Shown here: positions 1 through 60,952 of the stretch, in pieces
How positions within the stretch are numbered: position 1 is the stretch's first letter
Layout of the letters: each line of letters begins with the position of its first letter
Assembly: GCA_964540135.1 (NCBI GenBank)
Contig: CAZILK010000004.1
Location: forward strand, 1 to 60,952
Direction: 5' to 3'
Source of the DNA: an uncultured Candidatus Saccharibacteria bacterium
GTDB lineage: Bacteria; Patescibacteriota; WWE3; UBA101185; UBA10185
DNA: 60,952 bases
The notes under the pieces: model-generated
What the model was told of the DNA's origin: nothing
The model's database searches: none
The model's input: the letters and a program-made list of their open reading frames with translations, nothing else
Position numbers and translations under genes: made by a program

Positions 1-68
1 ATGGATCGGTTAAGGTGCCTACTGTGTTACAAAAGTATCTGGATTTCACACAGATAATTCCTAAGTAA
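1..68 (+). CDS. serS: 3' end of seryl-tRNA synthetase (partial, runs off window)
   Basis: Frame starting at nt 3 reads (D)GSVKVPTVLQKYLDFTQIIPK*, resembling the SerRS C-terminal DGSv.vP.vL..Ym motif. Confidence 0.7.
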   Translation, partial: GSVKVPTVLQKYLDFTQIIPK

Positions 69-116
69 GACTGTAGTTTGTTTGCAAATAAACTCCTTCT
101 ATACTAAAGTTCCCAA

Positions 117-1262
117 ATGACATATTTAGGAATAGGTCCGTACAAGCCTAGTGATATCGGTATTTTTGAGGGAGGTGGTCCCGGCTGTCCCAGAGGCATC
201 ATTCAGCACCCTTACTTGATTGGATCTGAGGAAACTCAACATACTTACGCTGTAGCAGAATTAATATTGGAAACAAAATACTTGGAAGTTGATGGACGTA
301 GATTAAAAGTCGAACAAGAGGTAGGGCTTGGCTCAGAAGGGTATCAAAGAGTATCTTATGAATTGCCAGATGGATCGGTAGCTTTTGTAGATAGAGCAGA
401 CAATAGTAGGCAGCCGATACCTGAACCTAACGATGGATGGGTGACAACTCTTGGTTTACATGCGTACGATGATAATTCTCACCTTTTGAGGCGAAGTGTA
501 GTTGCTCTATCTGAGAGAACGGGTACTCCAGGTTTCATTCAGTACGGTGTTCAGAATAAAGCTGGACTAAGTACAAGTATAATGGTGGGGGTGGTCCATG
601 CGCCATCAGAGGAAACTTTTGCGCCAACGTTCTATTTGAGGGCAGGATCTCGCTTTGGATACCCACCGATCGCACATATTTTTACGTTGAATCAAAGATT
701 GTACGGTATAGAGCCTCCAGATTTAAGTATTGTGGAACTAGAAGAACAGGCGGATATAATTGAAAGGTACTTTGAGAAACACCACGGTAGAGAGAATTGG
801 CTGTTTAAAAGATTTATTGAAGAGAGAGCTGAGCCCTTAACTTCTCAAACCCATATTTTCTATAGCGATTCAGAGTTTAGAGCAGATTTTTATTATTCAG
901 GAGGATATGTGAGGCTTAAAATGCCAGATGGTTCAAGTAAGAGCCGAAACATCCAGTTTGATAGTTTAGGGACTGTTCCAACCGTAGACTTGAAAAGATC
1001 TCCCGGTGTTAAAAGTATAAGTGAGCTTTGTTATTTAGATGACCACATTCGCTTTAAGCTTAACTCCACTAGTTTTGCTGTTAAACCTCTTGTCTATTCA
1101 GCAAGCTCTGGTTGGGGTGATCTAGATTTAGCTGGAGATTTTATAAACAGTGCTGTGGCAGTACTTAGAGCGACTCAGTTTGGTGCAAATTTAAGAAATA
1201 TAGTCCAACCTTTCGACGTAGATAGCTATACTTTATCAACCCAGGCTTTGTGTGATTATTAA
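117..1262 (+). CDS. hypothetical protein, 381 aa, no recognised family
   Basis: Long ORF preceded by TTGCAA-N17-TAAAGT-N6-ATG. Confidence 0.75.
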   Translation: MTYLGIGPYKPSDIGIFEGGGPGCPRGIIQHPYLIGSEETQHTYAVAELILETKYLEVDGRRLKVEQEVGLGSEGYQRVSYELPDGSVAFVDRADNSRQPIPEPNDGWVTTLGLHAYDDNSHLLRRSVVALSERTGTPGFIQYGVQNKAGLSTSIMVGVVHAPSEETFAPTFYLRAGSRFGYPPIAHIFTLNQRLYGIEPPDLSIVELEEQADIIERYFEKHHGRENWLFKRFIEERAEPLTSQTHIFYSDSEFRADFYYSGGYVRLKMPDGSSKSRNIQFDSLGTVPTVDLKRSPGVKSISELCYLDDHIRFKLNSTSFAVKPLVYSASSGWGDLDLAGDFINSAVAVLRATQFGANLRNIVQPFDVDSYTLSTQALCDY

Positions 1263-1321
1263 TTTCAAGATAGTGTACTAAACCGTTTCGTAGATATTCA
1301 CTTTGCGGTACTATATATCCA

Positions 1322-2014
1322 ATGAGTATATTTCAGGGTCTTGCATTACCTAAGACTATATTTGAGACTGACTCCGATATTAATGGCCATATTATGGTTA
1401 TTGATGCAGGTACTACTCGTAAACTTAGTGTTAGTGGAATTATTCAGTCAGTTAATCATGCATCTCCAGTTAGTTTAAAAAGATACTGGGGAAGAGCTGT
1501 TGAAAGTTATAAAGAGATTTATCCGGAGGTTAATAATCTCCTTGTTCTTGGTATGGGCGGAGCGACTCTTTTACATCTCATGTCTGAGGCTTTTGAAGGA
1601 CTTAAGATAACAGCTGTTGAAATAGATCCCGTTATGGTTAAAATTGCTGAAGATTATTTTGACGTAAAAGAAATACCAAATCTCCATGTTATTATTGGAG
1701 ACGCACTTAAAGTGTTAGCCTCTCCTGATTCTTATAACATTCCGTACTTTTCGTTTGACTCTGTCTTTGTTGATATTTACATTGGCGATAAATATCCTGA
1801 TCTTGGTGAGACTGGAACATTTATTACAGGACTTAAAAAGGTAGTTAAACATGAAGGCTGGATTGTATTTAACAGGTTGTATTGGGATTACCATCAAGAC
1901 GATGTGAACGCATTTATTGAAGATCTCCACCTCCATTTTAGTGAAATAAAATCCATTGTAGTTGCTGGTCGTACAAATTCAGACAACGTTTTAATTTTTT
2001 GTAAAAATACTTAA
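1322..2014 (+). CDS. class I SAM-dependent methyltransferase, spermidine-synthase-like
   Basis: LVLGMGGAT motif I, VEID motif II, IIGDA, VFVDIY. Confidence 0.75.
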   Translation: MSIFQGLALPKTIFETDSDINGHIMVIDAGTTRKLSVSGIIQSVNHASPVSLKRYWGRAVESYKEIYPEVNNLLVLGMGGATLLHLMSEAFEGLKITAVEIDPVMVKIAEDYFDVKEIPNLHVIIGDALKVLASPDSYNIPYFSFDSVFVDIYIGDKYPDLGETGTFITGLKKVVKHEGWIVFNRLYWDYHQDDVNAFIEDLHLHFSEIKSIVVAGRTNSDNVLIFCKNT

Positions 2015-2019
2015 GAGTA

Positions 2020-2832
2020 ATGACAATTATCCACGCTTTTATTTTAGGTCTAGTCCAAGCTCTAACTGAGTTTTTACCGGTCTCATCTTCAGCTCACTTA
2101 ATAATTTTACCTTCACTTTTTAAGTGGGATATTCAACCACTGTTTTTTGATGTAGTCCTTCATCTTGGAACAGCAGCAGCTTTGTTAACAGTTTTTTGGC
2201 ACGATCTATTTAGTATTCTGCAAAGCCTCATCAAAGATGCTCGTTCTTCTAAATTCAAACTAGCAAGTTACTCTAAAACATCACAGCTTGGCTTTTATGT
2301 CCTCATCGCTTGTATCCCTGCAATTATTGTAGGGCTTATTTTTGGAGATGTGATTGAGGAATCATTTAGAAAAGTTGAATTCACAATCATATTTCTCCTG
2401 TTAGGAACAATACTTATGTCAGCTGCAGAGATATATTACAAACACAGTTCAGGAGATAAAGAAGTATCTGGAAGATCTTCTATTATAATAGGACTTACTC
2501 AGGTGCTTGCATTGTTACCAGGTTTCTCAAGATCTGGCAGTACAATATCCGCTGGCATGTTAACCGGTCTTAGCAGAATCAACGCTGCTAGGTTCTCTTT
2601 TCTAATGTCAGTACCTCTTGTTCTTTCAGCTGGAGTATTTGAACTTCTTGATAATATGAGCCTGATCTCAACCATTTCTCTGGAGGTTTTTTTAGTCGGC
2701 TTTATCACAAGTTTTATCTTTGGAGTACTTGTAATTAAGTTTTTACTTAACTATCTAAATAAGCACTCACTTATGGTCTTTATAGCATATAGGCTATTCT
2801 TAGTCATTGCGCTTATTATGCTCGTGTTATAA
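2020..2832 (+). CDS. uppP: undecaprenyl-diphosphate phosphatase (BacA)
   Basis: [17 protein letters not shown] and PGFSRSG motifs; multi-TM. Confidence 0.95.
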
Positions 2833-2843
2833 TCTTTCTTGCC

Positions 2844-5408
2844 ATGTTCCTATCAAATCTTTTTGATTCAAATGAAAAACAACTAGGTAAAATCCGTCCA
2901 ATTGTAGCTGAAGTTAATACACTTGAAAGCGAGATGCAAAAACTACTACAAGATGAGTTTGTAGCTCAAACAAACGCTTGGAAAGACCAGTTTTCTAAAT
3001 TACAAAAAGAAAAACACGAAGAGCTCTTAAATGAAATACTTCCAAGAGCATACGCTATGGTTCGTGAAGCTTCCGTTCGTACACTTGGTAAAAGACACTA
3101 CGACGTTCAAATTATGGGAGGTGTTGTTCTTCATCAAGGTAAGATTGCTGAGCAAAAAACAGGTGAAGGTAAAACACTTACAGCAACACTCCCTTTGTAT
3201 CTTAATTCATTAACCGGTAGAGGAGTAAGCCTTGTTACGCCAAATGATTACCTTTCAAGACATGGTGCAGGATGGATGGGAACGGTTTACAACTACCTTG
3301 GTGTCTCAGTTGGTGTAATTATGCAAGAGCGAGCTTTTGTATTTGATCCAGACCATGAAAATAACGAATTTGACGATGAGTATGCAACACATCTTCGGGT
3401 TGCAACTAGAAGAGAAGCTTATAACTGCGACATCATTTATGGAACAAATCATGAGTTCGGTTTTGATTATCTTCGCGATAATATGGCAGGAAGTCCTGAC
3501 GAGCTTGTTCAACAAACAGCTAATAAAGAATTTGGCGAACACTTCTTTGCTATTGTTGATGAGGTGGACTCTATTTTAATCGACATGGCGAGAACCCCAC
3601 TTATTATTTCAACAAGTGTCGCTCAAGCAGCAGAGCGTTATTATGACGCTGCCAAAATAGTATCCGGACTTATTAAAGGCATGGATTTTGAAGTCGATGA
3701 GAAATTTCGAACCGCAAATTTAACTGATATTGGTATTCGTAAAGTTGAAAAGCTGCTTAATGTTAAGAATCTATATGAAGAAGATTTTGAGATGGTGCAT
3801 TTAATGGAGCAAGCATTGACTGCAAGAGGACTTTTTGAAAAAGACCGAGACTATATTGTTAAAGATGGCAAGATTGTAATTGTTGATCAGTTTACCGGAA
3901 GGCTTCTTCCTAATAACTCTTTTTCACACGGACTTCATCAAGCAATTGAAGCAAAAGAAGGAGTTGAAATAAGAGAAGAAACAAGGTCTGTAGCTGAAGT
4001 TTCTTATCAAAATTACTTTAGACTTTACGAAAAACTTGCTGGTATGACTGGAACAGCAGTTACTGAAGCCGAAGAGTTTTACAAAATATACAAGCTTGAT
4101 GTTGTTGTTATACCAACAAATAAGGCAGTTAATAGAACCGATCACAATGATCTTGTTTATAAAACAGAGTCTGCAAAATTTACAGCAGCAGCTGACGACA
4201 TTGCAGAACGCAGTAAAAAAGGCCAACCAGTTCTTGTTGGTACAACTTCAGTTGATAAAAGCCAATTACTTCACGAACTACTTTCAAGACGTGGTATTAA
4301 GGCTGAAATTTTAAATGCTAAAAACCATGAAAAAGAAGCAAATATAATCTCTCAAGCTGGAAAAAAAGGAGCAGTTACTGTGTCAACCAATATGGCTGGA
4401 AGAGGTGTTGATATTTTACTTGGTGGAGAAAATGCTGCCCAAGCAGAATACGAAGAGGTTGTAAGACTTGGAGGTCTTCACGTTATTGGAACAGAAAGAC
4501 ATGAATCACGAAGAATTGATAATCAGTTAAGAGGAAGGGCTGGAAGACAAGGCGATCCTGGTTCGTCCAGATTCTATGTTTCATTACAAGATGAATTGAT
4601 GCGTGTTTTTGGTGGAGCACAGATTGAAGGGCTGATGAACCGGTTTGGTATGGAGGATAGCATTCCTTTAGAAGCTGGACTTGTGTCAAAAGCAATTGAA
4701 AATGCACAGAAAAAAGTTGAGAGCATGAATTTTGACCGTCGAAAAAGAGTTGTTGAAATGGACGATGTTATAAATGTTCACAGAAGTGTAGTCTATAAAA
4801 TGCGAAAGCGCATGCTTTTTGCACCAGAAGAAGGTGAGTCTTTTAAGGCGTGGTTTATACCAAAACTTATTGAATTTACACCAGGGTTTGATGTTACAAA
4901 ACACTGGGATACTTTTGAACAAGCGTCAAGTCTTAAGACTTGGCTTTATGTTGTATTTCAAGTTAGCCGTGAGGTTATCGATGTTTTGTGGATGGATCAC
5001 TTAACAGATATGGATAATTTAAGAGAGGGAATTGGTCTTCGTGGTTATGCTCAAAAAGATCCAACAGTTGAATACAAAAATGAAGGGCATGCAAAATTCG
5101 AACGCCTTGTTGGAAATATTTATTCAAATATAGGAGAGAGACTTACACGAATTTCTGTTGAATCAGCAAAGTCAGAAGAGACTGGAGCTTTCTCAAGAAA
5201 TAGACAGTCGTCATTTGATAATTTAAATGTAACTCAAAGTACTTATGAAACAGGCGTAGCTGATGAGGCAGCTCTTATGGGAGCTCCTGTTATTAATAGA
5301 TCTGGTTATAAAGTTGAACCTGTTGTATCTGGTGTTAAAAAAGTTGGCAGAAATGAACCATGTCCTTGTGGAAGTGGTAAGAAATACAAGAATTGCCACG
5401 GTAAATAA
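2844..5408 (+). CDS. secA: preprotein translocase ATPase SecA
   Basis: [37 protein letters not shown]-terminal [18 protein letters not shown]. Confidence 0.99.
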
Positions 5409-5464
5409 TTTATTCCTCTTCACTTCTTGATTACAGTGTTCCATAAACGTAGTAGAATGTTCGC

Positions 5465-6151
5465 ATGAGTACAACTAAAGAAACCTCAGAGACTTTAGAT
5501 AACTACATCGATAAAATTAAACCAATAGTATTTGAAATGTTTAAATACGAAGGAAGCGGTCATGACTTTGGCCATCTTGATAGAGTTTATAACCTAGCTA
5601 TGCGTGTTCAGGAAACAGAAGGCGGGGATCCAGTGGTTATTGGAGTAGCAGCTTATCTTCATGATTTACATAGACTTAAAGAAAAACAAACCGGCACTTT
5701 TTGTCACCCTCGCGATTCGCTTACTGAAGTAAAACAAATTCTGGAATTAGTGAATTTTGATGCGGATAAAGTTGACAAAGTACTTCACTGCATTGAGTTT
5801 CATGAGGAATATGCTTTCTCGCCAGGCGGAGTAACCGTTACTGATATTGAAACTCAAGTATTACAGGATGCTGATAATCTAGATGCAATAGGTGCAATCG
5901 GACTTGCAAGAACCTTTGCGTACCATGGCTCTAAGGGGGATCCAATATTTACTCCTGAAATACCTCTTCAAAAAGACACTTATGAAGAAGGTGTGAAAGA
6001 TCCTGACGCTGTTCACCATTATTATTCCAAGTTATCAAAACTTGGCGCGAATATGAATACGGTTACAGCAAAACAATTGGCAGAAGGCAGACAAGCTATT
6101 ATGGAGACTTTTATAACTAAGTTTTTGGAAGAATTAGAAGGTCAAAGTTAA
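5465..6151 (+). CDS. HD-domain phosphohydrolase (YedJ-like)
   Basis: GHD..H, YLHD, DADNLDAIGAIG. Confidence 0.9.
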   Translation: MSTTKETSETLDNYIDKIKPIVFEMFKYEGSGHDFGHLDRVYNLAMRVQETEGGDPVVIGVAAYLHDLHRLKEKQTGTFCHPRDSLTEVKQILELVNFDADKVDKVLHCIEFHEEYAFSPGGVTVTDIETQVLQDADNLDAIGAIGLARTFAYHGSKGDPIFTPEIPLQKDTYEEGVKDPDAVHHYYSKLSKLGANMNTVTAKQLAEGRQAIMETFITKFLEELEGQS

Positions 6152-6159
6152 AGCTATCT

Positions 6160-6792
6160 ATGCTCTCCACTAAGAAAATAATCTTCTTTGATTTTGACGG
6201 AACAATAGCTGACACTCTTAAAGCTTTTATGATGGTTAATAATAACCATTATAAAGAGTATGGTACAAAATACATAACGGATGAGGATGTTCCAAAGCTT
6301 AAGCATATGAAAGATTTTGAAATCTTGCGATTCCTCGATATTAATTTTATTGAATTCTTTTTAATATCACACAAATTCTTAAAGCAAGTTTCAAACTTTA
6401 TGCCTAGTGCGCCGGTTTTTGAAGGTATGCTTAAGCTTCTCGAAGACCTCCACAACTCTGGTCGTAATGTAGTCATTGTGTCCCGCAACTCAGTGCCTAA
6501 TATAAAAAAGTTTTTTAAAGCAAACAAAGTTGAGCACATGAATAATATCTATAGTGAAGGCTTTTTTACTAAAAAAGATAAAATAATAGATAAGGTACTA
6601 GCAAAACATAAGCTTACAAGTTCGGATGCAGTACTCATTGGAGATAGGTTAACTGATTTTGAGAGTGCTAAAAAAGCTGATATCGACTACGTATATGTTT
6701 CATGGGGATATGGTGTTCCATCTAAAGAGCAAGCAAAAGAGCTTAAATATAGAGTTGATTCCCCTGAAGAATTAAGAAAGCTGTTAATCTAA
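6160..6792 (+). CDS. HAD-superfamily hydrolase (phosphoglycolate phosphatase-like)
   Basis: FDFDGT motif I, K and GDRLTD motifs III/IV. Confidence 0.9.
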   Translation: MLSTKKIIFFDFDGTIADTLKAFMMVNNNHYKEYGTKYITDEDVPKLKHMKDFEILRFLDINFIEFFLISHKFLKQVSNFMPSAPVFEGMLKLLEDLHNSGRNVVIVSRNSVPNIKKFFKANKVEHMNNIYSEGFFTKKDKIIDKVLAKHKLTSSDAVLIGDRLTDFESAKKADIDYVYVSWGYGVPSKEQAKELKYRVDSPEELRKLLI

Positions 6793-6793
6793 T

Positions 6794-7336
6794 ATGCCAA
6801 AAAAAGAAGCAATCCTTGAAATTCTTGAAACAATCGCTGTTTCATACATAGTTTTAATGGTTATATTTAAGCTAGTTGCGTTTCCGGAACAAGTAATGGG
6901 AGCAAGTATGGAACCAACCCTTCATACTGGGGACAGGATTCTTGTTGAAAGAATAACCAAAAGATACAGAGAATTTAATCGTGGCGAGATGGTTGTTTTG
7001 ATGCCGCCTGGGAATGAAGGCATCCACTATGTTAAAAGAGTAGTTGGGCTTCCAGGAGATATCATTAAGATTACTGACTGTCAGGTTAGTGTGAGCATTG
7101 ACGGGGAGAAATTTGCACTTGAAGAACCGTATCTAAGTGAGGGAGAGTGTACAGAAGCTGGCATTTACTTAAAAGAAGGTAGGGCTTTACGGCTTGATGA
7201 CGCGGAATTCCTGGTTCTTGGGGATAATAGGTCCAATTCCGCAGATTCTAGATACTTTGGGCTTGTCCCACGTGATAGAATTCTAGGAGCTGTAATATTT
7301 AGATTTTGGCCGGTCTCCAAGGCTGGATTCTTTTAA
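6794..7336 (+). CDS. lepB: signal peptidase I
   Basis: GASMEPTL catalytic Ser, YVKRVVG catalytic Lys, GDNRSNSADSR. Confidence 0.95.
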   Translation: MPKKEAILEILETIAVSYIVLMVIFKLVAFPEQVMGASMEPTLHTGDRILVERITKRYREFNRGEMVVLMPPGNEGIHYVKRVVGLPGDIIKITDCQVSVSIDGEKFALEEPYLSEGECTEAGIYLKEGRALRLDDAEFLVLGDNRSNSADSRYFGLVPRDRILGAVIFRFWPVSKAGFF

Positions 7337-7344
7337 ATATGTTG

Positions 7345-7373
7345 TTGACAGCAAAAAGGGGCTATGGTACGTT
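7345..7373 (+). promoter_or_regulatory. sigma70-type promoter for rpoB
   Basis: TTGACA (7345-50)-N17-TACGTT (7368-73) with TG extension. Confidence 0.7.
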
Positions 7374-7467
7374 TTACAAGCTTCTTTGCACTTAAGTGTA
7401 TTTTTTTAATATCATCTTGAAGATGTAGGGGTGTACATCTTTTATTTGAAAAACAATAAAAATTATA

Positions 7468-10400
7468 ATGAGATATTTATCTACAAGTAGAAAAAATCTG
7501 TTTTCATTACCAAATTTATCCAGAGTTCAATTAGATTCTTTTGAATGGTTTTTAAACGAAGGCATTGCAGAAATTCTTGACGAACTAGGCACAATAGAAG
7601 ACTATAGCGGTAAAGGCTGGGTTTTGACTCTAACAGACTCTAAAGTAGATAAACCAAATATATCCGAGGAAGAAGCAGTAAGGTCTGGTAGAACTTATGA
7701 CGCTCCTTGGTATCTCAAAGCAACAATCACAGACCCCCTTACAAAGAAGGAAAAGCATCAAAATATATACATGGGAGACGTACCCCTTATAACTGGTAAG
7801 GGGACTTTTATTATTAATGGTGTTTCACGAGTTGTTGTTAACCAACTCGTTCGTTCAGAAGGCGTTTTGTTTACAGGAACCCCTTCCCCAACAACCGGTA
7901 AAATGATGGGTGGAGCTAAAATCCTACCTAAAAACGGAGTTTGGCTTGAAATAGAGACATCTAGAAGCGGTGCTATTAGTGTGAAAATCGATAGGAGAAG
8001 AAAGATTGCTTTAACAACACTCCTTCGTGTATTTGGACTTGAGACTGACGAAGAGATCCTTAAAACCTTTGCGCATGTCGATAATGATCCTGAGATGAGC
8101 TACATTGCAGCAACACTTGCAAAAGACCCGTCATCATCAAGACAAGAAGCAGCTCTTGAGATATACAGAAAAGTAAGACCAGGAGAGCCTTTAATACTTG
8201 AAAACGCAGAAGCACTTGTTGAAGCAACCTTTTTTAATAAGCGAAGATACAGTCTTGGTAAGGTCGGTCGTTTTAAAGCAAATATTACCCTTGGCGTTAA
8301 TTTTCCAAACGAACCAAAATTTAGACTTTTACAACTGGAGGATCTTGTTAAGATCGTTGAAGAAGTTATTAAACTTAATAACGGTCAACGTGAGGTTAGC
8401 GATGTTGATAATCTAGGAAACAGACGTGTTAAGCGAGTTGGAGAACTATTACAAAATGAAATTAGAGTTGGGTTTTTACAAATGGAGAAAAACATCAAAG
8501 AAAGAATGAGTTTACAGCCAAGAGAAGAACTTCCAACACCAAATATTTTAATTTCCCCACGTGCTGTAGCTTCCAAGGTTCACAGCTTTTTTGCATCCGG
8601 TCAGCTATCTCAGTTTTTAGATCAACAAAACCCACTTACATCCCTTGACCATTTAAGAAGAATGTCTGTTCTTGGTAAGGGTGGTTTAACAAAAGAACGA
8701 GCTAGCATGGCAGTAAGAGACGTTCACTTTACACATTTTGGTCGTATCTGCCCTGTTAGAACACCTGAAGGTCAAAGTATTGGTCTTATCACATATCTTG
8801 CGATGTACGCATATGTTAATGAGTACGGCTTTTTAGAAACTCCTTATGTAAAGATTAAAAAAGAAGCTGACGGCAGAATGAAGATCACAGATGAAGTCGA
8901 ATATTTACCTGCTTATCTTGAAGATCAACATAATATTACAGATAGATCAGTTACAGTCGATGATAATAACTATATTGTTCAAGACCAGGTACCTTTAAGG
9001 AAAGGTTCTAACTATTCACTCGGAAGTGTTTCTGAGGTTGAATATATCGAACTTGTTCCTATGCAAGTTGTAGGTATTTCTGCAGGACTAGTACCATTTT
9101 TAAGCCATGATGACGTAAACAGATCTCTTGTTGCAACCCAACAAATGTCTCAAGCAGTACCGCTTGTTAACGCCCAAAGCCCGATAGTTGGGACCGGTGT
9201 TGAGAAGTTAATTGCTGAGAACACAGGATATGTTATTAATGCTGAGCACGATGGTGTTGTTACCTATTCTGATTCAGAAAAGGTAATCGTTGATTACGGT
9301 AAAGAAGGCAAAAGTACATATAAAATACAAAAATTCCAACAATCAAACCAAGATACAAGTATTAACCAAAAGGTTAAAGTAGCCTCTGGGGATAAAGTTT
9401 CCAAAGGAGATGTACTCGCTGAAGGACCATCGGTTGTTGATGGTGAGATTTCACTTGGTACGAACCTCTTAACAGCTTACATGATCTGGCAAGGGTACGA
9501 ATATGAAGATGGAATTGTCATTTCCGATAGGCTTGTTAAGGAAGACGTTTTAACTTCAATTCATATTACCGATCACAAAGTACAGGTACTTGAAACAAAA
9601 CTTGGTGAAGAAGAAGTTACAAGTGATATTCCAAACGTACCGGATGATGTTTTAAAACACCTTGATACAACAGGTATCGTAGCAATTGGCTCAAAAGTAA
9701 AAGCTGGAGATATTCTTGTTGGTAAAGTTGCTCCTAAGGGAGATGTTGAGCTATCAGCAGAAGAAAGACTTCTTCGTGCCATCTTTGGAGAGAAAGCAAA
9801 AGAAGTTAAAGATAACTCACTTGTTATGCCGCATGGAGAGCACGGAATTGTTATTGGTATTAAACAAGTTGACAAAAATGATAACAATAATCTTGGTGCC
9901 GGTGTCTTAAAAGAGATAACAGTCTATGTAGCGCAAAGAAGAAAAATTGAAGTTGGAGACAAGCTTGCAGGAAGACATGGAAACAAAGGTGTCATTTCAG
10001 CCATTGTTCCGGCTGTGGATATGCCACATCTTGATGATGGAACTGCAATTGATATTGTTTTCTCTTCAGGTGCTGTTTTAAACCGTATGAATGTTGGTCA
10101 GATTTTGGAAGCACCTCTTGGATACGCTGGCCAGAGACTTAACCGTAAATACACTGTTTATAACTTTGAAGGTGAGCCGTACGAATTTGTTGAAAAACAA
10201 TTAATAGAAGCTGGTCTTCCCGTAACGGGAAAGATGAGACTTATTGATGGTCGTAACGGCGAGTACTTTGATGGAGATGTTGTTGTTGGATCTACATACA
10301 TCTTAAAGCTTTATCACATAGCTGAAGAGAAAATGCACGCAAGATCAACAGGACCTTATTCTCTTATCACTCAACAACCACTTGGAGGTAAAGCTCAATT

Positions 10401-10668
10401 TGGTGGACAGAGATTTGGAGAAATGGAAGTCTGGGCACTTGAGGCATACGGTGCAAGACATATATTACAAGAAATATTAACTATTAAATCTGATGATTTA
10501 GTAGGAAGAACTCAAGCTTACAAATCAATTCTTCAAGGAGAACCAATTGCCGAGCCTTCAGTTCCGGAGTCGTTTAAGTTACTAGTTCGAGAAATAAATG
10601 GTTTGTGTTTAGGGATAACCCCTCTTGGTGCCACCATGGTATCAAGTGAGGAAGATTCCGAGGAATAA
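7468..10668 (+). CDS. rpoB: RNA polymerase beta subunit (compact, 1066 aa)
   Basis: QLSQFLDQ, GDKLAGRHGNKG, GGQRFGEMEVWALEAYGA. Confidence 0.99.
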   Translation: MRYLSTSRKNLFSLPNLSRVQLDSFEWFLNEGIAEILDELGTIEDYSGKGWVLTLTDSKVDKPNISEEEAVRSGRTYDAPWYLKATITDPLTKKEKHQNIYMGDVPLITGKGTFIINGVSRVVVNQLVRSEGVLFTGTPSPTTGKMMGGAKILPKNGVWLEIETSRSGAISVKIDRRRKIALTTLLRVFGLETDEEILKTFAHVDNDPEMSYIAATLAKDPSSSRQEAALEIYRKVRPGEPLILENAEALVEATFFNKRRYSLGKVGRFKANITLGVNFPNEPKFRLLQLEDLVKIVEEVIKLNNGQREVSDVDNLGNRRVKRVGELLQNEIRVGFLQMEKNIKERMSLQPREELPTPNILISPRAVASKVHSFFASGQLSQFLDQQNPLTSLDHLRRMSVLGKGGLTKERASMAVRDVHFTHFGRICPVRTPEGQSIGLITYLAMYAYVNEYGFLETPYVKIKKEADGRMKITDEVEYLPAYLEDQHNITDRSVTVDDNNYIVQDQVPLRKGSNYSLGSVSEVEYIELVPMQVVGISAGLVPFLSHDDVNRSLVATQQMSQAVPLVNAQSPIVGTGVEKLIAENTGYVINAEHDGVVTYSDSEKVIVDYGKEGKSTYKIQKFQQSNQDTSINQKVKVASGDKVSKGDVLAEGPSVVDGEISLGTNLLTAYMIWQGYEYEDGIVISDRLVKEDVLTSIHITDHKVQVLETKLGEEEVTSDIPNVPDDVLKHLDTTGIVAIGSKVKAGDILVGKVAPKGDVELSAEERLLRAIFGEKAKEVKDNSLVMPHGEHGIVIGIKQVDKNDNNNLGAGVLKEITVYVAQRRKIEVGDKLAGRHGNKGVISAIVPAVDMPHLDDGTAIDIVFSSGAVLNRMNVGQILEAPLGYAGQRLNRKYTVYNFEGEPYEFVEKQLIEAGLPVTGKMRLIDGRNGEYFDGDVVVGSTYILKLYHIAEEKMHARSTGPYSLITQQPLGGKAQFGGQRFGEMEVWALEAYGARHILQEILTIKSDDLVGRTQAYKSILQGEPIAEPSVPESFKLLVREINGLCLGITPLGATMVSSEEDSEE

Positions 10669-10675
10669 GGAGACT

Positions 10676-21904: not shown

Positions 21905-22536
21905 TGGGTAATAAGGTTAATCCTGTTGGATTTAGAATCGGAATATCAAAAGACTGGGAATCAAAATGGTATGCAGATAAGAATACCTACGGAACTTATG
22001 CTCTTCAGGATTATAAGATCAGAGAGGTGCTTGAGAAGAGATTTGAACTTGCTGGCCTTCGAAACATTGAGATCCAAAGATCGCTAAACGATATTAGGGT
22101 AACAGTTTACGTTTCAAAGCCAGGTGTTGTTATTGGAAAAGGTGGTTCTATTGTAACTAGCGCTAAAGATGAGCTAGAAAAGATCACAGGATCAAAAGTC
22201 TCAATTTCAGCAGACGCTTTAAAAGTACCTGAAACCGAGGCAAGACTTGTTGGAGACTTCGTAGCCCGTCAACTTAAGCGCAGGAAGCCTTACAGAAGCG
22301 TTGTAAACTCTGCAATAACAGCAGCTCTTGATAAAGGTGCTAAAGGAATCAAAATCAAAGTAGCAGGCGTTCTCGGCGGTCCTATGTCAATTGGTAGATC
22401 AGAATTTTTTACAAAAGGTAGTGTTCCTAATCAGACACTTAGAGCGGATATTGACTATGCTCAAATACATTGTCAGATGATATACGGAACAATTGGTATC
22501 AAGGTTTGGATATATAAAGGCGAGATTAAGCTTTAA
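21904..22536 (+). CDS. rpsC: 30S ribosomal protein S3
   Basis: [15 protein letters not shown] domain, [13 protein letters not shown]. Confidence 0.98.
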
Positions 22537-22553
22537 ATCAAAGGAAAAATACT

Positions 22554-22964
22554 ATGTTAATGCCAAAAAAAGTAAAATTTAGAAATATGCACAGAGGCAA
22601 CAATAGAGGACTTGCAGTTCGTGGGTCAACTATTTCTTTTGGTTCTTTTGGGCTAAAAGCTGTTGACCGTGGGCTTATTACAACTCGTCAAATAGAGGCT
22701 GCTAGAAAGACAATTTCGCATGCTACAAAAAGAGGCGGAAAGCTTTGGATAAGGATATTCCCTGATAAGCCAATTGCTAAAAAGCCTAACGAAACAAGAA
22801 TGGGTAGTGGTAAATCACCTCTAGACCATTATGCAGCAGTGATAAAACCTGGTAAGATGCTGTTTGAACTTGAAGGTGTTACAGAAAAGCTTGCAAGAGA
22901 AGCTTTTAGAACGGCAGCTCACAAGCTTCCGCTTAAGACTAGATTTATAAAATCAGAGGAGTAA
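22554..22964 (+). CDS. rplP: 50S ribosomal protein L16
   Basis: [19 protein letters not shown]. Confidence 0.98.
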
Positions 22965-22965
22965 T

Positions 22966-23133
22966 ATGGCAAAACAAAAAGAACTAAAACTAACAGATCA
23001 TAAAACTAAACTAAACGAGCATTTCGAGGCTGTTAAAGATATTTATAAAAAGAAGCAAAAAGATGTGCATTTAGCACGCAAGATTAGAAAAGATATAGCG
23101 AGACAAAAAACTTTAGAAAGTAAAACTAAATGA
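22966..23133 (+). CDS. rpmC: 50S ribosomal protein L29 (55 aa; not in the ORF track)
   Basis: Hand translation MAKQKELKLTDH...LARKIRKDIARQKTLESKTK*; lies between rplP and rpsQ. Confidence 0.85.
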   Translation: MAKQKELKLTDHKTKLNEHFEAVKDIYKKKQKDVHLARKIRKDIARQKTLESKTK

Positions 23134-23366
23134 AAAAAATATTAAAAGGAACAGTAATGTCTGACAAAATGCAAAAGAATATTGTTGTAAAAGTAGATAC
23201 CAAGAAGAGGCATCCTATGTACAGCAAGAATGTTTTAACTAGCAAGAATTTTAAAGCTAGAAACACCTTAAATGCTGTTGTTGGACAAGTAGTATTAATT
23301 AAAGAGGCCAAACCTTTCGCAAAAAATGTGAAATGGGAGACTCTTGAGATCGTGAGCGTAAAATAA
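23130..23366 (+). CDS. rpsQ: 30S ribosomal protein S17
   Basis: GTVMSDKMQK, HPMYSK. Confidence 0.95.
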   Translation: MKKILKGTVMSDKMQKNIVVKVDTKKRHPMYSKNVLTSKNFKARNTLNAVVGQVVLIKEAKPFAKNVKWETLEIVSVK

Positions 23367-23367
23367 T

Positions 23368-23736
23368 ATGGTACAAGTTGGATCAACGCTCGTTGTAGCG
23401 GACAATTCAGGAGCTAAGGCACTTCAGATTATCGGTATACCCGGTGGATCTAGGGTCAGGTTTGCAAGCCTTGGCGATATCGTAACAGTTGCTGTTCAAG
23501 GAGCTTCATCTACTGGTACCGTAAAAGACCACTCTTTAATGAAAGCAGTCATTGTGAGAACGAAAAAAGAAGTAAGACGCAAAGATGGCAGTTATGTTAG
23601 ATTTGACGATAATGCAGCAGTTGTTATTGATAAAGCAAAAGCAATGATCGGAACACGTGTTTTTGGTCCGGTCGCAAGAGAGATTAGAGACAGAGGTTTT
23701 GTTAAGGTGGTATCTCTTGCAAAGGAAGTTTGGTAA
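23368..23736 (+). CDS. rplN: 50S ribosomal protein L14
   Basis: VADNSGA, FDDNAAV, GTRVFGPVARE. Confidence 0.98.
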   Translation: MVQVGSTLVVADNSGAKALQIIGIPGGSRVRFASLGDIVTVAVQGASSTGTVKDHSLMKAVIVRTKKEVRRKDGSYVRFDDNAAVVIDKAKAMIGTRVFGPVAREIRDRGFVKVVSLAKEVW

Positions 23737-23742
23737 TAGACA

Positions 23743-24054
23743 ATGAAAATAAAAAAAGGCGATAAAATACAAATAATATCAGGTAAAGAAAAAGGCAAGA
23801 CTGGCGAGGTTAAACTTGTTGTTGAAAAGACCGGCAAGATTATTGTTGAAAACATCAATAAAGTTAAAAGACATGTTAAACCAGGTGCTATGTCAAAAGA
23901 AGGCGGTATTATTACTTTTGAAAAACCAGTGCCTGCATCTATTGCTATGGTGTACTGTGAGAAATGTTCCAGACCTGTTCGTGTTGCCTATTCGATTGTT
24001 AAAGATAAGAAGTATAGAGTTTGCACAAGATGCAAGGAAGTTTTGGATAACTAA
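23743..24054 (+). CDS. rplX: 50S ribosomal protein L24
   Basis: KGDKIQIISGKEKGKTG KOW motif. Confidence 0.96.
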   Translation: MKIKKGDKIQIISGKEKGKTGEVKLVVEKTGKIIVENINKVKRHVKPGAMSKEGGIITFEKPVPASIAMVYCEKCSRPVRVAYSIVKDKKYRVCTRCKEVLDN

Positions 24055-24596
24055 TGGCGTTGTCAAAGGCATATAAAAACGATATAGTTCCAAAGCTTAT
24101 CAAAGAACTTGGGCTCAAGAATGCAATGCAAGTTCCAAGACTTCAAAAAGTAAGTGTTAATGTTGGAATTGGAAGCTTTAGAGACAATAAAGATGCAGTT
24201 GAGACTTTTACTGCTGAACTTGCAGACATAACCGGTCAAAAACCAGTTAGGAAACAAGCAAGAATCTCAGAAGCTGGCTTTAAAATTAAAAAGGGAGATG
24301 TCGTTGGATTATCTGTTACCCTTAGGGGAGATAAGATGTGGGCGTTTGTTGAGAAATTTATAAACGTTGTTCTCCCACGAGTAAGAGATTTCAGAGGGGT
24401 TAATCCAAACTCATTTGATAAAAATGGTAACTTTTCGGTAGGTATTACTGAACATACTATTTTTCCTGAGATCAACCCAAACGTTGTAAAAGGTATTAGA
24501 AGCTTGCAGGTTACTTTTGTAACAAGTACAAATGATAAGAAAGAAAGTTTGGCACTCCTAACAATGCTTGGAATGCCTTTTAAGAAAGACGAATAA
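24054..24596 (+). CDS. rplE: 50S ribosomal protein L5
   Basis: ITGQKP, VTLRG, PRVRDFRG, IFPEI. Confidence 0.98.
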   Translation: MALSKAYKNDIVPKLIKELGLKNAMQVPRLQKVSVNVGIGSFRDNKDAVETFTAELADITGQKPVRKQARISEAGFKIKKGDVVGLSVTLRGDKMWAFVEKFINVVLPRVRDFRGVNPNSFDKNGNFSVGITEHTIFPEINPNVVKGIRSLQVTFVTSTNDKKESLALLTMLGMPFKKDE

Positions 24597-24599
24597 ACT

Positions 24600-24785
24600 A
24601 TGGCAAAACAGTCAATGCTGGCAAGGCAGAAAAAAGAACAGAGATTCCCGGTCAGGGCATACAACAGATGTCACATCTGCGGTAGGCCACGTGGTTATAT
24701 GAGAAAATTTGGAATGTGCAGAATTTGTTTTAGAGAGCTTGCGTTAAAGGGGCAGCTACCTGGAATTAAAAAATCCAGCTGGTAA
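24600..24785 (+). CDS. rpsN: 30S ribosomal protein S14, zinc-binding type
   Basis: RCHICGRPR...MCRICFRE. Confidence 0.97.
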
Positions 24786-24789
24786 TTAT

Positions 24790-25182
24790 ATGGATCCAAT
24801 AGCAAACATGCTAAGTACAATTAAAAATGCTTCGATGGTAGGCAAACCAAGTATTGTTGTAACCTACAGTAAAGAGAAAGAAAGTATCGCAGAAGTTTTA
24901 AAAAACGGTGGCTTTTTATCTGAGGTAAAAGTATTTAAAGACAAAGAAGCGCCATCTAAGAGTCTGAGACTTGATATTGCTTATGTAGATGGCGTATCAA
25001 AAATAAAAGAAATTAAGAGAGCATCAAAACCAGGAAGAAGAATTTACAAAGGGTATGCCGATATTAGACCAGTTGTTGCTAACCTTGGATTTATGGTTAT
25101 CTCAACATCAAGAGGCGTTATGAACAGTATCGAAGCTAAAAAGAAAAAACTTGGAGGAGAAGTTATCTGCACGATTTATTAA
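24790..25182 (+). CDS. rpsH: 30S ribosomal protein S8
   Basis: DPIANML, SKPGRRIY, STSRG, GGEV. Confidence 0.97.
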   Translation: MDPIANMLSTIKNASMVGKPSIVVTYSKEKESIAEVLKNGGFLSEVKVFKDKEAPSKSLRLDIAYVDGVSKIKEIKRASKPGRRIYKGYADIRPVVANLGFMVISTSRGVMNSIEAKKKKLGGEVICTIY

Positions 25183-25186
25183 AACT

Positions 25187-25729
25187 ATGTCAAGAATTGG
25201 AAAGCAAGAAATTTTAATACCAACAGGCGTTACCGTTGAACTACTCGGTTCCAAGGTTGTAGTCAAAGGGCCAAAAGGCGAGTTAGAGCAAGAAATTAGA
25301 CCTGAAATTAAAGTTGTAATTGAAGATGGCCGTGTGAAATCGCTTCATGAGATTCACACTAAAGACTCAAACGCATACTGGGGTTTAACAAAAGCATTAA
25401 TTGCAAATATGGTGCTTGGAGTTACACAAGGCTTTGAAAAAAAGCTTGAACTTGTCGGAGTTGGTTATAGAGTTAAAACATCAGACAACGGTGTCACTAT
25501 ATCTATTGGGTACTCACACCCGGTTGAAGTTGAAGCACCAAAGGGTATCAAGCTTGATTCAGAAGATGGAAGATTTATAACAATAGCCGGATTTGATAAA
25601 CATTTAGTTGGACAAGTTGCAGCTAAGATTCGTAAAATAAGAAGTCCTGAGCCATATAAAGGCAAAGGTATTAAATATGTAGAAGAAGTAATTAGAAGGA
25701 AAGCCGGTAAGGCAGGAGCTAAAAAATAA
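25187..25729 (+). CDS. rplF: 50S ribosomal protein L6
   Basis: MSRIGK, PEPYKGKGI; start moved to ATG 25187. Confidence 0.98.
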   Translation: MSRIGKQEILIPTGVTVELLGSKVVVKGPKGELEQEIRPEIKVVIEDGRVKSLHEIHTKDSNAYWGLTKALIANMVLGVTQGFEKKLELVGVGYRVKTSDNGVTISIGYSHPVEVEAPKGIKLDSEDGRFITIAGFDKHLVGQVAAKIRKIRSPEPYKGKGIKYVEEVIRRKAGKAGAKK

Positions 25730-26082
25730 TGATAAGTAATGTAAAATCAGCAATAGCAAGACGAACCAAAAGAGTTCGTAAGAATATTACAGGTACAATT
25801 TTTAGACCAAGACTAACTGTTTTTAGGTCAAACAGATTTATGTACGCTCAACTAATTGATGATAAATCAGGGAAGACACTTGTGTCTGTTGGGGATATGA
25901 CAAAATCAGTGCATATGGGGAAATCAAAAGTTGTAGCTTCAAAAGAACTTGGAGTTGAGCTTGCTAAAAGAGCACTTGAAAAAAAGATTCAAAATGTAAT
26001 CTTTGACAGGGGTAGCTATAGATATCATGGTAGAGTAAAAAGTTTAGCAGATGGTGCCAGGGAAGGTGGACTTAAATTTTAA
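25729..26082 (+). CDS. rplR: 50S ribosomal protein L18
   Basis: RPRLTVFRS, FDRGSYRYHGRV, AREGGLKF. Confidence 0.97.
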   Translation: MISNVKSAIARRTKRVRKNITGTIFRPRLTVFRSNRFMYAQLIDDKSGKTLVSVGDMTKSVHMGKSKVVASKELGVELAKRALEKKIQNVIFDRGSYRYHGRVKSLADGAREGGLKF

Positions 26083-26558
26083 TGCAAGACTACGCTGGAG
26101 TTGTTAAAAGTGAATTTGAAGAAAGAGTCCTTGAAATAAAGCGAGTTTCGAAAAAGACTAAAGGTGGTAACAAGATTGGTTTTACAGCACTTGTTGTTGT
26201 TGGTAATCGAAACGGTAAAGTTGGTGGCGGACTTGGTAAAGCAACAGATGTTAAATCAGCTATCAGAAAAGGTATAGCAGTTGCAAAATCAAATCTTATT
26301 GACGTTAATATCAAAGGTCAGAGTATTCCGCACGAAGTTACCAATAAGTTTGGTAGCACTGAGATCTTTATGAAACCAGCACCAGTTGGATCAGGTATTA
26401 TTGCAGGGGGAGTTATAAGACACGTACTTGAACTTGCTGGAATTAAGGATATCTCAGCCAAAATGCTTGGAACTAGTAATAAAACTGCGAATGTTTCTTG
26501 CGCAATGCTTGCACTAAAACAATTAGTTAAGGTTAATGTTGCGGTAAAGGAAGCTTAA
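26082..26558 (+). CDS. rpsE: 30S ribosomal protein S5
   Basis: KGG..FTALVVVG, GSGIIAGG. Confidence 0.97.
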   Translation: MQDYAGVVKSEFEERVLEIKRVSKKTKGGNKIGFTALVVVGNRNGKVGGGLGKATDVKSAIRKGIAVAKSNLIDVNIKGQSIPHEVTNKFGSTEIFMKPAPVGSGIIAGGVIRHVLELAGIKDISAKMLGTSNKTANVSCAMLALKQLVKVNVAVKEA

Positions 26559-26559
26559 T

Positions 26560-27003
26560 ATGGAACTAGATAATTTAAAAAAAATTAAAGGCAATAAGCT
26601 CAAAAGAAATAGAGTTGGTCGTGGCATTGGTAGTGGTCACGGCGGTCATACTTCAGGCAAAGGGCACAAAGGGCAAAAAGCAAGAACCGGTAATTCTATC
26701 CCAAGAGGTTTTGAAGGCGGACAGGTTCCACTGTTTAGAAAATTCCCAAAAATTGGTGGATTTAAAAGCAAGGGTGCAAGAAAAAAAACTTCTATCTCGC
26801 TTTTTAGATTAAATCTACTCGAAGAAGGTACAGAGGTTACACCAAAGTCTTTAATTAAAGCAGGACTTATTGGCCCAAAAGAAAAGCAAGTAAAGATAAT
26901 AAACACAGGCACTTTAACTAAAAAACTCACACTTAAAGGTTTTTTATACACTGAGGGTGTTAAAGAAACCATTTTGAAATCAGGCTCAGTTATAGTAGAT
27001 TAA
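26560..27003 (+). CDS. rplO: 50S ribosomal protein L15
   Basis: GRGIGSGHG, GFEGGQVPLFR. Confidence 0.97.
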   Translation: MELDNLKKIKGNKLKRNRVGRGIGSGHGGHTSGKGHKGQKARTGNSIPRGFEGGQVPLFRKFPKIGGFKSKGARKKTSISLFRLNLLEEGTEVTPKSLIKAGLIGPKEKQVKIINTGTLTKKLTLKGFLYTEGVKETILKSGSVIVD

Positions 27004-27007
27004 ACTA

Positions 27008-28267
27008 ATGTTTGTAAAATATTTAAAGATACCAGAAATTAGAAAAAAGATTCTTTTTTCTTTGTTTGTCATCTTAGTTTTTAGGTTCTTAGCTCATATC
27101 CCAGTTCCTGGTGTTGAAACAGAAGCTATTAAAGCTTTTTTTTCGCAAAGTGCAATCTTTGGCATATTTGATATTTTTTCAGGTGGTGGTTTTCAAAACT
27201 TCTCTGTTGTTGCCATGGGTCTATCCCCTTATATAAATGCGTCGATTATAATTCAACTTTTCACAACTCTTATCCCAAGCCTTGAAGAATTGTCAAAAGA
27301 AGGTGAAAACGGTAGAGAGATTTTAAATAATTACACCAGGCTTTTAACGCTTCCTCTTGCGCTTTTTAACTCATACGGGCTTTATGTAATTTTACAAAGC
27401 CAAAAGATAATTGCACCGTTAAGCACATTAAATCTGATGGTTCTAATCCTTACACTTACAGCAGGTACTATGGCTTTAATGTGGATTGGCGAGCTTGTAA
27501 CAGAGTACGGTGTTGGGCAAGGTATCTCGCTTCTTATCTTTGCAGGTATTGTTAGCGCCCTTCCGCAAGGTGTTGTTCAATTTCTTTCAACCGTTCGAAC
27601 ACTTGAGATCTTTACAGTTGCCGGAATTATTTTTGTTGGTGTTGGGGTTTTATATCTTGTTACCATGGTAAACGAAGGGACACGTAATATCCCGATTGAA
27701 TACGGCAGACGTTCTGGAACCGGTATTCCATCAGAAAGTTACCTGCCTATTAAGATCAATCAAACAGGGATGATACCAATTATTTTTGCAGTAGCAGTTG
27801 CTTCTATCCCGTCGTTTTTAGGTCCATTATTAAATACTTCAAGTATTTCTGTGCTTAATCAACTAGGGTCATTTTTATCGGTAAACTTTGTAAACTCTTC
27901 TTGGGTTTACATCATTGTGTATTTCTTCCTTGTATTTGGTTTCACCTATTTCTACACATTCTTTCAATTTGATCCTGTCAAAATTGCAGATGATGTGAAA
28001 AAAAGAGGTGGGTTTGTTTCTGGAGTTAGACCTGGTAAAAATACCGAGTCATATCTTAGGAATATCTTAGTTAAATTAACATTTTTTGGCGCTCTATTCC
28101 TTGGATTAATTGCGGTAATGCCGGATGTTGTTCAAAAACAATTTGGTATTAGTAGTAGCTACATTCTAGGAGGAGCATCGCTTCTAATCGTTGTGTCAGT
28201 TGTACTTGAAACATTAAGGCAAATCAAAGCCCTTGCTGTTTCCCGTAACTACGACAAATATCTTTAA
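27008..28267 (+). CDS. secY: preprotein translocase subunit SecY
   Basis: MGLSPYINASII, GVGQGISLLIF, PIIFA, GVRPG. Confidence 0.98.
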   Translation: MFVKYLKIPEIRKKILFSLFVILVFRFLAHIPVPGVETEAIKAFFSQSAIFGIFDIFSGGGFQNFSVVAMGLSPYINASIIIQLFTTLIPSLEELSKEGENGREILNNYTRLLTLPLALFNSYGLYVILQSQKIIAPLSTLNLMVLILTLTAGTMALMWIGELVTEYGVGQGISLLIFAGIVSALPQGVVQFLSTVRTLEIFTVAGIIFVGVGVLYLVTMVNEGTRNIPIEYGRRSGTGIPSESYLPIKINQTGMIPIIFAVAVASIPSFLGPLLNTSSISVLNQLGSFLSVNFVNSSWVYIIVYFFLVFGFTYFYTFFQFDPVKIADDVKKRGGFVSGVRPGKNTESYLRNILVKLTFFGALFLGLIAVMPDVVQKQFGISSSYILGGASLLIVVSVVLETLRQIKALAVSRNYDKYL

Positions 28268-28268
28268 T

Positions 28269-28544
28269 ATGCTTGATAAAATAAAAGCCGCAAATCAATT
28301 ACGTAAAATGCAAAGCGATTTACTTAAGTTAACTCGCGAGATCTTTCATACTGAAGAAAAGAATAAATACAAGGTAGTTGTTCGGGGAGATAAGATGCTT
28401 GAGCGAATCGAAATTGATGGAGAAGAAGATAGGCTATTAAAAGAACTCATAAATGATGCATTAAAAGAGGTTGAGAAAAAAGTTGAGAAAAAAGCCAGAG
28501 GGCAGGCAGGAGATTTAATGAATATGATGGGAATGGCCAAATGA
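28269..28544 (+). CDS. YbaB/EbfC-family nucleoid-associated protein
   Basis: Helical N-terminus, KVVVRGDKMLERIEID, LINDALKEV pattern; start at ATG 28269. Confidence 0.7.
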   Translation: MLDKIKAANQLRKMQSDLLKLTREIFHTEEKNKYKVVVRGDKMLERIEIDGEEDRLLKELINDALKEVEKKVEKKARGQAGDLMNMMGMAK

Positions 28545-29170
28545 AGATCATTTTATATGGAGCACAAGGAAGCGGTAAGGGTACAACCGGTAAAATTCTA
28601 TCTCAGAAACTTGGCATTCCTTTAATTAGCACGGGCGATTTATTAAGAAGTTTAAAGCCTGGGGACGATCACTACGAAGTTTTTCAAAAAATGATGAAAG
28701 AAGGAGGATTTGAAAACCAAGATCTTATTGCACAAATGCTTAAAAAAAGACTAAGTGAGCCTGATTGTTCACAGGGCTTTATTCTTGATGGGTGGGGACG
28801 AAAACTTGTAGATATAGAGCTTTATAACCCAGAAGTTGATTTTGCCATTAACCTTGTTGTTTCAAGAGAGATGTCTGTAAAGCGAATTATTGGCAGAAGA
28901 ATTTGTCCTAAAGACAACTTTATGTGTAACATTTTTTTTAGAAAGCCAAAAATTGATGGTAAATGTGATATTTGTGGGGGAGATCTTGTAAAAAGAGAGG
29001 ATGATACTGAGGATGCGGTAAATGCCCGTCTTAATACATTTTATTCAGAAACTATCCTTGTTATTAATAAGTACAAAGAAGAAGGGAAATTGATTGAAGT
29101 TCCGGCTGAAGGTATTGCTGAGGATACAGCACAAGCTATTCTATCGTTATTACCACATGATCTTTCTTAA
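28541..29170 (+). CDS. adk: adenylate kinase
   Basis: GAQGSGKGT P-loop, STGDLLR, Cys-containing LID, REDD. Confidence 0.95.
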   Translation: MKIILYGAQGSGKGTTGKILSQKLGIPLISTGDLLRSLKPGDDHYEVFQKMMKEGGFENQDLIAQMLKKRLSEPDCSQGFILDGWGRKLVDIELYNPEVDFAINLVVSREMSVKRIIGRRICPKDNFMCNIFFRKPKIDGKCDICGGDLVKREDDTEDAVNARLNTFYSETILVINKYKEEGKLIEVPAEGIAEDTAQAILSLLPHDLS

Positions 29171-29912
29171 AACCCCAGACGAAATCAATATTATGAAGGA
29201 GGGTGGGAAAATAACCTCCGCCGCACTTAAGGCTGCTCTTTTGGCTGTAAAGCCTGGTATTAAGACCATTGAGCTGGATAGGGTGGCTTTTGAGACAATT
29301 AAAAGCCTTGGAGCCGAGCCTTCATTTAAAAAAGTAGATAACTATAAATTTACAACATGCATTAATGTCAATGAGGGGCTCGTACACGGCATTCCAGGTA
29401 GTTATGAGGTAAAAGTAGGGGATTTGCTAAAAGTGGACGTTGGAGCGTATTTTAAGGGCTTTCACACCGATTTATCTTATACAGTTGAGGTTGGATCAAC
29501 CAAAGAAGCCCCTTTTCTTGATGCCGGTAAAGAAGCTATAAATAAAGCAGTGCAAGCCTGCGTTATCGGGAACCGGATTGGAGCTATCTCAAACGCTATC
29601 CAGACTGTTATTGAAGGGCACGGCTACTCAGTTTCAAGAGAGCTTGTTGGGCATGGGGTTGGGCGTGATTTACACGAGAGTCCATATGTTCCAGGGTACG
29701 GAAAGCCTCACGAAGGGCCTGAAATCAAGGAAGGCATGGTGTTTGCCATTGAAGCAATCTATCAAAAAGGTAGGCCGGACATCAAGGTTTTAGCTGATGG
29801 GTGGACAATTGTGACAAAAGATGGGAGTATGGCTTCACTATTTGAGAAGACCGTGACAGCAACTAGAGACGGTCCTTTGATTTTGGCTGATTACCCAAAA
29901 TATACTAGTTGA
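29157..29912 (+). CDS. map: methionine aminopeptidase type I
   Basis: VHGIP, DVG, HTD, GHGVG..LHE, AIE; start at ATG 29157. Confidence 0.97.
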   Translation: MIFLKTPDEINIMKEGGKITSAALKAALLAVKPGIKTIELDRVAFETIKSLGAEPSFKKVDNYKFTTCINVNEGLVHGIPGSYEVKVGDLLKVDVGAYFKGFHTDLSYTVEVGSTKEAPFLDAGKEAINKAVQACVIGNRIGAISNAIQTVIEGHGYSVSRELVGHGVGRDLHESPYVPGYGKPHEGPEIKEGMVFAIEAIYQKGRPDIKVLADGWTIVTKDGSMASLFEKTVTATRDGPLILADYPKYTS

Positions 29913-29937
29913 CGCAAGCACACTTTGTATTTAAAAT
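29909..29937 (+). promoter_or_regulatory. sigma70-type promoter for the infA/alpha cluster
   Basis: TTGACG-N17-TAAAAT. Confidence 0.65.
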
Positions 29938-29996
29938 ACGAAAGCTTTGTCATTGCGCTATTTGTGTGGTTTTGCTAGAATCAGCTTCGTAATTTG

Positions 29997-30224
29997 ATGG
30001 ATACTATAGATACAAAAGAAGTAATAATAAAAGAAGGAAAAGTGAAAGAAGCGCTAATGGGTGGTATGTTTAAGATTGAGCTTGAGGGAGAGGATGACGT
30101 CTTAGCTTCGCTTTCGGGGAAGATACGAAAAAATAAGATTCGTGTTTTTGCTGGAGATAAAGTTAAGCTTGAATTCTCGCCACATGACTTAAATCTAGGT
30201 AGAATCACCTACAGGTATAGATAA
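29997..30224 (+). CDS. infA: translation initiation factor IF-1
   Basis: [20 protein letters not shown]. Confidence 0.95.
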
Positions 30225-30228
30225 AAAA

Positions 30229-30342
30229 ATGAAAGTACGATCATCAGTTAAGACAATTTGCAGAGACTGCAAAATTATAAGAAGAGAAGGCGTTGTTAGG
30301 GTAATTTGTAAAAACCCAAAACATAAACAAAGGCAAGGTTAA
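30229..30342 (+). CDS. rpmJ: 50S ribosomal protein L36 (not in the ORF track)
   Basis: Hand translation [37 protein letters not shown]. Confidence 0.97.
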
Positions 30343-30344
30343 TT

Positions 30345-30731
30345 ATGGCAAGAATCGCAGGTATTGATATTCCAATAAACAAAAGAGTAGTTATAGCCTT
30401 AACTTACATCTTTGGAATAGGACCTGTAGTCGCAAAAAAGATTTTGGCAACATGCGGCGTTGATGAAAGCACCCGAGTTAAGAACTTAACAGAAGCGGAG
30501 GTTGCAGCAATCAACAAGCAGATTAGAGATTTTGAAATACCGGTTGAGGGAGAGCTTAAGCGAGTTGTTAACCAGAATATAAAAAGATATATGGAAATTA
30601 AGTCTTATAGAGGTTCAAGGCACCAATTAGGACTTCCCGTTCGTGGCCAAAGAACAAAATCTAATGCTAGAACAAGAAAAGGTAAAAAGAAGACTGTTGG
30701 CGGCATTAAGAAGAAAGCTGCTAAGAAATAA
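30345..30731 (+). CDS. rpsM: 30S ribosomal protein S13
   Basis: [26 protein letters not shown]. Confidence 0.98.
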
Positions 30732-30734
30732 CAT

Positions 30735-31121
30735 ATGACAAAAACAAGTAAGACTAAAAAAATAAAACAAGCTATACCTGCAAGCGGTAAGGCATACATT
30801 ACTGCCGGTTTTAATAATACGATTATAAGCATTACCGATGGAACTGGTAATGTTCTTTTTTCAGGAAGTGCCGGAAGAGCCGGTTTTAAAGGATCACGAA
30901 AATCAACCCCATATGCAGCTACAAAAGCTGCTGAAACTGTAGGCCAAAAAGCAGTAGAAAAAGGCTTACAAGAAGTTTCAGTATTTGTAAGTGGACCTGG
31001 TCTTGGAAGAATTTCTTCCATTAAGGCTTTAAAGTCTTCAGGTCTTAGAGTTGTAGCAATCACCGATATTACAAAGATTCCACACAATGGTTGTAGACCA
31101 AAAAACAGGAGGAGAGTTTAA
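30735..31121 (+). CDS. rpsK: 30S ribosomal protein S11
   Basis: FNNTI, GFKGSRKSTPYAA, PHNGCRP. Confidence 0.98.
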   Translation: MTKTSKTKKIKQAIPASGKAYITAGFNNTIISITDGTGNVLFSGSAGRAGFKGSRKSTPYAATKAAETVGQKAVEKGLQEVSVFVSGPGLGRISSIKALKSSGLRVVAITDITKIPHNGCRPKNRRRV

Positions 31122-31122
31122 C

Positions 31123-31722
31123 ATGGCAAGTCATGGTCCAAAATGCAGACTTTGTAGACGAGAAGGAACTAAGCTTTATCTTAAAGGTACAAGATGCGAG
31201 ACCGAAAAGTGCGCTGTTGTTAAAAGGCCTCAAGCTCCAGGTCAACACGGAACTAAATTCGGTAAAGTATCGTCTTACGGGACACAACTTAGAGAAAAGC
31301 AAAAAGCAAAGAGAACCTATGGAGTTTTAGAAACGCAATTTAAAAATTATATAGATACAGCTTTCAAAAAACGCGGTATAACTGGCGAAATCCTACTCCA
31401 GGCTTTAGAATCAAGATTTGATAACATGGTTTACAGAAGCGGTTTTGCAACATCAAGAGCTCAAGCAAGGCAGTATATTAGAAGTGGCTTTTTTACCATA
31501 AACGGTAAAAACAATAATATACCGTCAACAAAGATTAAACTTGGTGATGAGATTAGGCCGGTTGATATTTCAAGAATTCAACTACGCCAAGGATTTACAC
31601 TTCCTGAGTGGCTTTCTGCAAATGTAGCTCAGAAATTTGTAAAATTTGAGCGTATGCCTGTTCTTGAAGACCTCGAAGGCAGTATAAACGTACAGCTAAT
31701 TGTCGAATACTATTCAAGGTAG
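31123..31722 (+). CDS. rpsD: 30S ribosomal protein S4 (Cys-containing type)
   Basis: CRLCRREG, YGTQLREKQK, LIVEYYSR; start at ATG 31123. Confidence 0.97.
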   Translation: MASHGPKCRLCRREGTKLYLKGTRCETEKCAVVKRPQAPGQHGTKFGKVSSYGTQLREKQKAKRTYGVLETQFKNYIDTAFKKRGITGEILLQALESRFDNMVYRSGFATSRAQARQYIRSGFFTINGKNNNIPSTKIKLGDEIRPVDISRIQLRQGFTLPEWLSANVAQKFVKFERMPVLEDLEGSINVQLIVEYYSR

Positions 31723-31785
31723 TATCTGTTTTTAATACTTGGGCGGTTGTCATTTAATTGATAACTAACCGAAAAAAGGAAAAAA

Positions 31786-32733
31786 GTGCATTTAGAAAAA
31801 TTAGACATAACAATAAATAAACTATCCGAGAGTGATAACGTAGGCGTATTTTCATTTAAGCCACTTCCTAAGGGATTTGGTTATACGCTTGGTAACTGTT
31901 TGCGAAGAGTACTTTTAACATCTCTTCAGGGTGGTGCTATTACCCAGCTAAAATTAAATGGTATAGCTCATGAGTTTTCAACAATCCCTGGTGTTAAAGA
32001 AGATGTAATTGAATTGACATTAAATCTGAAGCAGATTAAAGCTCGGATGAATACTGATAATCCAGTTGTTTTAAGACTACATAAAAAAGGTGCCGGAGTT
32101 GTTACAGCTGCTGATATTGAGAAATCCAGTGACTTGGAGATCGTTAACCCAGAGGCTCATATCGCAACCTTAGCGGACGCCAAAACTGAATTTGATCTTG
32201 AGGTTGTTTTTGAAAAAGGTGTTGGTTTTATGCCAGTTGAAGAAAGAGAGACTTCTAAAGTTGGTGTAATCTTACTTGATACCCTCTTTACACCAGTAAT
32301 ATCAGCAAGTTATGAGGTTGAACAAACCCGTCTTGGAAGATCAGTTGACTACGATAGCTTAGTTTTAACAGTTGTTACCGATGGCAGTATTGGGCCAGAA
32401 GAAGCAGTTGTTAAATCTTCAAGAATATTACGTGACTTTTTCACAAGATTCTCACAAGGTGCTGATGAAGAAATAGTTGTTGAGGAAAGCTCTCTTGATG
32501 CTGAAGAGAATGCATCAAACGCTGCAAGTGCAGATGTTGAAGATGTATCTGTTGAAGAACTCCCGCTTCCAACAAGAACAATCAATGCTCTAAGAAAACA
32601 CGGAATAAAAACACTACAAGAACTTGTTAACAAATCAGCCGAAGAGCTTGCAGATATAAAAAATCTTGGAGAGAAATCAGTTGAAGAGATTGAGAAATTA
32701 TTAAAAAAGGAAGGCCTAACAGCTAAAAAATAA
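31786..32733 (+). CDS. rpoA: RNA polymerase alpha subunit
   Basis: GYTLGNCLRRVLL, HEFSTIPGVKED, alpha-CTD RTINAL...KNLGEKS; GTG start. Confidence 0.98.
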   Translation: MHLEKLDITINKLSESDNVGVFSFKPLPKGFGYTLGNCLRRVLLTSLQGGAITQLKLNGIAHEFSTIPGVKEDVIELTLNLKQIKARMNTDNPVVLRLHKKGAGVVTAADIEKSSDLEIVNPEAHIATLADAKTEFDLEVVFEKGVGFMPVEERETSKVGVILLDTLFTPVISASYEVEQTRLGRSVDYDSLVLTVVTDGSIGPEEAVVKSSRILRDFFTRFSQGADEEIVVEESSLDAEENASNAASADVEDVSVEELPLPTRTINALRKHGIKTLQELVNKSAEELADIKNLGEKSVEEIEKLLKKEGLTAKK

Positions 32734-32735
32734 CC

Positions 32736-33152
32736 ATGAGGCATAGAGTTCAGAATAAAAAGCTTAATACTGATAAAGATCACAGAAAGTCTTTGTTAAG
32801 AAATCTTGCTACATCTTTTATCGAGCACGATAAAATTGTAACAACATTAACAAAAGCTAAATTTGTGAAGCCTTATATTGAAAAAGCAGTTACAAAAGCT
32901 AAAAATGGAACTCATTTTACAAATGTCCAACGTGTAACAGCCCTTTTATCAACCGATAAAGCAGGCAGAAAACTTTTTTCTGAAATTGCTCCAAAGTATA
33001 TGGAAAGAAAAGGCGGTTACACAAGAATCACAAAGATAGGTACACGAGTTGGCGACAACTCAACTATGGCACGACTTGAGTGGGTAGATGAAAAGCCAAA
33101 AAAAGCAGTTAAAGGCAAGTCAGCTAAAAAGGAAGTAAAAAAAGATGAATAA
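32736..33152 (+). CDS. rplQ: 50S ribosomal protein L17
   Basis: MRHR, RNLATS, GGYTRI, RVGD. Confidence 0.97.
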   Translation: MRHRVQNKKLNTDKDHRKSLLRNLATSFIEHDKIVTTLTKAKFVKPYIEKAVTKAKNGTHFTNVQRVTALLSTDKAGRKLFSEIAPKYMERKGGYTRITKIGTRVGDNSTMARLEWVDEKPKKAVKGKSAKKEVKKDE

Positions 33153-33594
33153 TATAAACAAAACATATACTGCAAAACCAGTAGACATTAAAAAAGAGTG
33201 GCATAAAATCGATGCTTCAAATGAAGTACTCGGAAGACTTGCATCAAAAATTGCCATGATTATTATGGGTAAAACAAAACCAACTTTTACAGCAAGTATG
33301 GATACTGGTGATAGAGTTGTTGTTTTGAATGCTGCAAAAATTAGAGTTACTGGAAATAAAGAAACTGACAAGGTTTATTATAAGCACTCAGGATACCCAG
33401 GAGGAATGAGATCCGAGACTTATAAAGAAAAAATGCAAAAGAACCCAACAACAGCTCTAAGAGAAGCAGTTTTTGGTATGTTACCAAAAAATAAACTCCG
33501 CAAAAAACGCATCAAGAATTTGTTTATTTATGCAAAAGAATCACATCCTCACGGAGCAAACATTGATTCAAAAGCAGTAGAGAGTGATAAGTAA
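33145..33594 (+). CDS. rplM: 50S ribosomal protein L13
   Basis: LGRLAS, GKTKPTF, HSGYPGG, GMLPKN. Confidence 0.98.
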   Translation: MNNINKTYTAKPVDIKKEWHKIDASNEVLGRLASKIAMIIMGKTKPTFTASMDTGDRVVVLNAAKIRVTGNKETDKVYYKHSGYPGGMRSETYKEKMQKNPTTALREAVFGMLPKNKLRKKRIKNLFIYAKESHPHGANIDSKAVESDK

Positions 33595-33595
33595 T

Positions 33596-34240
33596 ATGGT
33601 CAAAGAAGTTAAAGAAAAAAAAGCTAAAGAAGTGAAAGCAAAAGAGACAAAAGCCAAAGTTAAATCAGAAGCAAAAAAAGTTGATAAGACCACTGCTAAA
33701 AAAGAAGCTGTAAAGGTAGAGAAACCTAAAAAAGAAAAAACAGTTAAGGCTGTCGATGTTCCAGCTCTTGAAGCTATCATTCCTGAAGTGGCTTTGGAGG
33801 TTATTCTTCCAGAAGTAAAATCTGAAAAGAAATCTAAAGTCAAAAAAGAATTCAAATCAGGTACAGGTCGTAGAAAAACAGCAATTGCTAGTGTATTTTT
33901 ATATGAACAAAAAGGTGATTTTACCGTTAATGGAGTTAATATCCAAGATTATTTCAAAACAGAGCAAGAGCATTCAAAATGGATGCGACCGTTTCATGTC
34001 CTTGGGATCGCTCACCCAACCTCAAGATTCAGCGCTTCAGTTAAGGTTTCAGGCTCTGGAGTTTCGTCCCAGCTTGGTGCTATAGTTCACGGCTTTTCAC
34101 GAGCTCTCGCTTCAGTTAGTGATGAATACTCAGAGATTTTACACAAAACCGATCTGTTAACCAGAGATTCTAGGATGGTTGAACGTAAAAAATACTTTCT
34201 TAGAAAAGCTCGTAAAGCTCCTCAATATTCTAAGAGATAA
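33596..34240 (+). CDS. rpsI: 30S ribosomal protein S9 with ~85-aa Lys-rich N-terminal extension
   Basis: GTGRRKTA, LTRDSRMVERKK, KARKAPQYSKR; start could also be GTG 33584. Confidence 0.95.
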   Translation: MVKEVKEKKAKEVKAKETKAKVKSEAKKVDKTTAKKEAVKVEKPKKEKTVKAVDVPALEAIIPEVALEVILPEVKSEKKSKVKKEFKSGTGRRKTAIASVFLYEQKGDFTVNGVNIQDYFKTEQEHSKWMRPFHVLGIAHPTSRFSASVKVSGSGVSSQLGAIVHGFSRALASVSDEYSEILHKTDLLTRDSRMVERKKYFLRKARKAPQYSKR

Positions 34241-34514
34241 TCTGAAGTTCTATAACTTGAGAGAGTTCTTTTAAGTCTTCTTGAAGTTTTGTAAGTCTTG
34301 CAAGAAGTATCTCATCATTTTTTAGAGTAAAAGTTCCAACCGAAATTTTGTAAGTTTTTGCAATTCTTTCAAGCACTTTTAGAGGTGGGGTACATTTACC
34401 AGTTTCATAAGCTGATATTGTTTTCCCTGAAATGCCAATTTTATAACCAAATCTGTTTTGAGATAATTGCTGTGACTGTCTAACTTGTTTAATTGAATCA
34501 GAAATAGTTTTCAT
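34230..34514 (-). CDS. XRE-family HTH regulator with C-terminal coiled coil
   Basis: LSQ..FG..IGIS..TISAYETG...P. Confidence 0.88.
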   Translation of the reverse strand: MKTISDSIKQVRQSQQLSQNRFGYKIGISGKTISAYETGKCTPPLKVLERIAKTYKISVGTFTLKNDEILLARLTKLQEDLKELSQVIELQIIS

Positions 34515-34550
34515 GATTTGTTTAAAAAGGATAATCTCTTATCTTGGTAG

Positions 34551-34590
34551 AACATAACATGTTGCAACGCATATTGCAACAATATATGTT
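34551..34590. promoter_or_regulatory. dyad-symmetric divergent promoter/operator between xre and radC
   Basis: TGTTGCAA-N6-TTGCAACA (34560-81); TTGCAA-N17-TATGTT reads on both strands. Confidence 0.65.
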
Positions 34591-34598
34591 GGTTATTA

Positions 34599-35285
34599 AT
34601 GAGAGGTCCAAATCCAGTTAATAAAAATGATTATCCAAGAGAAAAACTAGAACGATTTGGTCCAACTAGTCTTACCGATTATGAATTACTTGCTTTAATT
34701 TTAAGAACAGGTGGAAAAGAAAACTCTGTTGTAACAATTGCACAATCTTTATTAAATGAATTCGGTGGATTAAGCGGTTTGTTTTCAGCAACTTCAAATC
34801 AACTGCAGCTTGTAAGGTATTTAGGATCTGCCAAGATTGCAAGCATTAAAGCACTAGGGGAATTAGCTCTTAGGTCATCTATTCCAGACGTGGCAAAGGA
34901 AGTATTGATAAAAACACCTGAAGATGTCTTCAAACTTCTTAAAAAGGACCTGTATATGAAGAAAAGAGAATGCTTGTACTTAATATCTCTTGATACAAGA
35001 AATAAATTAATTGAAAAAGATCTTATTTCTCTTGGCATTATCTCTCAAACACTAGTTAGCCCACGAGAGGTGTTTAGGCAGGCTCTTCTTCGAAACGCAG
35101 TCTCTATTATACTTGCGCACAACCACCCTTCTAACAACCCAAAACCAAGTAATGAGGATATAACTTTAACCCAAGCAATAGCAACTGCTGGTGTTCATAT
35201 AGGAGTTGCTCTTCTTGATCACATAGTTATTTGCGATCACACGTTTTGTAGCATCAAAGCTCTTAATGTATTTGATTGTAATTAA
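34599..35285 (+). CDS. radC: RadC/UPF0758 JAB-domain protein
   Basis: PREKL..G..SL.D.ELLA, HhH, SPREVF, HNHPS, LLDH. Confidence 0.93.
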   Translation: MRGPNPVNKNDYPREKLERFGPTSLTDYELLALILRTGGKENSVVTIAQSLLNEFGGLSGLFSATSNQLQLVRYLGSAKIASIKALGELALRSSIPDVAKEVLIKTPEDVFKLLKKDLYMKKRECLYLISLDTRNKLIEKDLISLGIISQTLVSPREVFRQALLRNAVSIILAHNHPSNNPKPSNEDITLTQAIATAGVHIGVALLDHIVICDHTFCSIKALNVFDCN

Positions 35286-35292
35286 GAAGGAG

Positions 35293-35898
35293 GTGACTAG
35301 AATAAATCTAAGAATAAATAAAAAGTTGTTGTTACCGGTTATCGGCATACTTTTTGGTATAGGTATTAGTGCAGGTTACGCTGCGTTTATGGATAAAGGT
35401 AAAATACTTGGCTCTTCATTTACAATGGGAAGCTCTGATCTTAAATTTTTAAAAGACTTAACTCTTGGTGTTGTTGAAACAAACTTGGTAGATGAAAAAC
35501 AAGGTCCTCAGTTTAATAATATTAGTCCTGCATGGTCACAAAATTATCTTGTAAAAATATACAACAATGCAGCAGAACCGGTAAATCTAACATCAACATC
35601 ATTTTACGAGACTGCTAAAGATCCAGACGATCTAAGATCAATTATCTTTGTTGAACCATTTAATTGGAATGATGATAATGACGGAGTTTTTGAAGAGGGA
35701 GAGCTTGGAACTTCTTATGGTAGAAAGACAATAATTAAATGGAAGACGGAAGGGTACGCTCTTGGACAAGTAGGTGCTGGAAGCTTAAAGTCACTTGTCT
35801 TAAAATTCTCAACAGACTCAGTTTCCGAAACAAAACAAGGCAAAAGTGGATCATATGACTTTGAGTTTGAAGCAGTTGGCGTGCCGTCAGCGGAGTGA
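35293..35898 (+). CDS. secreted TasA/CalY-like protein with SipW-cognate-type signal peptide
   Basis: Basic N-terminus, hydrophobic stretch, then AGYAAFMD...SSFTMGSSDL; GTG 35293 overlaps AAGGAGG. Confidence 0.65.
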   Translation: MTRINLRINKKLLLPVIGILFGIGISAGYAAFMDKGKILGSSFTMGSSDLKFLKDLTLGVVETNLVDEKQGPQFNNISPAWSQNYLVKIYNNAAEPVNLTSTSFYETAKDPDDLRSIIFVEPFNWNDDNDGVFEEGELGTSYGRKTIIKWKTEGYALGQVGAGSLKSLVLKFSTDSVSETKQGKSGSYDFEFEAVGVPSAE

Positions 35899-35910
35899 GG
35901 ACTGTAGATT

Positions 35911-35942
35911 GGGTTGATGCCTGCCTGTCCGGGCATCGATTC
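35911..35942. terminator. hairpin between convergent genes
   Basis: GGGTTGATGCCTG-cctgtc-CGGGCATCGATTC, 13 bp including G-U pairs; no U tract. Confidence 0.4.
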
Positions 35943-36336
35943 AGTAGTGCTTGCTAATGTGATATGCCAAGTACGGCTTGGAACCTTTGGTATACATCAG
36001 GTAGGTATCTACTGGAGCCCTATCAGTTGGATTCTTGTATGTTAGAAAAAGCTCTGCTTTATTCAAACTCCCTTTAGACTTCTCCTTCGCAGTAATATGG
36101 ACCCTGTCCATACTGTTTATAACCATGCCCCCTCCGCTAAGCTCTGCCCTAATAGGCATTACTCTACATCTAGAGTCGCTAACCTGCTCAATCATTACAA
36201 TCGCATGCCCGAGATCTGCTCTTTGCGTTTCAGTAAATGAACGGTCTTCTTCTATTGCTAGTCTCAGTTCAGTTAGTGCACTGTCTATATTTACTTCAGG
36301 TGCTATTCGTTCCATTGATCTTTGTTCTTCTGTCAT
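35941..36336 (-). CDS. hypothetical protein, ~131 aa
   Basis: ORF; ATG 36336 preceded by TACAAT-N10 on the minus strand (ORF track start is GTG 36360). Confidence 0.6.
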   Translation of the reverse strand: MTEEQRSMERIAPEVNIDSALTELRLAIEEDRSFTETQRADLGHAIVMIEQVSDSRCRVMPIRAELSGGGMVINSMDRVHITAKEKSKGSLNKAELFLTYKNPTDRAPVDTYLMYTKGSKPYLAYHISKHY

Positions 36337-36433
36337 AACGTAGGTGATTGTACTATACACCGAGCTTTATAACAACCTATAGCTTGTAGTCTCAAATTAA
36401 GCTTCAAAGGGTATTTAATGTTAAAATTCCCAT

Positions 36434-37459
36434 ATGGCACTGACTCACGCTGAAAAACAAAAATATCTTCAAGACCTTGAAATCTTAAAATCAAAGCTTG
36501 GACTTGAGGAAAAACAAAAACGACTTCATCAAATTCAGCTGGAATTAAGTGTTCCAAATGTTTGGGAAGACTGGGAGAATGCTCAAAAGATTTCACAAGA
36601 GCAATCAGCAATCACAAAAGAAACAGATCAGTTCACAATGCTTGAGCTTTTAATTGAAGACGGAGAAGGCGAGGAGTTTCTAAAAGAATTCAACGCACTT
36701 GAAGAAAAAACATTCCTTTCTTTTAGATATGCAACTGCCGATGCTCTTTTGTCAGTACACTCAGGACAAGGGGGTACTGAAGCTCTTGATTGGACCGCTA
36801 TGCTTTATAGAATGTATACAAGGTATGCTGAGAGGCAGAAGTGGGGAGTTGAGGTTGTAACGTCAATTCAAGGTGAGGAGGCAGGTTATAAATCAATTAC
36901 CATTGAGATTAAAGGGCAATATGCTTTTGGATTCCTGCGGCATGAATCAGGCACACATAGACTTGTTAGACAGTCACCTTTTAATGCTAATGATTTAAGA
37001 CAAACATCATTTGCACGAGTTGAGGTTATTCCAGTTATTAATGACGATATTGAAGAAATTGAAATCAAAGAAGAAGATCTTGAATTCGAAGCATATAGGT
37101 CAAGTGGTTCTGGAGGACAAAACGTTAATAAAGTTTCAACCGCAGTAAGGCTTAAACATAAACCAACAGGTATTGTTGTTGAGTGTCAGGAAGAAAGATT
37201 TCAAGGCAAGAATAGGCAGCGAGCTTTAAAGATACTGAAATCAAAACTTTTTGCAATTGAACAACAGAAAATGGATGAAGAAAAACGCAAACTCAGAGGA
37301 GATTTCGTTATTCCCGGTTGGGGAACTCAGATTAGAAATTATGTTCTTCATCCATATAAACTTGTTAAAGATTTAAGAACAGGAATTGAAAGTACAAACC
37401 CTGAGGCTGTTCTTGATGGTGATCTAGAGGAATTTATAACTGCGGAAGTAAAACTTTAA
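36434..37459 (+). CDS. prfB: peptide chain release factor 2, uninterrupted ORF
   Basis: SPF recognition tripeptide (LVRQSPF), [13 protein letters not shown]. Confidence 0.97.
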
Positions 37460-37462
37460 GTT

Positions 37463-37645
37463 TTAAAATAATCCTTTAAGCAATTGATCTACTTGTACTT
37501 TTGGAAGTAAAAAGTGTGTTGAGACTATTACAACGATTGAAAAAATTGCAAACATAAAGGTTTTAACCAGATCCATTTTGATTTCTTTAATGGGGAGAGC
37601 ATATTTACTTTGTTTTTCTTCAGCTTGTTTCTTTTTATTCTTCAC
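37463..37645 (-). CDS. small single-TM membrane protein, 60 aa
   Basis: Basic N-terminus plus hydrophobic helix; TTGAAA-N17-TAACTT-N6-GTG upstream. Confidence 0.65.
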   Translation of the reverse strand: MKNKKKQAEEKQSKYALPIKEIKMDLVKTFMFAIFSIVVIVSTHFLLPKVQVDQLLKGLF

Positions 37646-37744
37646 GAGCTTAAGTTACCAAATTTAGCCTCAACTTTCAAGCGATCTTATAGTAAGTTTC
37701 AATTATCCTATAGACAAACAATGTACCCAATATATAATAGAAAC

Positions 37745-38893
37745 ATGTTAAACACAGTCCAAAATTTTCAAGCTCCTAATAAGAATGTAGGTTTTGCCAG
37801 GAACATCATTTTAATAGTATTACTTGTTGGTGTTGTTGGCGGTATTGGGTTATTTTTGTATTCCAGATCTGGCGGAACCAGCTCTTTTTTAAACCCGCGC
37901 GCTGGTGGTGATAGCAAGGATCCAAATGCAGGGAAGATAGAGGCGAAGCTTACCGGTGTTTTATACTCAAAAGAAGAAGCAGAGAAATTTAATAAAATAA
38001 GACCACTTGCTGTTATGGTTAATAACCACTTAGATGCAAGACCTCAATCCGGACTTCAAGATGCAGATCTTGTTTATGAAATAGTAGCTGAAGGTGGGAT
38101 TACAAGGTTTTTAGCATTTTTCAATACAAAAATACCTGAGAAAATCGGACCTGTAAGAAGTACCCGTGAGTATTACCTTGTTTTAGTACGAGAGCTTGGA
38201 GATGCCATGCTTATGCATATTGGGTGGTCACCACAAGCACTAGTTGCTATAGAATCTTGGCCGGTTAAGAGCCTTGGCCGCGGTAATGCACCTTTTTGGC
38301 GAGATCAGGGTAGGCTTGATGCTGGAGTTGCTTATGAGCATACAGCCTATACAAACGGTAAAGAGCTCATTAAAAAAGGTGAGGAGCTTGGTTGGCAAGG
38401 TACTAACGAGGATTTTGTATCATACAAGTTTAAAGCTGATTCCCCAGTAAAGCCTGGTGATACAGTTGATAAAGCATCTAAGATTACTGTTGATTTTTGG
38501 TATCCCGGTGATTACTCAGCTTACTGGGAATATGATCCTGTAGCTAATGTATATAACAGGTTTATGGGGTATGACGCTTCAGACAAGCCAATCATCCATG
38601 CTGACGGGGATTCCGGAAAACAGATCAAAGTCAAAAACCTCATTGTGCAGACAGCAAAAGAGATAAGTATCCCAGGGGATGATAAAAATAGACTTGATTA
38701 CGAATTAGTCGGCAGTGGTGAGGCTCTTGTGTTTATTGACGGAAAAGTATATAAAGTTACTTGGAGCAAAGAAAGTCGGGATGCTCGTACACTTTTTTAT
38801 ACTCTAGATGGCGAGGAGATAAAATTTAACAGAGGAAACTTTTGGATTTCGATCGTGCCAGACCGTAACACCGAGCAGGTTGTTTACGAGTAA
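37745..38893 (+). CDS. DUF3048 (YerB-like) membrane-anchored protein
   Basis: RPLAVMVNN, RPQSGL..AD.VYE..AEGGITRFLA, GPVRS.R; start at ATG 37745. Confidence 0.88.
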   Translation: MLNTVQNFQAPNKNVGFARNIILIVLLVGVVGGIGLFLYSRSGGTSSFLNPRAGGDSKDPNAGKIEAKLTGVLYSKEEAEKFNKIRPLAVMVNNHLDARPQSGLQDADLVYEIVAEGGITRFLAFFNTKIPEKIGPVRSTREYYLVLVRELGDAMLMHIGWSPQALVAIESWPVKSLGRGNAPFWRDQGRLDAGVAYEHTAYTNGKELIKKGEELGWQGTNEDFVSYKFKADSPVKPGDTVDKASKITVDFWYPGDYSAYWEYDPVANVYNRFMGYDASDKPIIHADGDSGKQIKVKNLIVQTAKEISIPGDDKNRLDYELVGSGEALVFIDGKVYKVTWSKESRDARTLFYTLDGEEIKFNRGNFWISIVPDRNTEQVVYE

Positions 38894-38922
38894 TTAGTTA
38901 AACAACTGCCCAAAACGACTAG

Positions 38923-39504
38923 ATGTTAAACGAACTTTTTGTATCTGAAGTTAGAGTTAAGATTTTAAAATTAATGCTTCCTAGCCCTAATAGACCTTTT
39001 CATGTAAGGGCACTTGTTCGTGCAGTTGGGACTGAGATAAATGCCATAAGACGAGAGCTTACAAGGCTAACATCTCTTGGGCTTTTAAAAAGACGACCTA
39101 GTGGTAATAGAGTATATTTCACAGTTAACACCGGCTCCCCATATTATCCAGAACTTCTATCTCTTGTGTCAAAAGAACTTGGTCTTGGGCAGAAGATTAT
39201 TTCACATGCAAAACAGCTTGGAGATGTTAAATTTGCAGTTCTCTCTCGTGCTTTTTCAAGAGGACGCGAAACATCACTGTTAGATATAGACCTTTTTATA
39301 GTTGGAGTGTTAAATCTTGAGGTACTTGAAAAGATCATAACTGAAGAAGAGAAAATCTTAGAACGAGAAATTCACTATTCAGTAATGGGTGAAGATGAGT
39401 TTTTGTTTAGAAAAAGAAAAAACGACCAATTTGTAATAAGGATCTTAACTCAAAGTAGGACTCAGCTCCTAGGCGATGAAGAAGAGTTCTGTTCCCTGTC
39501 TTAG
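38923..39504 (+). CDS. winged-HTH plus degenerate minimal nucleotidyltransferase-fold protein
   Basis: N-terminal wHTH (RRELTRLTSLGLL); C-terminal SRG....DIDLFIVG. Confidence 0.7.
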   Translation: MLNELFVSEVRVKILKLMLPSPNRPFHVRALVRAVGTEINAIRRELTRLTSLGLLKRRPSGNRVYFTVNTGSPYYPELLSLVSKELGLGQKIISHAKQLGDVKFAVLSRAFSRGRETSLLDIDLFIVGVLNLEVLEKIITEEEKILEREIHYSVMGEDEFLFRKRKNDQFVIRILTQSRTQLLGDEEEFCSLS

Positions 39505-39524
39505 ATTTGTTATACTATAGAGCG

Positions 39525-40898
39525 ATGTTTAAAAACATATATGTAAGATTAGCTTTAATAAGTGCCGTATTCACATTGAGTGTACTTATTGTTTTACCTC
39601 GTGTTCCGATTGTTATCAAAAGATGGGGACTTAATGTAGACTCATTTATCGGTGGCTACATCTTTAAATTACCTGGTGGAAAAGTCGTTGATTTAAGTAC
39701 ATTTAAAAAAGGACTTGATCTTGAGGGCGGAGTTCGTATTACTCTTGGTGCTAAGATGGCAGGAATACCCGCCTCAGAACGTCAGAACGCTTTAGATTCT
39801 GCTAAAGAAGTTATCTCAAGAAGAATAAACTTGCTTGGAGTTTCTGAGCCCAACATTCAAACTGTTAAAGTTGGTGATAGCTACAGGATCGTAGCTGAGA
39901 TTCCTGGTGTTTCTGATGTAGATCAAGCAGTTAAACTTATTGGGCAAACAGCGCAACTTAAGTTTAAGACTTTGAAAAAGCCTGAGGATTGGAATCAAGA
40001 AAAGTTCGTAGAATATTACACCAATCCTGATCTGTGGAAAGACACAGACTTAACAGGCTCTGACTTAAAAGGAGCTTCAGTTGTATTTTCAGGAGATACT
40101 CCAGGAACTCAGAATTTACCACAAGTGCAGTTAAGGTTTTCAACAAAAGGCAGAGAGAAGTTTTCAAAACTTGCGAAAGCAAACATTGATAGACCAGTAG
40201 CACTCTTTTTAGATCAAGATAAATCCCCATTATCTATGCCAACAATAAGTCCTGATCTTGCAAAAGGCGTTCTGCAAGACCCTGTTATAACAGGCAATTT
40301 TGATGTTGAGACTGCAAATAATTTAAGTTTACAAATCAGAGCAGGTGCATTGCCAATACCAGTTGAAGTACTTGAACAAAAAACTGTTGGTGCAACACTT
40401 GGTCTTGAATCGGTTAAAAAAAGCTTTATTGCAGGAATAGTGGGGCTTCTACTTGTAATGCTTTTTATGATTTATGCTTATGGTAGATACGGTATCTTGG
40501 CAGACATAGCGCTTTTTATTTACGCTCTTGTAATACTTGCAATATTTAAGCTTGTACCGGTTGTTCTAACCCTTCCTGGTATTGCCGGTATTATTCTGTC
40601 AATTGGTGTTGCAACAGATGCTAATATTTTAGTCTTCGAAAGAGTCAGAGAAGAAAAAAGATGGGGTGCTCCTACCTCACTTGCAATAAAGTTTGGGTTT
40701 GAGAGAGCGTGGAACTCAATTAAAGATTCAAACATGGCATCTCTCATATCAGCATTAATTTTGTTTTATTTCGGAACTGGTGCTATTAGAGGATTTGCAT
40801 TAACACTGGCAATTGGTATTGGTGTATCACTATTCTCATCAATTTTTGTTGTCCAGACTCTAATTAAGGTGTTTGGTTCATCAGGAAAATCCGTATGA
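39525..40898 (+). CDS. secD: protein translocase subunit SecD
   Basis: GLDLEGG, RINLLGVSEP, GALP, DANILVFERVREE; start at ATG 39525. Confidence 0.97.
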   Translation: MFKNIYVRLALISAVFTLSVLIVLPRVPIVIKRWGLNVDSFIGGYIFKLPGGKVVDLSTFKKGLDLEGGVRITLGAKMAGIPASERQNALDSAKEVISRRINLLGVSEPNIQTVKVGDSYRIVAEIPGVSDVDQAVKLIGQTAQLKFKTLKKPEDWNQEKFVEYYTNPDLWKDTDLTGSDLKGASVVFSGDTPGTQNLPQVQLRFSTKGREKFSKLAKANIDRPVALFLDQDKSPLSMPTISPDLAKGVLQDPVITGNFDVETANNLSLQIRAGALPIPVEVLEQKTVGATLGLESVKKSFIAGIVGLLLVMLFMIYAYGRYGILADIALFIYALVILAIFKLVPVVLTLPGIAGIILSIGVATDANILVFERVREEKRWGAPTSLAIKFGFERAWNSIKDSNMASLISALILFYFGTGAIRGFALTLAIGIGVSLFSSIFVVQTLIKVFGSSGKSV

Positions 40899-41797
40899 AT
40901 GTTTTAAAATATAAATTCCATTACTTAATCTTTTCTCTTTTAATAATGCTTCCTGGTGCCTTTTTCCTCGTTACCGAAGGACTTAAACTTGGGATTGATT
41001 TCACTGGCGGTTCTGTTAGTGTTTATAGTTTTGTAAAGGACGCAAAGATTGCGGATTTTGAAAAAGCATACACATCAAACGGAGTTGGTGATCCTAAAGT
41101 TTCACTTGTTAATAACGAAATAACTGTTAGAAGTAAAATAATAGATACCTCAAAAAACGCCAAGATTGTTACTGATCTGAAAAAGGAATACCCAAAGCTT
41201 GTAGTTAAATCGTTTGAGACAGTAGGACCAACAGTTGGAGGAGAAACAACCAGAAAAGCGTTGATGTCTGTTTTGATTTCTTCTTTTGTCATCATGCTTT
41301 ATATTGCCTATTCGTTTAAAGATATTCCCAAACCTTATTCAAGCTTGAAATTTGGTATCTCAGCAATAATTGCGATGCTTCATGACGCTTTTGTGGTTAT
41401 TGGAACATTTTCTATTCTAGGTCATTATTTAAATGTTGAAGTTGATGCACTCCTGATAACCGCTCTTCTTACAATCATTGGGTTTTCAGTTCATGACACA
41501 ATTGTTGTATTTGATCGCATTAGAGAGAACTTAAATAAACTCTCAAAATCGTCCACCTTTGAAGAGGTTGCTAATTACTCACTGGTTGAAACACTGAACA
41601 GGTCATTAACCACATCACTAACAGTTGTTATAACTTTATTTGCACTTGTAGTTCTTGGTGGAAGCAGCATTCGCTATTTTGTAATAGCTCTTCTTGTTGG
41701 TATAGTTTCAGGAACTTATTCAAGTATATTTACAGCTACCCCAATTCTTGTACTTTGGGAAGCCTACTCCGGAAAACACTCAAAAAAGAAAAAGTAA
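40895..41797 (+). CDS. secF: protein translocase subunit SecF
   Basis: GIDFTGG, HDTIVVFDRIREN, GTYSSIF. Confidence 0.97.
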   Translation: MNVLKYKFHYLIFSLLIMLPGAFFLVTEGLKLGIDFTGGSVSVYSFVKDAKIADFEKAYTSNGVGDPKVSLVNNEITVRSKIIDTSKNAKIVTDLKKEYPKLVVKSFETVGPTVGGETTRKALMSVLISSFVIMLYIAYSFKDIPKPYSSLKFGISAIIAMLHDAFVVIGTFSILGHYLNVEVDALLITALLTIIGFSVHDTIVVFDRIRENLNKLSKSSTFEEVANYSLVETLNRSLTTSLTVVITLFALVVLGGSSIRYFVIALLVGIVSGTYSSIFTATPILVLWEAYSGKHSKKKK

Positions 41798-41801
41798 GTT
41801 C

Positions 41802-43445
41802 ATGAAAAAATGGAATATCATAAAACACTACTCCCCAGAACTTGATGTTGTCGCAAGTATTTTGGAAAACAGAGGACTTGATACTAAAGAGAAGATTCAT
41901 GAATTTTTAAATCCCCCGTCACTTCAATCATACATTGCTGCTATGCCCATTGAGTTTAAAACAAGTCTCAAGAATTCACGGGACATGGTTTTTAAGGCAA
42001 TAGAAGACTCAGTACCTATTCTAATTTACGGAGACTACGATTCAGACGGAGTATCTGCTACAGCACTACTATACAGCACACTAACGAAGACTTTAGGTTA
42101 CTCCAAATGTTCGTACTTTATCCCAAATCGGTTTGAGCACGGCTATGGTTTATCAGTTAAAGCGTTTGATGAAGCATACACTTCTTTAAAAGAAAACTTT
42201 GGGGAGAGTCCTTATTATCTGCTTATTACTGTTGATACAGGCATAACTGCTGTTGAGGAAATAGCCCATGCTCAAAAGAATAACTTTAAAACAATCATTA
42301 CCGATCATCACCAAAAACCAAATCCACTACCTGAGGCTAATGTAATAGTTTGGTCTGGAGAAACAGTTGGCTGCGGATTATCTTGGATACTTTGTACCGC
42401 ACTTGGCTTAAAAGACTTAAGTGGGATAGATCTTGTCGCTCTTGCAACAGTAACCGATCTTCAGGCTCTAGTAGGATTTAGCAGAACAGCTGTAATCAAA
42501 GGGCTTGAGAGTATGAATAACAAACCAAGAGTTGGCATTAAGAAGCTTTTGGATATAGCTGGTAAGTCAAAGCAAATTACAGTCTATGACCTTGGGTGGG
42601 TAATTGGGCCTAGAATTAATGCACTTGGGAGAATGGACCATGCTATCAAAGGAGTTGAGCTTTTAACAACAGAGGATGAAGAGAAGGCGGTTGAGATTGC
42701 AGGTCTCTTACAAGACACTAATTTGCTTAGGCAAGATGAGACAGAGAAGATGTATGATCTTGCTCAGGTTGAAACAAAGCCTGAAGATAAGATTATTATC
42801 TCTGTAAATCAAGAATATCATGAAGGAATCATCGGCCTTGTAGCTTCAAAACTTGTTCAAAAATACTACAAACCGGTAATTGTCATTTCTCATGATGGGA
42901 CTGTGGGTAAAGGCAGTGTGAGATCAATTCCTGGCATAAACATTATTGAGATTTTAAGGCAATTTGAGTCTGATTTTGAAAAACTAGGCGGGCACCCTAT
43001 GGCTGCTGGGTTTAGCATAAAGCTCACTAACATTAAGACACTTGAGACAAAGCTTGTTGAGTATATGAATGCTCACTATACAGAAGCTGATTTTGTTCCC
43101 TTTATTGATGTTGATGTTGAGATACCTGTAAGTCTAATTACACTTGATCTTTATACTCAGGTAAGTAAACTCATGCCTTATGGTAATGGTAATCCAGAAC
43201 CAGTATTTTGTGTTAGAGATCTGAAAGTAACAGCTGCAAATACTGTTGGAAGAGATTTAAAGCATGTTTCATTTACATTTCTGGCTGATGGTAAAAACTA
43301 CAAAGGCATATATTTCAACGCACCATCTGACGTATTAACTATAAAGGCGGGAAGTCTAATTGATGTAGTGTTTTGTCTTTCAAGAAATGACTATAATCAA
43401 AAAACCTCAATAGACTTGCTTATTAAAGATATACTGCTAAAATAA
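41802..43445 (+). CDS. recJ: single-stranded DNA exonuclease RecJ
   Basis: GDYDSDG, TVDTG, TDHH, GPRINA.GR, GGHPMAAG; start at ATG 41802. Confidence 0.96.
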   Translation: MKKWNIIKHYSPELDVVASILENRGLDTKEKIHEFLNPPSLQSYIAAMPIEFKTSLKNSRDMVFKAIEDSVPILIYGDYDSDGVSATALLYSTLTKTLGYSKCSYFIPNRFEHGYGLSVKAFDEAYTSLKENFGESPYYLLITVDTGITAVEEIAHAQKNNFKTIITDHHQKPNPLPEANVIVWSGETVGCGLSWILCTALGLKDLSGIDLVALATVTDLQALVGFSRTAVIKGLESMNNKPRVGIKKLLDIAGKSKQITVYDLGWVIGPRINALGRMDHAIKGVELLTTEDEEKAVEIAGLLQDTNLLRQDETEKMYDLAQVETKPEDKIIISVNQEYHEGIIGLVASKLVQKYYKPVIVISHDGTVGKGSVRSIPGINIIEILRQFESDFEKLGGHPMAAGFSIKLTNIKTLETKLVEYMNAHYTEADFVPFIDVDVEIPVSLITLDLYTQVSKLMPYGNGNPEPVFCVRDLKVTAANTVGRDLKHVSFTFLADGKNYKGIYFNAPSDVLTIKAGSLIDVVFCLSRNDYNQKTSIDLLIKDILLK

Positions 43446-43459
43446 TTAAGAATTCAAAA

Positions 43460-43611
43460 TGCCGTAAAAAAGAAAGTGACACTTTTTTGGTTAAGACCTG
43501 GCAGATGGTAGGAAATGACCATCCGGGAATGCCCGTTATAGCTGTGAACAAGATAAAGACAGGGTGGCACCGTCCACCTAAGGACCCCGTCAAAGAAGAC
43601 GGGGTATTTTT
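43460..43611 (+). ncRNA. T-box riboswitch (transcriptional), probable Asp (GAC) specifier
   Basis: Antiterminator GGG-TGGCACC-GTCC-acctaa-GGAC-CCC (43562-88), overlapping terminator, CCGTTA motif at 43533-38, upstream of aspS. Confidence 0.85.
43584..43611 (+). terminator. T-box terminator
   Basis: ACCCCGTC-aaagaa-GACGGGGT followed by ATTTTT. Confidence 0.88.
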
Positions 43612-43638
43612 GTATTTAAATTAAGAAATCGGAGGTAT

Positions 43639-44940
43639 ATGGAAGAACTAACAAGAATACATGTAGCACAGCTACAGGAGAATGTTGGTAAAGTAGTTAA
43701 AATTGCAGGATTTGTACACGCAATAAGGAATCAAGGAAGTATTAAGTTTCTACTTATTCGTGATGTTAGCGGTATAGCTCAGAGTGTGGTACTCAAGACA
43801 TCTGAAGCTTTTTCTAAACTTGAGGAAGTAACACTTGAGTCAGTAGTTGAGCTTACAGGACTTGCCAAAGCTGAAAAACAAGCCCCAGGAGGCTTTGAGC
43901 TTGAGGCTCAGGAGCTAACTATACTATCCAAAGCTTTACCCTCTCTACCAATACCGGTTGTTGTTGAGAAATCTGGAGAAGAGGTTGACATTTCAAAAAG
44001 ACTGGACTGGAGATGGCTTGACTTGCGTCGTGAAGAAAGTCTGCGTATTTTTAAGGTTTGGACAGAGCTTGAAAAAGGGTTTAGAGAATATATGGAAAAA
44101 GCTCAGTACATGCAGGTTTATGGGCCTTCTTTTATGAGCTCGGCTAGTGAGTCAGGTGCCGAAGTCTTTGAGGTGAAGTATTTTGATAGGAAAGCATATC
44201 TTGCTCAGTCCCCTCAATTCTATAAACAAATGGCAATGAGCTCAGGCTTTGAAAGAGTCTTTATGACAGGTCCGGTTTTTCGTGCTGAGCTTTCTTTCAC
44301 GACAAGGCATTTAACCGAATTTACTGGCTGGGATTTTGAGCTCTCTTATATAAATTCACATCATGATGTAATGGATGAGCTGGAGAATTTTTTAGTTTCT
44401 GGTTTTAAGAAAATAGAAGCTGCTGGGCTTGTGAAAGATATAGTGATACCTGAAAAACCATTTCCACGCCTAACTATGCGTGAAGTAAAAGCTTTGTTAG
44501 CCGAGGAGGGTGTTCGCAGTGAGAAAGAGCACGATGTTAGTCCTGAAGAAGAAAGAGCCTTGCACGGAGTTATTGCTAAAAAATATGGGCATGATTTCGT
44601 GTTTATTACTGACTGGGATATCTCTGCCAGGCCTTTCTATCACATGAGGCATGCTGATAACAACTCACTTACAAAAAGCTTTGACTTATTATACAGAGGT
44701 CTTGAAATAGTAACTGGAGCTCAAAGAGAGCATCGACATGATGTTTTAACAACTCAAGCACTTGAAAAAGGTATGGTACTTTCAGATATTGATTACTATA
44801 TTAACTTCTTTAAATACGGTTGTCCGCCTCATGGAGGAGTTGGTATTGGACCCGGAAGAATTGTTATGCAACTACTTGGGCTCTCAAGCATTAAAGAGGC
44901 AACATATTTGCCAAGAGATGTTAAGAGGTTGACACCTTAG
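43639..44940 (+). CDS. aspS: aspartyl-tRNA synthetase, archaeal-like short type with non-discriminating signature
   Basis: 433 aa without GAD insert; YLAQSPQFYKQ, FRAE, GCPPHGG; His27 and Pro83. Confidence 0.9.
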   Translation: MEELTRIHVAQLQENVGKVVKIAGFVHAIRNQGSIKFLLIRDVSGIAQSVVLKTSEAFSKLEEVTLESVVELTGLAKAEKQAPGGFELEAQELTILSKALPSLPIPVVVEKSGEEVDISKRLDWRWLDLRREESLRIFKVWTELEKGFREYMEKAQYMQVYGPSFMSSASESGAEVFEVKYFDRKAYLAQSPQFYKQMAMSSGFERVFMTGPVFRAELSFTTRHLTEFTGWDFELSYINSHHDVMDELENFLVSGFKKIEAAGLVKDIVIPEKPFPRLTMREVKALLAEEGVRSEKEHDVSPEEERALHGVIAKKYGHDFVFITDWDISARPFYHMRHADNNSLTKSFDLLYRGLEIVTGAQREHRHDVLTTQALEKGMVLSDIDYYINFFKYGCPPHGGVGIGPGRIVMQLLGLSSIKEATYLPRDVKRLTP

Positions 44941-44974
44941 TGTAATTTCCTGCCTCTTTGGCTATAGTTGTTGC

Positions 44975-46003
44975 ATGTATATTTCTGTTTTGCAAAGACT
45001 GCAGATTTATATACTCTACATTTTGTTGAGTGCATTCATCCTGCTTGATAAATTTGGCAACAGGATAATATTAGCTTCTAAGATTGGAATTAGGCTACTT
45101 TGCATTTTGTTTATTGGAGCTTTTCTACATTCCGTCAAATTGCAAGATAAAGATATTGGTTATTTATTTGATGCCTATTTTTATGTTCCGACAAGTCAGG
45201 TTTCATTTGTAAAAAAAGAGCTTGGGCCTAAAAGACTAAACAAATTACCACCCCCAGAAGTAACAGCGCAAGGAGTATTGATTAAAGACGTGAGGAGTGA
45301 TCTGATTTTGTTTGAGAAAAATAAAGATCAGGTATTTCCTCCTGCCTCAACAACAAAACTCATGACAGCTCTAGTAGCACTTGATCTGTATTCACAAACC
45401 GACAAATTTACAATTGATCTTGAGTGTACGCAAGTACCTAGTCAAAGAGCGGGGTTTTATCCAGGGGAAGTATTTACTGTAAAAGATCTAGTGTATTCTC
45501 TTCTGATCTCATCGGCAGGAGATTCTGCCTGTGCCCTGTCAAACCATATTCCCACTACAGTGTTTGTCGGTAAGATGAATGCAAAAGCAGACAAACTCGG
45601 CATGAAGCACTCGAAGTTTTCAAACGCAATAGGGCTTGATGATTTTGAGAATGGACAAAGCTCTACACCAGCTGATTTAGCGTTACTCGCCAAAGCCTCT
45701 ATTGAGAACAAGATAATCTCAGATATTGTTCGAAACCAAACCTATATTGTTAATTCGTTAGAATCTTCAACTTCAATTCCCATAACCCATACCTTGATAA
45801 ATACCAATAAGCTACTTGGTGAAATACCAAATACTGTTGGCTTAAAAACAGGCAAAACAGATGGTGCTGGAGAGGTTTTGATATATGCGTACGAGAAAGA
45901 CAAGATTAAACTTATTATTGTGACAATGAAAAGTGATGACCGCTTTGGTGACACAAAGAAACTACTTGAATGGGTTCTTGCTGAATACTCCTGGACTACT
46001 TAA
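44975..46003 (+). CDS. D-Ala-D-Ala carboxypeptidase (peptidase S11 family)
   Basis: PASTTKLMTA (SxxK), GLKTG; SxN position reads SAG. Confidence 0.88.
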   Translation: MYISVLQRLQIYILYILLSAFILLDKFGNRIILASKIGIRLLCILFIGAFLHSVKLQDKDIGYLFDAYFYVPTSQVSFVKKELGPKRLNKLPPPEVTAQGVLIKDVRSDLILFEKNKDQVFPPASTTKLMTALVALDLYSQTDKFTIDLECTQVPSQRAGFYPGEVFTVKDLVYSLLISSAGDSACALSNHIPTTVFVGKMNAKADKLGMKHSKFSNAIGLDDFENGQSSTPADLALLAKASIENKIISDIVRNQTYIVNSLESSTSIPITHTLINTNKLLGEIPNTVGLKTGKTDGAGEVLIYAYEKDKIKLIIVTMKSDDRFGDTKKLLEWVLAEYSWTT

Positions 46004-47156
46004 CAGGGTCTTTTTTAACTCCCGAATCATCAGGCTCAGTTCCTTTAACAAAAGTACCGTCAATTGCAGGATAGTAAATTGTTATTTCCCCTTTCGCGCC
46101 AAGTTGAGAGGCATATCTGCCTTCAAAGACATAAATTGGTTGTAAGTAAGTCTGAGGTCTTATGTTGTCGTAATAGGCAAGGTAGACCTTTTCAATCGTA
46201 ACTTTACCAACATCTGTTTTTTTATAAACTTCAAACGGTGACTTGTTGTTTGGTGTAACATTGGCTATAACCCCGCTACCTTTTGCTACATTTTGCCATG
46301 CAAGCTGAACCGGGATAATAGGGTACGATGCTTCACTAGTTTCTTCAATACCCCATTCATAAATTTGAACCAAGGGATTTATTAGTTTCTGATTTAAAAC
46401 AGCAGGACTGCCTATAATTATTCGAATTAAACCTTGTTTGGGGTTTGGTCCAAGAATTGGAAAGTCTTCTATTTTTCTAAAATAGTCTGCAAGGTAAAGC
46501 TGGGCTTCAACAGGTGTTGAAGCTTCAACAACTCGTTCGCCAACAAATCTGCCCATAATATTCTTTCTATCTCCCTTTAAATAAAGCGGATCTTTAAATT
46601 TATTTAGGCTTTGAAATAACTCTTCTGCTGTTTTTACAAACTTTTCTTCATTGATCGAACCCAGCTCGTAATAAGAGCTGATATTTTGAAGAGGTGTTGT
46701 TAAATCAATAGATTGTGTTAATAAATCAGTCTGGAGTGTTGCTCCGTTATTTATATCTTTCCAAATAAACTTGTCTGACTTATAGTCGGAAACTATTTCA
46801 AGATCAGAAAAGCCAAGAGCCATTGCTGCATCCTGCGCATTTTTACCTGCATTAAAAGATAGGAATGGCTGTACAAATTTATATACAGTCATCTTTTTCG
46901 GTAAGTCTTTTGGAAACTTACCATCAACAGTGTTTAATTCAAAAGATTCAACCTCACCTGTAATAGGCTGGGCTATGAATTCAAGCGGTTCGAGCTGTCC
47001 GTAAATCGGATTTGGCGGATCTTTTGGGGGGAAAACTAGTTCAAGCGCGCTTTTTATCGGTGTTTTAAAAAATAGTGCAAATGCGTAAATGACAATAAGG
47101 GCTGACAAACCCTTTATAAACATTCGTGCATAATGAGAGGCGACAGTTAAGGACAT
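45996..47156 (-). CDS. membrane-anchored hypothetical protein, 386 aa
   Basis: N-terminal TM helix and large soluble domain with VYLAYYD...YLQPIYVFEG. Confidence 0.75.
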   Translation of the reverse strand: MSLTVASHYARMFIKGLSALIVIYAFALFFKTPIKSALELVFPPKDPPNPIYGQLEPLEFIAQPITGEVESFELNTVDGKFPKDLPKKMTVYKFVQPFLSFNAGKNAQDAAMALGFSDLEIVSDYKSDKFIWKDINNGATLQTDLLTQSIDLTTPLQNISSYYELGSINEEKFVKTAEELFQSLNKFKDPLYLKGDRKNIMGRFVGERVVEASTPVEAQLYLADYFRKIEDFPILGPNPKQGLIRIIIGSPAVLNQKLINPLVQIYEWGIEETSEASYPIIPVQLAWQNVAKGSGVIANVTPNNKSPFEVYKKTDVGKVTIEKVYLAYYDNIRPQTYLQPIYVFEGRYASQLGAKGEITIYYPAIDGTFVKGTEPDDSGVKKDPVK

Positions 47157-47200
47157 TCGTTTTTATGTTACCACATCGCCAGTTATGTTAAAATCCTACC

Positions 47201-48664
47201 ATGGTAACACGAACACGCATGGCTCCAAGCCCAACCGGTGAATTTCACATCGGTGGTATGAGAACATTGCTTTACAACTATGCCTTAGCTAAAAGGGATG
47301 GCGGTGCCTTTATATTAAGAATTGAGGATACCGATAGAGAAAGACACGTTGAGGGAGCTACAGAAAGACTGATTGAGGTGATTAAAGAATATGGTTTAAA
47401 TTGGGACGAGGGGCCTGATATTGGCGGGCCTAATGAGCCATACATACAGTCGCAAAGACTTGAAATTTACACTAAATACGCACAGGAGCTAATAAGCAAC
47501 GGGCATGCGTATTACTGCTTTTGTACAAAAGAACGCCTGGACACACTGCGTGAAGAACAAAGAGCTCAAGGGTTAGCGGCTACAAGATACGATAAGTTGT
47601 GTACACATTTAACTAAAGAAGAGGTCGCTCAAAAGCTTTCAGAAAAAACCTCATATGTCATAAGATTAAATGTACCTGCAAATGAGATCGTAAGCTTTAC
47701 TGACGAGATCTTAGGAACTATTTCTTTTCCAACAAACGATATAGATGACCAAGTTTTACTTAAGTCTGACGGCTATCCAACATATCATTTAGGTGTTGTT
47801 ATTGATGATCACCTGATGGGTATAAATGTGATTATGCGGGGTGTTGAGTGGTTGCCATCAACGCCAAAACATATTTTATTATATAGGGCCTTTGGTTGGA
47901 ATCTCCCAAGATATGGGCATCTTCCGTTACTTAAAGAAATTGGTGAGAACAAAAAATTATCAAAAAGAGTCGGAGCTGTTGGTTCCGTTGAGTTTTTAAA
48001 CGAGGGGTACTTACCTGAGGCTTTACTTAACTTCCTTATGTTTCTTGGTTGGAATCCCGGAACCGAAAAAGAGATCTATACTTTGGAGGAGTTTATAGCT
48101 GATTTCTCACTTGATAAAGTCCATAAAACAGATCTTGTTGTCTTTGATCGCGACAAGCTTTCTTGGTATAACGGCTATTATATTCGCAATTTAGAAACTC
48201 CGGATCTCTTTAACAGACTTACCGTCTGGGCCGAGAAGTTTAGTAAGAACCTATTACTAAGCGATAACCAGAACACAAACATCAAGGTACTTGAACTTGT
48301 TAAAGAGAGGATGAAGACTCTCTCAGATTTTACTTCACTTACAGCCTACTTTTTTAAAGCCCCAAGTATTGACCTGGAATTACTTCTAAAACAAGTAGGG
48401 GATAAGGATCGTTCCAAAGAAATATTCCAAAGCTTCTTAGCTATTTATGAAGAAGTTTCAGCACAAGATTGGAACAGCAAATTTCTGGATGAGCTGTCTC
48501 ACAGTGTTTTAGAAAAAAATGGCTATAAACCAAAAGAAGCTTTCATGACTTTAAGAGTCGGAGTTACAGGGTCAACTACAACCCCACCACTTTTTGATGT
48601 GCTTGAAGTACTAGGGCTAAAAGAGACAATTTTTCGTATGAAAGAAGTTCTTAAAATGCTATAG
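47201..48664 (+). CDS. gltX: glutamyl-tRNA synthetase
   Basis: RMAPSPTGEFHIGG (HIGH), LRIEDTD, KKLSKR (KMSKS). Confidence 0.97.
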   Translation: MVTRTRMAPSPTGEFHIGGMRTLLYNYALAKRDGGAFILRIEDTDRERHVEGATERLIEVIKEYGLNWDEGPDIGGPNEPYIQSQRLEIYTKYAQELISNGHAYYCFCTKERLDTLREEQRAQGLAATRYDKLCTHLTKEEVAQKLSEKTSYVIRLNVPANEIVSFTDEILGTISFPTNDIDDQVLLKSDGYPTYHLGVVIDDHLMGINVIMRGVEWLPSTPKHILLYRAFGWNLPRYGHLPLLKEIGENKKLSKRVGAVGSVEFLNEGYLPEALLNFLMFLGWNPGTEKEIYTLEEFIADFSLDKVHKTDLVVFDRDKLSWYNGYYIRNLETPDLFNRLTVWAEKFSKNLLLSDNQNTNIKVLELVKERMKTLSDFTSLTAYFFKAPSIDLELLLKQVGDKDRSKEIFQSFLAIYEEVSAQDWNSKFLDELSHSVLEKNGYKPKEAFMTLRVGVTGSTTTPPLFDVLEVLGLKETIFRMKEVLKML

Positions 48665-48672
48665 TTTTAGTA

Positions 48673-50226
48673 ATGTCTGCCCTGTTTGCCAAAAAAAATA
48701 CACTTCTTGATGCTTTTGCTCCACAATACTTTGATACTTGCATTATAAAATTTGGCGATGCAAAAATTAAAGATCTAATTAAAGGCAAATTTCCAGCAAT
48801 CCAATACACTCTTTCAGGTTATGATATTTCTGAAGTAACCCAGGACGATAAATTGCAGCTTGTAACTATTCTCTTTCACCTTGATGTTAATGAGAACGGT
48901 GAAAGACAGGCAATCACCAATCTTGAAGATATTATAACTAAAGTTAAAGATAGAATAGGTGCTGACAAAGAGTTTAACGAGCTACTCTTAAAACTCCCTG
49001 AGGGAGTTTTTGCTGTAAATAAGCTGAAGATCATCCCAAGAGAAGAACTTGAAAAACAATTTCAACTTGTTGCAGCGGAACTTGTGAAAACAAGAGAAGC
49101 ACTAAATACAAGTGTTTCAAAACAAACCCTTGATCTGGCTGCTGAAAAAGATGTTTTGAAAGTGACCCTGTACAACACAAGCGATGGAGTTTTTGCACTT
49201 GATAAAGACGGTAAGGTTATAACGTTTAATAAAAAGATGGAAGAGTTAACGGGGTTTTCTTCCGATGAAGCTAAAGGAAAACCTTCAGATGAGATTGTGA
49301 GACTTTTTGATGATACCTTCCCTCTTGATAGCGCAAAATACAGCCCTGTTGTAGACAATGTTACTGAAAGAAATGTTTATTCAAATAACAAAGTCACACT
49401 TGTTTCAAAAACCGGAACTAAAAGGTATGTTCGGATGGTTAGCGCTGCTCTAAATGAACCAGCTGAAAAAAATCTTGGAAGTATCGTAACTCTTACCGAT
49501 ATCACAAAAGAGATTGAACTTGAGAATATGAAAATTGATTTTGTATCGATCGCAGCGCACGAACTAAGAACGCCATTAACCTCAATTAGAGGGTACCTTG
49601 AGTTATTAAACTCAAAGCTTGGAACATCGCTTGATCCTGAATCACAAACTTATCTTGAGAAAGTAACAGTTAGTGCTGATCAATTGCACATCTTAATTGA
49701 GAACTTACTTAACATTTCAAGAATTGAAAAAGGCAGTCTTATACTAAATAAAAAACCTGAAAAGATTGAGGCTGCAATCACTTATGTGCTTTCAAACTTT
49801 GCGGCAATCGCTAGTCAAGCTGGAGTTACTCTTAACTATATTCCGCCAAAAGCACAAATGCCTGATGTGTTTGTTGATCATACGATGATTGTTGAGGTGC
49901 TCTCAAATCTTGTAGACAACGCAATAAAATATAATAAAAAAGATGGCTCGATTACAATTACAACTGAGCTTACTGATGACAAAGTTATAACCTATGTGAA
50001 AGACACAGGTGTTGGAATTGCTGCTGAATCACTTCCACATATTTTCAAAAAGTTTTATAGGACGTCAACAAACGCTCTAACTCAAGGGCGAAAAGGCACA
50101 GGACTTGGTTTGTTTATTTCCAAACAAATTGTAGAATTACATGGAGGACAAATTACATTAACCAGTGTTCAAGGTGAGGGTACTACATTTAGTTTTACCT
50201 TACCTGTTTTTAAAGAGGCAAACTAA
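48673..50226 (+). CDS. soluble PAS-HisKA-HATPase sensor kinase with unrecognised N-terminal domain
   Basis: AHELRTPL, NLVDNAIKY, DTGVGI, GTGLGL; no TM helix. Confidence 0.93.
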   Translation: MSALFAKKNTLLDAFAPQYFDTCIIKFGDAKIKDLIKGKFPAIQYTLSGYDISEVTQDDKLQLVTILFHLDVNENGERQAITNLEDIITKVKDRIGADKEFNELLLKLPEGVFAVNKLKIIPREELEKQFQLVAAELVKTREALNTSVSKQTLDLAAEKDVLKVTLYNTSDGVFALDKDGKVITFNKKMEELTGFSSDEAKGKPSDEIVRLFDDTFPLDSAKYSPVVDNVTERNVYSNNKVTLVSKTGTKRYVRMVSAALNEPAEKNLGSIVTLTDITKEIELENMKIDFVSIAAHELRTPLTSIRGYLELLNSKLGTSLDPESQTYLEKVTVSADQLHILIENLLNISRIEKGSLILNKKPEKIEAAITYVLSNFAAIASQAGVTLNYIPPKAQMPDVFVDHTMIVEVLSNLVDNAIKYNKKDGSITITTELTDDKVITYVKDTGVGIAAESLPHIFKKFYRTSTNALTQGRKGTGLGLFISKQIVELHGGQITLTSVQGEGTTFSFTLPVFKEAN

Positions 50227-50639
50227 TGGCTACACAAAAAAGAATATTAATGATCGAGGATGATGTTTATATAAGAGAGCTTTACGAGGAAGTTTTAAAA
50301 AAGGCAGGTTATTTAGTAATTACAGCAGTAGATGGGGAGGAAGGTTTGGTCAAAGCTTCCGATGGAGAATACGACCTGGTGCTTCTCGATATTATGCTAC
50401 CGAAATTAACCGGCATTGAAGTCTTAAAAAAACTAAGAGAAAAGGGAGCCACGACCGAGGAAATTCCAATCTATTTGCTTACTAATCTTGGTGAAGAGAC
50501 TATTGCAAAAGAAACCTATAAACTTGGTGCTAACGGTTATTTATTAAAAGCAAAATATCTGCCAAAAGAACTTGTTAAAGAAATTGATAAGTTTTTTGTT
50601 AAAAATGAAAGAGGCACTCTAACAACAATTCAGGCATAG
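50226..50639 (+). CDS. stand-alone receiver (REC) response regulator
   Basis: IEDD, LLDIMLP, LTN, conserved Lys; no output domain. Confidence 0.93.
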   Translation: MATQKRILMIEDDVYIRELYEEVLKKAGYLVITAVDGEEGLVKASDGEYDLVLLDIMLPKLTGIEVLKKLREKGATTEEIPIYLLTNLGEETIAKETYKLGANGYLLKAKYLPKELVKEIDKFFVKNERGTLTTIQA

Positions 50640-50734
50640 AATTCTTTTCCTAGCAGTGTTGTTACTCTTTTTCCACTAAAACTAGACTACCATTTCTTGA
50701 ACTAAAAAATATAACTGATAGAATAACGATACTT

Positions 50735-51823
50735 ATGACAATAACTAAAATTGACGAACTAAAAAAGAATAAAAATTTAGCCCTTACTTCTGCTCTTGAT
50801 CAAATTGAGAAAGCGTATGGTAAAGGATCGATAATGCGACTTGGCGATCGTGAAGTTGATAAGAATATTCAAATAATTCCAACAGGCTCAATTGCTCTTG
50901 ATATAGCTCTTGGTATTGGCGGAGTTCCTCGTGGGCGTATAGTTGAAATATATGGCCCTGAGTCATCAGGTAAAACTACCCTTGTTCAACATATTATTGC
51001 AGAGGCTCAAAAGCTTGGTGGGGTTGCAGCCTTAATTGATGCAGAACATGCTTTTGATCCATCATATGCTGAAAAAACTGGTGTAGATATTAAGGAACTT
51101 TTAGTCTCCCAACCGGATATGGGTGAGCAAGCTCTTGAGATTGCCGAAACTTTAATAAGATCTAATGCTGTTGATGTTATTGCAATTGACTCAGTTGCAG
51201 CACTTGTACCAAAAGCTGAAATTGAAGGGGATATTGGAGACTCCCATATTGCACTTCAAGCAAGACTTATGAGCCAAGCTCTTCGTAAAATTACCGGAGC
51301 AGTTAGTAAATCAAGAACAACAGTTATCTTTACAAACCAGATAAGATCGAAAATTGGTGTCATGTTTGGAAATCCTGAAACAACAACTGGTGGTAACGCA
51401 TTAAAGTTTTATGCATCTGTCAGGATGGATATTAGAAGAGTTCAGACCATTGGAACTCCGCAAGAACCAATGGGTATAAAAGTTAGAGTTAAAGTCGTTA
51501 AAAATAAAATGGCACCACCTTTTAAAGTTGCAGAGTTTGATATCATGTTTGCGGAGGGTATTAGCAAAGAAGGAAGCCTTGTTGATGTTGCAGCCAACTT
51601 TGGGATTGTTAAAAAGAGTGGAGCTTGGTATGAGTTTAACGGAGTAAAGATCGGCCAAGGCAGAGAAGCTGCAAAACAATTCTTAAAAGACGACAAAAAG
51701 CTTTTTGCTGAAATAGATAAAAAAGTTAGACTAGAGATCGCAACTAAAGGAACAGACATTCAAAAGGTTGGAACACAGTCTGACGACTTGGGAATTACCG
51801 AAGAAGTCTCTGTTGAAGAGTAG
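50735..51823 (+). CDS. recA: recombinase RecA
   Basis: [36 protein letters not shown]. Confidence 0.99.
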
Positions 51824-51838
51824 TCAAAGGCCTGCCTT

Positions 51839-52327
51839 ATGTTAAAAGACGAAGCTTATTTAAAACTAGTAACGCTTTGTATTAACTTTTTGACTGTATA
51901 CCCAAAAACACAGTCTCAGACTTTAAGAAAGATTCATGACTATTTAAAAGCTTCTGACTTTGGTGAGTTTTCAGAAGAAGACAAAGAGTCTATTGCAGAA
52001 AGTGTTCTTGAAAACCTAATCAAAATTGATATTGTAAACGATCAGACATATATAACTAGGTATATTTCTTCAAATAACGCCTCATCAAAACCAGATGGGT
52101 CTTATCTCCTTGTCAAAAAGCTTAGAGAAAAAGGTATATCACAAGACCTTTTAGATAAGAGTTTTGAGCAAATCCAAAGTTTTGATGCCATTAATGCCAA
52201 AAAGCTACTCCTGAAGAAATATAAAGAAGAAGGCGTAGACGGGCCTCAAAAACGGGTAAAAATAGCCTACTTGTCTTCCAGAGGCTTTAATACAGGCCTT
52301 TTGCTTTCTGGAGGCGGCAATGATTAG
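51839..52327 (+). CDS. recX: RecX-like regulator
   Basis: Directly after recA; helical repeats with ND..Y and KLREKGIS. Confidence 0.65.
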   Translation: MLKDEAYLKLVTLCINFLTVYPKTQSQTLRKIHDYLKASDFGEFSEEDKESIAESVLENLIKIDIVNDQTYITRYISSNNASSKPDGSYLLVKKLREKGISQDLLDKSFEQIQSFDAINAKKLLLKKYKEEGVDGPQKRVKIAYLSSRGFNTGLLLSGGGND

Positions 52328-52352
52328 GTATTTGCAGGTAAAAAAGCCATCA

Positions 52353-52381
52353 TTGACACAAAAGCATAAGTAAAATAGAAT
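52353..52381 (+). promoter_or_regulatory. sigma70-type promoter upstream of the rny leader
   Basis: TTGACA-N17-TAGAAT. Confidence 0.8.
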
Positions 52382-52562
52382 TTCCCTGTTAGTTTGTTAT
52401 TTATGAAGTTTTTTAACTTAAAACAACCTAAATCACGCATCTTCGCTGAAAGCTTTAATGGCGGTCTTTCCGCTATCTTAAACCTATTCTCATTAAACAT
52501 GATTCTTCCTGTGATATTGATAAAGCGCACACTGCGAGATTTGGGTTCTAAATGGAGGACAT

Positions 52563-54113
52563 ATGGATTCTGGTACATTAATAGTAGTTTTAGTCGCTGT
52601 TCTAATAACAGCTGGTTTAGCTTATCTTTTATCTACCCGTAAAAAGTCGGTAATTTCTGTTCCCGAACAAGCGTCTTTTCAGGCGCCAGTAGCTGTTTCT
52701 GCAAACGATCCTGCAATACTTGAAGCAAAAGCAAAAGCCCAAGAGCTTGTACTTGATGCAAAACGCCAAGCAATAAGCATAGAATCAGAAGCTGAAGAAA
52801 AAGCACGAAGGATTCGCGAACGAACTACAGAGCTTGAAAAAGATGTTGCTATAAAAAGAGCTGAAGTAGAGTCTCGGGAGCGAGATCTTGCTCAAAAAGC
52901 CAAGAGCGTAAAAGAGATCAAAGAGAGACTTGAGAAACAAAAAGAAGAACTCGAAGATTTAATTAGAAGTCATCAATCCAGTCTTGAAAGAGTAGCTCAA
53001 CTAACAAAAGATGAAGCTAAGAAGCTCTTACTTGAGTCTTTTGATAAAGAACTTGCTGCCGAAAAAGGCAAGAGAGTACGACAGCTTGAAGAAGACGTTA
53101 AAAAAGAAGCTGATGAAAAATCCCGAGAAATTTTAATTGACGCTATGCGTTTTGGGTCAACTGATTATGTTGTTGAATATACGACCTCAAGAGTAAAGCT
53201 TGGCGAAGAAGATATGAAGGGTAGGATCATTGGTAAAGAAGGTCGTAACATCAAGCTTTTTGAAGAGCTTACAGGTGTTGAACTTGATCTTGATGCTTCT
53301 CCAGGAGAAGTTGTTGTTTCATGTTTTGATCCAGTAAGAAGAGAGATTGCAAAAATAGCTCTTGAAAGACTTCTTAAAGACGGTCGTATCCAACCATCCC
53401 GAATTGAAGAAATTGTTGAGAAAACAAATCATGAAATAGATCAGATCATTTACAAAGAGGGCGATAATCTTTGTCACAAAGTTGGTATTTATGATTTACC
53501 AAAAGACATAGTTGCGATGCTTGGTCGGTTCAAGTACAGATTCTCGTACGGTCAGAATATGATCGAGCATACACTCGAGGAAACTCGCATCGGTGTTGCT
53601 ATAGCTCACGAGCTTGGTGTTAACATTGATATCGTTAAACTTGGCTGTTTACTTCATGATATTGGAAAAGTTGTTAATGATGAAGAAGGTACACACGTCC
53701 AACTTGGTGCCGAACTTCTTAAGAAATATAAAATAGATGAGCGGGTTGTAAACTGTGTTGCAGAACACCATGAAGACAGACCTTTTAGCTCAATTGAATC
53801 AAGTGTAGTTCATTTGGCAGACCACATTAGCGGTGCAAGACCTGGTGCTAGGTCTGAGGATTACGATTCATACGCCAAACGCATGAAAGCTCTTGAAGAG
53901 GCTGCTACGTCTTTTGAGGGTATAGATAAAGCTTATGCAGTGTCTGCAGGCAGGGAGGTTCGAGTGTATGTTGTACCTGATCGTGTAGATGATGATTCAA
54001 CAGCTTACCTTGCTCGTGAAATTGCAAGAAAAATAGAGCTTGAACAAACATACCCAGGTGTAGTAAAAGTAACTGTAATAAGAGAAACAAGAGTTTCGGA
54101 AACAGCTAAGTAA
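52563..54113 (+). CDS. rny: ribonuclease Y
   Basis: N-terminal TM, coiled coil, KH (GRIIGKEGRNI), HD (LLHDIGK), SGARPGAR. Confidence 0.98.
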   Translation: MDSGTLIVVLVAVLITAGLAYLLSTRKKSVISVPEQASFQAPVAVSANDPAILEAKAKAQELVLDAKRQAISIESEAEEKARRIRERTTELEKDVAIKRAEVESRERDLAQKAKSVKEIKERLEKQKEELEDLIRSHQSSLERVAQLTKDEAKKLLLESFDKELAAEKGKRVRQLEEDVKKEADEKSREILIDAMRFGSTDYVVEYTTSRVKLGEEDMKGRIIGKEGRNIKLFEELTGVELDLDASPGEVVVSCFDPVRREIAKIALERLLKDGRIQPSRIEEIVEKTNHEIDQIIYKEGDNLCHKVGIYDLPKDIVAMLGRFKYRFSYGQNMIEHTLEETRIGVAIAHELGVNIDIVKLGCLLHDIGKVVNDEEGTHVQLGAELLKKYKIDERVVNCVAEHHEDRPFSSIESSVVHLADHISGARPGARSEDYDSYAKRMKALEEAATSFEGIDKAYAVSAGREVRVYVVPDRVDDDSTAYLAREIARKIELEQTYPGVVKVTVIRETRVSETAK

Positions 54114-54150
54114 TCTTGTTATAAGATTATCAAAACTGTTGAGCACTTAA

Positions 54151-54921
54151 ATGAAGATATTATTTATTGGCGACATTGTAGGAAAACCAGGAAGAGAGGC
54201 TGTTAAAAAGTCTTTAGCCTCTGTAAATAAGTCTGATTTCGATTTTATAATCGCGAATTGCGAAAACCTCGCCCATGGACGCGGGATTACACTTGAGACT
54301 CTCAGAGAAATGCAAGAATGTGGAATTGATTTTTTCACAGGTGGTGACCATCTTTTTTGGAATGAAGAATATGCAATGAATGCTGATAACCTTCCAGTTG
54401 TTAGGCCCTGTAATTATCCTGAGTTAGTTTGGGGCAAAACTCATGAAATTCTCACTTCAAAATCTGGTAAACGACTTCTTGTAATAAACGCTCTTGGGAG
54501 AACGTTTCTTAATGAGCGGGTAAACGACCCATTTGCGGCTGTTGAAACTATTCTTAATGCTAACTACGGCAATTATGATTACTCTCTTGTTGATTTCCAT
54601 GCCGAAGCATCTAGTGAAAAAATGGCTTTTACTTTCTATTTTGATGGTAAGATTTCAGCGGTTGTTGGTACACATACTCATATTCCAACATGCGATGGTA
54701 GAGTGATGCCTGAAGGAACTATTTTTATTAGTGATGTTGGTATGAATGGCAATATTGATTCAGTTCTTGGTGTTAAGAAAGAAATTATAATAAAACTTTA
54801 CACAACTGGACTTAATCAGCGATTTGAATGGGAAAACACTGGCAAAAAAGCTTTTAGAAGTGTAATAATAAACCTTGAAAACAAATCTATAACAAGATTT
54901 GATAAAGAATTTGAAAGTTAA
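54151..54921 (+). CDS. ymdB: YmdB-like metallophosphoesterase
   Basis: GDIVG.PG, DFHAEA.SEK, GTHTH, DVGM.G; follows rny. Confidence 0.92.
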   Translation: MKILFIGDIVGKPGREAVKKSLASVNKSDFDFIIANCENLAHGRGITLETLREMQECGIDFFTGGDHLFWNEEYAMNADNLPVVRPCNYPELVWGKTHEILTSKSGKRLLVINALGRTFLNERVNDPFAAVETILNANYGNYDYSLVDFHAEASSEKMAFTFYFDGKISAVVGTHTHIPTCDGRVMPEGTIFISDVGMNGNIDSVLGVKKEIIIKLYTTGLNQRFEWENTGKKAFRSVIINLENKSITRFDKEFES

Positions 54922-54970
54922 ATTTATTTTAAATGCCTGAACAGGCTTTTGAAGGGAGGTGTCATAACAA

Positions 54971-55243
54971 TTGACAAAAACAGATTTAATATCACAAGTT
55001 GCTGAACAAGCTGGACTTACCAAAGTAGACGCTGGTCGAGCACTCGATACCTTAGTTGATGTTATAACAACAGCACTTAAGAAAGGTGACAAAGTCACCT
55101 GGACCGGATTTGGTACATACGAGGTAAGAAAAAGAGCAGCCAGAATGGGAAGAAATCCCCAGACCAATGCTCCAATGCACATCCCTGCCAGTAAAACCCC
55201 TGCATTCAAAGCAGGAAAAACACTAAAGGATTCAGTTAGATAA
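54971..55243 (+). CDS. hup: DNA-binding protein HU
   Basis: TG+FGT+EV.KRAAR.GRNPQT; TTG start after GGGAGG. Confidence 0.96.
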   Translation: MTKTDLISQVAEQAGLTKVDAGRALDTLVDVITTALKKGDKVTWTGFGTYEVRKRAARMGRNPQTNAPMHIPASKTPAFKAGKTLKDSVR

Positions 55244-55260
55244 TTTTAATTGGAACTTTA

Positions 55261-55289
55261 AAAAAGACCCGTGTAAAAAGCGGGTCTTT
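55261..55289. terminator. bidirectional intrinsic terminator
   Basis: AAAAGACCCG-N9-CGGGTCTTTT perfect 10-bp stem between convergent hup and kinase genes. Confidence 0.9.
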
Positions 55290-55293
55290 TGTG

Positions 55294-56529
55294 TTATTTG
55301 GAGTAATTTGGCTCGCGCTGAATTTTAACAAGAAGCTCTGGATCGCTCTCGTTGTGGATTTGTGATGAGGTGAGCTCTTTTGTTGGGAGTGTAAACCAAA
55401 AAGTTGTTCCTTGATTCTCGCCTTTTGATGACACACCTACCTGTCCTCCCATATGTTCAATGTAGAGTTTAACAATATATAACCCAAGGCCTGTTCCACC
55501 GGATTCAGCAACGGTTTGATACGAGTAGTTTAGCCTGCCAAACTTATGAAACAATCTCTTCATATCCTCAGGAGCAATGCCTTTACCGGTATCTTCAATT
55601 GAAACTTTAACAAAATCATCCGGTATTGATTCAGCAGTTACAGTAATACCGCCTTGAGGGGTGAATTTAATTGAGTTGCCGATGAGGTTAATCATTATTT
55701 CATTAAGCCTCATCTTGTCTGCATAAACTTCAGGAATATCTGCCGGGACGTCCCATTTACAAAAAAGATTCTTCTCCTTACACCTGACATCAAAGTCTCC
55801 TAGAGTGTCTTGTATGGCCTCAAGAAGGCCTGTTTTCTCTATCTTTATCTCCATTCTACCCTGCTCAATTCGCGAGATACTAAGCATGTCGTTAATTAGG
55901 GCAAGCATTCTTTCGGTACCTTGAGCAGCCTTTTGAACATACTCCATTTGTTTTGGAGTTAGGTTACCGCCTTTACTGGCTCCAAGCATCCAAAGATAGC
56001 TTTTTATAATGGTCATTGGAGTTCTAAGTTCGTGGGAGGTTATAGATATGAAGTCATCTTTGGCTTTTTCAAGCTGCTTTTCTTTTGTGACATCGACCAT
56101 GGTAACAAGACATTCTTGTTTGCCTTGAGTTGGGTTAATAATTGAGGAGTGGACATTAACAATATAGTCGCTGGTCGCGCCTTTCAGTATCAAGCCGTCC
56201 ATTTTTTTCCTATCGTTAGTTTGAACAAAGCAAAACTCCTTTAAATCAACCGGGGCTCCTTTATCATTTGTTAATGCGATAACTTGTGGGGCAGGGAGGT
56301 TTAAAACCTCATCCAGTTTTTTATTTAGTATCTTTTCAAGAGTGTTATTGAAGAGTGTTATGTTAAACTCTTCGTCAACAGCAAACACTGCTTCAGAAAG
56401 TCCGTAGAGAAGCTGCTCAGCGCGTCTTCTGGCATCTAACAGCTCAAGGTTCTTCTTGTAAATTTCTTCAGCAAAAGATGCGTTATTTGTTACATTATTA
56501 ACAACTTTTTTTTCTGGGGTAGAGAGCAT
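55294..56529 (-). CDS. soluble PAS-HisKA-HATPase sensor kinase
   Basis: SHELRTPM, NLIGNSIKF, DTGKGI, GTGLGL; no TM helix. Confidence 0.93.
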   Translation of the reverse strand: MLSTPEKKVVNNVTNNASFAEEIYKKNLELLDARRRAEQLLYGLSEAVFAVDEEFNITLFNNTLEKILNKKLDEVLNLPAPQVIALTNDKGAPVDLKEFCFVQTNDRKKMDGLILKGATSDYIVNVHSSIINPTQGKQECLVTMVDVTKEKQLEKAKDDFISITSHELRTPMTIIKSYLWMLGASKGGNLTPKQMEYVQKAAQGTERMLALINDMLSISRIEQGRMEIKIEKTGLLEAIQDTLGDFDVRCKEKNLFCKWDVPADIPEVYADKMRLNEIMINLIGNSIKFTPQGGITVTAESIPDDFVKVSIEDTGKGIAPEDMKRLFHKFGRLNYSYQTVAESGGTGLGLYIVKLYIEHMGGQVGVSSKGENQGTTFWFTLPTKELTSSQIHNESDPELLVKIQREPNYSK

Positions 56530-56855
56530 TATTTAGCGCTTGTTAACTGCTTTTTTACACTGTCTGAGAGGTATGGTTCTATCTCTTGGTAAGGAAGCTT
56601 TTTTAAGACATCAAGACATACGTTAACTGAAGTTTGTCCAAATATCTCAGCGTAGGAAGCGATGAGCTTATCAATAGCAGCTTTTGGATCTCCGTTTATA
56701 GTTATATTTGAGATATTAATAGTTGGTGTTGGTGTTGAAGTAGCTGTATCGCTCTTAAGTTCCGACACTGTTACTGCCCTGGACCATGCTAGGTTCTTTC
56801 CGATAATTAAACTCTGCTCCTCAATGATTTTTTTAACAATATCGTTGTGTTGCAT
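56529..56855 (-). CDS. small soluble hypothetical protein, 108 aa, coupled to the kinase gene
   Basis: TAATG stop/start overlap with the kinase; predicted helical. Confidence 0.8.
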   Translation of the reverse strand: MQHNDIVKKIIEEQSLIIGKNLAWSRAVTVSELKSDTATSTPTPTINISNITINGDPKAAIDKLIASYAEIFGQTSVNVCLDVLKKLPYQEIEPYLSDSVKKQLTSAK

Positions 56856-56901
56856 TTTCAGTATCTATAGTTTTACAAAGTTTACTGGGGTTGGCAATAG
56901 T

Positions 56902-57723
56902 CTAGCCCAGTTTCTCATACGCTTTCCTAAATCTAAGTAAGGCGTAGCTTATTAAAAAATACGCTAGAAAAACTAAGTAATCATCAAAACCTGCTGGTCT
57001 CCAGTTTCCTAGATTATCACTTACCGCATATTCAATATCTGCAACATAAAAAATTAAGACACTAGATAGTAAAAGTAAGGTTGGTACTTTTAATAATCCG
57101 CCTAGATATTTAGAAGAGGCTACAAACGAAGTTGATATAATATAGAACATACAGATATTACCAATGAAAGTTATAGAATCTATACCAAGTATTACCCAGC
57201 CTTGTAGGGTTGTCAGCTCGATACTAGCTTTGTCAAAAACAAAAATTGCGTAAACTGTGAGATAAACTAACACCAGTACTCCTGATAAAATGAGCCCTGA
57301 CCTTCTTAGCCTTCCCATATCAATACTTTGAGACGCGAAAATTCCTTGGATCTTAATTAGACCGAATAAGAACAAGAGATTTCCCGTAACATAGAATACA
57401 TCACCTATAGAAGGATATGCATTTTCTATTCCCAGAACATAGTAGTAGAAGCTGTACGAGACTTGAAAAAAGAATTGGAATAGGAGTCCGGTTGAAATGA
57501 ATAGTAACCCTGCGCCCACTTTACTTTGCCTTCCGCCCCAGAGTTTAGAGACAAAGATACCTGTTATCCCACCTACCAGAGCAACTAGACAATAGGTGCT
57601 GGTAAAAATGAATCTTAAGGATTCGTCAGAAGTGAAAGTGTTTAAAAAGACCCACATACCTGTAAAAAAGAAAAATAAAATCCAAAGTAAGATATTTAAT
57701 GAATATACATTTTTACTTTTCAT
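56902..57723 (-). CDS. stand-alone multi-pass membrane protein (about 7-8 TM), putative sensor
   Basis: WGG..S..G, YPSIGD.FY, W.PAG..D motifs; no output domain. Confidence 0.8.
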   Translation of the reverse strand: MKSKNVYSLNILLWILFFFFTGMWVFLNTFTSDESLRFIFTSTYCLVALVGGITGIFVSKLWGGRQSKVGAGLLFISTGLLFQFFFQVSYSFYYYVLGIENAYPSIGDVFYVTGNLLFLFGLIKIQGIFASQSIDMGRLRRSGLILSGVLVLVYLTVYAIFVFDKASIELTTLQGWVILGIDSITFIGNICMFYIISTSFVASSKYLGGLLKVPTLLLLSSVLIFYVADIEYAVSDNLGNWRPAGFDDYLVFLAYFLISYALLRFRKAYEKLG

Positions 57724-57758
57724 AGGTATGATATTATGGTACATAATATTTAGATCTT

Positions 57759-58994
57759 ATGTCAATAAAAAGCTTGCGACAACTTTATAAACCAGACTCA
57801 TTTAGGATCAGCGGTGTGTTTTACTTACTTACATTTTTTACCAACCTGTTCTTTTATGAGGGTATTTGGGTTTTCTACTGGACTAAATATATGTCCTACT
57901 CTATTCTCGGCTATGTTGGAGCAGTAGCTTTTATCTTTGGTCTACTTCTTGAAATACCGTCAGGGGTATTAGCGGATAGATTCGGTAGAAAAAGGACCGT
58001 TATTTTATCGCTATTTTTTCTTTTACTGAGTGGAACGTTAATTTCATTTGCGACTAATGCTTACCACCTGGTTATTGGCGTCTTTTTACTACAAGCTGGT
58101 TTTGCATTTCTGTCCGGATCCCTAGAGGCGTTAACATACGACAATCTGAAAGAAATTGGCAAAGAGGAAGAATTCGAAAAAGTTATAAGTAGGTCAGTTA
58201 GTGTGAGCATTCTAGCTGTATCGGTATCTATTCTGATAGGAGGGTATGTGTTCAAGTTTAACGATAGGCTTCCGTATTTGCTTTGGACTTTCTCTTCTGT
58301 TGCAGCTTTTATTGCAGGCATGTTTTTAAAAGATACCAAATCCTATATTATTACTGAGGACACAGATGGGTGGTTCACGCAGTTAGTAGCCGGTGCTTCT
58401 GCTCTGTTGACCAAGAGCAATATTTTTGTTGCTTTGAGTGTTTTTGCAAGCTTTGGAGTTTTTTACTTTTTTGATTGGGGTTTCTATAAGTCTGCTATTC
58501 TAATACATAACAATGTTTCAGCATTTAACCAGTCAGTTTCTTTTTCCTTAGGTAATTTTATAGCCGCGTTGTTTACAGCGTTGATGCTGCCGATTTTAAT
58601 TAGCCGATTTAATAAGCAAGCTGTTTTAATTTCTTTCATGTTAGCTATGAGTTGCTGTTTCTTCGTTTTAGGTATTCAGACACACAATTTTGCAATCATA
58701 CCTGTGCTGTTCATTATACTAATTGGAAACGCTTTCTATGCGCTTGCCTCAATTATTATTAACAACAATATCGAATCAGAACTAAGAGCTACTACGCTAT
58801 CGACTTTGACATTTACAGCAAAAGTGCTATTTATTATACTTTCAGCGTTCTCCGGTTTATTAATAGAAAACAATAAGATAGAGGCGTTATCCTACTTATT
58901 AGCATTGATTGTGTTATTGCCGATACCAGTCCTAATACTTTTCACGATTAGAACTAGAGGCATGAACAGGCGGGCTAGGAAGTCCGTTTCGTAA
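57759..58994 (+). CDS. MFS transporter
   Basis: Motif A GVLADRFGRKR, about 12 TM, ELRATTLS. Confidence 0.9.
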   Translation: MSIKSLRQLYKPDSFRISGVFYLLTFFTNLFFYEGIWVFYWTKYMSYSILGYVGAVAFIFGLLLEIPSGVLADRFGRKRTVILSLFFLLLSGTLISFATNAYHLVIGVFLLQAGFAFLSGSLEALTYDNLKEIGKEEEFEKVISRSVSVSILAVSVSILIGGYVFKFNDRLPYLLWTFSSVAAFIAGMFLKDTKSYIITEDTDGWFTQLVAGASALLTKSNIFVALSVFASFGVFYFFDWGFYKSAILIHNNVSAFNQSVSFSLGNFIAALFTALMLPILISRFNKQAVLISFMLAMSCCFFVLGIQTHNFAIIPVLFIILIGNAFYALASIIINNNIESELRATTLSTLTFTAKVLFIILSAFSGLLIENNKIEALSYLLALIVLLPIPVLILFTIRTRGMNRRARKSVS

Positions 58995-59883
58995 TCTTGT
59001 ATTTTTTATAAACCTCATCAAATAATTTCGATTTGGTTAATCTTAGATTTTCAATCCCTAAATCGTATCCAATGTTTATCTTACGGATGCCTTCTTGGTG
59101 TAAATCATTCATCACGTTGTAAACTAAAGCCTCAAAGGCACCTTTAATTGCATTGTCAGCTATTAAGAAGTGCCCAAAAGCGAATTTCTTCTCGACCTTT
59201 TCATTCAATGAGAAACCAACAAGTTTATTATCTACTCTCATTGCAAGACCCTTAACGTTTTTAAACACCTCGTTCTTTGAGCGCAGTGTTTCTATGCAGT
59301 TAATAGAAGACCGTGCTTGAAATGATTTTATATTGTTATTGCGCTTGGCCCAGGAATAGAACAATTCTTCAATTTCTTGAAATATTCCTTTATCAGACAT
59401 GGCAAACTTTTCAACGGTGACGCCTTCGTTATATGTGTAAAACTTTCTTAGTAATCTTCTTGTATCTTCGAAGTTTTTGCCTTTAAGACTTAGGTATTTT
59501 CCAATCCCGACTACATAATCAATCTTATTTGTTTCTGTCGCTACCAGAAATCCCGAATTTCTAATTTTTTTAATTCGGCCTCTCAGAGTGTCTGCTTGAA
59601 TATTTGTGATTTCACCAAAATCTGTCACCAGGGTTTCTATAGTTTCTAAAACTTTTGTTTTTCCAAGAAAAGTTATGGTGTAACCATCAGTTAAAAAATT
59701 ATCCATCTCCAAAACTAAGTTATTGTTTAAACTGGAGATCAGGGTTGGGTTGCGTAAGGTGTTCCACGCATAGGCTTCTACGAAACTACATTCAACATAT
59801 GGCTTGAGTACTTTCGTAAAGTCCTCAAAAGCCTCTTTGTCTTTAATATTCAATTTTCGAAAGTTTGGGTATTCTGGAAACAC
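58975..59883 (-). CDS. DUF2156 / MprF C-terminal-like aminoacyltransferase-domain protein, stand-alone
   Basis: YLSLKGK....RR...KF, GFSLNE, INIGYDLGIENLR..K; GTG start 59883 after TTGACT-N18-TACAAT-N6. Confidence 0.7.
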   Translation of the reverse strand: MFPEYPNFRKLNIKDKEAFEDFTKVLKPYVECSFVEAYAWNTLRNPTLISSLNNNLVLEMDNFLTDGYTITFLGKTKVLETIETLVTDFGEITNIQADTLRGRIKKIRNSGFLVATETNKIDYVVGIGKYLSLKGKNFEDTRRLLRKFYTYNEGVTVEKFAMSDKGIFQEIEELFYSWAKRNNNIKSFQARSSINCIETLRSKNEVFKNVKGLAMRVDNKLVGFSLNEKVEKKFAFGHFLIADNAIKGAFEALVYNVMNDLHQEGIRKINIGYDLGIENLRLTKSKLFDEVYKKYKITKRTS

Positions 59884-60051
59884 CCCCCAATTGTACATTA
59901 CTATAGGATATGGAGTCAAATAAACACAAGTCAATTATTAAGTAAATATCCTGCAATTACAATCGTTTGAGACTTTGTCAGAATTATTTTAACTTTGTTT
60001 AATACTGGAGAAAAGGTTGACTGCTTCGATGATTTTGTTATAAGTCATAGT

Positions 60052-60952: not shown

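What the first reader, a model, noticed from the sequence alone, without database searches (positions are those of the whole stretch)
43460..43611. Transcriptional T-box riboswitch with an apparently ultrashort Stem I controlling aspS
Seen: a textbook antiterminator (GGG-UGGCACC-GUCC/GGAC-CCC) mutually exclusive with an 8-bp GC terminator plus U tract. There is a CCGUUA Stem IIA/B motif and a Stem II-like hairpin GAUGGU/ACCAUC (43504-23). Only ~45 nt lie upstream of Stem II, folding as AAAAAAG-AAAGUGACA-CUUUUUU. Two candidate GAC (Asp) specifiers are present, at 43478-80 (apical loop) and 43495-97. Established: canonical transcriptional T-boxes have a ~100-nt Stem I that grips the tRNA elbow, while ultrashort Stem I is known from actinobacterial ileS translational T-boxes. 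Inference: a hybrid class, in a lineage not usually associated with T-boxes or amino-acid biosynthesis.
Basis: partly seen in the sequence, partly recalled or inferred. Interest (0 to 1): 0.85.

Follow-up and report, generated by a model that had tools for sequence, protein, structure and literature searches.

The report
Minimal T-box tRNA sensor before aspS
The leader of an aspartyl-tRNA synthetase gene in an uncultured ultrasmall (CPR/Patescibacteria) bacterium is a real but stripped-down T-box riboswitch. It appears to stop or release transcription by reading tRNA-Asp, without the long arm that such transcription-controlling switches are thought to need.

Summary
Window 43460-43611 carries a T-box core (GGG-UGGCACC-GUCC/GGAC-CCC), an overlapping 8-bp terminator with a U tract, a CCGUUA F-box, a short Stem II hairpin and a 7-bp Stem I hairpin.

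The downstream gene is an archaeal-type, non-discriminating AspRS. The element belongs to a family: 42 leaders upstream of this gene in CPR genomes and metagenomes share the architecture, with strong covariation.

A covariance model built without the window or its two closest relatives recovers it at 97 bits (E about 1e-25). It is the only significant hit in the 61 kb.

The Stem I apical loop ends in GAC-A (27 leaders), AAC-A (13) or GGCC (2). GAC and AAC match the two tRNAs this enzyme charges, so the specifier is 43478-43480, not 43495-43497.

Promoter-like sites lie 6-25 nt upstream of Stem I in most leaders, and recJ is the immediate neighbour in only 8 of 41 related loci. A long Stem I is therefore excluded. 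Rfam's T-box model misses the window entirely and scores relatives at 25-58 bits, below the 93-bit threshold.

Apical-loop specifiers are known from actinobacterial translational ileS T-boxes. Here the read-out is an intrinsic terminator. Verdict: a new variant of a known kind, in a new lineage. Function is untested.

The parts
43407..43443 (+). Promoter-like region inside the 3' end of recJ. Two overlapping candidates: TCAATA(43407-12)-17-TATACT(43430-35) and TTGCTT(43416-21)-16-TAAAAT(43438-43). Predicted start is about 43442-43452, i.e. at most 18 nt before the leader's first helix.
   Evidence: Read and scored. The window's own match is weak (8.5 of 12). The placement is supported mainly by the family: 27 of 34 leaders score at least 9, at the same distance from the stem base (shuffles: mean 5.8, max 13). 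Not mapped experimentally.
43460..43503 (+). Stem I domain as a three-way junction. The basal helix UGCC 43460-63 / GGCA 43500-03 encloses the specifier hairpin and a small extra hairpin. It takes the place of the C-stem plus K-turn seen in most relatives.
   Evidence: Basal helix covaries (AU, UA, GC, CG, GU types; helix 1). The layout is shared with L001, L002, L004 and L098. There are no tandem G-A pairs in the window.
43466..43488 (+). Stem I specifier hairpin: AAAAAAG 43466-72 pairs with CUUUUUU 43482-88, with the 9-nt apical loop AAAGUGACA at 43473-81.
   Evidence: The four pairs next to the loop are 96.9% paired across the 42 leaders, and three of them change on both sides (helix 2). 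RNAalifold predicts the same hairpin without the window.
43478..43481 (+). Specifier codon GAC (Asp, 43478-80) followed by the conserved purine A43481.
   Evidence: The last four loop nucleotides are GAC-A/C/G in 27 leaders, AAC-A in 13 and GGCC in 2 of 42. GAC and AAC are the codons of the two tRNAs that a non-discriminating AspRS charges.
43489..43498 (+). Extra hairpin GGU-UAAG-ACC.
   Evidence: A hairpin sits here only in the window subgroup, and its sequence differs each time: CGGA-GAAA-UCCG in L001, UCCG-GUA-CGGG in L004, CCG..CGG in L098. The GAC is not conserved, so it is rejected as specifier.
43504..43523 (+). Reduced Stem II: the 6-bp helix GAUGGU/ACCAUC capped by the 8-nt purine-rich loop AGGAAAUG. 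There is no S-turn internal loop.
   Evidence: All six pairs change on both sides (helix 3). Among the 14 high-scoring type-A leaders, 10 have the loop AGGAAAUG, L001 has AAGAAAAG and three (L015, L020, L085) have longer Stem II inserts. More distant relatives have the canonical GAA.../AGUAGA S-turn here, which aligns to Rfam's Stem II.
43524..43542 (+). Stem IIA/B element. IIA is CGG 43524-26 paired with CCG 43533-35. The F-box CCGUUA is 43533-38. The possible IIB pairs are G43531-C43542 and C43532-G43541.
   Evidence: IIA is 98.3% paired (helix 4). For IIB, two G-C pairs are near-invariant and the third pair reads AU in 7, UA in 7, CG in 1 and unpaired in 15 leaders, with U-U in the window. 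The pseudoknot is plausible but only weakly supported.
43543..43561 (+). A-rich linker (UGUGAACAAGAUAAAGACA) with no Stem III hairpin.
   Evidence: Some relatives (L034, L091, L056, L045 and others) insert one or two hairpins here. The AAC at 43547-49 is not conserved.
43562..43588 (+). Antiterminator (discriminator). A1 is GGG/CCC, the T-box bulge UGGCACC is 43565-71, A2 is GUCC/GGAC and the loop is ACCUAA.
   Evidence: A1 is 93.2% paired and A2 98.2% paired, and all four A2 pairs change on both sides (helices 5 and 6). The folding energy is only -7.4 kcal/mol. GGGTGGNACCG occurs once in the window.
43584..43611 (+). Intrinsic terminator: ACCCCGUC/GACGGGGU with loop AAAGAA, then AUUUUU(GUAUUU). 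Its 5' arm is the 3' strand of the antiterminator.
   Evidence: -15.8 kcal/mol. An equivalent hairpin with a U-rich tail is found in 34 of 42 leaders.
43639..44940 (+). Regulated gene: archaeal-type non-discriminating aspartyl-tRNA synthetase (aspartate--tRNA(Asn) ligase), 433 aa. Its SD, GGAGG, is at 43631-35.
   Evidence: NF003483 scores 475.4 bits (cutoff 353) and TIGR00458 scores 382 bits.

Best explanation
This is a T-box riboswitch that controls the non-discriminating aspS gene by transcription attenuation.

Proposed mechanism, step by step:
- Transcription starts about 10-18 nt upstream of the first helix (inferred from promoter-like sites).
- The nascent leader folds a very short Stem I whose 9-nt apical loop displays the Asp codon GAC (43478-80) followed by a purine.
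- The anticodon GUC of tRNA-Asp pairs with this codon (inferred).
- A reduced Stem II hairpin with the purine-rich loop AGGAAAUG, together with the IIA/B element, is proposed to buttress the codon-anticodon helix from the side. Stem II does this in actinobacterial short-Stem-I T-boxes (inferred by analogy).
- If the bound tRNA is uncharged, its 3' end, presumed to be GCCA, pairs with UGGC of the 7-nt T-box bulge (43565-68). This stabilises the weak antiterminator, RNA polymerase reads through, and aspS is made.
- If the tRNA is charged or absent, the much stronger terminator (43584-43611) forms and transcription stops.

Shown here: the sequence elements, their mutual exclusivity, their covariation across 42 leaders, the codon pattern, the absence of a long Stem I, and homology to the T-box family. 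Not shown: tRNA binding, charge sensing and the transcription start.
For: - The T-box core, bulge and overlapping terminator are present.
- A model built without the window recovers it at 97 bits, E = 1.4e-25, the only significant hit in 61 kb.
- 42 leaders upstream of the same gene in CPR genomes and metagenomes share the architecture.
- Covariation is strong: 22 of 25 pairs with double changes, 94.5% paired, score 0.693 against 0.20. RNAalifold independently gives the same helices.
- The apical loop ends in GAC-A (27), AAC-A (13) or GGCC (2). GAC and AAC are the two cognate codons of a non-discriminating AspRS, with C at the third position as is typical of T-box specifiers (PMC7583486).
- More distant members match RF00230 at 25-58 bits, E down to 3.7e-10 (1.6e-12 on the short region). 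The K-turn, Stem II S-turn, IIA/B, Stem III and antiterminator all align, and 74 Stem I positions are deleted.
- Promoter-like sites lie just upstream in most leaders; 27 of 34 score at least 9 (shuffles: mean 5.8, max 13).
- The upstream gene is variable.
- A terminator is present in 34 of 42 leaders.
- An apical-loop specifier on a short Stem I supported by Stem II has a structural precedent in the M. tuberculosis and N. farcinica ileS T-boxes (PMC7583486).
Against: - There is no functional data.
- Rfam RF00230 does not match the window even at E <= 10, so T-box membership rests on transitive homology plus motif anatomy.
[quoted passage not shown] - The window's own promoter match is weak (8.5 of 12).
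- No tRNA-Asp or tRNA-Asn gene was available from these organisms to check the anticodon and discriminator base.
- Two leaders carry GGC instead of GAC.
- The IIB pseudoknot has only two G-C pairs in the window.
Confidence: 0.8

Rival explanations
1. It is a canonical T-box whose full-length (~100 nt) Stem I is formed with sequence from the 3' end of recJ. The 'ultrashort' appearance would be an artefact of looking only at the intergenic region.
For: recJ ends only 15 nt before the first helix. The window's own promoter match is weak, so read-through from recJ cannot be excluded.
Against: - RF00230 finds nothing in 43300-43700 at E <= 10.
- recJ is the immediate neighbour in only 8 of 41 related loci, yet every leader starts at the same helix.
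- Promoter-like sites lie 6-25 nt upstream of that helix in most leaders.
- In L056 the Rfam alignment itself deletes 74 Stem I positions.
- The specifier codon pattern sits in the apical loop.
Confidence: 0.03
2. It is a decaying or non-sensing T-box remnant. The terminator and promoter would act as a fixed attenuator, or as the recJ terminator, with tRNA sensing lost along with the K-turn, S-turn, Stem III and distal Stem I.
For: - The window lacks several parts regarded as functionally important (PMC7583486).
- Two relatives (L020, L085) carry GGC and a disrupted K-turn.
- 8 of 42 leaders lack a clear terminator.
- CPR genomes are reduced.
Against: - Helices are maintained by compensatory changes across deeply diverged lineages whose AspRS is only 56-73% identical.
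- The T-box bulge UGGNACC, the loop AGGAAAUG and the F-box are near-invariant.
- The codon is held to GAC or AAC in 40 of 42 leaders.
- A fixed strong terminator in front of an essential single-copy synthetase would be harmful unless it is relieved.
Confidence: 0.1
3. The switch works as proposed but reads tRNA-Asn, or both tRNA-Asp and tRNA-Asn, because the enzyme serves both. GAC could pair with the Asn anticodon GUU through a first-position G-U wobble.
For: - The enzyme is the non-discriminating type.
- 13 of 42 family members carry AAC at the same loop position.
- The bulge N is C or U only, compatible with the G73 that tRNA-Asp and tRNA-Asn share in well-studied bacteria (own knowledge, not tested here).
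Against: - GAC is a perfect match only to tRNA-Asp.
- T-boxes normally demand three Watson-Crick pairs (PMC7583486).
- The clean GAC/AAC split suggests that each leader is tuned to one tRNA.
Confidence: 0.07

Closest known systems
Actinobacterial translational ileS T-boxes with ultrashort Stem I (M. tuberculosis, M. smegmatis, N. farcinica; Sherwood et al. 2015; structures 6UFG and 6UFM as cited in PMC7583486)
   Same: - Stem I is reduced to a basal helix, a K-turn (in most CPR relatives), a 4-bp helix and an apical loop carrying the specifier followed by a purine.
- There is no elbow-binding double T-loop.
- Stem II and an F-box-containing IIA/B element follow directly.
- The 7-nt UGGNACC bulge is the same.
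   Different: - The read-out is an intrinsic terminator rather than a Shine-Dalgarno-sequestering helix.
- The gene is non-discriminating aspS, not ileS.
- The lineage is CPR/Patescibacteria.
- The window's subgroup further replaces the K-turn with a three-way junction, shrinks Stem II to a hairpin loop without an S-turn, and has no Stem III.
Canonical class I transcriptional T-box (Rfam RF00230; e.g. B. subtilis tyrS)
   Same: - T-box sequence and antiterminator/terminator competition.
- F-box.
- Codon-plus-purine specifier that matches the regulated synthetase.
- Default OFF state.
   Different: - About 74 model positions of Stem I are absent (specifier internal loop with S-turn, AG bulge, distal loop).
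- The window scores below any reportable Rfam hit, and relatives reach 25-58 bits against a gathering score of 93.
glyQS-type T-boxes
   Same: A naturally reduced transcriptional T-box of comparable overall length.
   Different: The reduction is the opposite one. glyQS keeps the long Stem I and drops Stem II and IIA/B. This family keeps Stem II and IIA/B and drops the long Stem I.
Clostridium acetobutylicum Asn-specific T-box controlling the non-discriminating aspS and gatCAB operon (Saad et al. 2012 and 2013; recalled from memory, not read here)
   Same: A T-box governs a non-discriminating AspRS and can use an Asn codon, as 13 of the 42 CPR leaders do.
   Different: That element has a conventional long Stem I and occurs in Firmicutes.

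Membership tests
T-box riboswitch (RF00230 sensu lato) | T-box sequence forming an antiterminator with a 7-nt bulge UGGNACC between helices A1 and A2 | tested here: met
   GGG-UGGCACC-GUCC...GGAC-CCC at 43562-88. A1 and A2 covary across 42 leaders.
T-box riboswitch (RF00230 sensu lato) | Alternative, mutually exclusive terminator (or sequestrator) that uses the 3' strand of the antiterminator | tested here: met
   Terminator at 43584-43605 plus U tract. -15.8 against -7.4 kcal/mol. Present in 34 of 42 relatives.
T-box riboswitch (RF00230 sensu lato) | Specifier codon in Stem I that matches the regulated gene's amino acid, followed by a purine | tested here: met
   GAC-A at 43478-81. Family tally: GAC 27, AAC 13, GGC 2. 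The gene is a non-discriminating AspRS.
T-box riboswitch (RF00230 sensu lato) | Long Stem I with AG bulge and distal loop (double T-loop) that binds the tRNA elbow | tested here: not met
   Stem I is 7 bp plus a 9-nt loop. Promoter-like sites lie directly upstream. The Rfam alignment of relative L056 deletes 74 model positions. There is no RF00230 hit in 43300-43700.
T-box riboswitch (RF00230 sensu lato) | K-turn (GA motif) at the base of Stem I | tested here: not met
   The window has no tandem G-A pairs, and a three-way junction takes their place. Most relatives do have NNN-GA...GA, and this aligns to the Rfam K-turn in L056.
T-box riboswitch (RF00230 sensu lato) | Stem II with S-turn, followed by the IIA/B pseudoknot with F-box | tested here: inconclusive
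   The F-box CCGUUA and helix IIA are present and conserved. The IIB pairs are weakly supported. Stem II is a plain hairpin with loop AGGAAAUG and has no S-turn in the window, although distant relatives have a canonical S-turn.
T-box riboswitch (RF00230 sensu lato) | Stem III preceding the antiterminator | tested here: not met
   A 19-nt unstructured A-rich linker lies at 43543-61. Some relatives have hairpins here.
T-box riboswitch (RF00230 sensu lato) | Score at or above Rfam's gathering threshold (93 bits) | tested here: not met
   No hit in the window and none in 20 relatives at gathering. Relatives score 25-58 bits with E down to 1e-10.
T-box riboswitch (RF00230 sensu lato) | Uncharged-tRNA-dependent antitermination, with covariation between bulge position N and tRNA base 73 | not testable with these tools
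   No tRNA-Asp or tRNA-Asn gene occurs in the window or in the 160 loci. N is C or U throughout.
Class II (translational, actinobacterial ileS) T-box | Ultrashort Stem I with the specifier in an apical loop | tested here: met
   The definition comes from PMC7583486.
Class II (translational, actinobacterial ileS) T-box | Expression platform that sequesters the Shine-Dalgarno sequence | tested here: not met
   The SD GGAGG at 43631-35 lies 26 nt beyond the terminator stem and takes no part in either fold. An intrinsic terminator is present instead.

The most novel reading that the evidence does not exclude
CPR bacteria carry a natural family of co-transcriptional T-boxes that make no contact with the tRNA elbow. 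[quoted passage not shown] If they really sense tRNA charge during transcription, one of two things must hold. Either the accepted kinetic argument, that transcriptional T-boxes need the long Stem I to capture tRNA in time, is not general. Or these organisms compensate by slow or pausing polymerase, high tRNA concentration, or an unknown helper.
Probability: 0.5. Interest if true: 0.75.

Novelty: new variant of a known kind. Interest (0 to 1): 0.66.

Why it matters
Three things would follow if the function is confirmed.

- **Kinetics.** The field's working rule is that T-boxes acting on transcription need the long, elbow-gripping Stem I for fast tRNA capture, and that only the slower translational ones can do without it (PMC7583486, section 6.2). 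A conserved family that pairs an ultrashort Stem I with a terminator is a natural counter-example. It makes the rule testable with one small RNA.
- **Lineage.** It would extend T-box regulation to Patescibacteria/CPR. I found no report of T-boxes, or of other natural riboswitches, in this group. The current Rfam model, and so pipelines that depend on it, cannot see these leaders.
- **Design.** The family offers a graded natural series of T-box reduction: with or without K-turn, S-turn and Stem III, and with Asp or Asn codons. That is useful for defining the minimal tRNA-sensing core and for engineering compact tRNA-responsive switches.

Tried and rejected
- **Second GAC (43495-97) as specifier.** Rejected. 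It lies in a small hairpin that exists only in the window subgroup and differs in sequence in each member.
- **AAC at 43547-49 in the linker as an Asn specifier.** Rejected. It is not conserved.
- **Long Stem I reaching into recJ.** Rejected.
- **Single-sequence MFE fold with GAC in a triloop.** Set aside in favour of the 9-nt loop that covariation supports.
- **Rfam.** No family at gathering in the window or in 20 relatives. The weak window hits at E of 0.4-8 (RAGATH-30, microRNAs, lncRNAs) are chance.
- **tRNA-Asp and tRNA-Asn genes, to test anticodon and discriminator pairing.** None in the window or in 160 related loci.
- **IIB pseudoknot.** Only modest support, so it is left as plausible.
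- **Other copies of the element.** None in the 61-kb window, including upstream of gltX. In about 0.9 Mb of related CPR DNA, hits occur only in front of aspS, except in L154, where the leader precedes an HD-domain gene that lies upstream of aspS.
- **Literature.** Sherwood et al. 2015 (PMC4313828) and Vitreschak et al. 2008 (tried as PMC2271356) are not held. I therefore could not check whether any actinobacterial short-Stem-I leader with a terminator was already noted there.
- **Failed call.** One search was a malformed structure string and gave no result.

Full report
**What is there.** The 193-nt gap between recJ (41748-43445; TIGR00644, 431 bits) and a 433-aa gene (43639-44940) holds the element. 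The gene is an archaeal-type, non-discriminating aspartyl-tRNA synthetase: NF003483 aspartate--tRNA(Asn) ligase scores 475 bits against a cutoff of 353.
- The antiterminator is GGG(43562-64)-UGGCACC(43565-71)-GUCC(43572-75)...GGAC(43582-85)-CCC(43586-88).
- The terminator ACCCCGUC/GACGGGGU (43584-43605) plus AUUUUUGUAUUU reuses the antiterminator's 3' strand.
- The F-box CCGUUA is at 43533-38.
- The hairpin GAUGGU/ACCAUC is at 43504-23.
- The hairpin AAAAAAG/CUUUUUU (43466-88) has the loop AAAGUGACA.

The terminator is worth -15.8 kcal/mol and the antiterminator only -7.4. That is the usual T-box logic of default OFF. A basal helix, UGCC 43460-63 with GGCA 43500-03, encloses the first hairpin plus a small extra hairpin at 43489-98.

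**Is it more than chance, and is it a family?** Using the AspRS protein I fetched 80 genome loci and 80 metagenome loci. All named records are Patescibacteria/CPR: WWE3, Paceibacterota, Nomurabacteria and generically labelled 'Saccharibacteria' MAGs. The best identity is 73%. Many of these loci carry GGUGGNACC within 150 nt upstream of aspS.

A covariance model (R1) built from ten close leaders finds exactly one hit in the 61-kb window. It also finds full-length hits in 41 other loci. All but one lie directly upstream of aspS. In L154 the leader precedes an HD-domain gene upstream of aspS.

On the 42-leader alignment, 94.5% of cells pair (shuffles 66.5%). 22 of 25 pairs show changes on both sides. 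The covariation score is 0.693 against 0.20 for shuffles (0 of 500 reach it) and at most 0.15 when partners are slid.

That alignment was fitted to my structure, so I repeated the test blind. A MAFFT alignment of ten leaders, excluding the window and its two nearest relatives, was folded by RNAalifold. It returned the same six helices. The model built from it (R2) finds window 43457-43592 full-length at 97.1 bits, E = 1.4e-25, with no other significant hit.

**Is it a T-box?** Rfam's RF00230 does not match the window at gathering, or even at E <= 10 on a 401-nt slice. It matches none of 20 relatives at gathering.

The more distant family members are recognisable, though. I call these type B: they have an S-turn Stem II and often a Stem III. 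RF00230 scores them at 58.4, 56.3, 51.2, 42.4, 37.1 and 24.8 bits, with E down to 3.7e-10. All are below the 93-bit threshold.

The alignment for L056 shows why. The K-turn, Stem II S-turn, IIA/B, Stem III and antiterminator all align, but 74 model positions of Stem I are replaced by 4 nt. R1 links the window's type A leaders to these type B leaders at E down to about 1e-15. T-box membership therefore rests on anatomy plus transitive homology.

**Which codon, and how short is Stem I?** In all 42 leaders Stem I is a basal 3-bp helix, usually a K-turn (NNN-GA...GA), a 4-bp helix and an apical loop. The loop's last four nucleotides are GAC-A/C/G in 27 leaders, AAC-A in 13 and GGCC in 2. GAC and AAC are the codons for the two tRNAs that a non-discriminating AspRS aminoacylates, and both end in C as T-box specifiers typically do (PMC7583486). 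This identifies 43478-80 as the specifier and A43481 as the conserved 3' purine.

A long Stem I is excluded on three grounds.
- Promoter-like -35/-10 pairs end 6-25 nt upstream of the basal helix in most leaders. 27 of 34 score at least 9 (shuffles: mean 5.8, max 13). The window's own match is weak.
- recJ is the immediate neighbour in only 8 of 41 related loci, yet the leaders all begin at the same helix.
- Rfam finds no Stem I motifs upstream.

**Read-out.** 34 of 42 leaders have a hairpin that begins inside the antiterminator 3' strand and is followed by a U-rich tail. Eight are unclear. In the window the SD (43631-35) is free in both folds. The family is therefore predominantly transcriptional.

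**What is unusual about the window's subgroup.** Relative to its own family, the window (with L001, L002, L004 and L098) has no K-turn, and a three-way junction with an extra hairpin stands in its place. Stem II is a bare 6-bp hairpin. Its 8-nt loop AGGAAAUG is kept in most type A leaders and may retain the purine string of the S-turn (inference). There is no Stem III. The IIB pseudoknot has only two G-C pairs, and family-wide support for it is modest.

**Mechanism proposed.** See Best explanation. The steps shown are the sequence elements, their exclusivity, covariation, the codon pattern, the short Stem I and the homology. The steps inferred are the transcription start, tRNA-Asp binding, lateral support by Stem II and IIA/B, charge sensing at the bulge, and termination in vivo.

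[quoted passage not shown] The explanation offered is the need for fast co-transcriptional tRNA capture (PMC7583486). A 2024 paper repeats the contrast (PMC11297988).

Surveys place T-boxes in Firmicutes, Actinobacteria, Chloroflexi, Deinococcus-Thermus and a few Proteobacteria (PMC2494555). TBDB collected translational T-boxes by searching Actinobacteria, and the rest mainly from sequence collections based on the Rfam model (PMC7778990). Four full-text searches combining T-box terms with CPR, Patescibacteria or metagenome terms found no report of such elements.

The Stem I design is therefore not new. The combination with a terminator, the further reductions, the gene and the lineage are new as far as I can tell. 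One caveat: I could not read Sherwood et al. 2015, whose abstract, as I recall it, says 'many' rather than all of the actinobacterial leaders are translational.

**Verdict.** Novelty: a new variant of a known kind. Interest is moderate to high, because it contradicts a stated design rule and gives a compact natural system to test it. It is tempered by the complete lack of functional evidence and by the existing precedent for short Stem I's.

Noticed in passing
L020:2774-2954 and L085:1103-1248: Two related leaders upstream of aspS read GGC (a Gly codon) where all the others read GAC or AAC. Both K-turn GA dinucleotides are also replaced. GGC could still pair with anticodon GUC through a central G-U. 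Alternatively these switches are decaying.
   Followed up: partly
L154:555-664 and downstream ORF: The same T-box type (GAC specifier, with terminator) sits in front of a 197-aa HD-domain protein (Pfam HD_3, 84 bits; YfbR-like) that precedes aspS. A very weak second hit (12 bits) lies directly before aspS. This looks like an operon variant.
   Followed up: partly
window 47157-48664: A second synthetase gene, gltX (TIGR00464, 489 bits), lies 44 nt from a divergent ORF and has no T-box. In this window the T-box is specific to aspS.
   Followed up: yes
L035, L112, L117, L120, L136 (leaders about 2759-2927, 1259-1427, 1260-1428, 900-1071 and 1256-1427): A subgroup with Asn codons has the T-box bulge UGGCAAC instead of UGGNACC, and GUA instead of GGA on the K-turn 3' strand. 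L155 has UGGCAAA and L091 has UGGUAUC.
   Followed up: no
window 43476-43482 and family apical loops: GAC-type loops read (G/C)U-GAC-A-C, the same layout as an anticodon loop (U33, triplet, purine 37). In type A the invariant GUGAC would be complementary to positions 34-38 (GUCAC) of E. coli tRNA-Asp, recalled from memory. Asn-type loops read CA-AAC-A-C and do not fit this. No CPR tRNA was available to test it.
   Followed up: no
L028:2806-2903, L078:353-455, L029:2800-2912: Some leaders are shorter still. L028 goes from Stem I almost directly to the antiterminator, with no Stem II or IIA/B. L078 lacks Stem II. Several of these also lack a clear terminator.
   Followed up: no
window 1-60952: There is no tRNA gene (ARAGORN) and no Rfam family at gathering anywhere in the 61 kb. 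Genes annotated in passing: secA 2844-5408, secD and secF 39507-41797, recA 50735-51823, RNase Y 52563-54113, and two PhoR/WalK-like histidine kinases at 48673-50226 and 55294-56529.
   Followed up: partly

What the first reader, a model, noticed from the sequence alone, without database searches (positions are those of the whole stretch)
55294..57723. Candidate three-part split sensory system: stand-alone membrane sensor, small adaptor and soluble PAS kinase
Seen: three co-oriented genes. They encode a 7-8 TM protein with no cytoplasmic output (WGG..S..G, YPSIGD, W.PAG..D), a 108-aa soluble protein, and a TM-less PAS histidine kinase coupled to it by a TAATG overlap and ended by a strong terminator. 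No response regulator is in the unit; the only one nearby is the output-less receiver at 50226. Established: YPS.(A/G)D-type membrane regions normally occur fused to kinase or diguanylate cyclase domains. Inference: receptor, coupling protein and kinase act in trans, conceptually like MCP-CheW-CheA but with unrelated parts. I do not recognise this as a described system.
Basis: partly seen in the sequence, partly recalled or inferred. Interest (0 to 1): 0.8.

Follow-up and report, generated by a model that had tools for sequence, protein, structure and literature searches.

The report
Three-gene split membrane sensor kinase
Three neighbouring genes (an 8-helix membrane protein, a ~100-residue soluble protein and a membrane-free histidine kinase) form a gene cassette conserved across many Patescibacteria (CPR) genomes; two of the parts are uncharacterised families, and it most likely acts as a sensor kinase split into three polypeptides.

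Summary
On the minus strand lie an 8-TM protein (57744/57723..56902), a 108-aa soluble protein (56855..56529) and a TM-less PAS-like HisKA/HATPase kinase (56529..55294). The last two share a TAATG overlap, and a strong hairpin terminator follows the kinase.

- In a scan anchored on the small protein, 48 of 48 testable metagenomic loci have the membrane gene immediately upstream and co-oriented. 38 of 43 have the kinase immediately downstream, and 17 of 35 have a receiver-only regulator next to the kinase.
- A scan of species-representative genomes anchored on the membrane protein gives the same order in about 20 Patescibacteria.
- The three are separate ORFs almost everywhere. Two natural membrane+small fusions exist.
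- The membrane domain also occurs fused to a TrmB HTH and to an NB-ARC NTPase, as sensor modules typically do.

Neither the membrane nor the small family matches Pfam, NCBIfam or PDB. The associated kinases share an N-terminal helix (E-x-I-Y-K-K-N-x-E-L), and the same motif follows the small domain in two other proteins.

Physical coupling, the ligand and the phosphotransfer partner are inferred, not shown.

Verdict: a real, apparently undescribed three-part variant of two-component signalling.

The parts
56902..57744 (-). TM280: stand-alone 8-TM membrane protein, the proposed input (sensor) module. The likely true start is the ATG at 57723 (273 aa).
   Evidence: ORF. AF2 model with 8 helices, pLDDT 86. 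No Pfam, NCBIfam or PDB sequence match. Foldseek gives only generic 7TM bundles. The family is conserved at W31, WGG69-71, S74, G77, YP110-111, D115, D189, LGG214-216, D236 and D255. The two halves align to each other.
56529..56855 (-). S108: small soluble protein, the proposed coupling module between the membrane protein and the kinase.
   Evidence: ORF. 68 clusters found in the exhaustive profile search, mostly 85-110 aa. AF2 pLDDT 88.6, helices plus a beta-hairpin. No structural or sequence match in PDB. Always directly downstream of a TM-family gene (48/48). Fused to the TM domain in P0085 and L070.
55294..56529 (-). HK411: soluble class-I histidine kinase. It has an N-terminal conserved helix (EEIYKKNLEL, residues 21-30), a PAS-like domain, HisKA (H166) and HATPase_c.
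   Evidence: Pfam, NCBIfam. No TM segment. The N-terminal motif is shared by 47/58 kinases next to the small gene and is absent from the paralogue HK517.
55262..55290 (.). Hairpin terminator shared by HK411 (-) and the convergent HU gene (+).
   Evidence: 11-bp stem with 5 GC pairs, flanked by an A-run and a T-run.
57736..57765 (-). Best sigma-70-like promoter match upstream of TM280 (TTGACA-18-TACCAT).
   Evidence: This is a consensus match only (10 of 12).
59995..60924 (+). TM309: paralogue of TM280 (27% identity), divergent from the LPG_synthase_C-like gene.
58975..59934 (-). Soluble LPG_synthase_C-like (MprF C-terminal domain-like) gene, the most frequent conserved neighbour of the cassette.
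   Evidence: Pfam PF09924, 8.6e-13. Present next to a TM-family gene in 25 of 32 loci.
50226..50639 (+). REC137: receiver-only response regulator, the candidate phosphoacceptor. It is co-operonic with the paralogous kinase at 48673..50226.
   Evidence: Pfam Response_reg 9.8e-23. It is the only receiver in the window. It is 38-47% identical to the receiver-only genes next to the cassette kinase in other genomes.

Best explanation
The three genes encode one signalling unit, a sensor histidine kinase split into three polypeptides.

- TM280 is the input module. It is an 8-TM bundle with both ends in the cytoplasm, probably built from a 4TM+4TM duplication. A conserved acidic and aromatic pocket sits in the outer-leaflet half (W31, YPSIGD with D115, D189, D236, D255). 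Two conserved glycine loops face the cytoplasm (WGG69-71, LGG214-216).
- S108 sits under the cytoplasmic face of TM280. It passes the receptor's state to the conserved N-terminal helix of the soluble kinase HK411.
- HK411 then changes its autophosphorylation at H166 and passes phosphate to a receiver-only regulator. In this window that is probably REC137, 5 kb away. In about half of other genomes it is a receiver-only gene next to the kinase.

Shown: gene order, conservation, the fusions, the domain content and the intact catalytic motifs. Inferred: the physical contacts, the direction of signal flow, the ligand and the phosphoacceptor. A cationic ligand is my guess, based on the four conserved aspartates and on the neighbouring aminoacyl-lipid-synthase-like, polyamine and exporter genes.
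For: Conserved order TM>small>HK:
- It is seen in GTDB species genomes.
- Anchored on the small protein, 48/48 loci have TM immediately upstream (median gap 5 nt) and 38/43 have HK immediately downstream (median gap 25 nt).
- A receiver-only gene is adjacent to the HK in 17/35 loci.

Fusions:
- TM+small is one polypeptide in P0085/L037 and in L070, with linkers of about 15-20 residues.
- P0070 and P0085 carry the kinase-type motif PEK(L/M)Y.(Q/K)N after the small domain.
- 47/58 cassette kinases share E.(I/M)YK.N.EL at the N-terminus, whether the next domain is GAF or PAS. The non-cassette paralogue HK517 lacks it.

Sensor-like domain promiscuity: the TM domain is also fused to a TrmB wHTH and to an NB-ARC NTPase.

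Topology: all positively charged loops fall on one side (sequence). The cytoplasmic small domain is fused to the C-terminus.

Selection and catalysis:
- The small protein is as conserved as the kinase core (86% vs 87% among close pairs). TM diverges fast (48%), as exposed receptors do.
- HK411 has an intact H-box and an intact ATP-binding domain.
Against: - No direct evidence of any protein-protein contact. No multimer model could be run.
- In the window's own closest relatives (L002, L004, L005) the TM gene next to the small gene is inverted or displaced, while small+HK stay coupled. Co-transcription of all three is therefore not obligatory.
- 11/58 cassette kinases lack the N-terminal motif.
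- In L018 and L027 no kinase follows TM+small, and in L037 the fusion has no kinase nearby. The TM+small pair can therefore exist without this kinase.
- The ligand is unknown.
- A TM paralogue always stays beside the LPG_synthase_C-like gene. That could mean the membrane protein has an enzymatic or transport role rather than a purely sensory one.
- Both scans were anchored on exact motifs, so divergent members with other contexts may have been missed.
Confidence: 0.6

Rival explanations
1. Co-sensing or flux-sensing. TM280 is primarily a small transporter, flippase or membrane partner of the neighbouring soluble LPG_synthase_C-like enzyme. S108 reports its activity state to the kinase, as PhoU does between the Pst transporter and PhoR, or as BceAB does for BceS. 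The unit is still three-part, but the membrane protein is a working machine and not a dedicated receptor.
For: An LPG_synthase_C-like gene lies next to a TM-family gene in 25/32 loci. It stays beside a TM paralogue even where the cassette is rearranged (window, L001-L005). EamA or MFS exporters and polyamine decarboxylases recur nearby. The TM protein has an internal 4+4 repeat and intramembrane Asp, Pro and Gly, as many transporters do.
Against: The TM domain is also fused to HTH and NB-ARC modules, which is typical of sensor domains. Foldseek gives no transporter or MprF membrane-domain match, only generic 7TM bundles. The orientation of the synthase-like gene varies, while TM>small>HK is fixed.
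Confidence: 0.2
2. S108 is a regulator of the kinase only: an inhibitor or activator in the manner of Sda, KipI or FixT, or a detached N-terminal domain of the kinase. TM280 merely anchors it or is co-expressed for an unrelated envelope function.
For: Small+HK remain tightly coupled (1-nt overlap) in all close relatives even when TM moves. The small protein and the kinase core evolve at the same rate and correlate best (r = 0.61, against 0.47 for TM-small).
Against: TM>small adjacency (48/48) is tighter than small>HK adjacency (38/43). The observed whole-protein fusions are TM+small, not small+kinase.
Confidence: 0.12
3. S108 is a phosphotransfer (Hpt-like) or other phospho-relay component between the kinase and the receiver.
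For: It is a small helical protein encoded beside a kinase and often near a receiver-only gene.
Against: No conserved His or Asp in 85 family members. The conserved positions are I10, I11, Q14, I18, G19, A23, A27, V30, G55, L64, Y68, F72, G73, Q74, S76, V77, V79 and C80. No Hpt match in Pfam or PDB.
Confidence: 0.03

Closest known systems
MCP-CheW-CheA chemotaxis ternary complex (my own knowledge)
   Same: A membrane receptor without an enzymatic output, a small soluble coupling protein and a soluble histidine kinase, encoded together and signalling to a receiver-only (CheY-like) regulator.
   Different: No homology. There is no MCPsignal, CheW or CheA (Hpt/P5) domain. The kinase is an ordinary HisKA class-I enzyme with a PAS or GAF domain. 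The receptor is an 8-TM bundle, not a 2-TM coiled-coil receptor.
PstSCAB-PhoU-PhoR and Bce/GraXSR-VraFG type sensory complexes with accessory proteins (my own knowledge)
   Same: A kinase that does not sense directly receives information from a separate membrane protein complex through a soluble adaptor (PhoU, GraX). HK411's best NCBIfam similarities are PnpS, WalK and PhoR-type kinases, all below cutoff. GraXSR controls mprF, and here an MprF-C-like gene is the commonest neighbour.
   Different: Those kinases are themselves membrane-anchored, and the membrane partner is an ABC transporter. No PhoU or GraX homology was found. Here the kinase is fully soluble and the membrane partner is a 270-aa single protein.
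Membrane sensor domains fused to outputs (MASE1-n, 7TMR-DISM, 5TMR-LYT, HisKA_7TM) (my own knowledge)
   Same: A polytopic membrane module at the input position of a signalling protein. The TM280 family is likewise found fused to TrmB-HTH and NB-ARC.
   Different: No Pfam model of these families matches any of 14 members, even at E<=10. In the cassette the module is a separate polypeptide. I found no fusion to a kinase or a cyclase.
Anabaena sensory rhodopsin with its small soluble transducer ASRT, and heliorhodopsin-kinase neighbourhoods (own knowledge; PMC8612252)
   Same: A 7TM-type membrane protein co-encoded with a small soluble transducer or with kinases. The best Foldseek matches of the TM280 model are microbial rhodopsins (TM-score 0.5).
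   Different: The E-values are only about 0.1. TM280 has 8 helices and no conserved lysine for retinal. S108 is mostly helical, with one short beta-hairpin, and has no PDB match.

Membership tests
Two-component system, HisKA-class histidine kinase (HK411) | HisKA dimerisation/phosphoacceptor domain with the H-box histidine | tested here: met
   PF00512, 2.2e-17, residues 156-224. S-H166-E-L-R-T-P is conserved in >=85% of 58 cassette kinases.
Two-component system, HisKA-class histidine kinase (HK411) | HATPase_c ATP-binding domain with N, G1, F and G2 boxes | tested here: met
   PF02518, 1.1e-27. N281/N285, D313-G315-G317, F327/F330 and G345-G347-G349 are conserved.
Two-component system | A cognate receiver domain that accepts the phosphate | tested here: inconclusive
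   No receiver in the unit. The only one in the window, at 50226..50639, is operonic with another kinase. Elsewhere a receiver-only gene is adjacent to the cassette kinase in 17/35 loci. Phosphotransfer itself cannot be tested here.
Chemotaxis MCP-CheW-CheA | MCPsignal domain in the receptor, CheW domain in the adaptor, Hpt and P5 domains in the kinase | tested here: not met
   No such Pfam domains in TM280, S108 or HK411. This is an analogy only.
Known membrane sensor domains (MASE, 7TMR-DISM, 5TMR-LYT, HisKA_7TM) | A match to the family profile | tested here: not met
   hmmscan of 14 family members against Pfam-A at E<=10 returns only scattered chance hits. NCBIfam returns none.
Microbial rhodopsins | A 7-TM fold with a conserved retinal-binding lysine in the last helix | tested here: not met
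   The model has 8 helices. The only Lys conserved at 70% or more, K73, is in a cytoplasmic loop. Foldseek E about 0.1, TM-score 0.5.
Hpt phosphotransfer proteins (for S108) | A four-helix bundle with a conserved phosphorylatable histidine | tested here: not met
   No conserved His in 85 sequences. No Hpt hit.
MprF (for the neighbouring gene 58975..59934) | C-terminal aminoacyl-PG synthase domain plus an N-terminal polytopic flippase domain | tested here: inconclusive
   The LPG_synthase_C domain is present (8.6e-13), but the protein is 319 aa. Pfam assigns nothing to its N-terminal 130 residues, and I did not run the hydrophobicity scan on it. It looks like a relative of the synthase domain only. 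Its substrate is unknown.

The most novel reading that the evidence does not exclude
A modular receptor system widespread in Patescibacteria. A fast-evolving, pseudo-symmetric 8-TM receptor family has an outward-facing acidic pocket. It senses a cationic envelope-derived or host-derived cue, such as polyamines, aminoacylated lipids or cationic peptides. It plugs into a soluble kinase through a dedicated small coupling protein of a new fold. The same receptor domain is reused with HTH and STAND outputs. This would be one of the main environmental or host sensing routes of these reduced episymbionts. It would also be a second, independently evolved receptor-coupler-kinase design beside chemotaxis.
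Probability: 0.25. Interest if true: 0.85.

Novelty: new variant of a known kind. Interest (0 to 1): 0.66.

Why it matters
Patescibacteria have very small genomes and few recognisable signalling proteins, and how they sense hosts or their own envelope is largely unknown. This cassette is conserved over many lineages (WWE3, Woesebacteria, Gottesmanbacteria, Levyibacteriota and Magasanikbacteria by record titles). Two of its parts have no Pfam, NCBIfam or PDB counterpart and are labelled 'hypothetical' in every source I looked at.

If the three proteins work as proposed, the cassette shows a second way, beside chemotaxis arrays, to build a receptor-coupler-kinase pathway from separate polypeptides. 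It also makes the question testable: the parts are small, and the natural fusions indicate where the contacts should lie.

Its steady association with an MprF-C-like enzyme, exporters and polyamine genes points to surface charge or lipid remodelling as the process it senses or controls.

Tried and rejected
- A profile search of the word-indexed protein database with the TM alignment added nothing. Only the 8000 top candidates were scored, and one of three searches was wasted.
A 14-sequence subset worked.
- I supposed that the 191-aa HTH-like protein after the Nitrosopumilus TM relative begins with a small-protein-like domain. hhalign gives probability 3%, so I rejected this.
- Rhodopsin reading of TM280: rejected, because there is no conserved lysine, there are 8 helices and the Foldseek scores are weak.
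- Hpt reading of S108: rejected, because there is no conserved His.
- Single frameshifted gene: rejected, because the ORFs are separate in almost every locus compared, and the two fused exceptions join only TM and small.
- The weak H-NOX-like Foldseek hits for S108 (E 5-8, probability <=0.21) were judged not meaningful.
- Three literature searches and two papers checked gave no description of this cassette. The library is incomplete, so this is absence of evidence only.
- I did not attempt residue covariation between the proteins, because about 50-70 paired sequences are too few.
Full report
**1. What is in the window**

The region 55294..57744 holds three minus-strand ORFs.
- TM280 is 57744..56902. 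The internal ATG at 57723 gives the 273-aa form recorded in the protein database (P0001). It also fits the best promoter-like match, TTGACA-18-TACCAT at 57765..57736.
- S108 is 56855..56529, 46 nt downstream of TM280.
- HK411 is 56529..55294. Its ATG shares one base with the S108 stop (TAATG).
- A hairpin (AAAAGACCCG..CGGGTCTTTT, 55262..55290) separates HK411 from the convergent HU gene.

HK411 has HisKA (2.2e-17), HATPase_c (1.1e-27) and a weak PAS match (3.5e-4, below the gathering score). A hydrophobicity scan finds no TM segment in it. TM280 and S108 match nothing in Pfam or NCBIfam.

Other features of the window:
- A 27%-identical paralogue, TM309, lies at 59995..60924.
- Between the two paralogues lie an MFS gene and a soluble LPG_synthase_C-like gene.
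- The only receiver domain in the window is REC137 (50226..50639). It overlaps the stop of a second PAS kinase, HK517, which is 33% identical to HK411.

**2. Is the trio a unit?**

*Close relatives.* Six loci carry S108 at 71-85% identity. All keep S108 and the kinase adjacent, with overlaps or gaps of at most a few bases. The TM gene is directly upstream and co-oriented only in L001. In L002 to L006 a TM paralogue is inverted or one gene away.

*Scan anchored on the TM family.* A scan of one genome per GTDB species returned 27 Patescibacteria loci and 3 Nitrosopumilus loci. ORF calling and clustering give the recurrent order [LPG_synthase_C-like, either strand] TM> small> HK>. Counting 32 loci in all (these 27, the window and four of its close relatives):
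- the small protein is present in 26 and the kinase in 26;
- the synthase-like gene is present in 25;
- a receiver-only gene is present in 13;
- an EamA transporter is present in 11;
- AdoMet decarboxylase is present in 7 and pyruvoyl arginine decarboxylase in 5 (Pfam).

*Independent scan anchored on the small protein.* A scan of metagenome contigs gave 69 distinct small proteins.
- All 48 with enough upstream sequence have a TM-family gene immediately upstream on the same strand (median gap 5 nt).
- 38 of 43 have the kinase immediately downstream (median gap 25 nt). Two more have it one gene further on.
- 17 of 35 have a receiver-only gene next to the kinase.

The three are separate ORFs almost everywhere, so a frameshifted single gene is excluded.

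**3. Links between the parts**

- *TM+small fusions.* P0085 (427 aa, locus L037) is TM domain, then a 15-residue linker, then the small domain, then a coiled-coil tail. L070 encodes a 353-aa TM+small protein followed by the kinase.
- *A shared kinase helix.* Cassette kinases have different sensor domains: GAF in most lineages and PAS-like in the window's clade. Yet 47 of 58 begin with the same helix, E-x-(I/M)-Y-K-(K/R)-N-x-E-L-x-x-R-N-K-x-L. HK517, which is not in a cassette, lacks it.
- *The helix motif after the small domain.* The tails of P0085 and P0070 (small domain plus tail) carry PEK(M/L)Y.(K/Q)N at the matching position.

Read together, these imply the linear order TM, small domain, helix, PAS/GAF, HisKA, HATPase. 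That is the layout of an ordinary membrane sensor kinase, cut at two points. This last step is my inference.

**4. The membrane protein**

AlphaFold2 with 14 sequences gives eight helices (pLDDT 86, pTM 0.86).

*Topology.* All Lys/Arg-rich loops fall on one side: the N-terminus, 69-74, 138-146, 211-218 and the C-terminus. The acidic loops fall on the other. With the C-terminal fusion to a cytoplasmic domain, this gives an N-in/C-in topology (inference from sequence).

*Conserved positions (70 sequences).*
- Outer half: W31, P109-Y110-P111, D115, D189, D236 and D255.
- Cytoplasmic face: W69-G70-G71, S74, G77 and L214-G215-G216.

*Internal repeat.* The two halves align to each other (hhalign E 3e-4, probability 38%). 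The alignment pairs WGG with LGG and YPSxGD with WxxGGxxD, which suggests a 4TM+4TM duplication.

*Fold and sequence searches.* Foldseek against PDB finds only generic 7-TM bundles: proteorhodopsin at TM-score 0.5 and E about 0.1, then GPCRs. There is no conserved lysine, so it is not a rhodopsin. There is no PDB sequence hit and no Pfam hit for any of 14 members at E<=10.

*Other architectures.* The domain also occurs C-terminal to a TrmB-type winged helix (L014, 547 aa, PF01978 2.5e-7), to an NB-ARC STAND NTPase (L102, 577 aa, 6.4e-16) and to an unassigned domain (L030, 418 aa). Stand-alone relatives exist in Nitrosopumilus. Such promiscuous pairing with output domains is what sensor modules show.

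*Rate of evolution.* TM proteins diverge much faster than their partners. Among the closest locus pairs the identities are 48% for TM, 86% for the small protein and 87% for the kinase core.

**5. The small protein**

An exhaustive profile search of 1.8 billion representatives found 68 clusters, nearly all 85-110 aa and stand-alone. Database names are 'hypothetical' or 'uncharacterized'. The nearest relative outside the window's clade is from candidate division WWE3.

The AF2 model is confident (62 sequences, pLDDT 88.6). It has two N-terminal helices, a variable beta-hairpin, a long helix and two short helices. It has no structural neighbour in PDB (best E 3) and no meaningful sequence hit.

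The conserved residues are I10, I11, Q14, I18, G19, A23, A27, V30, G55, L64, Y68, F72, G73, Q74, S76, V77, V79 and C80. No His or Asp is conserved, so it is not an Hpt or receiver-like phospho-carrier. The near-invariant cysteine is unexplained.

**6. Mechanism proposed**

- A cue is bound in the outer acidic and aromatic pocket of the 8-TM protein.
- The cue changes the cytoplasmic glycine loops.
- The small protein, docked there, transmits the change to the kinase's N-terminal helix. Through the PAS/GAF domain this reaches the DHp domain.
- The kinase phosphorylates a receiver-only regulator.

In this window the likely acceptor is REC137. It is 38-47% identical to the cassette-adjacent receivers elsewhere, and it would be shared with HK517.

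Everything after 'conserved cassette plus fusions' is inference.

A cationic ligand is a guess. It rests on the four conserved aspartates and on the recurrent neighbours: the MprF-C-like enzyme, the polyamine decarboxylases and the EamA/MFS exporters.

*Main rival.* The membrane protein may be a working partner of the synthase-like enzyme, such as a transporter or scaffold. Its state would then be reported to the kinase in PhoU/PhoR or Bce style. In favour of this, a TM paralogue always stays beside the synthase-like gene, even when the cassette is rearranged.

*Points against the simple model.*
- TM+small pairs exist without a nearby kinase (L018, L027, L037).
- 11 of 58 kinases have a different N-terminus.
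- The operon has loosened in the window's own clade.

**7. Comparison with known systems**

*By function.* It resembles MCP-CheW-CheA (receptor, coupler, soluble kinase, CheY-like output). It also resembles accessory-protein sensory complexes such as Pst-PhoU-PhoR and GraXSR-VraFG. These comparisons rest on my own knowledge.

*By membership.* It is a HisKA two-component kinase, and the defining domains are met. It is not a chemotaxis system, a known membrane-sensor family, a rhodopsin or an Hpt relay, because the defining features were tested and not met.

*Prior description.* Literature searches found none, but the library is incomplete.

**8. Verdict**

This is a real, conserved and apparently undescribed three-part variant of two-component signalling, built from two unannotated protein families and seen here mainly in Patescibacteria. 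Its biochemistry is untested.

**Caveats**
- Some GTDB record titles read 'uncultured Gammaproteobacteria/Pseudomonadales' for contigs that carry the same cassette. I did not verify those labels.
- Both scans were anchored on exact peptide motifs.
- The window's own taxon is inferred only from its relatives.

Noticed in passing
window 59995-60924 (+) and 58975-59934 (-): A second TM-family paralogue (TM309, 27% identical to TM280) lies divergent from the soluble LPG_synthase_C-like gene. In every relative a TM paralogue stays beside that gene, even where the sensor cassette is rearranged. This suggests a separate TM/synthase-like link.
   Followed up: partly
L014:913-2556 (-), L102:3-1736 (+), L030:2647-3903 (+): The TM-family domain occurs at the C-terminus of longer proteins. 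Their N-terminal parts are a TrmB winged-helix domain, an NB-ARC STAND NTPase and an unassigned ~150-aa domain. These look like membrane-bound one-component regulators and a STAND protein that use the same input module.
   Followed up: partly
L037:4735-6018 (+): The TM+small+coiled-coil fusion protein P0085 sits between two RHS/YD-repeat toxin-like genes, with no kinase on the 6.8-kb contig.
   Followed up: no
L008, L009, L011, L016, L032 (upstream of the cassette): A recurrent block holds a type IV pilin-like gene (N_methyl motif), a 360-aa membrane protein and a receiver-only gene. It lies 2-3 kb upstream of the cassette, often with a pyruvoyl arginine decarboxylase between. The receiver-only regulator may relate to pili.
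   Followed up: no
window 56888-56908: A 7-bp-stem hairpin overlaps the TM280 stop codon in the 46-nt spacer before S108. No T-run follows it on the coding strand, so it is not a terminator. It may affect relative expression or mRNA stability.
   Followed up: no
window 48673-50639 (+): The paralogous soluble PAS kinase HK517 and the receiver-only REC137 share the same kind of 1-nt stop/start overlap as S108/HK411. HK517 lacks the cassette-type N-terminal helix.
   Followed up: partly
S108 residue C80 (window about 56616-56618) and family-wide: A single cysteine in the motif FGQxSVxVC is conserved in at least 85% of 85 small proteins (at least 90% of the 62 in alignment A3). Its role (redox, metal or structural) is unknown.
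   Followed up: no
L034:5800-6603 (+), L035, L036: Nitrosopumilus (archaea) encodes a 267-aa stand-alone relative with the YPSIGD motif, flanked by small HTH-like proteins. The downstream 191-aa protein is not related to S108 (hhalign probability 3%).
   Followed up: yes
L010, L011, L013, L014, L016, L019, L024, L030, L032, L033 (record titles): The GTDB-set contigs that carry this cassette are titled 'uncultured Gammaproteobacteria' or 'Pseudomonadales'. The gene content resembles the Patescibacteria loci, so the labels look unreliable.
   Followed up: no
window 58975-58994: The MFS gene (+) and the LPG_synthase_C-like gene (-) converge and overlap by 20 nt at their 3' ends.
   Followed up: no
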